A stretch of DNA of 56,754 nt, filler included, from Basidiobolus ranarum (Eukaryota), in the NCBI GenBank assembly GCA_040143965.1. It is 2 parts of 2 records of this genome, joined end to end, with 100 filler letters (N's around TTAATTAATTAA, not from the genome) between each part and the next. Parts side by side here need not be neighbours in the genome. Positions count along the whole stretch, not along the records: positions 1 to 28,380 come from JASJQH010000116.1; 1 more part is not named here. One strand, given 5' to 3'. Below, piece after piece: positions 1 to 56,754 of this stretch. The first letter of the stretch is position 1; each line of letters starts with the position of its first letter. The notes under the pieces were generated by a model that had not been told where the DNA came from, searched no databases, and was given only the letters and a program-made list of their open reading frames with translations. The position numbers and the translations under genes are program-made.

Positions 1-579
1 ACAATTTTTGGACGCCAATCTTTTGGTCCAAGCCGTTTGTCAAGAGAGCCTTTAGTTTGTCTGAAAATCCAACTTACTGAAATGCACTAGTAACTTTGGA
101 CTTTAGATTTTCGATTTCATCCATCCATCCTTTTTTGGTCAGTCGACTAGTGATCAATTCATCCATTTACTCCACTAGTGATTTTTGTCTACAAAATGTA
201 CTTGTCGTCCCGGTATTTCGATTCCATACAGTAGCCAAAACTTGATTAAACTCCTTTCCTTTTTTCGCTTAACAATCCAAATGTTGAGGCTTTCCTCTGC
301 TCCTCCAATGGCCGCTCGAATCACGGTGCCTTTTGGTTTCGCGCTGATTAGGGTCCGTGAATTCGATTATGACTTTTTCCGGGGGACGCGCGCGGAACAT
401 GCTCGCCGAATTCTGCAAAATTACTGCATAACCCCCTATGGGTATACCTCTCAGGTGAAATCCTGACTGAGCCAAGAGTCGATCTGGCGACCTCACTCTA
501 GCTCCTTACTATCCTAACCACTTGGCTATAGATTCTTGATATTGCTAACTCTTCACTCGGTGAAGTTGGCCAGCCATAC

Positions 580-854
580 ACCATACCCTTCGACTTGTCC
601 ACATACCCTTCGACCATATTATAATACAAACCATTATAATAAATATATTGTATACCATACCCCTCGACTTGTCCACCATACCCTTCGACCGTATTATGAT
701 ACAAGTCAATATACTATACCATACCCTTTGACTTGTTCACATACCCTTCGACCATATTATAATACAAACCATTATAATAAATATATTGTATACCATACCC
801 TTCGACTTGTCCACCATACCCTTCGACCGTATTATGATACAAATCAATATACTA
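580..854. repeat. Tandem duplication of a 138-bp unit (2 copies) built from CATACCCTTCGAC-like cores
   Basis: ACCATACCC at 580 and 718 start near-identical units. The core recurs 8 times. The ORF 536-949 simply reads through the 46-codon repeat. Confidence 0.9.
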
Positions 855-956
855 AATATACACTCTATACCATACTCCTTGGCACACATACTTTTCGCAT
901 GTCCCTAACCCATTACCATCACCTTCAAACCGCTGCAATACATACATAATATTAAG

Positions 957-1000
957 TGCACATTGAGGAATCGAACCTCAAGGTCAAACCATTGTGTGCA
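957..1000 (-). other. tRNA-like relic (acceptor-like stem plus T-arm/B-box; no D or anticodon arm)
   Basis: Minus strand reads TGCACA-caatggtttgacc-TTGAGG-TTCGATT-CCTCAA-TGTGCA. The termini pair, and a canonical TTCGATT T-loop sits on a perfect stem. Confidence 0.5.
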
Positions 1001-1415
1001 TATATCCATAACCCCGAATGGTCTCCCTCCCTTCGAATGTGAAAGTAGGTTGAAAGCCATTCACAAACAACTTAAATTACAAACACAGCGCAAGTATGCA
1101 GAAAGTGGCCTCCACCCAACTAGTCCCTCAGAAACTTAGGTTACAGGTAGATGCCACTCTACCCGACTGATTAGTGACATAATAAGCGCTATATAAGAGT
1201 AGAAATTTGCAGATATGGCAAACTTGTGGTTTTCAGTATGATTTATAGTGGTTAAAGGTTTAATTTAGAACCTGTACTACACCATATCTCCTTAGCCACT
1301 ATAACCATTACCTCAGGTACTCAAAACAGCGTATACCTGCAACACTGAATATATTTCATTAACTATTTAAAAAATTAGGGTTAGGGTTACCTTAGGGTTC
1401 TTTCATGATTTATGC

Positions 1416-3120
1416 AAAAGACTCATCCTACGTGTTTTCAAGCAGTCGCTTGTCATATGCGCACAGGAATGGCATTTTGGAACGTAGATATTCATTTCAT
1501 AGTCAACAATACAGGCGGCAGTCAAATATATATACAAGTAATAATACGTTTACTAGTGCAATTGTGGGAATATAGGATATTAATGAGCTCAAAAGATTTT
1601 CCGACTATTTTTTTTTCACCAATTTTTTCCGAAATCGGTACTATAAAAGAGAAGGGTTTGCATCAATGAAAAATTACGACTGTACTTTACAGGATTATGT
1701 ATATAGTACATTCCCAGTCTTTGTTTCCCAACAAAGACGCTAATACCAGGCTGGTGGATGAGTAGTAGTGCGCTGTCTGTAAAGGGAAGTGTGGAATTAA
1801 TTCGTTTGGTTCTTCGGAGCCTCTGAGTATTTCCAGTTGATGATCTTGCCGGTTGATTATTCCAACAACCAGGCGAGGACGGTTTGCACATTCTGACAGC
1901 TTGTAGTTATCTTAATATCATAAAATTATCAAATCATTAGAGATATATACAATAATATCCTACTCAAATATGCTATATCTTAGTTTAATATGTGCCGCTT
2001 TAACTGCGAAAGATTATCCTCCAACTGGACTTGGCTTCTACAACTTCTCGTTGTCAAGGTGCAACTCTCCACCAAAAAGATCAGGCTGGGTTGATACTTT
2101 ACGTCAAAATTTCCTTGATTGTTGAAACTCACATCATTCAAATTTTCATGGTTTCTAGTATCGGAAACAGAAACTGGCTATTACTTGTTGTTCTGATTAG
2201 AGAAAAGATACTTAAGCAAGTAAAAATGATGTGACTAGTAACGCGGAAGACTAATTTAAAGTTAGTACCCAAATTGTCAGTACCGACTGTCAAAATGACT
2301 CGTGCTACGTACGTTCAAGTATATTACTCGATGTGTGCACACAGGAATGGCACAACTTCACGTAAAGACTATCTTCATTGTCATCGTGAAATTCGTTAAT
2401 AGATATATATTTACGGTGAATTTGTTTGATGTTTAAGATTATGGGATTGCATTGTACAAGTATGCTTATGTGAGAGATCTGACAGTAGATCGGGCTTTGT
2501 AAATATAAATTATCTCGATAGAAAGTAAAGAAATATTTGATTATTGTTATTCATCGAAGCATTCATTGAATGCTCAATTACGTTATCTGATTGGTGTCCT
2601 CTGCCATCGCATTTGGATTAGACTAGTGTCATTTTAGCACGTTTGTTCTGCCTAATCATTATTTATGAAGGAATTAAACGAATTGTTCATACTTCGGAAC
2701 TTTAGATGGTTTATTGCTTCATGCTTGATATTAATGAATATGAGGTAGTTATATGGTGAGAGCAAATGTATTAGTAAGTCACAAATCATATTTCTAATCA
2801 CACCTACTACACCTTGAGCCTGAGGATTCGGGCTCTTCAGGTTCTTCTGGTGAAGAAGGCTGTTCTTAGCAAAGACGGTTATATCAAACTTATAACATTG
2901 AGTTATTGATTAATGTGATGTAGTCTATTAATTTATTAGCATATGGTCTGATCTTACACTAATCTACCGAGTACTTGGTTTTCATAAATATCAGTACAAG
3001 ACTGATGGTAGTACTGACGGTAGCATCAACAAAATGACTCGTATTTCGCTTATTCAAGTATATTACTCAAAGAATGCACACAAGAATGCCACAACTTCAC
3101 GTAGAGACTATCTTCATTAT
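1416..3120 (-). pseudogene. Three diverged copies (~1416-1506, ~2292-2385, ~3031-3120) of a decayed Cys/His-containing coding module
   Basis: Shared + strand motifs GACTC...TTCAAG...CACAGGAATGGCA...CGTAGA. Minus-strand translations are YVPKCHSCAHMTSDC, YVKLCHSCVHTSSN and YVKLWHSCVHSLSN, with stops in the flanks. Confidence 0.5.
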
Positions 3121-5204
3121 TGGTAGTAAATGCATATCTGAATGTAAATGGAGGGTGAAACTGCTTGATGCTTGAAGTTATGATCAGGTAACGCTTGTTG
3201 AGGTAAAGATTGACCAAGAGTATTTGCTAACTGTGCGGGCAGATCTAAGTGTATAGCGTTCGATGAACCTGTACCAGCTATCCCCTGTACATCGTTACTT
3301 GCGTTATTGAACCCTGAATCTGAAGCTTGAGATAGTAGAGGAGCTTCAGAGTTAGAATCATCTGCTGGTGGTGTTGGAGCAATTTCCATGCCTTCCTCAG
3401 CATCCTATGGCATTTCATACACTCATTTCATACACTCCGGGTGTATTACTATCACCACTTTACCCAGAATCAAAAACTTTTCCTTGGGCAGATTTTGCCT
3501 TCCACTTCAAAGCTAGGTCCCGACTGATAATTGAGGTCAGAATTGTCCTGGCCATTGATATTTGTACTGCTAAAAACACCAAGGTATGGGCATGACGCTC
3601 AACGCTTTTGCCATTCCTGGCCTTGTGTTTGAGTTTTGTGGCTTGTAATCGGCTCTTAAACTGAGTGGTAAGCACTGTGGCTGAGATTTTAGTGCATACC
3701 CCATAATACTCCCACGATTCCTATATCATAAGTACTTGGTCTTTGAGTTCGCTCTGAGCCAACCATATATATTTTGTAAATATTTCAAGGCAAACTGAAA
3801 GCACATAGATATTCATGGACTATATGCTGCTGAAACTTCATTTCAACTTTGTCAATATACATTTATTCTTAAAGTGCAGCTATGAGAACATATATCAAAT
3901 GAAACAAAATTAAAGTATGAGCAAAGATTCAAAAATCTCATAGGTTACAAACTAATCAAAAGGGTATACAAGTTGTAAGGTACATGATAACAATCTTGAT
4001 TATGATTCCTCTTCATTAATGGAGTCAAAGTTCAGAGGTCTGGCCTTTGGAAAATTTGGGCAAGCCCAATTCTTCCCATATACTAGTAACTTGTGTATAT
4101 TGTGATGGAGGGGTGTACATGGGGGATTACATCTGGATGAAGAGGCCCAATGCTACAGTAAGCTAGTTAAGGCGGCACTTAGTAAACTAGCTATGCATAG
4201 CAGTCTGGACAGTATTAAGCATACGATAGCTAGTCAGGGTAAACTATTTGATACTGTTTGCCTGCCAGTATTGCAAGAATGTGTGGTTTACTAAATCTGA
4301 ACATGTATGTACTTCGGCGACAGTTACACGAAAGAACCGACATCAATGGTACCATAGGGTCACGACTGGGTGATACAGAATTCAATCAGTGCTCGTATTT
4401 ATGAGGGAATGAGAATTTCATACGTCGAGTGTGGCATCGCCCAGAGTTGCTGTGCTGATTGTGTACCGTTCGCAAGACTCGCTGGCTGTGTAGAGATACT
4501 ATTCAGTGATGCAGTGGACCTGATCAACGATGTATTGAGTGATGAAACAATGAATATATGCCATACATCTGCGTGTAAAGGTGAAGAGTGGTTGACAGTA
4601 TATACGCGTGGCTGTGATGTGCAATCCAATTCTTTTAAATGGATGGTGTCGTGCTGACCACGTGCGCTCAGGAATGGCAGGGTCGGTGGGCTGGTATTAC
4701 GTATGTGGCAGATATAATATAGGCGGAAACATCAAGCGTGTATTTGCAGCAACAGATGTTCCAACTGTTTCTGTAGACAATTTAATTTTAGTGTGCAAGG
4801 TGCTGAACCTGACGGAGGAAATTCCTGATACGCTGGTGACAATGTAGTTGATGAAGAGTGGCTACCCACCAGTGTTGAGTCAATGGAGGTGTGGTGCCCA
4901 GTCAGCTTCAAGTGATTCACTTCACAATAAGCGCACGCAATTTACGCACCTCCCAAAGCATGCTAGTGTATGTGGCTTGAACGAATTATGTGATGATATT
5001 AGCAACGCGGCCCTGAATGAGGAAGAATTATGCCTCCACAAGTCATTGATTAATATTCCTATACATCAAGAAGAAACAACTTGCGAGTGTGTATCTGGTT
5101 CGCATGATGTAGAATGCAAGACACATACAATACGCATTATTAAATAAGGATATAGTGGCTTCAAACGAATGGGATCTCTGACGATGATGTAGTGATATAA
5201 GCAT

Positions 5205-5278
5205 GTGATATTTGCCAGTATATTCCTTAAGTGATATTTGCCAGTATATTCCTTAAGTGATATTTACCAGTATATTCC
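5205..5278. repeat. 26-bp tandem repeat, ~3 copies
   Basis: GTGATATTTGCCAGTATATTCCTTAA at 5205, 5231 and 5257 (third copy is partial, with one mismatch). Confidence 0.9.
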
Positions 5279-5894
5279 ATCTCATTTGGTATGCATAACC
5301 CTAACCCAGCCAATCTGTAGTGTTATTATGTATGTTATACTTTTCAATAGATTTATTATCATCCATCTTATACTGATCAACAAATATTTGGAAATTTATT
5401 CATGGTTGATTCACCATTCGGAAATTACCGTGACAATAGTCTATAGTCTATATCAGTCACAAGAATCATAACACATAATCTCTTATTGACAAGCCTTTAT
5501 CTCAGGTGTGACTATTTAGTTTTCTCTTGGATACGGTGGCTATCATGCTGGAGAACGATTCAAGATAATCCTTTAATATAAGATTCAGCTTTGTAAATGC
5601 ACAAAGCTGATCTAGTCGCCCACGGTTTTCAAGATATCCTTTGGAAGTAATGTCTAGTTTCCAAGACACCTTTCCTACTCTATATTATTCCAGTCCCATT
5701 ATCCATATGGAATGATCGGAACATTCAATGATCAAGTTGTTTTCGCTATATGTTGTAATATTAGCTTTGAAATATTCTGTGAACCAGGATTAGCATTGCG
5801 GATATACAAATAAGCTATTCATATAAATCGACAATTATTGATAAATATAAATTCAATTGAAATTCTGTTTATTAAAGAATTAGGCTAATGATGA

Positions 5895-6974
5895 TTATAA
5901 TCTGGCTAACGTCTTATGAGCTTTAGCAAATGTGTTATTCGATACAGCAGCAATTGTTGATAACTCAAGAGCCAAGCAAAAAGAGGCTACAGTCTCTGCA
6001 AAAGCCATTTTACGATCCACTCCTAAACAATCGAGCATTTTTAAGTGTTTCGACTGATCACTATACTGTGTTCCTCCACCCACTGTACCGACAAGTAGTG
6101 ACGGAAAGTAGAGCGACATGTGCAGATTATCGTCATCATCGATATCCATGGATAACTGACTCCATGAGCTCTCAGCAATTGAGCCTGCATCTTGGCCGCA
6201 CGAAAGATACATCGCCGCTAAGATGTTAGTGGAGTTGATGTTCATTCCTAGAGTACTCGTTCTGATTGAGGATTGCATAGCCTCGATATAGAGTCTGTAA
6301 ATATCTCTAGGATGGACATTGAGATACTTGAGACATGCGTCTTTGTTTACAATTCCCCAGCTTCTAACTTTAACTCCACGAGTAGTAAAGGATCTCATAA
6401 GAGATAGCTTTTTTTCAGCCGTAGTATTTCCTTCTACATAGCTCTTCTCGAATACAAACCTGCTGTTTAATGTTTTGTTGGTCAATAATTCATCACAAAC
6501 TTTCTGTGTCGCGATTGTAACAATATTTTGTCCAGCGGCATCACTGGTAGTATATGTAAACTCCAAGTGTACAGATCTAGCGAAAATATACGGCTGGATT
6601 TTAATGAGTTTCCCGTGGTTAGTAGTGCTTTCGGCTATCTTCTTTAATTCAGTAAAGTGTTCTTCGATCCAGTCAGCAAATTCTAACGTTAATTTGGTCG
6701 AAGACAGCACGAAAACAGGACTCCGAGATATCTGTTCCTCGTAAGCTCTAGCTGATATTCCACCACAAACCTCGAACACTTTCACCCCGCGAGAGCAGGA
6801 AGCAACTAGAGTAGCTTCGGTAGTGGCCAATGGAGCTTTAACTCTTTTTTTCTGGTGAACACCATGTATGGTCAGTGGCGGTGTCGCTCCAACCGGTACT
6901 TTAGTATATCCTATGAAGTTTTCAATGCGGACTTGCTGGTCAGCACTATTCGTATTGGAAGTAGATTCGTACAT
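5895..6974 (-). CDS. Class I HMG-CoA reductase, catalytic domain only, intronless
   Basis: Motifs ENFIGYTKVPVG, PLATTEATLVASCSRG (catalytic Glu), DAAGQNIVT, EKK (usually DKK), CGQDAG (Asp), VGTVGGGT and AKAH (His). The ORF is open from 7055, but a TATATAAG ~35 bp upstream favours the ATG at 6974. Confidence 0.92.
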   Translation of the reverse strand: MYESTSNTNSADQQVRIENFIGYTKVPVGATPPLTIHGVHQKKRVKAPLATTEATLVASCSRGVKVFEVCGGISARAYEEQISRSPVFVLSSTKLTLEFADWIEEHFTELKKIAESTTNHGKLIKIQPYIFARSVHLEFTYTTSDAAGQNIVTIATQKVCDELLTNKTLNSRFVFEKSYVEGNTTAEKKLSLMRSFTTRGVKVRSWGIVNKDACLKYLNVHPRDIYRLYIEAMQSSIRTSTLGMNINSTNILAAMYLSCGQDAGSIAESSWSQLSMDIDDDDNLHMSLYFPSLLVGTVGGGTQYSDQSKHLKMLDCLGVDRKMAFAETVASFCLALELSTIAAVSNNTFAKAHKTLARL

Positions 6975-7082
6975 ATTATGTTGGCCTTTTGAGTTTGAAA
7001 ATGTCCTTATATAGGTAAGTCCCAAACGGCCAAGTTTATTGCAATACTCACCCATACAAAATCAACATTAAAGCACACCTGT

Positions 7083-8609
7083 AACCTCCATGGTCATCAT
7101 TGGTACTGTTCATAATTGATATTGCACATAATAGTTATAATTGATATTCTGGAACCTCCGCGGTCATAATTGTTATTCATGTTCCAACCGATCGGTTTAC
7201 TATTATCCAACCATGTCTAATGGATACCATCATACTTACTACCCTTGACTGGTTTTCACGCGCTACGTCACTGACTATATCATCAACATTATTTTAGCCT
7301 GCAACCCCTAGTTTCTTTTGGAAAGTCCACTAAACTTGGGCAATGAAGTCTAAATACCTAAATAGAGGATCTGTATGTATAGGTCAGGATGTCAGAAAAG
7401 CTAACAATACTATATCATGACGATCGTAGATAGGGAGTAGTCTTATTTCATATTGACATTAAATAGGCTTTCGACTTTGTCTTCGGTTGTGACTTCACCG
7501 TCATAGATCGGTGTGTTGTATGGTCTCATATGATCGTCTTCCTATTTTATCGAAGTGAATTAACACTAGAATCAACTTACCTAAAATAAAGCAAGATCAG
7601 TATCACCAATGAAATTTAATACTCTATTGAATCAGGCTTGACTAAAACACTTAGTCTTAGGTTGAATGGTTCGAATGATGCACACTTAGTCTTGGGTTGA
7701 ATGGTTCGAATGATGCAAAGTGTATGTATTTCGACTGATGGAGTAAGCAATTTCATACAACCTCATGCAACAAAAAAATGAGGTCTGATTCTTTACCTTC
7801 ATGGTTATAATTGATATTCTGGAACATCCATGGTCATGATTGGTATTCTAGAACCTCCATTGGGCTTAATTGGTACTGTTTATAATGGATATTGCACATA
7901 ATTGTTATTCACGCGTTGTCGCTGATTATATAATCGACATCATCTTAGGCTGCACTCCCTAGTTATGTTTGGAAAGTGCGGCAAACCTGAGCAATGAAGT
8001 CCAAGTAGCTGAATTCGTGACCTAACTACATGATTTGTATGCATAGGTCAGTTAAAGCAACGATACCATATCATGATATTGATAGGTTTTCGATTGTGTC
8101 TTTGATCGTGGCTTCACTATCGTAGTGGTATGTTGTATGGTCACTATCATAGTGGTTTATTGTACGGTCTCACATGATCATCTTAGTATTGTATCAAAGT
8201 GAATTCAAGGTGAAAAGTGAGTTAAAATCCGAATCAACTTACCTACGATAAATCAAGATCAGAATCCAACTTACGTACCATAAATCAAGATCAATATCGC
8301 AGATGAAATATAATATAATAATAATAATAATAATTCTATCGAATCAGACTTAACTAATACACTTAGAATCATTAGGCATTGGTAATTTGTGCATTAGGTA
8401 TTAGCGATATATAATCGAAAGTGGCATAATTGACAACATCACGAATGGATACCAGCCATATATGTATGTATACATTATGGATGAAAATTCTCACACGACC
8501 TATCAATCAGCCACTTTTATCCCGCCTCTGGTACTAGAATGGGTCGGAAGATGCATGGCGTATGTATTTCGACTGATGGAGTAATCTTCTTAATACAACT
8601 TAGTGCAAC
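7083..8609. repeat. Diverged direct duplication (copy A ~7083-7771, copy B ~7797-8609) filling the divergent intergenic region
   Basis: Collinear shared blocks GTTATAATTGATATTCTGGAAC, GCAATGAAGTC, GAATCAACTTACCTA and GTATGTATTTCGACTGATGGAGTAA. There is also a 35-bp internal tandem at ~7647-7716. Confidence 0.85.
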
Positions 8610-8813
8610 TGTAAAGACATTCATGTAGCTCTTCTACTCTAACTATGGTAATGATCAGTGGCAATGGGATACAGAATTAATAGGTACTACGCTTTCAACA
8701 GTCATATACAAGGATTTGAAGTTCTTAGTTCCTAGTTTGCAGGCTAATGACTTTATATATAAGGTGGACACCTGTACACTATAAAGATAACTTTAACCTT
8801 CTTGAAACCTCCG

Positions 8814-9083
8814 ATGAAATATACCACTGGATTAGTTGCTCTTTTCGCTGTCGCCACAGCCGTTGAAGGTGTATTGGTTGGCCAAACCACTCAAAATGGT
8901 GTCTCTTACTTGTGGAATTGCCCTGGTAACCCCATACCTACCCTGCAAGTGATTTGCGCTAACAACCCTACCAGCTGCACCTTCAAAGCCCCCATGAACT
9001 TCAATTGTAAAGTATTGAGTACTTGTAACCTATTAAGTGGTGAGATGCTGGGTCAAGGCTGCACTATCATGCCAAAAAAATAA
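8814..9083 (+). CDS. Small secreted cysteine-rich protein (89 aa, 6 Cys)
   Basis: Signal-peptide-like MKYTTGLVALFAVATAVEG. TATATATAAG lies ~60 bp upstream and AATAAA directly follows the stop. Confidence 0.8.
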   Translation: MKYTTGLVALFAVATAVEGVLVGQTTQNGVSYLWNCPGNPIPTLQVICANNPTSCTFKAPMNFNCKVLSTCNLLSGEMLGQGCTIMPKK

Positions 9084-11269
9084 TAAATAAAGTAAATCTG
9101 GTTAGCTATTAATTCTTTTTTTCTAACATTGAAGTAAATGGTGATGGAAACAATATGAACGCGATATTAGTAGTAAATAAAAGGTTTTCTTCAGAGATAT
9201 ATATATATATGAGAGTCAAGAGCTCAATCCTTCATTATCAGACAGTAATGGGCATATAGTCCAAATCTTACCCAATACGGCAAGGTCACTTCAATACTCT
9301 GCAATCAAGCATCTTGATGTAAGTACAGTGTCAAGGGGAAAAGGCTGGAGAAGAATATGGGCGTATAGGTTATAATTTCAAATGAACACAGACCAGCTTA
9401 TTGAATCCATCAGTCTTCTTAATTGTATCAACCATATTGAAGAACTCCTCTCCTGCAGAGTGAGTTAACTCTTTACGAATATTCTTAGTGCATTAGTGAG
9501 CTAGCACAACAAAACCTCTTATGTAGCTTAATACTTTAATTCAAGTCAAACTGAGATTGGTGACATAGATACTATACTATACCAATACCTTTGGATTGAA
9601 AACTGATGCTATGAATACAATATCAATGGCAGTGTTTCATATTCTTGTGCAATAGAAATGCATATATCTATATGAATACTGCTTAGACTTCTATTGAATT
9701 TATGCTGTATATATGTTGTTTAAAATACAAATAGTGTAAGATGGAGTAGAGATATGTACTATTGACACTATTGCAAGCACCATCAATGATAAAGCATCCT
9801 AACATTTTGAGTGGATTATCCCCAGGATGAGTATCATAATTGGAATTCTTTTGCCATCATAGTGAACACAATAACACTTTATCAAATCTGATTTGAGCGA
9901 TCTGGGGTGGCGACAGAGGAATATAGAAGCAAGAATCATACTCGGTAAAATCTCGGCGAACTCTAGCCATTGTAGTAACAATCCTAGCCGAATTTTGGGA
10001 TTAGGGTTAGGCATTAGAGTCTCGGCTTTCGGTTGTACTTGAACTGACAGCTGAGTTTGACAAAATTAGCATAAGGATTTACTAGAATTATATGTACATA
10101 CTATTTGGTAATTTTTGCATGTGATTGTAGTCGTCATCCTTTGGAGCTGATAATCTAAGACGGCTGTTGCTTATTAACCAAGCAAGTTGAAGCAGAAGAA
10201 TATTTATCCTTGTATATATCCCTTGTATAAATGGACTGTTACAATTAATCCAGAGCGGCCTGTACAATGCTTGAGCGTGCAATACCTATATATGGCTCAT
10301 TACGAATATGGTATATATAGTAAATCCAAGCTTCGTATCTCTTTCAACAACAATATGATTCTCAGATTTCGATCAATAATAATAAACTAAATAGCCTTAG
10401 TAATGAAAGTCCTACCTAAATTAGTCAGATATCTACTTATGGTATTAATTTATTGATCTGCTTACTAGAGAATTAGACCACCTGTTTAAAGGTCTTCCAT
10501 ATTGTAGATCTCATTCAACTTTGACCATTAGGAAAATAAAGAATAAGATAGTAACTAAAGAGAAGTAGATCATAATATCACAAGTATTGAGAAAGACTAT
10601 GCTAGCATGCAATTCATACTGACGCTGAAAACTGATTCAACTGTTCATCTGTACATTGTGATGACTCAATAAGGAATAGGCAAAGAAGATTCATGTAGTG
10701 CATTGTTTATCTTCATTAACTAATGTACAGTGTACGAATTGTTTACACTTCTAGTCATCTTCTTATAGGATTTGAGAAATAGTCCATTGAATCAGTATGT
10801 GCACAATAGAGCTGTATAAAGGAATTCTTTTGATATACTATGATATATGCTTAGCGTTTCCCTCAAAACAAAGAACACCTGTTGTACAAGATAAGTAATA
10901 CTATACGGCAATATGTATGCATTTAATTGTGCTAATTCAATTCTATGAGAACACAAAGGCATTTTTCATCTTTAAAGTTTGTAGTACCAATAAAATCATG
11001 TCAACAAACTATATGTAAGATCAAAAGATAGTCGGCGTGTACAATAGTGCCATATAACTCTCTCCTCAAACTGCCATCGATTTTGTGCAAGACACTGAAA
11101 GTATCTTAAACTATGAGATATAATACCTGGCAATTTTAACAGCTGTCCAAGCGGAGTGAGGATATTTTATGTTTATATATGCCAACTATAATATGAACAC
11201 TTTCTTCTGCCCCAATAGTTCCAAATTAGATGTGTTCCATCATGAGAAAAAAATTCATCATGAAATCTT

Positions 11270-11455
11270 CTGCTATCATTGTAATGGATGATTTCTCTAA
11301 CATGATGACAAGAACGTTGATATAAGAAAGTAACTGCTATCATTGTAATGGGTGATATAAGAAAGTAACTGCTATCATTGTAATGGGTGATATAAGAAAG
11401 TAACTGCTATCATTGTAATGGGTGATTTCTCTAACATGATGATATAAGAAAGTAA
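11270..11455. repeat. 35-bp minisatellite with variant units
   Basis: TGATATAAGAAAGTAACTGCTATCATTGTAATGGG repeated ~3 times, plus flanking partial copies. Confidence 0.88.
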
Positions 11456-12779
11456 ACGGGAGCGGGAAATTCCACAAATCCTGTACAATGAAAAATCATT
11501 AAACAAAATTGACTAATTTATTCCATTCAGTTAAATTGTGGTTTAAATGATTTCTTTCTCGATTGTTGATGTACACAGAACTATAATACTCCATGTCAAG
11601 AACTACTAATGTCTTCGGGAATATTGTACAATTGACACGATAAACAACCTTTTAGGTTAACTTTTAGATGAGATGGCGATATTACTCTGACCAATGGTTT
11701 AAATATTACAATAGCCATAACATGATAGCACCCATATGTAGCATCTTACTTATCAAGTAAACTATTCCATCATTGTTTATGAAGCCTATGCCCATACAAA
11801 GCCAAAGTCGGCCTATATCATCTCAGATCAACTAAGTTGTGCATAAGGTCCATGTGAACGATGATATTTTTCAAAGAAATGACAAGTGAGCAAATATCCA
11901 AACAAGTGAAAATGTTTTCAGCCATGTTTATGCTCCCTAGTCAAGGTGTTCAGGAGTTTCACAGCCCTATGGCCACACAGAATGTGGTTACTTCATCATG
12001 CAAAACCCTGTAGTGCGACTACTACTGGGTACTAGTTTTCTCAAGACTTTCATTTGTATTTGCTATATCTACCAATAATGCGAATCCTACTTGTTTCCTG
12101 TTTACACTTGTGAAGTTTTACAATGAAAAAAAGAACCACAAAAGTGAACACGAAGAGACAATCGTGGAATATATCCGAGCAATGATATCAATCAACATTC
12201 CTTAATAACCCCAAAATCAACTATAGCACTATTATTTAAGATGATCACCAATACTTCGCCAATGAAAAGCTAGGCTGTACTCCAAATGCCCACATTGCAC
12301 GATGTCATCAGTACAAAAACAGGTTCATGGGGATCTGAGCCAGTTTTTAGATGTCCTCCAGTACTGCTTGTAACACGAGTCACATTTCATCTGCCTAATT
12401 CATCTTTCATGAAACGTATGTTCTGCACACATATTGCTCTGGAATCTTGTAGTCTCACCTACACTCAGAATAGTGTGACTTGATTTCATATATTCTACTC
12501 TATTGCCAATCATATAATATACTATATTGACCATCAGGTACTAACAACACCGTAAAGCCACCAATTTGTCCCAATGAGCATCATTTATTACTTGTACACA
12601 CAAATGTATCTCAGAACACACAACTTCACTTATAGGCATTAAAGTTACCCCAAAAACCCCGACCTCGTGCGAGGCATCAACAAGCCCTAAGACTCAGTCC
12701 AAGACTCCACGCACATTCTTAAATAGAGAAAGTTCTGGTGATCAAATTGAACTTCTTAATACATTCTTTGTTTTAAGCA

Positions 12780-14354
12780 ATGCACTCCCTCAAAGCCCTT
12801 ACCCTTTTGGGTACACTATGCTTCTCGGTGCTAGCCAATGCTCATAATACTCCGTTCAAGATTGAGGAAGCCTCTATCCGTGACATTCAAGCTGCTTTTG
12901 ATAAAAAAACTCTTACATCTCGTCAATTAGTGGAATGGTACGTCAACCGTATCCACGAGCATGATCACCACTACAATTCTGTCTCGGAGATCAACCCTGA
13001 TATCTTCAAACTTGCCAGTAAAGCCGATGCTGAACGTAAGGCTGGCAAAAAGAGAGGTCCTCTTCATGGTATCCCCATTTTACTGAAGGATAATATTGCT
13101 ACTGGAGATAAGATGCATAATACTGCTGGTTCTTTGGCATTATATAGTGACGCATGTAAGCCAACCAGGGATTCCACCATTGCCTCGAAGCTTCGCAAAG
13201 CTGGTGCTCTTATACTTGGTAAGGCATGTATGTCAGAATGGGCCAATTTCCGTACAAGTGATGGCTCAGGTGCTGAATATAAAGACGCTGATGGCTGGAG
13301 TGGTCGCTGCGGTCAAACTCGCAATGCTTATAACATCACTCGCTCACCCTCTGGATCCAGTGGTGGACCTGCAGTTGCGGTTGCATTAAATTTTGTAACT
13401 GCTTCTATAGGTACTGATACTGATTGCTCAATCACCGCCCCTGCCGCTATCCATGGTCTTGTCGGTATTCGCCCTACAGTTGGTTTGATCTCTCGTGACA
13501 TGGTTATTCCAATCGCACATTCACAGGATACTCCAGGACCTATGGCGAAGTCAGTCACTGACGCAGCTATCATGATGGAAGTTCTTGCTGGACAAGATTC
13601 TCGCGATCCTTTAACCAACATGCCACCTGTTCCCAAAAAACCAGTCAAATATACGAATTATTTGAAGAAGAATGGCCTACGAGGTGCTCGTATCGGTATC
13701 CCTCGTCATGTATTTTGGGAGAAATGGAATCGACCTGAAGAAAAGGCCGTAGCTGAACAAGCCATCCAAAAGCTTAAAGAATTGGGAGCAACCATTGTTG
13801 ATCCTGCTGATATTCTCACCATTGATCGTATCAGTGATATGAGTTACGGTTTAGGTGGTTTGGAATATACTTTACTTTATTATGAATTCAAACAAGATAT
13901 TCAAGCTTATCTCGCCAAATTGAAGAAGCAATGCCCAATGAAATCCCTTTCTGACTTGATTCAATACAACAAAGATCACGCCGATGTAGAAATGCCACTT
14001 TTCAAACAAGAGGTATTCGAGATATCACAAAACACCACCAACTTGAACGATCCTTTCTATCAGAAGACCTTACGACTTGTCCGTAAATTAAGCGGCTCTC
14101 AAGGTATTGATGCTGCATTCCGTAAGTACAAGTTGGATGCCATGTTCGTCCCAGTTGACTGGGCATTCTTCCCACCTCAACCTCTTGCTATGGCCGGTTA
14201 TCCACAGATCAATGTTCCCATTGGGACGGATGATGAGGGAGTTCCTTTTGCCGTTAGTTTCTATGCTCCTGCCTATAGCGAGCATAAATTGATCCAATAT
14301 GCTTATGCTCTGGAGCAAGCTACCAAGGCTCGTAGACCTCCTACACTCTTATAA
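12780..14354 (+). CDS. Secreted amidase-signature family enzyme, intronless
   Basis: N-terminal signal peptide; GPLHGIPILLKDN (Lys), SPSGSSGG (cis-Ser), GTDTDCSI (nucleophile Ser), GIRPTVG and QDTPGPM. Confidence 0.93.
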   Translation: MHSLKALTLLGTLCFSVLANAHNTPFKIEEASIRDIQAAFDKKTLTSRQLVEWYVNRIHEHDHHYNSVSEINPDIFKLASKADAERKAGKKRGPLHGIPILLKDNIATGDKMHNTAGSLALYSDACKPTRDSTIASKLRKAGALILGKACMSEWANFRTSDGSGAEYKDADGWSGRCGQTRNAYNITRSPSGSSGGPAVAVALNFVTASIGTDTDCSITAPAAIHGLVGIRPTVGLISRDMVIPIAHSQDTPGPMAKSVTDAAIMMEVLAGQDSRDPLTNMPPVPKKPVKYTNYLKKNGLRGARIGIPRHVFWEKWNRPEEKAVAEQAIQKLKELGATIVDPADILTIDRISDMSYGLGGLEYTLLYYEFKQDIQAYLAKLKKQCPMKSLSDLIQYNKDHADVEMPLFKQEVFEISQNTTNLNDPFYQKTLRLVRKLSGSQGIDAAFRKYKLDAMFVPVDWAFFPPQPLAMAGYPQINVPIGTDDEGVPFAVSFYAPAYSEHKLIQYAYALEQATKARRPPTLL

Positions 14355-14542
14355 TCTATAGTTAACTAGATACATCCCCTTATTGGCTATAATTAATAAA
14401 ACAAGATTTATTCGGAAATTGTGGAAGTGTGACATAGTATAAATACTCGGCTATTACCATTGGACATTATATGATTAGATGAAACTATACACTGGGGTTC
14501 ATAGGATGAATGATTGAATACCATTGGCTATTAGTTTAATGA

Positions 14543-16198
14543 TTATAAGTGTTGGATGTAACGTCTTGCTGCTGAGGGTCCCAGATGCTCATCATCGGAT
14601 ATGGATTGACTACCGGAACTTAATGGCGGATGAGACGAACTCTTCGAAGGACCATCGAATTTGTGGGGTTGTGGAGGAGAAGAGGTAGGGGAATGGTCCT
14701 CTTTGTCTACCAGCACGTGCCAGCTTTGACGCGAAGCCGAGGGTACAGTATGTGAAATGATTTGTGAGTTCATTGGCTTGCGAGGTCTATAGAGAACTCT
14801 ATTTACAAACCAGTACATAAATCCAGATTGATTGGGTGTTGGTTTGATTGGACTGGCGCCGGTTTCCACTGATAAATTGGTCATTTGAAAGCTAGCTGGT
14901 TGTGCATATTTTTCAATGAGGTCTCGACGAATGCGGTCCAAGGCACTATAAAGAGATGGATCCACTAAGAACGCGATAAAGTTGAGAATACCTGGGCTAT
15001 CAGTTGCTAAAGCGTTCAATATGTGGTTAGTTAAGAGCCGCGAACCTAGGGCTAGATCAGAACTTACCGATATTTCCAAAGAGTGAGAGCCATTTGTTGA
15101 TTTCACCATGGGTATGCATGTAAGCCTCACCTAGTAAGTTCAAATCAAGGTTAAGAATATAAAAAGTAAGGAAGCGGCATAAAAGGAAACCACGCTTACT
15201 TGCAATAAAAGGGGTTTGTGTGATGAACGGAATAAATGGATATAGCACAATTCTAGCGAGAACTCGATTAATCGCACGCTGTGTATTCCTCTGAATGGAT
15301 GTGATCTTGCCAGAACCACTGGAGCCAATATGCTTACGAAGTTTTCGATTGGTAATCACGATCTTCCTGATCACCAATCCAACCACGATGTTACAGTAAA
15401 TGATCACCACCACTGCTGGCCCAAGATACGTGACCTAAAAGAATTCTGCGTCAGTAGCTGGATGACGATGATGCTGATACGACTCTTAGTCATCCTTACC
15501 CATTCCCAGATGATTGTAGAGGATTGCGCACTATCACGATACCAGCACATTGCCTGAGCTTGGTCCCATCCAAATCTACCAGCGATGAGAGGAATGCAAG
15601 AGAGAATCAATGCCAGAACTATTGATCCACCATAATACAAGTACCGCTCCATCCACGGGAAGAATCTTCTCTCCTGAAGGACCACCCATTGCAGATTGAA
15701 GGCAACCGCTGCTGATAAGAAAAGATACAAATCTGCCGAAAAGATGATCATCCACGCGCTGCCAACACATACGTTGTGAGGAGCTTTTCAATGAAGAGAA
15801 AAGGAGAAGTTCGTAGAGAAATTAGTCACTATCCGCATCAATGTTGATATTCATTTCCACTTACTACTTTCGGTCATATAGGTATAAGCTAGAACTATGG
15901 CAGCTCTTAGTGCGTCTATTAATGATATCACTGCATTTAACCGTAAGCTTACTCGGTCCATTAAACGGGGATCATAAAGCCACAGCCCAAATGTGACTGC
16001 AACGACAAACAGACCACCCAGGATCGAAAGAATATTGAGTGTAGCTAAAGTGAACAGTGGAAGTATTAGTGGTTTTCTTCTTCAACGTTGGGTCGATCAG
16101 TACTCACTGTTGACGATGATATTAGCTTCACTGAAAGCCGTGTCGCCAATACTCAGGTTTCCGCCCGTAGGATCCGCTGCCCAATTCGAAAAGGACAT
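14543..16198 (-). CDS. Multi-exon 7TM receptor-like protein (cAMP-receptor/Git3-like GPCR)
   Basis: Spliced reading MSFSNW...DRVSLRL...AFNLQWVVL...CWY...RIVLYPFIPFITQ...GILNFIAFLVDP, with GT-AG introns and hydrophobic segments. Exon boundaries are approximate. Confidence 0.78.
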
Positions 16199-17534
16199 GG
16201 GTGGGTGAAATGAAGGGAAGTGAAGAAAGAGATTTAGTAAGAAATAAAGCTGTACAGTCTACGAAAGTGCCAGAAAGAGGTTGATGGGTGAATGAAGCCA
16301 GATATATGCAAGCTTTTCTGCTCTACATTGGCGCTGATAGGTGAGCAAGAATTTATTGGTTTTCTAATCAGATGTTACTTAAAATAGAGTGCCCTTACTG
16401 TTTGGTTGAATTTTATGATGTGACCATTCGAATCTGGAAATTACCGGAGACCAACTATTCGTAGCTATTCATTACCTTAACTTGCTAACCATACGATCGA
16501 AATAACCTGCAGCGATGGACATAAAAAACCGTGCAGTAAAAGATATTCTGGCAAATCCAATTTGTACTGGACGATACGAGTGTGACCACGCATGAAACTC
16601 AACAGTGAGACCCAATCTTCATTCATATTACTTAAGCAAGCGTGACTATCTCTTGGATCTGATTTGGACGGTGTGCTGGTCAATAATGGTACGCCTCAAT
16701 GCAAGATACTGCCCTTACATGACAGAGGTAGAAAACTTTGCAAGTGCTACAAATATAGATTTGTGGACACAACGTCTGATTTAGTTGTCGAAGATTGGCC
16801 CTTCAGTTGACAACGGATTGTCTGTACACAGCCTAGATATGTGTCTTGATAAGGTGCAGGGTTGTCTTAGTTTGGTTTTTCTTTTTCGGAAAAATAGTCT
16901 AAATGGCCTCTATAAATGGTAAGTCAATTGATATTCATATAGCTAAATAGCTTGTTTGTCCTGATCAAACATAAGGGCAAGGGAGGGTTTCGTATCTCGT
17001 GTGATGTGAATCTTGATATTACTAGTGTGCAAGATTGAATTAACGGTAATGGTGACCATAATCGTAACCGTAACCGTAACATAAATAAAAATTAGCATAA
17101 ACTAGCGATAGTGATTAAAATTCATGTTACCTAACCTTGGATAAACTGATGGTAACGGTAACTGTAACGTGACAGTATAGACTAGCTCAAGCTTATGTAA
17201 CCTCAAGTACATTCAACTCGACCTACGTTTCTCCTTCATACAATAGTTGTTCGGCAACATAATCTCTAATACCCTTTAGTCCACGAAATTCCAGATGTTC
17301 TGAATCCCTTACCACGATCTGAGAAATACGTTTCTAACTGAGATTCTTCCATACACCCAAATACGACCAAATTGCCGTATGCAGTTCACACATCTAATCC
17401 TTGTCTTCAGACCCACTGGCTTGGGTTAAATATCCATTTTGGTTGCGTCTTGGGGCCGTACCTAGAATTGTGCATATCACCAAATTGCACGTCAGACGTG
17501 TAATGGTAGTGGATCTTCAGGGGAGATGATCTAA

Positions 17535-20002
17535 ATGGGATACACGCCGCTACTCCACATGCATCAAATACCTGTGGAAGTGGGAGCGGATGTGGTGCGT
17601 CGTGTAGGAGGTACCGAGTCGTTCACTAATTCACTGGGATCCTCGAAGAATCTAGGGTTAACCAACATAATACTCTCTTTTCCCACTATCTGTGGTTTAC
17701 AGCTCTATTGAAGCTCTGTATTATTGCAGGAGAAGGGCTTCTTCATATGCAATGGTAATATGCAATAAAATGAAGTTCATCTAGGGTTCATTCTAGCATC
17801 ATACTATTACGAGAGATAAAGCTAATTTAGCATGGACGGAATAGGAGGTTGAATGAAGACGAGGTGTTCATTGGAAGAAACATTCAAAAGCCCCAACCAA
17901 CATCCTCGAAACCTTATCAAATGGAAGTATACTCACTGGATTCCTGTCCTATCGTCCCCGATCCTTGGTCATGGCTCTTCTCTTGTCACTTCACCCCGCA
18001 TTAGCTCCGTAAGTCTACTACCTGGATGGTAAAATATAAAACTCGGCTGGATTCCCTCATTTGAGAATGATCTTCATTGAACTCGCAAATAGTCGAAATC
18101 TCACCATATAAAGGTATTTCTCCAAGTTTTATTGTTTATTCTGACAACCATTCAGATCTTCTATCACAAATCATTAATTCTACTCATCTTTAGATTGTCA
18201 GTACGTCGTTTGATAACATGCAATCCAAAGATCCCTTTCTCTCGTTCGTCGGTAAGACAAGTTGACTACTAGTTAGCAATGAACCAAGTGTTTAACGATA
18301 TGCTTGGAGAATTTAGACTTTGCAAATGGTAGAGGAAAGGGGAGTATGACACGATGCAAGACACCCGATAATGCTGATACTAGAATTAAGGTATATATTT
18401 TGGACATTCATGTAAACCATACTTTAACCACAGTGTAATAATATAACCTTCACTCTATAGATTTATGATCATTCTACTCACATGAATTCTCTACATCCAC
18501 AACACTCAACATATATTAACGAAGGATTTGAACCAGAGTCTATCGAGGTATATATCTGTGTTTATATTCAGTTTTACCCCTCAACGTTAGTCCGTACTTA
18601 TTTCATTGAATAGCATCTTAAATACAAGGTAAACAAAGAGAAAATCTTGAGGAAATATTGGAAATTAAGACACCCGGTATTGTTTTACCCTCACACTTGT
18701 AGGTTCAACATTATGAAGCGCAAGTTATGGAAGCACAAAAAACCATCAGCGCTCAAATGGAATTGGTAAGGGTTCACCTCGAGTTTTCAATGGGAAACTC
18801 TCCCCCCTTCCCCACCTGTAATTTACATCCATATACTGAAAAATAGATGAACGCGACGACCAATCAACTACTCGCTAAAGAGCAAGAGTTCAATGAACTT
18901 AAAGCTGACTGGCAAAAGCAAGTAAGTAAATGTTCTATCTAAACTTCATCCTTCCCCTTTCTCTCTTCCCCCCTCTCCTTCCAAGAGTGAATCCATCAGA
19001 TATTCAAGTTTATTTGGAAAGTTGATGCAATCCCAAACAGAAGGAGCAGCGAAAGATCTCCAAATCAAAGAATTGGAACGTCAAGTGAGTAAATTTTTCA
19101 ACCGATAATCCTTAATCTCTACCTAACACCCCAATCTAAACTCAACATTTCCAATGTTATTCTCATTTATAACCTCAAAAACTATTTTCAAAGTTGGCCG
19201 ATATTTATGCACAATTAGCTATCTCTACTGGTCGTTCAATCACAGATATATTAAAGATATCAAGTGAGAATCAATTTGTTGATCTCAAGTCACATAAGCG
19301 TGCAAAAACGGTAATGATGATATGAAAGTAGTTTTGATGTAATTCAGGTGAAATAACTCCTCTATCTAGGAGCCTATCACTTATCACCTGACCAATGGAG
19401 TTTTGTCTAGAATAAGAAGCTCTAGTTCACCCACGCCCACATCTACTACTGCTAACCATACTTCCAAGAGGCAATGTAATTATTCTAAATGGACCTCGGA
19501 AGAAGACAATCTACTCAAATATGCAGTTACACTTCATGGAGTTCATAAGTGGTCAGTGGTGGCAACTCATGTTCCAAATCGTACTCCTATGCAATGTTCC
19601 GCACGTTGGTTAGGCGCCTTAAATACGAGTGTTGTTAAAGGTCGTTGGACATCTGAAGAGGATAAGTTATTAAGTGAAGCGGTACATGAATATGTGGTGG
19701 ATGAAAAATACGAGAATTTAGCGGTGATTGTGCCATGGAACAAAATAGCTTTAGTAATACCAAATCGTACGGGTATTCAATGTCAAGCTAGATGGACGGA
19801 AGCTTTAGACCCCACTGTACGAAAGGGACGTTGGACTTTGGAAGAGGACGAACAATTATGTATCGGAGTAAAGAAATATGGTAGATGTTGGATTCGTATT
19901 GCTCAGGGAATTCCTGGACGTACACAACGTCAATGCCGTACACGTTGGGTACAAGTCAAAGAGAAGGCAGGGTTTACAATGGATAGTAATCCTGAATCCT
20001 GA
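17535..20002 (+). CDS. Multi-exon Myb transcription factor with three C-terminal Myb repeats
   Basis: The last exon encodes three W-T-x-E-E-D...W...R-T-x-x-Q-C-x-x-R-W repeats. The first upstream exons join in frame (MGYTPLLHMHQIP...RRASSYAM|HGRNRR). The start is tentative. Confidence 0.8.
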
Positions 20003-20604
20003 AATGCTTTGAGATATTTTCATTCTATTCTTACTTATTTTGATGTAGACAATAAAATATAGACATGTATATTCAAGAAAATAGAGCCAAATCTTGGATT
20101 AACCCCTTCACTATCATATTAAGGTACTTCCTTGGCAGGGACAGGCCACGTTGAAGTGATCAAAAATTTATGTGAATAAAAGTAAAAGATATATATTGAA
20201 CACCAATTTCAAAAGAACAAAGCAAAGCAAATATGGCTATGAATTGTAAGTAAACTGATAGACTATAAATGGGTACTAAAGAGGAATAAATCGTAGTTGC
20301 GATAATAACTATACATGTAGATAAGATGATGTAACGATAGCCAAAACTGAAATTTCTGCTAATAAATAAAAAATGTACAATACTATTGATGTTAACAAAT
20401 AATCTGCGCAAAATTAAAGGACACGCTAATGAAAATCCTGTTTTCAATCCAAGGTGGTGACTAATAGGTATGTAGGTTGGACGAGTATGCTGCCATCCTT
20501 TCTGCAGATATGATATCTCATATAGCAAAAGAACACGATCAGGCAACTTCTATAAAATTACGGATGGAGAGCAAACAGAGGTATAAAGAGGGCAAAGGAC
20601 TATT

Positions 20605-21261
20605 TTAAACACGGTGGGCAACCTCGGCACTTGTATGCATTGTACTTAAAGTGAGTTTAGCTTGGAGTTCCTGAACTTCCCGGTGTAAACGATCGTTATC
20701 ATCTTCAAGTTTTTGTACTTTTTCCTCTAATTCAGAGACATAGAGCTTTTTCTTTTTGCGACATTCCTTTGCTGCTTCTCTATTACGAATAAGTCGGCGT
20801 TGTCTTCTTTCCTCATCGGTCAGACCTTTCATTGAGCCTTGAGTACTATACGGTCCGCGGTTACCACTATCCGGTGGTGAAGAAGGTAAGCTAGTAGAAG
20901 GGGAAACGCTTCTAGTGTCGAGATTCGAGTTTTCGTGATGGCTATCATTAGGTGAATCAGAATGGCTAGAAAGAGAAGCCACAAGAGAGGCAGCGGCAAC
21001 TAGTTGCTCAGCCGCTTGAGCAAAGTGTAAACGGTCAGCGCAAGACTCAGTCTCGGAGGAAAAGGCTGACGGTGGTGAGGCCGAAGGATCGTATATAGAG
21101 CTGTAGGAAGAGTTGTTGGTATTATTGTTCGGAGCTTTTCGCTTTCGAGAAGCTACTTTGCGTATCGCTAAGAAATCAGGAGAAGCCTGACGTCCTATAT
21201 CAGAAGGAAGAGAAACGCTTTGGGAGATCGCTTGCATGTTTTCGGAAACAGCTATCGACAT
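20605..21261 (-). CDS. bZIP transcription factor with a CREB/ATF-type basic region
   Basis: RRQRRLIRNREAAKECRKKKKLYVSELEEKVQKLEDDNDRLHREVQEL; first ATG at 21261. Confidence 0.88.
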   Translation of the reverse strand: MSIAVSENMQAISQSVSLPSDIGRQASPDFLAIRKVASRKRKAPNNNTNNSSYSSIYDPSASPPSAFSSETESCADRLHFAQAAEQLVAAASLVASLSSHSDSPNDSHHENSNLDTRSVSPSTSLPSSPPDSGNRGPYSTQGSMKGLTDEERRQRRLIRNREAAKECRKKKKLYVSELEEKVQKLEDDNDRLHREVQELQAKLTLSTMHTSAEVAHRV

Positions 21262-22584
21262 GGTTTGGGTTGTGTATGTTGCAAGCACTGACAGTTAACA
21301 CGTAGTCGTTCTAAACAATATTTAGCTGGGGATGAATAATAGGAATAGAGATGTTGAAGATGATTCCAGGAGCGAGTCACGCCTTATATTTAGATCCAGA
21401 CCAGTCAAGGTGATTTTTTTCATCCAACCTAATAAGTCCATTTACAGATCCAATTTTGACGTAGAAATCAATGCACTTTTCAGTTGAACGTCATAATTTT
21501 GCATATCAAAATCTGCATCGCGTTTTGGGACCGCACACCTAAATCATCGCATTTCCAAATATGATAAGTTTTTTTTTTCTATCGTTACAGAAGGTAGAGC
21601 CAATTAGACCAACAAAATGGCAAGTGCATTAAAGTTTGTACAACTATGGAGTTGACACCAACGCAGGAGCCCTCCCATGCGACCGTCATTCTGAAGCTCA
21701 TTTTCCCTGCCAATGGACTGACATTTGGATGATTTTCCCCCCAAAAATAATCAATTCCTAATTTGGCGTGGTTCTTTCCGTAGACTTTCGGTGTCTTCCT
21801 GCGAATATAGAGCTCATAATGATTTGAAAAGGCATTTGCTAGTTCTGCCTACGTACTCCACATCATTCGTCTGTTACATTCAAGTTCGTGTCTTTATGTG
21901 GTGATGGGACTATACGCTTGAGCATATGTATGAGGGCTGTGCTACAGTCGAGGAGAGAAAAGACTGTCACACCACGACGATTGCCATTTAGCATATTTAG
22001 GGAAGATTTCGACAGTCCATTGGTTATTAATATCCCGACCAACCCCACAGCTTGGGTGGAGAAAAAGAGCAGAGCAATCAATCGGTAGTCCATTGGTAAT
22101 TCTCCGCTTATTGGATCTCATTGCACCATTAAAAGACACATGGAATTGTTCTTTTTTTTACATACAAATGTAATGTAGCCTAGTAGATGTCGTTGGAAAA
22201 GTCTTCTTATTTGGAATCATCGTTATTTCGAAACAAACCATCCATATTTATGATGTATGAGCAGAGCGTTCTCTTGGAATTGATGTATTCTAGGAGAAAG
22301 ATGTTGCGTTGTGGCTTCAAAATTTTTATTAAATATAGAGAAATCAGTTTGTTAGTGATATTCAATGGACAAGAAAAGTAAGGGTGGGGTTCTGTTTCTA
22401 TATTATAGTGTTCAGAAGAGTTCAAGTTTGTTGGTCAAGTGTTAAATAGGAGGAATTTTATGAGACAATATATGTTGCATCATCTACATTTCTGGTATTG
22501 GGTTTCATACCTGGCTTTGAATTGACCGAAGGTGATAGCTTGGGGATCAACTGAAGGCGAGTTTCTATACGAAGCTATTCTAGT

Positions 22585-24748
22585 TTACTGAATTTTACAA
22601 GGTGTCTCATTTAACTGAGTAGCTACTTTATGCTCTATAGAAGCGTGGTTTTCATAAATATACATAGCTTCAAAGGATGTGATTGGTTCAGCATTTCTTT
22701 TAACCTGTACACTCTCATGAGTGTTGCTTCCTTTACAAGATCCCTTTTCAGAGCTTTTGGTAGTTTGTGGCTGATGTGGTGTACTTGGGCTGGTCGTCAC
22801 AGCATTTGTTTGCAAAGCTTGTACAGGTAAATCATGAAAAGGTTTTTTTGGTGCTGGTAAACTGTGTGACGTCAACAAAGTTTTCTCCAAAGGCGTTGAA
22901 AGAGATTTAGTAGCTTTGGTTGGGTTTGAGGCGGAGCTGTCGTTTATCATGTTACTCTTAGGAAGTAAATTCGGTGTTGCAACTACATCGGAGCCAATTG
23001 GGTTATTTGAGGTGGTACTCCTGATAGACTCCCTATTGAGCAAATTGGTGTATTTAGATTGGTGGTCATTCTCGATCTCCAATGAGCTTGGTCGATTTGG
23101 CTGACTAGTGGGGTCATTTGACGAACTCAAAGTGGTAGGTGTGGGTTGTGGGATATTGACCTTTGTTGATTTTGCTTGGACGCTGGTATTTGTTGGTTTG
23201 GATGCTGGAGTGGCAGAGGTTACTGGTTTGGATGGAATAGAGGCTGGAGCTCCACCCGATTGTTTGGGTGCAGTTATTGAGATTCTATTTGGAGTTACAC
23301 TTGTCAATAGTTGTGAAGTGGTAGCTGAAATGGTCGATATTGGTTTAGAGTGGCTAGTCACACCTAGGGATTGATTATTTGGCGTAATATTTGGTTTTTC
23401 TATTTGAGTTGTAGCTATCACAGTATTCGATGCAGTAGCACTAGATCTAGGAGGCGGTGATATGACAGAGGCAGTTGCTGATTTCGATTGGAGTGGTGAT
23501 GAAGCCAGTTGGGTGTTTGCTTTTGGCTGTATAGATGTTTTTCCCGTATTCACCGGTTTAGTTGTATCAGCTGAGGTATTACTCACGGAGGATACTCCTA
23601 CCAGTGATCGTAAGGGAGCGGATGTAGTTGCAGGTTTTGTTTGAGGTGTCGCTGTCACATTCTGGGGAGTCACTCCTGTTTTTGAGTTGTTACTTGCTGA
23701 AGTAATATTAGGTGATGGTTGTGAGGTAGTAGTAGTAGTAGCATCTGCTTGCGTTGATTGAGTTGATGCTGTCTGATTTGAGAGTGGTGTTATCTTATTC
23801 GGTGTCCCTACCTCGTTTCTTGGCATCACTGACTGTGAAGGGCCGGGTGTGGGTTTAGATTGGCTAGTAGTGAGATTATTACTAGATGTCGTGACCATGG
23901 AGCCGTTTGTAGGTAGTCGTACTGGTGGGTATATTGTGGTAGCATTAGAATGAACAGGAGTTGGCACCTCATTTGACAGGTTTTTTGAAGTAGTAGAGCT
24001 AGAGCTTGATGAAGCTACCTTTTGTGCAAGTGGCGCCGCAGAGCTAACAGCTGCGGGCCTTTTTTGAGGAATAGTAGAGCTACTACTTTCAGAATTTTTG
24101 GGTTCAGAAGGTTGAGTGATTGCTACTTCAGGATTCATCAACCATTCCTGACAATTCACCAATAATTCATACCATGATGCTGTAAATACCTGTGACCATG
24201 AATCGACATTGAAGTGCTCGAACTTGGTTGGAAACAAGTCATCTTTACTTATAGTTGAATAAAAGTTTTTCAAAAAACCTTGTTTCTGTGTAAGTTGGAG
24301 GATATCTGGCGACATTCTATCGATATCTGAAAGTAGGTTGTGCAATTCACTCAAGTTAGTTGGTCGTGTTTTCGAGAGTTTCTCTATCACAGCTCTTGGG
24401 AAGATTGATTTTCTTCTATATAAATAGAGATCTGGACAATATTCGTCTATAAAGCGCCACTAAATATTACATATCCAAGAAAGTGTTGGTTTTAAAGTAT
24501 GTCTAATGCTTTTCTTTGCATTTGTGTAGATAGAAACATACCAGAGGGAAGTTCTTGGGAAGCCAGTAGAATTGGGATCCGTATTTATCTCTGTAAAGAT
24601 CTCGTACTCTGGATACTTCGATAGATTGGCTATTTTCTTTTACGATTAAGCATATTCGGTCACTCAACACCGATGTAGAGGGGTTTGAAAAAGTGATGGT
24701 AAGATCATCCTTGCTATGAGAATTCTTTTGTTTATCCAAACCAGACAT
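22585..24748 (-). CDS. Protein with an N-terminal LOTUS/OST-HTH-like segment and a long S/T/P-rich disordered region
   Basis: A phase-0 intron (~24460-24541) joins NFPL|WRFIDEYCPDL into the 601-aa ORF. The 3' end is uncertain. Confidence 0.65.
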
Positions 24749-25024
24749 GACCTAGAATTAACTTTCACTAGCAAGTATTCAATATTCACCAAGACACTTG
24801 ACTATTTGTATTGATGTAAAAAAAAAGAACTATTGTGTTTAATCAAGAATCCATATATATTAAATCCCACACTTAACAAGCATCTAAACACGGTTGAGCC
24901 ATATTCTCATTCATACTAAAACGATTTAGATAACAAAGCCTTATAAACCAGTCAAATAACTCTGGATCAAGAAAAGTTGTATGGATATAGATGAATTTAA
25001 TGCAAGTTAAATTAAGTGAGAGAT

Positions 25025-26236
25025 TTAGAGTCGATCTTTATATTCTTTCCAGGCCTTTTGCATGTTATTCCATATATACTTTTCACCGTAATGCATGTAA
25101 AGAAGCCCAAATCCAGCACCACCCAAATGCGCCTAAAAACTTGGTAAGTAAACACAAAGAAGCAAACGAATATCAATGGCACTTACATAGTGATCAAAGG
25201 TGTTCCAACCTCGTAAGATTCCCAATATATCAAAACTCATCATAGCTGGAAGAGCATATCCAATTTTGATGGGGACAAATGGCAAGAAAATTAGAAAAAC
25301 GGAGGCCTGTGGAAACTGATAAGCACACGCACTTAAACAGCCATAAATTGCACCAGAGGCACCCAAACTTGGAAACACTCTGGCTTTGAAGCCAGCAGAT
25401 ACCAAATGACTAACTAGGGAAGCACCTAGACCTGTAGACAAATAAAAGGCTACAAATTGTTCTGAACCTAGAATTCTCATGGTAACTTCACCAAATGAGT
25501 ACAGAGCAAACATATTAAAACCAAAATGCCAGAATTCTTGATGACTAAACGTAGAGGTGAGAAGAGTAATGGAGCGACCAGATAATGGATGATGTAGGAA
25601 CCACTTGGACATAAAAGGTGTCAATCTTGGAATTTGCCACATTCCAAAGACTATCGTGTTAATCCCAATTAAAACACTTAAGGTACGCTGGGAGTCGGAC
25701 ATTGTATTCCACTTGTCCCAAGCCATTATGTACATTCTTTTAATAGCCAACGGCATTTCCCAGTCAGCGACTTCTCTTAATTTCCGGTTATACTTCTGTC
25801 TATATTCATCCATTTTGTCTCCAATCTGAGGGAAGGCACCATTACGCTCTTTCCAATCAAACACTTGTTGCCAAAATGATTTGTGTCGCTTTTCATATAC
25901 CATAGTGGAAATCCCGAAAGCCAGGGTTGAAGAGAGAACACAAAAAACAATTGGCTGAAGTAGTTTTCTTTGGTTATACATTTGAAATGGATTTACTTCT
26001 TCTATCACAACGGGTGCTTTAGAAGCCTCTGACGTAAGGCTGGTCAAGGGAATTTTAGTTGGAGGAATTGTACTATTTGGGGGCGAAACTCGAGATCTGA
26101 CTTGTCTACATTGTAAAAAAGCACTTTGTCGTATTGAAGAAAACTGTAAGCTACTTTTTGTTGTAAACCTTGTTACATTGCTGGATAGTGGCAAGTGCGG
26201 ACCTATTCTTGTGCTTCTCCAAACCGCTGACAACAT
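25025..26236 (-). CDS. PCP1: Mitochondrial rhomboid protease (Pcp1/PARL family)
   Basis: Arg/Ser-rich presequence, STFSHQEFWHFGFNM, SLGASGA (Ser), and FDHY|AHLGG (His) across the last intron. Confidence 0.92.
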
Positions 26237-26615
26237 TACTCTTATCAAAAATGAAGGTAGAAATTTTAGTAACGTTTCTTTCTATACAAAGATCGAGTAA
26301 ATTTTTAGGAACACACTAGAGATAAAAAGTATGGGGAGGTAGTCTAACCCTAATTATTCAATCATATGAGATTTGATTCGATTTGTATGTAGAATGCGCG
26401 TAATTTTGGTTTAGTTGAACACTTTGCATACAAGAGCATTAGAGATAGATTTTTATCTGCCAAAGGAAACGAAAAACAACCGAATATTATATTAGGTAAA
26501 TCCCGACTTGACCCATGAGATTCCAACCATCAGCATAAGAACTAACTTCGGGAATCAAATCGTCGGAACAGGTGGGTGGTGATGGAATACTAAGGCTAAC
26601 ATATGAAATGTGACT

Positions 26616-26635
26616 AGAAAGTTCAAGAAGCTTCG
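26616..26635. promoter_or_regulatory. Heat-shock element with 4 perfect alternating nGAAn units
   Basis: aGAAa gTTCa aGAAg cTTCg, ~260 bp upstream of the p23 ATG. Confidence 0.75.
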
Positions 26636-26897
26636 AATCACTAGCCTCCTGATTGGATATTTCTGCGAGATGACGTTGATCCAATGTGCAAATTATCAAA
26701 TAATTACTTGTGTTGGAAAATAATGGAAATTCTATCATGGGATTGGCCATCAACGAAGTAAAATTAGCATATTTATATGAAGTTGTTGGTGCTGGCAAAG
26801 AAAAAGATTTCGTCAGCAGCACTCTACTAGTACTACTGTTTCTCTGTTTTCAATTTTTACTATCTTAAACCATACCATTGTAATCTAAGCCAACGAA

Positions 26898-27622
26898 ATG
26901 ACCAAGTAAGTGAATAGAGTGCTATTTGTTATTCTGCTACCTATCTAATATCATATCTGTAGATATCACCCTGAATTGCTTTGGGCTCAACGCTCCGATG
27001 AAGTCTATTTGACCATCAACGTTCCCGACTTGAAAAACGAAAACATCAAGCTAGAAGAGAATGTCTTAAATTTCGAGGCATCCGGCCCTGAAGATCGCGA
27101 ATACGCTTTCTCTTTAGAATTCTACGAGCCCATCAACCCCGAGGTATATTATTTTCTTACTAAAGCCGTAAAAAGCATACCCATTAAGCGTATTTGTTAT
27201 TTGTAGACCTCCAAGCGTTCAGTAAATGCACGTAGTATCACTATGGTCTTGGACAAAAAAGATCACGATAAAGAGTTCTGGCCTCGTCTACAAAAATCAA
27301 CACAGAAAATCCCTTTCTTGAAAACCGATTTCTCCAAGTGGGTTGACGAGGATGAGGAAGAGGAAACACCTGGAAACTTCGATCTCCCACAGAACATGGA
27401 CTTTTCCCAATTCGCTGGTGCCATGGGTGGCATGGGCGGAATGGAGGGAATGGCTGGTATGGGCGGAATGGAAGGATTGGCTGGTATGGGTGGCATGGGC
27501 GGCATGGGCGTAAGTTCAAAGTAGTTGGTGTTCATAAATGAAGTGTTTCTAACTTTCTATTATTCTAGATGCCTCCAATGGGTGATGAAGGTAGCGATGA
27601 AGAGGATGAGATTGAGCAGTAA
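26898..27622 (+). CDS. SBA1: Hsp90 co-chaperone p23 (Sba1/Wos2), 4 exons
   Basis: HPELLWAQR, FWPRL, FLKTDFSKWVDEDEE and a GM-rich tail. Confidence 0.93.
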
Positions 27623-28380
27623 TTTGAGATTCAATTATTTTGAGAATAAAATTGTAACACTTTTTGCAATTGTTGTTAAAACAGACAAATTAGCATGACG
27701 AAATAAAAATCTTTCATATTCGTAAGGATGTTATAATTAAGGCTAAGATTTAGTGTTCTCCGAGAGCAGTGATGTCTTTCCATTCCCAAAAATCAGGGAA
27801 ACAGCAAAATATCGAGCATTCATGGGTAGCACAGCTACCGGTTGCTAGTTGTTAGTACTAGCCCAGAATCCGGTCAGACAATTCATATGATGGATATAAT
27901 CCCAGAATAAATCACGTCAAGATCCGGCTGGATATACCATGAACTGGTGCTACAGAAACAATCGAAGTAGTGAGCAAGAATCTGGTCTATAATAGTCAAG
28001 AGCACATGTGTATTTTTTATCATCCAGAGTGAGGTCTTTTGTAGAGTGGCTTCCAAAATAAATAAAGAGATTGAAGTCGATTGGTGTATTCGCGAGCAAC
28101 ATAGTTGTCATACCGGTTGACCATGAGCTATCAACATAGCTTGGGACTAGTTATTGATCCTTAACAATCTAGTTGCACCTTGCCGCTTATCGTTTGCTTA
28201 CTTCGTTTGGGGATCAATCTACACGAGGTTTTCTAGCGGCATTGGTTGGCCCGCAATTCTAAGCACCGGATCAGTTCCTCATTCAGCACTGCCTTTCTCA
28301 GTCATTTCAACCAGTGACTCTCTGCTTCCGAGTGTATCTCGGCTTTACCCCAAGTGATGTCACAACCAGGTTCATGTGTT

Positions 28381-28480
28381 NNNNNNNNNNNNNNNNNNNN
28401 NNNNNNNNNNNNNNNNNNNNNNNNTTAATTAATTAANNNNNNNNNNNNNNNNNNNNNNNNNNNNNNNNNNNNNNNNNNNN
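28381..28480. other. Assembly spacer: N run containing the six-frame-stop linker TTAATTAATTAA (28425-28436)
   Basis: 44 N, 12-bp palindrome, 44 N (100 bp in total). Confidence 0.95.
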
Positions 28481-28939
28481 GTAGATCCTAAGCGTGTTTA
28501 CGTTAAGAGCCCTGAAGAGACTAGCCACCACGTAGTCAAGCATAGTACTCCTGGGCCTAATGGAGAGGAGTATTGCTGGTATCAGTGTACTGTTAAAGGT
28601 GGACGTGAGGGTCGAGATCTTGATGTTCGTCAATTGGTGATTGCTTGTGAGGCTCTTGGTGCTGGTGAAATTCTTCTAAATTGTATGGATAAAGATGGCA
28701 CTAACTCTGGTTATGATCTTGAGTTGATCGGGGATATTCGGTCAGCTGTGACCATTCCAGTTATTGCCTCCAGTGGAGCTGGCCGAGTCGAGCATTTCTC
28801 TGAGGTGTTTGAGAAAACCGGTGTTGAGGCTGCATTGGCGGCAGGTATTTTCCACAGAAAGGCGGTACCTATATCTGCTGTTAAGGAGCATCTTAGAGAG
28901 AAAGAGATCCATGTCAGAGGAGCTGATCTTACTCTTTAA
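28481..28939 (+). CDS. HIS7: Imidazole glycerol phosphate synthase (HisHF), 3' fragment cut off by the gap
   Basis: VDPKRVYV...[16 protein letters not shown]...[14 protein letters not shown]...PVIASSGAG...AALAAGIFH. Confidence 0.93.
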
Positions 28940-29892
28940 TTTATCAAACCAAATGTAGTCCCCATTAACTTATCTAAAAACTGCAACATATATTCTTCTG
29001 CCTTTATCGTTCACTTGTGAGACAAACCATATATATCATCACGAACTCTTTCCATCCACTCTGATTGTTCTATACATCTCCAACCCCAACCCAAATAGTC
29101 AATGTTATTCATTGAGTTCATTTCACACTCCCAAGTCGATCCAATAGCAGGGTATTTACATAGAAACGTCTGTTGAATGAAGGATGATTCATCATAAAGA
29201 CACAATGCATAGGTTAATAAATGTTTCGTTACTTATAGAAGAGAGATTGCAACAAATGTGAATCCTTTGTACCAGATCATGTAACATACTGACTATAAAT
29301 GCAAAGTATCTTAGACTTACAATAGGCATTTGTACTGCTAGTTTATCGCGAGTACTTGTCACCAAGACTGTGTAACCCAATGAACTGTCTAGGCCCGAAA
29401 AGTGCATAACCACCACTTTGTGGCATAGCAACTGGTTGAAGAATGATGCTGCTCTTGGGGATTTTCCAGGAGTATGCATTCTCCTGGGGACTAGGTAAGA
29501 GTGAAGCTGAAATTAAAGCTTGGGTGATTATTGAAAAATACAGGGTTTATTGTGCACGATAAATCCAAATTGGTGTTAAGTAAGGTTTGAAACTACATAC
29601 AACGGGGGCTGCTCAAGTTGAGAATGATAATGCTTTAGAATTTGGTAAGGCCACTCTTAGAAAGCTGTCAACCTTTCGAAAACCCAATAAGCCCTTCACC
29701 ACATTATTATAGAATGAAAGCGGCCCACATTGCTCATCTAACAAAATTGCCTTCCTTAACGCATGCTCACTTTACAACCACTAGTATGGCTGATCTGCAT
29801 ACGAACATGCGAATATGTTGAAGTTGTGTACAAGCAAGAGAAGTTTATGAGGTCTTAATGGAAAAGAATTTTGTACGATTGTGAGAAGTACT

Positions 29893-31150
29893 TTAGTTGA
29901 CATCTACTATTTTACTGCTTAATACTGGTGAAGGTTTTCGAATCTCGTCCTGTTGATCTTTGATTTGTGAATCCATCTCCAACAGAGAATATAAGTTATT
30001 CATTATTTCATGGTTCTGATCAAGTTCTTGTTGTGACATGCCAAACACTCCGGAATAGCTTCCCCCTTTGTCCGGCTGGGGAGCATGTGAATCAAATATC
30101 CAGCCATACTGAAGGAATGACAAATTAGCTCCTTCAGGATTAAAATAAGTAGAAGGCTGTTCTGTAGAAGGACTATATGTAGTAGACTGTAGATTCAGCA
30201 TTGGGTCATGATGCGAGATCGAAGTTTGATTATTTGTTACAGAAGTGTTGTATTCGGCTATATTAGGCTCTTGACTCTGTTGCAGCGAATGAAACCGGTG
30301 ATCGTTCATACTGATAACATGTGGGGTTTTGGGTATCGTTGACATATCTGTAATTGAGGACGATGGTGGATTATTAGAAGGGTAGTCGATCGGAACATTA
30401 GGACCAGGAAACCCATGAGTGCTAAGTCGGCGAGAAAATGATTTAGGATTGACTGGAGAAAATGAACAAGAAGAGGTGGTGGAGTTAGAATCAGTGCTAA
30501 ATCGCCGGAAATCATTAGCTTTTCCTTGAGCAGGTGGAGGCACGGGGGAAGGGAAGTGTTTATCGTCAGGAACCGAATTGAAAGCCTTTGATCTAAACGT
30601 AGGCGATGTCGCCTCTTCTTTTTGTACGTAGCTGGACATATAAGAGTCATCTTGGGCTGACTCGTCGAAATAACTCATACTTTCAAGCGGTAACTCTCCT
30701 TCATCTTCCAACTCCACTTTATCCGGTAAAGTAAGATTGTGGATATTTTCTCCGTTCTTGATCCTATTTATTATTTGCCATAAAGCCTCGTTTTCTGCTT
30801 TTAATTTCAAACTATTCTTTGCCACAATGTCTAAGCGTTTGGCTTTAGATTCGAGACCTTTAATATGCTGTTCTTTTCTTTGTCGGAAAGCTCGTTGAGC
30901 TGCACGATTTTGGGCAGCTCGCTTGGCACTAACCAGAGACTTGGAGCCTGGAGTTTGATCATTTAACTCAGAAGACGCGTCTAGTTCGTTAGTGAGATTT
31001 TCTATTCGGAACGTTGAAACATGCGCATCAATAGATACTTTTGGTTGAGCACGTTTTTCCTTATCTAGGTGGATGAAAATTGTTAGTACTTCGGTGAGTG
31101 AAGGTGAAATAGAAAAGAGATATTCTTAATTCACCTAGTTTAGTATCCAT
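29893..31150 (-). CDS. Yap/AP-1-family bZIP transcription factor, 2 exons
   Basis: MDTKL|DKEK... followed by KRAAQNRAAQRAFRQRKEQHIKGLE, in frame with the 310-aa ORF. Confidence 0.87.
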
Positions 31151-32991
31151 TTTCAAACACCTTGGAAATGATTAGGTTTTAATCGAAAACTGATGGTAAA
31201 GGTTTAACAATAACTTCAGATACCAAGTCGTTGTAAAAGAAGTGTACTTGAAATGGTAGAATTTTCAATAACTTAGCGAACAAAAGAGAACTGTGCTGAA
31301 GAGTCGTTACAATAGAGAAGTTTACAATGACTTATTCGCAGGGTTGAGTAGTGGGACACAGGAATTCAGAAACCATAGAAATTATGAAGAGAATATGGGG
31401 TATCTTTTTTTAAAAGAATCTGGTATGTTGGGCCTTGTTTTGGGGGGGGACTATTTGGACGAGGATTTTATCCCCTATGATGAAACGGATAATTGAATCG
31501 ATGGTACTAGCATGATGAAGGCTATCTGTGAGGTTTTCGATCGATCTCCAACCCCATATCTGAGACAAAAATCGCTCCGTATTCATATTTGTATCCCACA
31601 CAAGACCCTCCCTTGGTCAAATTGGAGTGGCAACCCCAGTTCACCTCATGTGCCCATCTTATAGCCACTATAATTTCTCTAACGAAGGCGAATTCCCAAG
31701 ACAATACTGCCTTATTATCTGCAAGACAAAATATGCTGACTTCGGTGGCTTTAGTTTCTACGAGGTACTAAGTAATTTAGCTTCTTGAATTCATGGCCAT
31801 TTCAAATGACAGCCTCTTTTGCATATTTAAAAATATCACTCGGTGGTTTGTGACTACACAGCAACCTGGTAACTCATGCACCAATTATATGCATTTCGCC
31901 TGTGTTGCATCCCCGTCACATGAGTAAGCAATCTTAAATTAGACGGCTTGCTTTTGTATTCCATTGGTCATTTGTATGTAGGGCATGATCAGATGAGGTT
32001 ATTTGAGCTGGAAACCCATAGCTGTTGCTCTATATGGGTGTCACCAAGTAACGAATCAATATTTGTACCGCTGCATCAGGTTAAAGAAATGGAACTCTAC
32101 GAATTCGTGCTAAATTGGCCATTGTGACTACTTCCTTATATATAGCCAAATGGGTGCAAAGAAAACGACTAGCTGGTCTCTATCTATACACTACCAAGAG
32201 AGAATGACCAATCTTCATGAAATCAGATACAGATGGATGCAGCTGTCTCAAGAATAGCAAATTTCTTCGGAGTAGTAACACCATACTGAGCAGTCAACAC
32301 CTCAGGAATAGCGAAGAAATGTAGTGTTTAGCAGAGATATATATGTTCCTGAGCCGATGTGCACTAGATTAGCTCTTTTATTTGCTCAGCTAATCTCTTC
32401 TATACTAATCCAGATGAGGCATTTTCAGAGTGTCGCTTCTCAGCTCTTGTTGCTGACCAACTATGAGCCATTGTGGTATAGTTTAGTCCAGGGTTGTTAG
32501 TCTATTGTATGTAATCCCTCGTGATTTTCAACTTCAGAGCGTCTATGGTCACGATACATACCGAGACAAGATCACTTGATCTTACCACCACCATCTACTT
32601 CAAAGAAATGATGTTGCAACACAAACATCGATTGGCCCAATCAAGAAGGCGCTCTTGGTATATTTTAACAGTCAACTGAGAATAACATGTGATTTTAGCA
32701 ATATGAAGGCTTTCACATGTTATATTGATAGAATGCATAGTTCTCTTTAGTATCAAATGATTTTCCTCTCGTCCCATGAGGACCATTGCCCCGGTTTAAC
32801 TCGGAGTTGTCATAATATGACGGTTTCCCTCGAACATCTCCAAACATACACAAGACATATAAGGCTTATGGCTGCTGAAATTCAGTATTCGTTTGACTCA
32901 ATCCACCTGAACTGCCACAGATCCATACATATACACACTCTACCCTAGATCCCATTTCACTTCACACCATTGAACTATACTACCAGTGTTG

Positions 32992-35717
32992 ATGATTGAT
33001 CACCTATTAGGGAAGCCATCCAATAACCTCCAACGTATTCAAGTAATTCTCGTCGCGGCTGCTGCGTATGTACCATCCCCATAATAGTCATTGCTAGTAC
33101 AATTTGTTAAACCTTGATTAGCATATTTACGTTACGAAAATATGGACAAAATGGACCTCGATTCTTGAGTGGAATAAACAGACAACTTGGTTGGTGATCC
33201 AATCCTTCGACCACTCCACATGAATTTTTATTAACATCGGTTTTATAGGTAGGTTCTCTCCATGGCAAATAGTTCTTGGAAGCTTGACATGTTTCTACGT
33301 GGTCAAGAACGCATTTCTTCTGTTAGGACTGAACGGTAGGTGGAGCAAAGCTTGCAAGGTTGTGCTCTGAGGTTTCATATACTAACTATTTCCAATGATG
33401 TTGATCTAGCCCCTGAGCCGCTGGCAAGATTGGTAATTTTTATACTTTTAGTTGTACCAGTGGATTGGTTATTAATATCACATAGTATAATCGCAATTAC
33501 TACCGCGCTACATGGATCCTTACTGGACTGGATGCAGGTTTTTACACAGCCATGCACATCCGACCGAAATGGCTCATGAATATATTGAGCATTATCTTCT
33601 CGCTCTTTTACCTGGTATTTGCTGAAAGGGCCGATCAAAAGGTAGCTATCTCGATAGATATCTTGGTCTTTCTCCTTCATGATCATGAAATCCTCTAACA
33701 CCAGATACCAATAGGTTCGTAAAATTCGTTCTCAGCCGACGGTTGAATATATGAGAATGTCTTGGGAGAAATCCAAGCATCCTTTGTTGCGCTTAGCCTC
33801 TAGATTGACAAGACCTCAACTAAGCATAGAAAAACGTATCTTAATCCCTAGACCCGGGAAATACGCGTGTGGACCTAACCCTATCAGAGCTCACATCTAC
33901 TACACCGGAGAGAAGGATAGTTACCAATTTTGCTCGAAAATCATTTTGAACTTTCCAGGTGGCGGCTTCGTCACCATGAGTCCAGAGTGTCATGAAGACT
34001 ATCTGACTCAAATGGCATTGGAAACAGGGGCCCCAATTATTAGTATCGATTATGGAAAGGCGCCGGAGTTTCCTTATCCTTATGCAATTGAGGAATGCTT
34101 TGATGCGTACAGAACAATAGTCGAAAGTAATGGCGAGTGTCTAGGCATGCTCGGATGGACAGACCAAAATGGAGAAAAAAGAGATCGCATTTCTGTTGCC
34201 ATGATGGGAGATTCCGCGTAAGTGATACTATACTGGTATACATCCTTCGATAGAAGACTTATCTTTTCATATGATTATGTTCGATGTTTAGTGGAGGGAA
34301 TATCGCTGCCTCCGTGGTCCTCAAAGCTTTGGAGCGCAAGCCCGCAGTCCCATTGCCAGATGGAATCATCCTTATCTATGGGTGCCTTGACTTCAACATT
34401 AGTTCTTGGATGTCGAACACTCAGATGGATTTGATACGTGCACAATCAGCAAAGTCATTACCTTCCCTTATGGAGGCCAAGAATCACTTGAGTCACCGTA
34501 GCCCACTGGCAGTTGGTCCAGATCTTGATAGAAAATGGAGCACTCATAGACACCGCGCGATTCAAGAGAGAATCAAAGTACCCTATAAGCTATCGTCGAA
34601 CTCTGGAACCAGGCTCTCGATGACCAGTAGAATGAGCTTCTTCAACGATAGGATCATCACGCCTGATTTGGTAATTTAGCAACCATGTTCTCCCCAATTT
34701 ATCCAGTCCCACATAGGACTAATTTGCTTCTGCCATATATATACTTAGATGAGAGCCATGGCGATTTTATACGTTGGCCCGAACCAAACCCCAGATTTCC
34801 CACATGACTATCTTCTCTCACCCATTGTGGCCCCTGAAGAGCTTCTTGCTCAGTTTCCCAAGGTCTATCTCATCTGCGGAGAGAAGGATCCATTTGTCGA
34901 TGATTCAGTAATATTTGCCGGAAGAATTCGTGAGGCCAAAAGGAAGCTCTGGCGAGAAGCTAGAAGACAACGAGACTTGGATGAAGCACAAACCAATAAC
35001 GAGGGCGGATTCACGTTCAAACCCGATAGACATTCCAACTCGGATCTCACGACGTTTTCCAGTAAATTCAGTATGACACCCGCAGAACCTTCCACTTCCA
35101 ATCATACGAATGGTGATACTCCCAACATCGAATCCACCTCATCTTCCCCTTTTACTGCTGAGTATTTTCGTCAATCTTCGAATCCAACATTACGTAAAAT
35201 AGGCAGTCATGTGAACACCAAATTCTTGAATGAACCAAGTTTCTCGGAAGAAAAAGTGGTGGAGCTCAAGATTTTACAAGGAATATCACATGCTTTTCTC
35301 CAGATGCTGCCACTATTTCCCGAAGCTAAAGGAGTGGTGAGTGGATTGAGTGAGTGGGTTCAAGAAATATTTTGTCAACAGGCCCACTGCGGAGAATGTG
35401 AACTTCGTGATTTAGATATTGACTACGCAGAAACTGAAACCAGCTCAGAAGACGGATATCCAGAAGTGGAGGATGGTCTGGTGATGAAGAACGGTCAGAA
35501 TAGAAAACAGAATCATCCAACTCATCACCGATCACTCTCAACCCCAGACAATGGTCATCGTAAAGGTCACTACATCAAAGAGCGGGATCTTTGGAACAAA
35601 AAGAATGTTATCAAGACCGCGGAACTGATGTCAAGAAGAAGAAATGAGCTCTCCGAAGACTTAATAGATAACCCGGTGGTCGTGATCGCCTCCGATTGGG
35701 AACAAAACGATTCATAA
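32992..35717 (+). CDS. Hormone-sensitive-lipase-family alpha/beta hydrolase, multi-exon
   Basis: MIDHLLGKPS N-terminus, FPGGGF, IDYGKAPEFPYP, GDSA|GG split by an intron, GEKDPFVDD and GISHAF. Confidence 0.88.
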
Positions 35718-36111
35718 AGCTTGGCCCCACTTGTCCAATTCTTCTATTTATAAAAAGACAATAAAATCCAAGACAACGATTGACACATGTATTTCTCTGA
35801 ACCAACAATAAATTCAGGTCTGTTGCATGAACACACGAATGTAACATCGCGTGTTGTATCTGCAACAGTGACTGCCCGTATCCACGGTTCGGAACATCTA
35901 CGTGTCGAACTTACATACTATCGATACTAAATATAATCCTATTCTAAGATGGTATATGAATCAAAATAAGCCTTTAATCGATAAATGTGAAGAAAAAAGG
36001 AATCTCCACTACATCTAGGGAACATTGGTTGTTCTAGAGAATGCATGAGGAGCTAATGCTTGTTTAATTTACAATTTATTCTAACAGAAAGAAGAGTCCT
36101 TAGAATGAAAT

Positions 36112-36959
36112 TTACAAGGCATATGCCTGTTTTCCGTGTTCCTAAAAAATAACAATTGTTAGGAGGTGTATGATAGAGTTCATTCAATCCAAAAAGAGGA
36201 ACTTACGCTAATCACAGCAATGTGATCAAGATCACGGAAATGCTCATTGTAATCAAGTGCATAACCAACAACGAAGGCATCAGGAATGGCGAAACCAACA
36301 TAATGAGGAATGTAACCATTGGAGTGAGGAGTTTTCTTAATCAACAGACTGGTCACCTTGATGGAGGCAGGTCCGAAATCCTCTAAACGCTGAAGGAGCT
36401 TGACCATGGTACGGCCAGTGTCAATGATATCTTCAACAATAAGAAGGTTCTATAAAAAAATCTGGATTACTTTCATGATCATATTACGAGATACACAACG
36501 CGAGCAACTCTACCTTGCCACGGAAGTCTTCCAACTCTTTATCAGTCAAGGAGATACGCACTTCTCCAGTAGATTGGTCATTCTCATAGCTCTTGACCTT
36601 AAGGAACTCCAAGCTAAGCTTGATAGATTTTCCCTTGCTGGTATGACAACGCTTGATCTCGTCAACTAGATCGGCGAAATACTGATGGCCACCCTTCAAA
36701 ACGCAACAGACCACTACAAGCAAGCGATTAGAAGCATAAAGCTGAACATGTGTGTTTTATGGGTCTTACCTAGGTTGGGAATAGGATCATCAGGAATCTC
36801 GTTTACGATAAGTCTTGCGAGTTTGTTAATTCTATCCTTGATCATCCCGTGGGGAATAAGAATACTCTCAATATCCTTTTCATAATGCTGGGGGACAACG
36901 AAGTGATCCAATGGATATACGCGAGAAATGTCGATATCAATCCAGTTTTTTGCGTCCAT
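36112..36959 (-). CDS. HPRT: Hypoxanthine-guanine phosphoribosyltransferase, 4 exons
   Basis: [24 protein letters not shown] and [16 protein letters not shown]. Confidence 0.94.
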
Positions 36960-38637
36960 GGTAACGGAAGAGTGGAAACGGCAACTCAAAAGCAAAGAAA
37001 AAGGACGTTCATGCACTAGACACCTCTTTAAAGGTATAGCCAATTGAAAAAAAATGAAGTCCTCGATGCTCTCGATTCTCGGAGATATTCAATGATTGGC
37101 CTGACGTGTTATTGGAATCGTACAAATTGATTTGATTCACATGCTATCATTTTTTAATGGATTTGGATACAGTTTTCGAGGGAATATGGGCTTGATGTAG
37201 CATGTGTCATAACAATTTCTACTTTTGGTTCGAAATTAATGATATGTTTCCCCATGATTCCAGCGGTAGGTCTACAGACACGTATGGACCACAGAATTTT
37301 CTCCCATTTATAGATTAGGAAGTCAATTAACTAATCTGAGATTGCACCAAAGCAAAATGGCCTGTATTTAACGCTTCAATTGGCTCCATGGCATCGCTAA
37401 TTACTCTGTAAACATCAATAAATGGCATAAGTTTTACTAAAGATAATCTCCATATAAGCATTCTCTATTCTGCTCGGTTTCAGTTCATTACTCGGACGAG
37501 CTATTGGAATGGCTATGAATGGTCTTACCCATCGACCATACATTATTATAGAGTTGTATTTACAATCTGGACCATATAGAAGTTGACCTTGACGATTTTC
37601 TCGTTCCAAGTCGGTCCTTTTTGGTAGCGAAAAGAGATGGATGAGAAAATCAATAATAACATAAAAACGTGGCAGGAATTAGAAGCGCGTCTGTAATCAG
37701 ATAATCTACTATTGAGTAAGTGATATATATTTTACTGACTGGTTTCTCCGCAAGGATCCATGATCTTGCAATAATTGTCATTAAGCTTACCCGGTATAAA
37801 CTCCATGTTATGTCACTTGGTACCATCAGCAATAGCAACATACGAACCAGAATATATATTTTCAGGAGCAACGAGTCATCAGAGATACATATGCTCAATG
37901 TAGACAACTAAGAAATTTATTCACCAAGTGCGGTAGGGGTTAGATAGTGGGTTGTGCATTTCGTTAACGTCGCAAACTTGTCATGTATTTCTTTACCAAA
38001 GCTACTAAGACGCCAAATTAAGATCCAATAAAAAAATATATACCTAGCACGAATTGGATACAAACAGCACCTATTCCAGCTTTTAAAGAAAGACGCAACA
38101 TCGTATTGATAATAATGTGTAGAGTCAAAGTTCAGGGACTCGACTCGAAGTATAAACATAGTGGAATACATCAAACAAATCCGTTCCCTCGACAAAAGTT
38201 TCTAGTCTTGATGTTTCTTGGATATTATGGGGACCGCTGATTCAATTTTGTGTAGCGAAAGTTAGATGAGGATTGTATGCTATCAAAAACTAACTTTCTA
38301 GTGTTTGGATATCGAAAACTGGCACGACTACTACCACTTGTTATGATTCTGTGGGTGAAAGAACTTTTGTGAGATGAATGCAGTCTTGATATTATACTGT
38401 CACCTCCTTTCTCGTGTCTAACTATCAACTGATGTTAGCACTTGTATATCGGACGAGCTGTAATGAATGTGACTACAGCAGTTCATGAAATTATGTAAAT
38501 CGAGGATACAAATCTATATTTTAGTTTGGTTCAAGTTATAGCTACTAGGAACCAAGAGGCCGTTTCCTAGATGGGTTTATTTATGTGGCTTGATGATGCG
38601 TATTACAGAAGGTTGATTGATTTTAAGGATGAAACAT

Positions 38638-39222
38638 CTATTGTTTGGAAAAGAAATCCTTTGAGCCAGAGACATCAGGCTTGATAGTATCAGAGCCCTT
38701 TTGCCAGTTGGCAGGGCAAACTTCACCGTGGATATCGGTGAACTGAAGTGCCTCAACGAGGCGAAGAGTCTCATCAACTGAGCGACCAACAGGAAGATCA
38801 TTGACTTGCATGATACGGACATTTTGCTTAGGATCGATGATGAAAAGACCACGAAGGGCTACACCTGCATCCTCAATTAGTACATCATAGTCACGAGATA
38901 TCTTCTTGGTGATGTCAGAAAGAATAGGAATCTCCATCTCACCGAGACCTCCTTGGTTGCGAGGAAGGTTTACCCATGCGAGGTGGGAGAATTCGGAATC
39001 TACAGAACAGGCAACTACAGCGCAATCAAGAGCATCGAACTCTTTCGCACGATCATTGAATGCGATGATTTCGGTGGGGCATACGAAAGTGAAATCCATA
39101 GGATAGAAAAAGAGAACAAGATACTTGCCCTTGTAGTCTTCAAGAGAAACTGGCTTGAATTCACCATTGACAAGGGCTGTAGCTGAGAAGCTAGGAGCAG
39201 CCTTTTGGATTTGTACAGTCAT
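38638..39222 (-). CDS. TSA1: Typical 2-Cys peroxiredoxin, intronless
   Basis: [14 protein letters not shown] and GEVCPANW. Confidence 0.96.
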
Positions 39223-41482
39223 AGTGGGATGAATCAGGGAATAGGGATTTTACCGATGAAGCAACAGATGGCTGGTTGGGTTCTTTTATATGTCTATCAG
39301 TACCGTGGCGACAAGTACTTATTAAGCATCAATAGCTCAATATTTTATATAGTACTATGTGTGGTACCAATTTCTGGTTATTCAATCTACTTAGGTCTGT
39401 GGTTTCTTGCTTCAATTAAATGGTGATCATAATGGTTCCATCTTGGCAGAAAATGACCCCAGTAAGGCTGAATGGTGAGGACTGTTATGCATATTTGGTC
39501 AAATAGATTGGTGCGAAAAAAGCGTTAATCTCTATATGCCCGACTGGCTTAGCTATCTTGATGCAAATAAATGAACATTGAGGCTCAGCTATCTTGATAT
39601 AGGGACAGTATACATAGATAGCACGGTTACTGGCTGAAGTCCCCTGATAGCTGGGGAGAACATGGAAACAATGGATTAAGACTGTGGGAACATTGCTCAT
39701 CAAGATATAGTGAATACTCGCTTAGAGTCGAGTATCAACACGTGCAAAAAGGGTGAGGTAACAATCTAGAGCCTAAGTTAATATAATGGCAGGGTATATT
39801 ACAATATGGTAACTTGATTTGGAGGGTTTGACCAGAGTTCCGAATCGCGAAGAGATTGATAATCAGTTGCGTATTGTGTATTGCATAGTAAGTTAAACAG
39901 TGCCTTATCTGCCCACATTCTATGGTTGGACTATTATTAGATGTGCAGACGTAACATCTATTGTACGAATCAGTCTAGTTTCTATCGTGTGCCTCGATCC
40001 ATGATTTCCAGACCTGAATACCAGTTGGTATTTCCACAAACTATAAATGTGGAATGAACGGAAATATTCTTCCTTATGGAGTTAGAGCTCTTGTTTGTTG
40101 CAGAGATTGTCGTGATACAGTTTCAGCTCTTGCGATAATGACCCGCCCGGAACATTCAGGGTAAGTTCGAAGTCATTCAAAACACATCCTAGCATATTAT
40201 TTGTCAAGCTCTGTGATATATTTTCAGTTGTGCAAAGTGCTTACTTTAATGGCTTTATGTATATATCAAAGCCTTCTTTCCCAAATCGATCGATCCTTAT
40301 GCCTGAGTAACACCTAGTTTCCGTGAAATCTGTGACTCTCAACTGAGCTCACACATATTATCTCAATACACATCACGTAATCAACATTCTAAGTACCTAG
40401 CAAACAATTCTAGCGAAACTGGAAAAAAAGTGGAACCAAGACGGTTCTTGACAGACATGTTCGCCAGAAGAGACAAGAAAGAAATCGAAAGAAAACTCCA
40501 TTTTTTATTGAGGGTTTTGAGGGAATTTTCAAAAGCAAGCTATCATTGGGGGGAGGTTTGTGGACCGTGGGGATATTGAAAATGTGCAACCAATTGTATA
40601 TACAAGGCTGCATGATAAGCATTGAATACTAGCCAGGTACTCACAATGCAATGTATTAAGGATTCAGGAGTTTATGGGAAAGAGCCGATGTTAAAAAGCC
40701 TACCTCAAGTTTAAGGATATTAAAGTTAGAATTGGTAACAAAACCAAATATGTACTGTGATCACTGTGTGATCTATTGGGTAAATGTGACTCCTAGCTGT
40801 CTCAGATGGCTGGATACCAACATATGCAATGGAAGGGGATGTAAAATACAGATATACCACACTTGAGGTACCAGCAACAGTCAGCCTCCTTGAACATCTC
40901 ATAGATAATGTCAGATTCAAGAATCCCTTCTCAACCTCTGTGTTCTAGAAACATGGTTATGCAGCGGCTAGCTCAGCTACTTCCATCTGGGGATAGGTAT
41001 TACATATCTATTTTGCTTAAAGAGCACAGATGCCAAACTCGTGTTGACAAGTCTGAGGAAGCCCACATTAGACTATTAATATCTAGATGGCGGATTATTG
41101 AAACCACTTTGTTGATGGGAGAGAATTGACTGGAAAATCCCTAATTGAAACACAGTAATGCACGCCAATCATCAGGAGTTGTATGAATAAGACATAACTC
41201 GGTGTCTAATTTAGAGGCTAATTATGAGATGTAAACCCAGAGACTCCACAGTTTTCGAGTGCTAATCCCAAAACATGTTGAAGGCTCACTTGTTGGATTG
41301 TATAAACAGATATCTAAATAGGTTTTATTTGTGTGGTAATCGGTGGAAGTAACGAAGCTATTAGAGCAAATATGATACGGAAGTGGTTGAAGGTAGTGTT
41401 CATATGAATTACAAAGGAATGAAGATGAAAAAAACACTTTAAATAGTGTTTACGGTAATATCTAAATGAATGTAATAACAGA

Positions 41483-42712
41483 TCAACTAAACGAATCTTC
41501 CTGCACAGGTTTGATGACTCCAACGCGCATGGTGGTAACCAAATTCTTGGCCCCATTGCTATGATCATAAACACCGCCAGTGAATGCCACAGTACCATCT
41601 TTACCAATGGCAGAACTAATCAGAGCTTTCCCGCCAGGGTGATCGTCAATAAAACTGGAAACATCATGAACAACATTATTGATGATAATCCATTTCCGGT
41701 TCTCTTCGTGGCATATCTTCTCAACCTCTTTCACAGTGTAAACAGGTAATTGATCTAAGGGTTCACCCCAACGGAGAGTTTTCTTGGCTGCCTCGATTTT
41801 CTTCTCTTGCATCTGGAGCTGCCCTTTGGTAATCTCATTTTGAGGAAAACGCTTCAGGTTGTAGGATAAGCCAAATAGAGAGCAAGTGTGTATGAACCAT
41901 TTGGTTGGATCATATTGGTAGAAACGAATGGCGTTACGATAGTCCTGGGGGAATTGATGATGGAAATTGTGATACCCCTCACCAAGAGTCACAAATGCGG
42001 TGACAAAATGGTCACGAGGAGTATGCTTGTCGTCAAAGCTATGCTCGCCCAGATAATGAGCAAGACTGTTAACACAGAAAGTGGCATGGTGAACAAAGAC
42101 CAGGCGTGCAACAGCAGCGAAGTAAAACCCGCCTCTCCAATCTCCCCAACCGACACCAGCAATGACAACAGGGAAGATAAATCCCATAATAAGAGCGATC
42201 AATAAGAAATATTTGTGTTGAAATCTTACTATAGGGTCACTGTTGAGATCTGAGGTATCAGCGTATCCTATCTTTCCTGGTTCGGGGTTCATCATAATCC
42301 AACCAATGTGAGAGTAGAAAAGGCCTTTGTGAGCGCTATATGGATCTTTCTCAGTATCGGTGTGTCTGTGATGTGCTCTGTGACCACGGGCCCACCATTT
42401 AATGGAGCCTTGAACAGCACCACCTCCGGCTAGAGCCAAGATGATCTGCAAAGGAACAGTTGCCGAATAGGCCTTGTGGGCCCAAAGGCGATGATAGCCA
42501 CCAGTAATACCTAGTCCAGTTACGAAATAGTATATAACGGACCAGATCAACGTAGGTTTTTGTATGGGAGTTGTCCAAATACCATAAAGGGAAATTAGGG
42601 GAGTAAAAACTACGAAGATGGTATGTGTCCAGTTGAGTTTTTTAACAAGTGGAAGCTCATCCCAGGACATGGAAGAGTCAGAGGGCAATTTTGCTTCGAT
42701 ATCAGCGCCCAT
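41483..42712 (-). CDS. OLE1: Delta-9 fatty acid desaturase with fused cytochrome b5
   Basis: His boxes HRLWAH, HRAHH and HNFHH, plus a C-terminal HPGG. Confidence 0.96.
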   Translation of the reverse strand: MGADIEAKLPSDSSMSWDELPLVKKLNWTHTIFVVFTPLISLYGIWTTPIQKPTLIWSVIYYFVTGLGITGGYHRLWAHKAYSATVPLQIILALAGGGAVQGSIKWWARGHRAHHRHTDTEKDPYSAHKGLFYSHIGWIMMNPEPGKIGYADTSDLNSDPIVRFQHKYFLLIALIMGFIFPVVIAGVGWGDWRGGFYFAAVARLVFVHHATFCVNSLAHYLGEHSFDDKHTPRDHFVTAFVTLGEGYHNFHHQFPQDYRNAIRFYQYDPTKWFIHTCSLFGLSYNLKRFPQNEITKGQLQMQEKKIEAAKKTLRWGEPLDQLPVYTVKEVEKICHEENRKWIIINNVVHDVSSFIDDHPGGKALISSAIGKDGTVAFTGGVYDHSNGAKNLVTTMRVGVIKPVQEDSFS

Positions 42713-45227
42713 TAAAGACAGTATCTAACGTGAAGAAATATGTAGGGGAAAGGACCACAATTCGGTGGATAAGATTTGTAGATAATGCCAATTATTTATA
42801 TGAGCTATAGAAATGGTATTCATTTGAAAGAGATGCATCCCCCAACGGTTAGCTACTATTCATCACAAACATCCACAACCCGTATTTTTCCAGGAGTAGC
42901 AATTCTAATACACTCGAGGTGATTGGACTGCGGGGCTTGCTTTTTTTCAGGAGCTTAAATGGTTATTCTATAACGCAGTTGTAGATATAAATGAACTGTT
43001 TCGTTGGCCACTTGAGGCAGTGGCATATTGGCAGGGTGATATTGCTCACTTCACCCTGTGATTGTTTAAAAGACTATGTTACTAGCTCCAATTTGGATTG
43101 GAATTGTTACACTGTTGACTAAAGCGGCCTGCATTTAACATCATTGGACTTGAGTGAACGACCTATTTGACCAAAATAGCTATACTGCACCCAGTCAGCA
43201 TCTCTAGACCTAATTATGAAAAGACGCCTGACTACATGTGGAATGCGCTCTGTTTCGCATGGTCTTGTTGTGATTTAGCTAGCACATCTGGCAGGACATC
43301 CTGGCTAGATTGCCGAGTATTTCACATTTACTCCGTCATGAACGATGACCAGCTGCTTAGTCGCGATATGTTGGCGTGTTTCATCTCCCATACACTCCAT
43401 CGAAGGGCAAGAGACTGATTAGCCTTGCTGCATCGTTTGTCCCTCTCAATACATCATTATTTGGGGCTCTTCCCGATGTAGCTGCTCAAGACTGAGTGAT
43501 CCCTATTTAGCTACAGATATGTGCTACATGTGAGCTTGGAAGAGGAAAGAGAAATTGGATAATCGCAAAAGGACATGCGGAATACTCATGCTGCACCGTT
43601 TATCCTCATAATAAGTCTCAAGAATGAAGCAATTCACCCCGATACGAGTATATTTCCACCACAAACGGTACGTCACAGGTTCCAACATGTAGACCTGGCA
43701 TGTAGCTTTCACAAGGAACATGTGGATCAAGAGGAATGAGGTTCCCTATTAGGTTCTCTATCTAAGATTTAATACATATTTCCAAAACCGGAATAGAACT
43801 GATCCCACAACAAAAGGGTTCTTGGTTGAATTGGGAATCAGCGCATCCAATGGACCGAGAGTCCGAGAATCGCAATAGCAGCTCAGCTCGTAATCCCCTG
43901 TACAGCCCGTAGAATTACGAGTGAGACATTAGGGGCATTTCTTGAGCCAGTGGTTCAAGGCCGTCAGTACCCAAATGGAAGATTATTTACGATTAGGAGG
44001 GCGTGGATAAATAGGATCAACCATGGATACGAAGCCTCCTGCGAATCGGAAGTGATCAAGTCGTGAAAAATTCTGGAGATCGATGATGCTATCTATGTTG
44101 CAGCAATGGCACCATTTGACTACATAAGGGGTATACTATATATCGTGATCTGCTCGCTAGGGGCTCGTTTTTATCTGAATTCCAGGTAGACATCTAACCA
44201 TCTTGGCCATCCTATTCCGTCAGTAATGCTATTGCCATCATTTTCAACCAAGTCTCACAACCCGAGTCATGCAAGGGCGCGGAACATCGTTTTAGAAATA
44301 AGGAATATACGAAGTTGAATTAGAGCTCAGGAGGCACGATGATAAGTGGACGTGGCAAAGCTACGCAACTCACCCCTACGTTTGTGTGTGAAGTCTGGGT
44401 GTCGTGTCATTAGCACAACGTATACTAAAATAGAGGTAGTGTTGCGAATACCAAATGGCCGCGGAAAAGACACTAACAGGATCAATCAAATGTATATCTA
44501 GACTTCACGTAAATGCCGGGTGCGATCAAGTAGCATCGCCCGTGTGCTGGACTAGATATCGCGGATTGGTGAATCTGTTCTCAACGTTGCGTTGATCAAT
44601 TCATAAATCCGTGGCAGCATCGTTTGTTTCATTAATTAGGCATTCCCATACCTGCCCAGGCATACCGCTATCTCTTAACGTACAATGTGATGGACCAGCT
44701 TGTGGACTCAGTTAGGTGGATCTGAATAGAAGCACGAGTAGGTGCAGTGTGCTTTTCGGATATTGATGGCATTAGTCATCTAGGGATGTAAAGATATGCT
44801 GTATGTTAGCGACCACTTGGAATATAACTTAGTCAATAGAATTGACCTTTCGCAGTATCTATCATTGGTGCTTTTATTTGCTACCGGAAATAGAATCTCG
44901 GTAGTTAAAATAGTTGGAGGTCTAGGGTTTAGGGATTGCTTTGAATCACATCAACAGAGAATCCTTGAAATCAGCTGGCATACAGAATATATAAAAGGGC
45001 CTCGATAAGACTACGTCTAACTCTGATCTGCTAAACCATTTCCTAGTCTCAGCTTTGCTACACGGCTACCAGCTCGTAGCGTATACGTCCTGCAATATAC
45101 CGTAAACTTACTTGGACTCTTGTAGCTTTGTTCGTTCAAAGTTCATCTAGTTTTGTCATACGAAGTAAATAACTTCTTTCAACTGTTGGTATAAAGATAT
45201 TACTACCTTGTTTCGAAGACCATATAC

Positions 45228-46338
45228 ATGATGCTATTATGGATAAAGTCTGCTTTCAAACCGCATCCTATGCTAAGCCTCCTCGTATCCTTTATATTCG
45301 CCTGCTCGATATTATGTTACACAATAGTAACATTCTTGTCAGTTACGGAAGGGTATTTAATTCTTTAAATATCTAATCTAGCACACAGTCTAACTCAATT
45401 TCTTTTGGATGGAACAGTGTGTCACTGAAGTTTCCAAAGAGTATGGAGGATGTCAAAGAATTATCGACAATACTTACTGAACTGAAGAACGACCATTTTG
45501 CTACTGTGCTGTGGTCCTATATCGTATTATATGTATTGTAAGTAACTTCTCGTTGATGAACAATCGAACATGGATCTAAAGATTCTGCTCTCAAGCCTGC
45601 AGGCATTTGCCATTCCTGGGAGTGCCATGTTGAGTGTGTTGTCAGGAGCGCTTTTTCAACGATGGTTTGCTTTGTTGCTAGTGTGTTTGGTAAGAAATCT
45701 TCAATTGAACCCTTGAACTCTTTCGAAGTCCATTAAATTTGACGTTTCTAAAGTGCTCAGGAGTTGGTGCGAGCATATGCTACCTACTCTCAAATTATCT
45801 AGCAAAACCTATCATTCAAAAGTACTGGGCTGACAGACTAATAGATTTGAGTAACCGAGTTAGTAACACATATTTAATATATTTTGCATGTAGATATGTT
45901 GGTTTAACAAGTTACTACTACTTTGGATATAGATATCTGCCCATCGAGAACATCTTCTGAACTATTTGATGTTTCTACGTATTACTCCTATTCTACCAAA
46001 CTGGTTTATCAATATAGCCTCCCCGCATCTGGGTGTACCTATTTACACATTCTTTACAGCAACATGCATTGGTAATATGCCCCTTTACAATTTCACAACT
46101 GTTTAGCAGGACATTTCTAACCATAGCACAATTACCAGGTGTTGTACCCATCTCTTTTTTACACGTCCAGGCAGGAGTTGCAATTCATCAGCTTTCTTCA
46201 GGGCAAGAAATTACTCTGTTCAATATCACCACTATATTAACAATTCTAGTGGCAGGGTTTCTGTCGCTAGCTCCTGTATTTCTTAAAAGAATGCGTAATA
46301 ACAGTGCTGAAATTCCTATGGTATTGTTATACAAATAA
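45228..46338 (+). CDS. TMEM41/DedA (VTT-domain) membrane protein, multi-exon
   Basis: LQAFAIPGSAMLSVLSGALF, GASICYLLS, FLRITPILPNWFINIASPHLGVP and HVQAG. Confidence 0.88.
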
Positions 46339-47246
46339 TATTATGGCTATATGCATTCTTCAATATCCTAAAGTGAACTTCATCTTTATCAAGTCTCAAC
46401 CTGAACGTGGACCTCTACTTCCTCGATAGGCAGACCGGAATGTGGGTGAAACTCCTTTCTTCTTATCATGATGACCTTTTGGTAATGTTTTAATGCGAAA
46501 ACCCTAAATCACAGCATGATACAATGGCTTTAGTACTACCCTCAATCTATCAAACATTGCGTTGTAAATACCCTCCATTGATTTGATAACCTTATTAAAT
46601 CACCAACTTGAAGAATAGACATTTCTCGATGGTTCTTGCTAAATGTCGTATTCTATGATTGCAAATGGTTTTTTCGATATATTCAATAAATACAAAAGCG
46701 TATTTGCATTCATTGAGGTCACAGTCACGCGATATACCTGTATATATAGTATCTCTTAATGAAAGATCCTGAATAACCTGCCTTTGCTCAAAAAGATGCG
46801 TTGAACGACGATGGCTTCCCAAACCCTCTCATAACACAAGACCATGATAGGCTGGAAATCATTGCCTTTTTAAGATAATTTATCCACATCTTTCATCAAC
46901 TTTCTGTATTGGACGTAATTTCATGGAGTGCGATACTTTCCCTGGTAAGTAAATGCCTAAATGCAACATGTTCTCTTCAATTATAGCTTAGTTGCTAATA
47001 TCTGTGCGGTGGTGATGTATAAATTACCATGACGTTGTATTTCGTTACCAATATATCTAATGGCTCTTGAAAATCGGAATGAAGTTCGTATACTTGACGC
47101 ACTAATTTAACGACCAACCAACTCCTGTGCCTACAGATATTTTCACTTCTTATCCCTTGTGTACAGTATTAGTTTTTCCCTTCTTACTTTCTTATCTGCT
47201 ATTGTGAGAAACCCTCTTTTGGAAAACACTTGTTTTACGATAAGAT

Positions 47247-48000
47247 ATGGGTTGTTGTTCAAGTAAACAGGAAGATCCTCGAATTGTATATACCTTCATA
47301 TTGCATTTCTATGTGGTCATGTATGTTTGTATTGACTTTGATGTTTAGGTAAACGAGAGTTCTCAACTTCTCAGTGGTACTCAACCTTCCCCACCGGGGA
47401 TTATTCACGAGAGAATGAACTATAGAGATTATGAAACCATGAACCAAGAAGGAATTGAGGATTCTCTGAAAAAAATCGTTCAAAGGACTGCCAAGTTAGT
47501 TACCACCATAGAAACTCTTGTTCAACACCATTTCTAAAGTACTTTGATAGAAATCTGATTGACATTTCACGTACTCAGGTGGAAAAGATGAAGCTCCAGG
47601 ATACCATGGAGAGATCCAAGAGTTACAAGTAGGCTGCTCTATATAGAAGTTGTAAATAGTAAAATCATTTTAACCTTTTACTCAGGACACTCATAGAGAG
47701 TTGTAAAACTCTTCCTCCCAAAGTAATGGACATTATTGATTTCCCAGTAGCTGAAACTCCGAAATCCCCCAGGGAAATGTTAAGTCAAAGCGGTGTAGTT
47801 AAGGGTGACATTGTTCTGGTATGTAGCTGATTAAGCGTATGTGTGTGTACAAACACTTAATTATTTGTGTTACTTGACTATTAAAACAGGCTGCCACAAC
47901 GCTAAACAAAATAGAGCTAGCATTTGACCAGATTCAAATCCAATATATTGGTGAATTTGTGGTTCCTCTAACTTTCACCACTCCAACTGGCTACGATTAA
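47247..48000 (+). CDS. LAMTOR1: Ragulator anchor LAMTOR1/p18 (Ego1-like), 5 exons, missed by the ORF track
   Basis: MGCCSSK lipidation motif, ESSQLL dileucine, LKKIVQRTAKNLIDIS...MERSKSY and C-terminal IQIQYIGEFVV; introns join in frame. Confidence 0.8.
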
Positions 48001-49370
48001 AGGTGTTGAATATGTATTAGACAATCTTAGTTACGCTAATCAATATTAACTTTTGCTGCGCAAATTCTTTCCCGCTAAATATTCTTTTTAATAATACATA
48101 TCATATTCTTTAGTAGAATCTTAGGAACAGCATCGCTTATATATATACTATAAGCACCCCTCATCAAAGAAGCACTGCCAAAAATCTCAATACAAATATA
48201 ATTTCGTAGATACATTAATCTCATCAGTATACTTGCCACTAGCTCCAAAATCAACCTTAGATATGTCCTTGAGAACATTGAATTAGAATCTGCAACTTGA
48301 AGCGTATATGACCTTCAATATATGCTAATGATCACCATTTCTTACTTTTTATCATCCTATATTCGCTTTAGAACATTATGACAATCAAAACTAAAACAAT
48401 TCAAAGCACTTTTATATCAGAGCTGAACTTCCCTTTGAGTTAAGTATATTAATACAAAACAATAGAAAATCTAGCTTATCAAATGGCAAATTTGCACGAC
48501 TATGTGTATTCTATACAAAATTGGCTCCTTCAACGAAGATGAGTAGTCAGATTCTACCGTTAGGTTCATTATTATGAGTTTAAAGGATTTATGATCATCT
48601 AAATGCATCCTTTAGCGAAAAACTTATAATGGTGGGAAGATTACATTTCTTTCAGTAGAAATCTGATATATTCAAGATTTAAATGAGATACCAACGACCA
48701 ACTTACCTAACCAGACATATAATATATATATATATATATATCTGCAACTTGAAAGTAAAGGGAAGAAATAATTCTTTTATTCAAAGAACATGCTTGCAAT
48801 CATTCAAAGAAATCAACTCAAATCCATTACTATAATTAAAGATGAATCCTTTGACACTAAATGCCGTTTATCACTAAAATATTATGTATGTGATGAAACG
48901 GATTCAATATAATTGCAATCTCAAACCCTGACTTCTCGTTATCTCAACAAGAGTTCGATATATTCGGCCTTCAAATCAAGTACTTGGACTGCTCGAAAAA
49001 TTCTTAGATTTTCTAGGAATTACGAATCCTTACATCCTCCAGTAGATATCAATGTGATGATATTATTATGTTGGTGAAATTATGTGTGTTGAGCTAGCTC
49101 ACTCATTATAAAACTTCTCAATTTACATATAAAAAAAACCACACAATAAGAGTACTGATTGGAATGTCTGATGCTCTAAAATATACGACTTTTTATCATT
49201 TTAGCAAAGGTGGAACAAGACGGTTTTCTTCTGTATAAATAAATCACATATATTATACATATTAATGAATGGCTAAAATCGAAAAGATCGGTTATAAGGT
49301 GTCCGTCTGTTATAGTGACAAGAAATAATAATAAAAAATAGGCTCATATGTGTAGAAGATATAAGCACAA

Positions 49371-49878
49371 TTAGATCTCATGTTCAGCTAAAAGCATGTT
49401 GGGAATGCCATTCTTGATACGATAGATGTGACCGCAACCGTTGCATACCATACGGCCTTCTTGAATGCGAGTCTAAGCATAAAGTAAATCAGTTAACTCG
49501 AACTTACTTTTCCGATATAGATTACATATAAAAATAGATCTTTACCTCCATGAGGACAGTGTGTAGTTTTTGAAGGAAAGCTTCATCTTCGGCAGCATTC
49601 TCGGGAAGAGTCTCTGGAAGGTCGTTTACACCAAGCTAAAGTTTGTCTTTTAGAAGATGTGCCAATGATTAATGTGTAAACATCATCTAGTTACTTACCT
49701 GAACGGCAGTTTTTACCAAAGCATTCCAGTCCAACTTAGGGAGAAAGTTGGCCAAAAATTCAGGGTTGATGTCAACCTCTTCCACCTCCATCTCGACATC
49801 TTCAAAACGTAAAGGGTAGTTGTCGTTGGTACAACCCTTGGCGTGACATTGGAGCATATTGTGGGTGATGAGACGCAT
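49371..49878 (-). CDS. TRM112: Methyltransferase adaptor Trm112, 3 exons
   Basis: MRLITHNMLQC...LHTVLME|TRIQEGRMVCNGCGHIYRIKNGIPNMLL. Confidence 0.95.
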
Positions 49879-50293
49879 GTTTTTTTACTGTAATTGAGTA
49901 ACCTTCAAAGCACACAGAAGAGAATCTATCAAGAAGATAAAGATTTTGCCTATTTTCATGGGAATTATGTATTTTGGTTTCAATCGCAAAAAAAAAAGAA
50001 AAAAAAACAAGTTGACATGGTTTTTTGGAAATTTTTATACAACTCAAGAATATGATTTCATTCATGAGATTTATTCACAATTAAAAGAATTGTGATTTTA
50101 AGCACATTGTGTGTTGCTTCGAACAATTGTAAAACACTACACTTTGCGTTTGGGATAGTAATCATTTAATACCCATTCTTGTCATGATATTAATAGTCAC
50201 ACCGTGCAAGAGGAATAACATAAATTCTAGGGGTGTTATTAAAAACTGATAGCTATTTTATTTACGATCTGAATTGATGATTATATTAAAGGT

Positions 50294-50650
50294 TTAGATG
50301 TGATTATTGCTGGAATTCAGTTTGGATTTATCCTCAATATCACACACTTGGTCGCCATCCTTCGAACCTAGGAAATCGTGTTGAAATGTTCGCGTAGGAT
50401 TGTTGTCTGCAGTATGAGCAATGCCAATGAATGGGTTCTCGTTTTCTTCGCTAAACATTAGTGTCAGTAATTACTCTGTGACATATATGGCTCTATTTCG
50501 AAGCACTAACCTTTCGCCTTCATTCTGTCCATAGTTAAGATGTCTGGAAGAGTCGTATTGGCCCTTGTAAGAGCCGTTACCGACTGTTCCTCCAGAGTAA
50601 GCATTGGAGACGGTGTCGTGAGCGTCTTTAGATGGGTTGATACCTGACAT
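50294..50650 (-). CDS. Small hydrophilic protein (98 aa, 2 exons), unknown function
   Basis: Exons 50650-50511 and 50450-50294 are joined by a 60-nt GTTAGT..TTTAG intron, giving a 297-nt open frame MSGINPSKDAHD...NNHI*. Confidence 0.65.
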
Positions 50651-52298
50651 GGTGTTAATTTGTCGGTGTTTCTGTAGTTCCTTGGAGGTATTTATGTCTT
50701 CTTCATCCCAGGCGCGACAGTCATCCTATCATCATCTGGAACAGCATGACATCATCGAAGCTGGCCAGTGTATGTTGTTTGTTTTCGAAATGGTTAACCC
50801 ATGTTCTTCATAGCTCTATCGATCTAACAATCATACCATCAAATGAGACGTGAGACTTATCCGCCGCAGCACCAGTTTGGATGAATCATAAGAGTACACT
50901 TTACATGTTCTGCATTGCTCTGAAACATAGCAATTCAGCTGCACACTCTCACAGGATTGAGCTTGTCAGAGCTGGAACCATATTACAGTATGATGATGGT
51001 GGCAGCACTAAAACCATCTAGAGGTAGGATGCTCCCTTGATGTAAGCCAATATTGCTGTTTAATCGTGTAGCTGGCCAGGAGGCAGACCCGCTGTCAATG
51101 TAATCGATTATTAGCTCTGATCGGCCCTCAGTTGATGGTGTATGAGTCGAGTGTTCCAAAGTAAATATTTGGAACGGTGCATTCCTCTCCCAATCAGTAG
51201 ACACCTTAACAGCGTGCCAGAGTTTCCTGTCCACATAACGTCAAGAGCGGCAAGTAGGTCAGCTCCAAAGTTTCTCAAGCACTTCGAAGTTTCATACATG
51301 ATTGGTTTCTCGAGTTCCAGGTAGTTTAATTTCGGTCATAACCTGGTCATAGATTGACAACTGGGGGGGGGATAAAACGCTCGATATTCAGTATAAAAAT
51401 TTGCATTAATTTTCAGAATCCCATATTTTCAAAGGGCTTATTTGAATAAATTAATTGATTTTCCATTGACTCAATTGGCAGGAATGACCTCAAGTTGTGT
51501 AATACTGAGGAAGGCGGTTTACTATGTTGATTATTCAATGAAGTTGAGCTCTAGCATAAACTCGAATAGGTAGCCCCCATACCCACTTGCCCCAGTTGCC
51601 ATAATACTTACAACAGATGTTATAAGCGCTGATAGAGTTCAATGAACAGATATTCTCAAAGATTGAGGCTGTCCATGCCAATATAACAGTGTTTAGAGGA
51701 CTGCAATATACCTATATGTCTTCCTTTTAGAAACCTCCACAGGCAGCCCCGTAGCTGGAGAATCCTTAGGTCGATGAGCTTATTATGACATTCCAACGAA
51801 ACCCCGCCTCTTTTCATCAATCAGCATACTCGGAAGAGCCCCAACTCGCAAATGAACCAAATCACTATGCTATTGTGTTGTAAAGCAAAGTGAATCTGAC
51901 AGTGTGATTTATGAGATATAATTCTCACCATCGAAAGACCATCTGATTGTAATATTCCTGATATTTAAAGTGGTATATTAATAGATGGCCAAGTGATTCA
52001 GATGATTGTAGATTTATGCAAGAACTTTTTCATAGTGTATATTGGTCAATATATTTCATAGATCTCGTCTTGCAATAATCTCGTACTTGTGCCAGCAATT
52101 TAAGTTTGCACCACTTTCTACTTAGTGTTAGCGGAATAGGCCAATTGGAATGAAATGATACATTCAATTTTTTATCGAAAGTGGTAGTCAAGAATAGAAT
52201 CTCCAATTCACTAGTGTCACAAAAAAATTACGAATATCTCTAGCATTCAGAGGTTTACAGTCTTCGACAAATATATGCTATCAACTTGTTAATAAGGG

Positions 52299-54064
52299 AT
52301 GCTGAAAGTGAGACCAGTATTATTGGGAAGTTCCCTCAGAGTAAGTCTTGCTATTCGAGAGGGAATTTCTCGTCACAGAGTCCTTCATTTGCGTAGAGAT
52401 GTTGCTCGTTTCACCTCTTCAACAAATAACACCACCGCTCCAAATGACTCTAAAATTAAAGATAGTGCTCAGGTAGAGGAGGAGCTCAAAAAAATTCTAG
52501 AGGATAATAAAACCGCCATGAATAAACTGGCTGAAGTCGAGACGCATGCAAAACCATCTATAGGTACTGAGCAACAGTTATCCTCAATGTCGAAAAATTC
52601 ATTAGAAAACAATTTCAACTTGAATACAAAGAAGAGCTTTGATGAAGTTTTCCTTCAGCTTCAAAAGCATCCTTTATTTGGGAAAATTAGAGGACATATC
52701 CCTGAAAACGTCACCAATGGAGAGCTCACTAAATTGATACAAGATCCTTTCTTAAAAATCAACGGTTATTGGACTGAGCTCACAGCTACCCCTCCTAAAG
52801 AGAGACTTGTCAAGATAGGGAAAATTATCAACGACGTAACCGGATACAGTGCTGTTGAAAAGCTTAAAAACAAAGTGATTCAAGCTGGTAAGTTTCATCA
52901 TTTTCAAAAACATATGCTATCAGTATGCTTATGAAACGGGTTTAAAACACAGAGAAGAACTTAGTAATCGCTAAAGACCAATTGGAGGAGGTGAAACTAG
53001 CATATGAAAAATCTATAGAAGAGAGAGCTACTTGTCAACGAGATATCAATAGTCTTCTGCAAAGGAAGCATACATGGAGTGACGCAGATGTGGTGAAGTT
53101 CACCAGCCTCTATCGTACAGAACATATCAACGAGCAAGCAGAACAAGCTGCGAAGATCAAGTTCAAAGAATTTGAGAAAAACGTAGATCATCAGCACAAT
53201 GAACTTGTCGATGCTATTCGAATGCGGTACCATGAAGAACAAATATGGAGTGATAAGATCCGTGGAGCCTCCACTTATGGCACTTGGACTCTAATGGGAA
53301 TTCATGTGTGTCTGTTTATTCTGGTTCAAACAATATTTGAACCGAAAAAACGTCGTCGACTTCAAGAACATTTCGATAAAAAGCTTTCTGAGACCTCAGA
53401 GGAAGAGCAACTGGCATTGTCCAAGCAAGTTCAGCCCGTAATGTCTGCTATTGATGATCAGCAAGCTCGAATTGATAACCTTGTTGAGGAGTATTCAAAG
53501 CTCCAGAACGAGCTTAAAACCCTTGCATCATACATATCGCCCAACAATGAACCTACATATCAGCCTATGCTTGATTACATAGAGCCTCTATCTCCTCCAC
53601 CCAGGTTGGGCTATAATGATCCGAGTCCCGAAACAGTTGATGCAGTCCCCAACGAACCAAATTTACCCGGCCTATCTTCCTCACCATTGGCTTTGAATTC
53701 GGCTGATAAACTCCAGGATGTAGATAATGCTTTCGTTGCAGAAACTCAAGCCATATCTGAAGAACAAATGGAACCTATGAAAGATGATCACCAATCTGCA
53801 AATGATTACTCACCAAATACCGTGTCCACAGAAGATCTTTTGTTAGATGAGCCGATAATGAGTGAGAGTCTGAATAGTCAAGTCGATGTTGAACCTTCTC
53901 CCGTCCATACAGAGCCTTCGACATTGTCATGGGTGGTTGGTTCTTTTTACAACCCCCATGCAACTTACCAATATACTCAGAAAGATGTGACATTGCTGAC
54001 ATTGGAAAGTGCAGTAGCGGGTAGTCTGATTACCGCTATAATCGCTTATCTTTTAAACAGATAG
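52299..54064 (+). CDS. SHE9: Mitochondrial inner-membrane protein She9/Mdm33, 2 exons
   Basis: NDVTGYSAVEKLK, QRDINSLLQRKHTWS and RYHEEQIWSDKIRGASTYGTW...FEPKKRRRL. Confidence 0.93.
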
Positions 54065-54389
54065 ATACCTGTATTTCATCTATTTAACGGCAACCATTGT
54101 TGCTTCATTCATCAGCAATCATTCTTTTCCTCAATAAACAATCAAGACTTGGCATCATTTTAAAATTTGTTGAAACCTTATTCGTTACTCCTATCAATTT
54201 TCATTATCGGATGACCAATTTTAGGATCATATCCACCCAAGTAATTACTAGCAAATATCAGGTTTAAACATGGGGATCTTTATTCAAGATCACATGACTT
54301 TTTTTCGATACCTCGATGAGGTCTAATTTATGTTTGGACGAAAACGCAAGGTTTGACTCCTCCTCTTTGGCTGCACGTTATCGTTAACC

Positions 54390-54805
54390 ATGGTAAGCTA
54401 TCTGCTTTTAATTCACTATGCATCCATCGTGATATCATGATGAACTATAAAGATTCCATCAGTATATGGATCCACGCATTGAGTCGGCTGTTGCGCAGTT
54501 TTTCACCACAATTGTAATGTTATTCTGACTTGCATATATGGAGACCTTGAGTGTTGCCTTGTACTGATGGCGAGGCTTTAAGGGCAGATTCGATGTCATG
54601 ATGGTGAACCAACACGTCGAATTGGTTTATTAACTTTTCATATTTCTTCTAGCCCTCCCAGAAGTCTTTCAAGATCAAGCGCATTCTTGGCAAGAAGCAA
54701 AAGCAAAACAGACCCATCCCCCACTGGATCCGTTTGAGAACTGATAACAAGATCAGATACAACGCCAAGCGTAGACACTGGCGTCGTACCAAGTTGGGTC
54801 TTTAA
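54390..54805 (+). CDS. RPL39: 60S ribosomal protein eL39; ATG-only first exon and 260-nt intron
   Basis: [51 protein letters not shown]. Confidence 0.96.
54424..54570 (+). ncRNA. Candidate intronic box C/D snoRNA
   Basis: Box C ATGATGA at 54437-54443 and CTGA at 54525 and 54564, with complementary CCATC/GATGG ends, inside an unusually long ribosomal-protein intron. Confidence 0.45.
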
Positions 54806-55351
54806 ACTTATCCAACACGCCTGTTTCTGGGAAGTGGATTCTTTTCACAGCCATTACTCATTTTGCCATGTATTGTGGGTCCAAATTGGATCGCTTTGAT
54901 TATATGGTGATCCACGAAAAATGTTTAGAGTGAATTTTTTTGCCTTATAAAAATAAAGTAAACATCAATGACTCTAAACTATCTTGCTTCTAACTTATCT
55001 TTCACTTGACCTTACTTGGGAAGAGTTTTCCTTACCACTAACGTTCTACATATACTGTATGGAATTTTGCTGATATTTCCCATCAGAACAATAATAATAT
55101 GGTGGATATGTTTGTTGTGATCACGGCAACATAGCTTCTGGCTAGTAGCCAGTATTGTTTGAATAAACGAGACAACGAACGTATACATAACTCTTCAAAT
55201 CAATGATTTGGAATGAATTATTATGGAATCAAAATTTTCTTTTTAATCTACATACGAATAAATATTGAAAAACAACGTCTATTTAGATTTAGTTCATTCG
55301 ATTTTTTTGTAGTCCTTTCAAACCCAAAGAAAGTAAACACATCTATATACG

Positions 55352-56754
55352 ATGCAAGCATTCGGACATCAGCCTGCTGGAAACAAAATCTCTAAAGTCC
55401 GTTGGGAAAATGGTCAAAATTTCACCGATAGAGAGTTGTTATTTGCCACCGGTTCTTGGGATGAAGGAAAGGTATTTGAAGCCCATTACACTGCTGTCAA
55501 ATACCAGATTTAACCTTATTCGTTGAACGCTAATACGTGTTATTAGGATAATTTACTAAAACTTTGGAGTTGTGAGGCCCCTGGTGTTCCAAGAATGGAT
55601 GTTAAGGAATATAAAGCAGTGGAACAAACTCGTATTCAACATTCTGGAGATGTTACAGATATTCACGTATGTCTTTTTTATGGAACTCATTTTCACAACT
55701 TATCTAAACCGAATAGAACCAACCTTCGTTTAAAAATGGAAACTTTATTTTTTTTAGTTTTTAGAGGATGAACTGCTTATTACCGCTTCTTCCTTCGGCT
55801 CCGTTAACCTTTTCAAAATACAGAAAGACCAAGAGGTAGTCACCATTCACTATCCTAAGCTATTTCACTATACTTCCTCTAGTAACCCCTTACGTTGAAA
55901 TTAGGCCGAGAAAATTGAATATACTTTGGAGCATCGCAAAACTTTACCTTTACACAAATACACTACTGGCGGAACTGCGTCATGCACAGGAATCGCCATT
56001 CAACCCTTCTCTGGAAATGGTGGAGATATTGTAAGTTGTGGTGAAGATGGAAAAATCAACCTATTCAGCATTGATGAAGAGAGCCCTAGGGAAACTATAG
56101 GTTAGTAAAACTATATTTTTTTATCCTCATCCCTCATTAAATACTGAACCCTACGTAGCTGCCGATGGAATGGCATTAAACAGTATTGCTTGGATCTCGT
56201 CTCACCTTATTGTAAGTGTTCAAGTCAGTTAAACTACTCATTTTGTGGTTCTAACAAACTCGTTGCATTCCATAGGCCACCACTACTAATGGAGGTCAGC
56301 TTAAACTCTACGATATCAGAGATCTCCGTAAACCTAGCGCCATCTATAGCGAGTAAGTCACTTGGATCGCTAAATAACCAGTCAAAAAAGCCTCTGACTA
56401 AGATGTTTTCTCTAGTTCTTCTAACCCAAATGTTGCTTTAACTTGCATGGCGATTCATCCGTCTCAGGTATTTCCCCTCTCCCATGCTAACCAATGACAT
56501 CCCATAATACTAACATACCAACAGGCCAATAAACTTTGTACTGGTAGTGCTAACGGCCATATCACCACCTGGGACATAAGAAATCAAGAGATTCCCGAAT
56601 CTAACCCCTTCTCTGTTCATTCGTCTTATGGTAAGATAGCATTCCCATCTTTCAAATTACTTTATCTAATGGATGAGGTAATAGATCCAGCCATGCTATA
56701 AAAGTAAATGGTCATCAATGGTATTGGGATTATCAATATTCTGATTACGTAGAC
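55352..56754 (+). CDS. NUP43: WD40 nucleoporin Nup43, multi-exon, 3'-truncated by the window end
   Basis: KISKVRW...FATGSWDE, HSGDVTD|FLEDELLITASSFGSV, SCTGI, IVSCGEDGKINLF and GQLKLYDIR match my recollection of animal Nup43 motifs. Confidence 0.8.

Follow-up and report, generated by a model that had tools for sequence, protein, structure and literature searches.

A short HMG-CoA reductase (HMGR)-like protein of Basidiobolus ranarum might be a peroxisomal matrix enzyme of bacterial ancestry, in which the HMGR fold is used to reduce an acyl-CoA other than HMG-CoA, giving a primary alcohol or an aldehyde. Judging from sequence and model, we place the probability of this reading at about 0.5. 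A preliminary description of the gene had proposed three roles for it: extra mevalonate supply, statin resistance, or reduction of another acyl-CoA. The last was the best supported in our analysis; extra mevalonate is kept as a rival, and statin insensitivity is a predicted property of the protein and not likely its purpose.

The gene is intact and located on the minus strand of the window (the whole stretch of 56,754 nucleotides analyzed, in which filler joins two contigs; Table 1). Its open reading frame runs from 6974 to 5895 and encodes 359 residues and a stop codon, with no internal stops. Pfam HMG-CoA_red spans nearly the whole protein (E 7.7e-86) and no other domain was detected, which bears out the earlier claim of a catalytic-only enzyme of ~359 residues. 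An AlphaFold model (pLDDT 87) had 6hr7 as its top Foldseek match (TM 0.82) and class I enzymes fitted best; Pfam, alignment, model and Foldseek all gave an HMGR fold with the cis-loop. A longer start at an in-frame ATG at position 7055 was rejected, as this codon is absent from the other two intact copies of the gene. This, together with a TATA-like box kept in the three intact copies and NCBI models of 359 residues for two paralogues, supports the start codon at 6974. We searched for upstream exons encoding a membrane domain and found none on the contig: there was no sterol-sensing domain, and the N-terminal 720 residues of canonical HMGR gave no significant match to it. The protein thus appears to be outside sterol feedback, as had been suggested. 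Eukaryotic genes (Myb, bZIP-like and rhomboid) lie on the same contig. No biosynthetic cluster surrounds the gene, with no ORF of a statin or other cluster in positions 1-12700 of the window, where the next long ORF is an amidase.

Table 1. Features of the short HMGR gene and of the window (residue numbers are those of the 359-residue protein unless marked human or Arabidopsis)
Feature	Position	Strand	Basis
Coding sequence for 359 aa; catalytic domain alone, with class I HMG-CoA-reductase fold	5895..6974	-	ORF, Pfam, alignment, model
TATA-like box, ~35 bases upstream of start codon	7007..7014	-	kept in three intact copies
Catalytic Glu53 (human Glu559)	6816..6818	-	alignment
DAAGQN motif, residues 145-150, replacing DAMGMN	6525..6542	-	alignment
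Glu181 at human Ser684 position (HMG-binding)	6432..6434	-	alignment; Ser684 role from available text of PMC9500038
EKK of cis-loop, residues 187-189; catalytic Lys188 and Lys189 kept, Asp690 to Glu	6408..6416	-	alignment
Glu231 at or beside human Lys735 position; no Lys/Arg at 230-231	6282..6284	-	alignment; role from available text of PMC9500038
Arg238, candidate substitute for Lys735	6261..6263	-	fungal-clade alignment; model helix 222-239
Catalytic Asp262	6189..6191	-	alignment
Thr340 at human Leu853 / Arabidopsis Leu558, LvrA-type statin-resistance change	5955..5957	-	alignment
Catalytic His353	5916..5918	-	alignment
C-terminal Ala-Arg-Leu, PTS1	5898..5906	-	four genomic copies, family counts
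Filler joining the two contigs of the window	28381-28480		only 1-28380 linked to gene

Four short HMGR copies were detected in the genome, the gene studied here and three others at 96%, 91% and 87%, the last of which is broken by a frameshift near residue 130. Pairwise comparison of the three intact copies gave dS of 0.20-0.49 and dN/dS of 0.08-0.09, i.e., purifying selection, and GC3 of the short copies (0.38-0.42) falls in the range of host genes (0.34-0.44). With ordinary eukaryotic genes on the contig, these values indicate that the gene is resident and under selection. The genome also contains three canonical membrane HMGR genes of the DAMGMN type, so that the separate canonical enzyme whose presence was to be checked does exist; a Pfam sterol-sensing match was found in two of the three. 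These genes likewise lie in long single open frames (1047, 1117 and 890+ codons), and thus missing introns say nothing about origin. The description of the short gene as intronless is correct insofar as it is a single ORF, but it does not distinguish the gene, and we rejected it as a sign of transfer.

The closest relatives were examined in the best 120 of 4497 matches. The top matches were two Basidiobolus entries, and the remaining named ones among these 120 were all from Pezizomycotina, at no more than 47% identity (~40-47% for the short HMGRs listed from this group). No other early-diverging fungi were present among the named matches listed, in which the Basidiobolus gene forms the sole non-Dikarya branch; conservation across the phylum was likewise not seen there. 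A genome scan with the single protein as query gave no match. In a 352-row tree all 118 fungal relatives formed one clade, and in this and a quick 82-row tree the Basidiobolus copies were sister to the Pezizomycotina clade and the pair was nested among bacterial DAAGQN proteins. A careful tree of 38 rows supported the fungal pair (100/100) and the ascomycete side (99/99), separated the wider clade from the canonical HMGRs of archaea and eukaryotes (100/98), and showed a long stem of the fungal clade (0.9 changes per site). Grouping with canonical eukaryotic HMGRs was rejected (AU p 6.6e-41, the eukaryotes being two canonical sequences of B. ranarum itself). For two placements inside Pezizomycotina, chosen once the tree had been inspected, rejection was weak (AU p 0.039 and 0.019) and is made soft by long branches.

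The proposed horizontal acquisition was therefore upheld as to bacterial origin, and short accessory HMGRs of filamentous ascomycetes, which had been mentioned there, were found as the sister clade. A private transfer from a bacterium to this host did not hold, because one origin is common to the Basidiobolus gene and the Pezizomycotina subfamily (100/100). Direct recent transfer from a named bacterium was also rejected, as no close donor was found (best bacterial identities 31-40%). The trees would fit a single event in which fungi acquired the gene from the bacterial DAAGQN clade, followed by gain of PTS1. Afterwards the gene may have been kept in the Basidiobolus lineage and Pezizomycotina with wide loss elsewhere, or moved by an old fungus-to-fungus transfer, and both fit the data alike; local duplication would have given the four copies after fungal acquisition.

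The C-terminus of the protein, Ala-Arg-Leu, is common to all four short genomic copies and agrees with the PTS1 consensus [SAC][KRH][LM]. Strict PTS1 ends were found in 64 of 118 fungal-clade relatives versus 0 of 160 prokaryotic ORFs, and relaxed ones in 103 of 118 versus 1 of 160; in the fungal clade these ends sit on tails 1-15 residues past the last conserved motif. The Basidiobolus short HMGR is thus predicted to be a peroxisomal matrix enzyme, probably, and the term soluble, used for it before, is accurate in that a membrane domain is missing and inaccurate if taken as simply soluble. Neither the PTS1 nor the change in the HMG carboxylate site had appeared in the preliminary description.

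Two Aspergillus oryzae proteins, EIT83470 and EIT73603, belong to the fungal short-HMGR clade. The available portion of a study of this organism (PMC12016551) lists five Hmg genes, of which these are the last two (FPKM <=1.1), and places AoHmgA in the ER but AoHmgB-E in peroxisomes. As the genes expressed throughout are HmgA and HmgB, the two proteins should be among HmgC-E, and list order and expression pattern indicate that EIT83470.1 and EIT73603.1 are probably AoHmgD and AoHmgE. In the same source, overexpression increased ergosterol for HmgB alone among the five, and fatty acids for HmgB, HmgD and HmgE. Because overexpression of the ER-localized HmgA also lowered ergosterol, this read-out discriminates poorly. 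It should be noted that the localization constructs appear to carry a C-terminal DsRed, which would mask a PTS1, and that the HMG-CoA synthases and mevalonate kinase of A. oryzae were also placed in peroxisomes.

Active-site residues were counted in one alignment of 3 intact B. ranarum copies, 125 fungal-clade rows, prokaryotic relatives and a small canonical set of 7 rows (2 fungal and 5 archaeal, plus PDB alignments). DAAGQN, EKK and the catalytic Glu, Lys, Asp and His, all reported earlier, were confirmed. We take Asp262 and His353 to correspond to human Asp767 and His866. EKK is present in the gene but is not a trait of the family: Asp instead of Glu occurs in one of the three intact copies and in 115 of 125 fungal-clade relatives, and a functional change at this position was rejected on these grounds.

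The polar contacts in HMGR comprise Arg590, Ser684, Asp690, Lys691, Lys692 and Asn755, and Lys735 forms a salt bridge to the HMG carboxylate (available text of PMC9500038). The carboxylate site of the short protein is altered. The Ser684 position holds Ser in 7/7 canonical rows and Glu in 3/3 B. ranarum copies; Glu or Asp stands there in 119 of the 125 rows of the fungal clade and in all 81 named prokaryotic rows. At the Lys735 position, around which the alignment has a one-residue ambiguity, Lys occurs in 7/7 canonical rows and 0/3 own copies (Ile230/Glu231); 118 fungal-clade rows had 12 Lys, 10 Arg, 93 neither and 3 unscored, and 81 prokaryotic rows 6 Lys, 6 Arg, 35 neither and 34 unscored. 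The His752 equivalent is Asn, and the equivalents of Arg590, Lys692 and Asn755 are kept, so that overall the site has lost Ser684 (to Glu) and Lys735 while retaining Lys692 and Arg590. Arg238, seven residues along the Lys735 helix and in the same helix of the model, was found in 122 of 125 fungal-clade rows; it is near-invariant in this clade only and is not conserved in bacteria. The protein scored 238.8 with the equivalog model TIGR00533, below the cut-off of 441.8, compared with 474-564 for the five archaeal canonical HMGRs. The class II model TIGR00532 was unmatched (41.6 bits vs a cut-off of 260), the cis-loop being present. Since both the carboxylate site and the equivalog score fail, we do not file the protein as EC 1.1.1.34.

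Of 141 prokaryotic representatives, 98 have Thr at the position of Thr340, as do 2 of the 7 canonical rows; as it is common outside the fungal clade, this Thr appears to be inherited and not a fungal adaptation. Other statin contacts are changed too (equivalents of Met655/657, His752 and Leu857). The Arg871 equivalent is kept, and the Arg627 position holds Asn in 3/3 own copies and Arg in 102 of 125 fungal-clade rows, with canonical rows varying. The Arg627 position is presumably that of 2'-phosphate binding, with Arg627 and Arg871 having roles in NADPH preference.

Fifty of the 80 bacterial genomes bearing relatives, chosen for complete or long contigs, were searched for pathway genes. The MEP enzyme DXR was present in 42/50. 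Mevalonate-diphosphate decarboxylase occurred in 7/50 (4 above the cut-off and 3 full-length matches just below), and an HMG-CoA synthase match of any kind in 6/50. All five decarboxylase-positive genomes checked carry 2-3 HMGR genes, and in two of them one adjoins the decarboxylase. At the 80 bacterial loci, UbiA prenyltransferase (42), a PEP-synthase-like dikinase (39) or both (37) were often found, along with an OleC-like acyl-CoA ligase (31), DUF3419 (28), a GNAT protein (26) and a membrane protein resembling phytol kinase/DUF92 (22); one HMG-CoA synthase query, run without a positive control, matched at 0/80. Metagenome loci were alike, with UbiA and the dikinase together in 40/79. Streptomyces neighborhoods contained an MFS transporter at most, and the available part of PMC13001223 leaves open the orphan HMGR of MEP-pathway Streptomyces. 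Many bacterial relatives are fused to an APH/choline-kinase-like domain, some in the order fatty acyl-AMP ligase, ACP, HMGR, kinase, and others to an acyl-CoA ligase, ACP or acyl-CoA-binding protein. Such an order would fit a route in which a fatty acyl thioester is reduced and the resulting alcohol phosphorylated. This context may not carry over to the fungal clade because of its long stem. Searches of the B. ranarum genome for the operon partners (kinase domain, dikinase and UbiA) and for the FAR C-terminal family gave no match, both without a positive control. One of 80 metagenome loci was of fungal type, with no cluster there.

In the reading that we favor, Pex5 would import the protein into the peroxisome, where a homo-oligomer would bind an acyl-CoA and NADPH. 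Glu53, Lys188, Asp262 and His353 would support two hydride transfers with release of CoA, the chemistry being taken as unchanged from that of HMGR (PMC13412983, available text). Because of the Glu at the Ser684 position and the missing Lys735, the substrate would, less certainly, lack the distal carboxylate of HMG, and it would most likely be a fatty or branched acyl-CoA; a 3-hydroxyacyl-CoA derived from beta-oxidation would be one candidate, given the retained Arg84, Glu187 and Lys189. Our inferences here concern import, the cofactor, the substrate and the direction in which the reaction runs. In favor of this reading we counted the pocket changes, the low TIGR00533 score, the bacterial MEP hosts, the operon context, the fusions, the PTS1, the localization and overexpression results reported for A. 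oryzae, and the lack of a PTS1 on both HMG-CoA synthases of B. ranarum. Counted against it were the retained Arg590, Lys692 and Asn755, an Arg238 that could restore carboxylate binding, the ambiguity at 735, the small canonical set, the long fungal stem and operon partners not found in the host. Further points against it came from the available text on A. oryzae, i.e., the peroxisomal HMG-CoA synthase and mevalonate kinase, the PTS1-masking DsRed and the poor ergosterol read-out.

It is possible, if somewhat unlikely, that the protein is a true HMG-CoA reductase with a remodeled pocket, in which Arg238 stands in for Lys735, and that it produces mevalonate within peroxisomes, outside sterol feedback, for isoprenoids or for those arms of siderophores that derive from mevalonate. 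In fungal siderophore synthesis the mevalonyl-CoA steps are peroxisomal, and the catalytic residues are retained, as are Arg84, Lys189 and the near-invariant Arg238. The reported peroxisomal synthases and mevalonate kinase of A. oryzae (PMC12016551) and the abundance of siderophore and terpene genes in Basidiobolus (PMC7466969, both in the text available) would also fit. However, Ser684 and Lys735 are changed, the bacterial relatives occur outside mevalonate pathways, three canonical HMGRs are already present and both HMG-CoA synthases of B. ranarum end in RKN, without a PTS1. Moreover, in the available account, ergosterol did not rise when the probable A. oryzae members were overexpressed. 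The retooled enzyme might also run oxidatively, supplying peroxisomal beta-oxidation with acyl-CoA from an alcohol or aldehyde, much as Pseudomonas mevalonii oxidizes mevalonate with its class II HMGR, but we regard this as unlikely. Peroxisomes are catabolic, and Asn at the Arg627 position in all own copies would be in agreement with such use, although most fungal-clade rows have Arg there and canonical rows vary too. In the accessible texts, class II enzymes catalyze the reaction in both directions (PMC13412983) and the A. oryzae members are barely expressed in standard culture, as an inducible gene would be (PMC12016551); the ligase-ACP-reductase-kinase order of the bacterial fusions is, however, reductive.

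Retention mainly as a statin-insensitive backup HMGR against the inhibitors of competitors seems improbable. Thr340 is the Leu-to-Thr change of LvrA, which gave >20-fold statin resistance in AtHMG1 (PMC9500038, available text), and other statin contacts are altered too, but the Thr predates fungi and the role needs HMG-CoA turnover, which is doubtful here. In addition, the two cluster-linked HMGRs that we checked in the available part of PMC10734572 are long genes (~3.3 kb) and not of the short type; a link to the trichothecene-like/PKS clusters of that study was rejected accordingly. Bacterial contamination or a decaying relic might have been suspected from the bacterial-type sequence, the lack of introns, the fragmented assembly and the one broken copy. 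This explanation, to which we give very little credence, is largely refuted by the eukaryotic genes on the same contig, host-like GC3, the low dN/dS between copies, the fungal nearest relatives and the PTS1.

Uptake of bacterial genes is known for Basidiobolus (available text of PMC7466969) and the subfamily is widespread in ascomycetes; the Pezizomycotina short subfamily is already catalogued and little studied. An enzyme of the HMGR fold in peroxisomes, probably acting on a different substrate, has, we think, probably gone unrecognized. DAAGQN gave no match in the literature searched, which was mostly without subscription journals or the transfer tables of PMC7466969 and in which we found no account of the bacterial origin, PTS1 or altered pocket of the clade. 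The HMG term was absent from the accessible text and two supplements of a 44-fungus transfer survey (bioRxiv 10.1101/2021.12.02.471044 / journal version). More broadly, and with somewhat less than even confidence, we suggest that the fungal genes of this type, hundreds of which are annotated as HMGR, encode peroxisomal reductases of fatty, possibly 3-hydroxy, acyl-CoA, taken once from a widespread bacterial alcohol-lipid operon. They would then have either persisted from a time before Zoopagomycota and Dikarya split or crossed between fungal phyla. HMG-CoA reductase is regarded as acting on a single substrate, and EC 1.1.1.34 is the database label for all of this clade. Should these proteins reduce other acyl-CoAs, inventories of the fungal ergosterol pathway and resistance-guided genome mining are including genes that do not belong there. 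Orphan HMGRs in bacteria with the MEP pathway (Vibrio, Streptomyces) would then gain a testable explanation, the statin-target fold a new reaction and fungi a new way of making fatty alcohols or diols, and a small soluble thioester reductase would make a useful biocatalyst. If HMG-CoA is reduced, the enzyme would let mevalonate synthesis proceed in peroxisomes without feedback and probably without sensitivity to statins.

Among known systems, class I HMGRs (EC 1.1.1.34; human HMGCR, 1dqa; Methanothermococcus, 6hr7) share with the Basidiobolus protein the fold (TM 0.82), the cis-loop, the catalytic Glu, Lys, Asp and His, and the equivalents of Arg590, Lys692 and Asn755. It differs from them in having no membrane or sterol-sensing domain, in DAAGQN, the PTS1 and a score far below the TIGR00533 cut-off, and in Ser684 to Glu, loss of Lys735, His752 to Asn and Leu853 to Thr. 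LvrA, the self-resistance HMGR of the lovastatin cluster, is of the long, canonical type and is a paralogue of the housekeeping enzyme within a statin cluster, whereas the Basidiobolus gene belongs to another clade and has no cluster around it; they share the Thr at the Leu853 position (PMC9500038, available text). The Basidiobolus protein belongs with the short HMGRs of Pezizomycotina, including EIT83470.1 and EIT73603.1, forming one clade with them (100/100) and sharing the catalytic domain only, xAxGQN, Glu or Asp at Ser684, Arg238, Thr340 and PTS1-type ends, and those of A. oryzae are reported to be peroxisomal (PMC12016551). In its available text, that study regards them as normal enzymes of the ergosterol pathway, and their origin and substrate are not discussed. 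In contrast, the Basidiobolus gene comes from an early-diverging fungus, and is sister to and not within the sampled clade; its protein has a tail that could not be shorter (ARL) and Asn at the Arg627 position, with EKK found in two of the copies. The bacterial DAAGQN clade (Vibrio, Streptomyces, Gammaproteobacteria, Planctomycetota, Myxococcota and others), of which we found no characterized member in the literature searched, has the same motif and pocket changes at 31-40% identity, and the fungal clade nests inside it. Its members lack the PTS1 and a conserved Arg238, and fusions to kinase, ligase or ACP domains are frequent among them; they occur in a lipid-type operon, the tested genes of which were not found in Basidiobolus (queries without a positive control). 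FAR1-type peroxisomal fatty acyl-CoA reductases and the R domains of CAR also reduce thioesters. FAR1 resembles the proposed enzyme in conversion of a thioester to an alcohol with two NADPH at a peroxisomal site, and CAR resembles the bacterial relatives in the layout of ligase, carrier and reductase, but their folds are of the SDR type and unrelated to the HMGR fold of the Basidiobolus protein.

The HMGR-like genes of bacteria often lie in a conserved operon, which was detected at L169:7755-16998, at the loci L031, L123 and L133 and at many further bacterial loci. Besides the HMGR-like gene, its members encode UbiA, a PEP-synthase-like dikinase, DUF3419, a phytol-kinase/DUF92-like membrane protein, GNAT and an OleC-like ligase, and at some loci MMPL and a CDP-alcohol transferase are added. 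This operon has apparently not been described so far, and it looks like an alcohol-lipid pathway. Most of it also accompanies the DAAGQN gene of an archaeal genome bin (locus L152, genome G001), in which a class II-like HMGR is present separately. A further non-mevalonate context is that of a Sinorhizobium plasmid (L203:4896-14592), where an HMGR-like gene (30% identity) is found with genes for acyl-CoA carboxylase, indolepyruvate oxidoreductase and MmgE/PrpD.

Two singleton proteins from sequencing-run assemblies, P0259 and P0224, both end in AKL. In the trees they fall in separate bacterial subclades, and the closest named relatives of P0259 are from Streptomyces. These proteins may represent independent eukaryotic acquisitions with PTS1.

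In B. ranarum itself, the fourth short HMGR-like copy (L004:3-1065, on contig C3583) is 87% identical, and a frameshift at about residue 130 disrupts it. It has the motifs DAVGQN and GKK and retains the C-terminal ARL. Other features of the window are listed in the table. Positions 28381-28480, which consist of two N runs and a short AT linker, are the join between two contigs, and genes past 28480 are unlinked to the finding. No Pfam match was detected for the cysteine-rich ORF, and DNA resembling it is present on at least four other contigs. The non-coding duplication is also carried by contig C11374.

Features of the window around the short HMGR-like gene
Feature	Position	Strand	Remark
Amidase, 524 aa, single frame	12780-14354	+	signal-peptide-like start; nearest long gene to the HMGR-like gene
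Small cysteine-rich ORF	8763-9080	+	signal-peptide-like start
Diverged non-coding duplication, 470-base, 64%	7131-7604 and 7801-8266		upstream of the HMGR-like gene
Short tandem repeats	577-880; 11270-11442		

In A. oryzae (proteins P0570, P0573 and P0574), the accession of one short HMGR adjoins that of a fatty acid desaturase-cytochrome b5 protein that looks truncated, and a fused record additionally carries a TXNDC17-like thioredoxin. The HMGR fold also occurs within larger fusion proteins (among P0184, P0262, P0347 and the loci L084 and L145), arranged as fatty acyl-AMP ligase-ACP-HMGR-kinase or acyl-CoA ligase-ACP-HMGR. The ligase-ACP-HMGR fusions are laid out similarly to carboxylic acid reductase, except that the reductase part has the HMGR fold.
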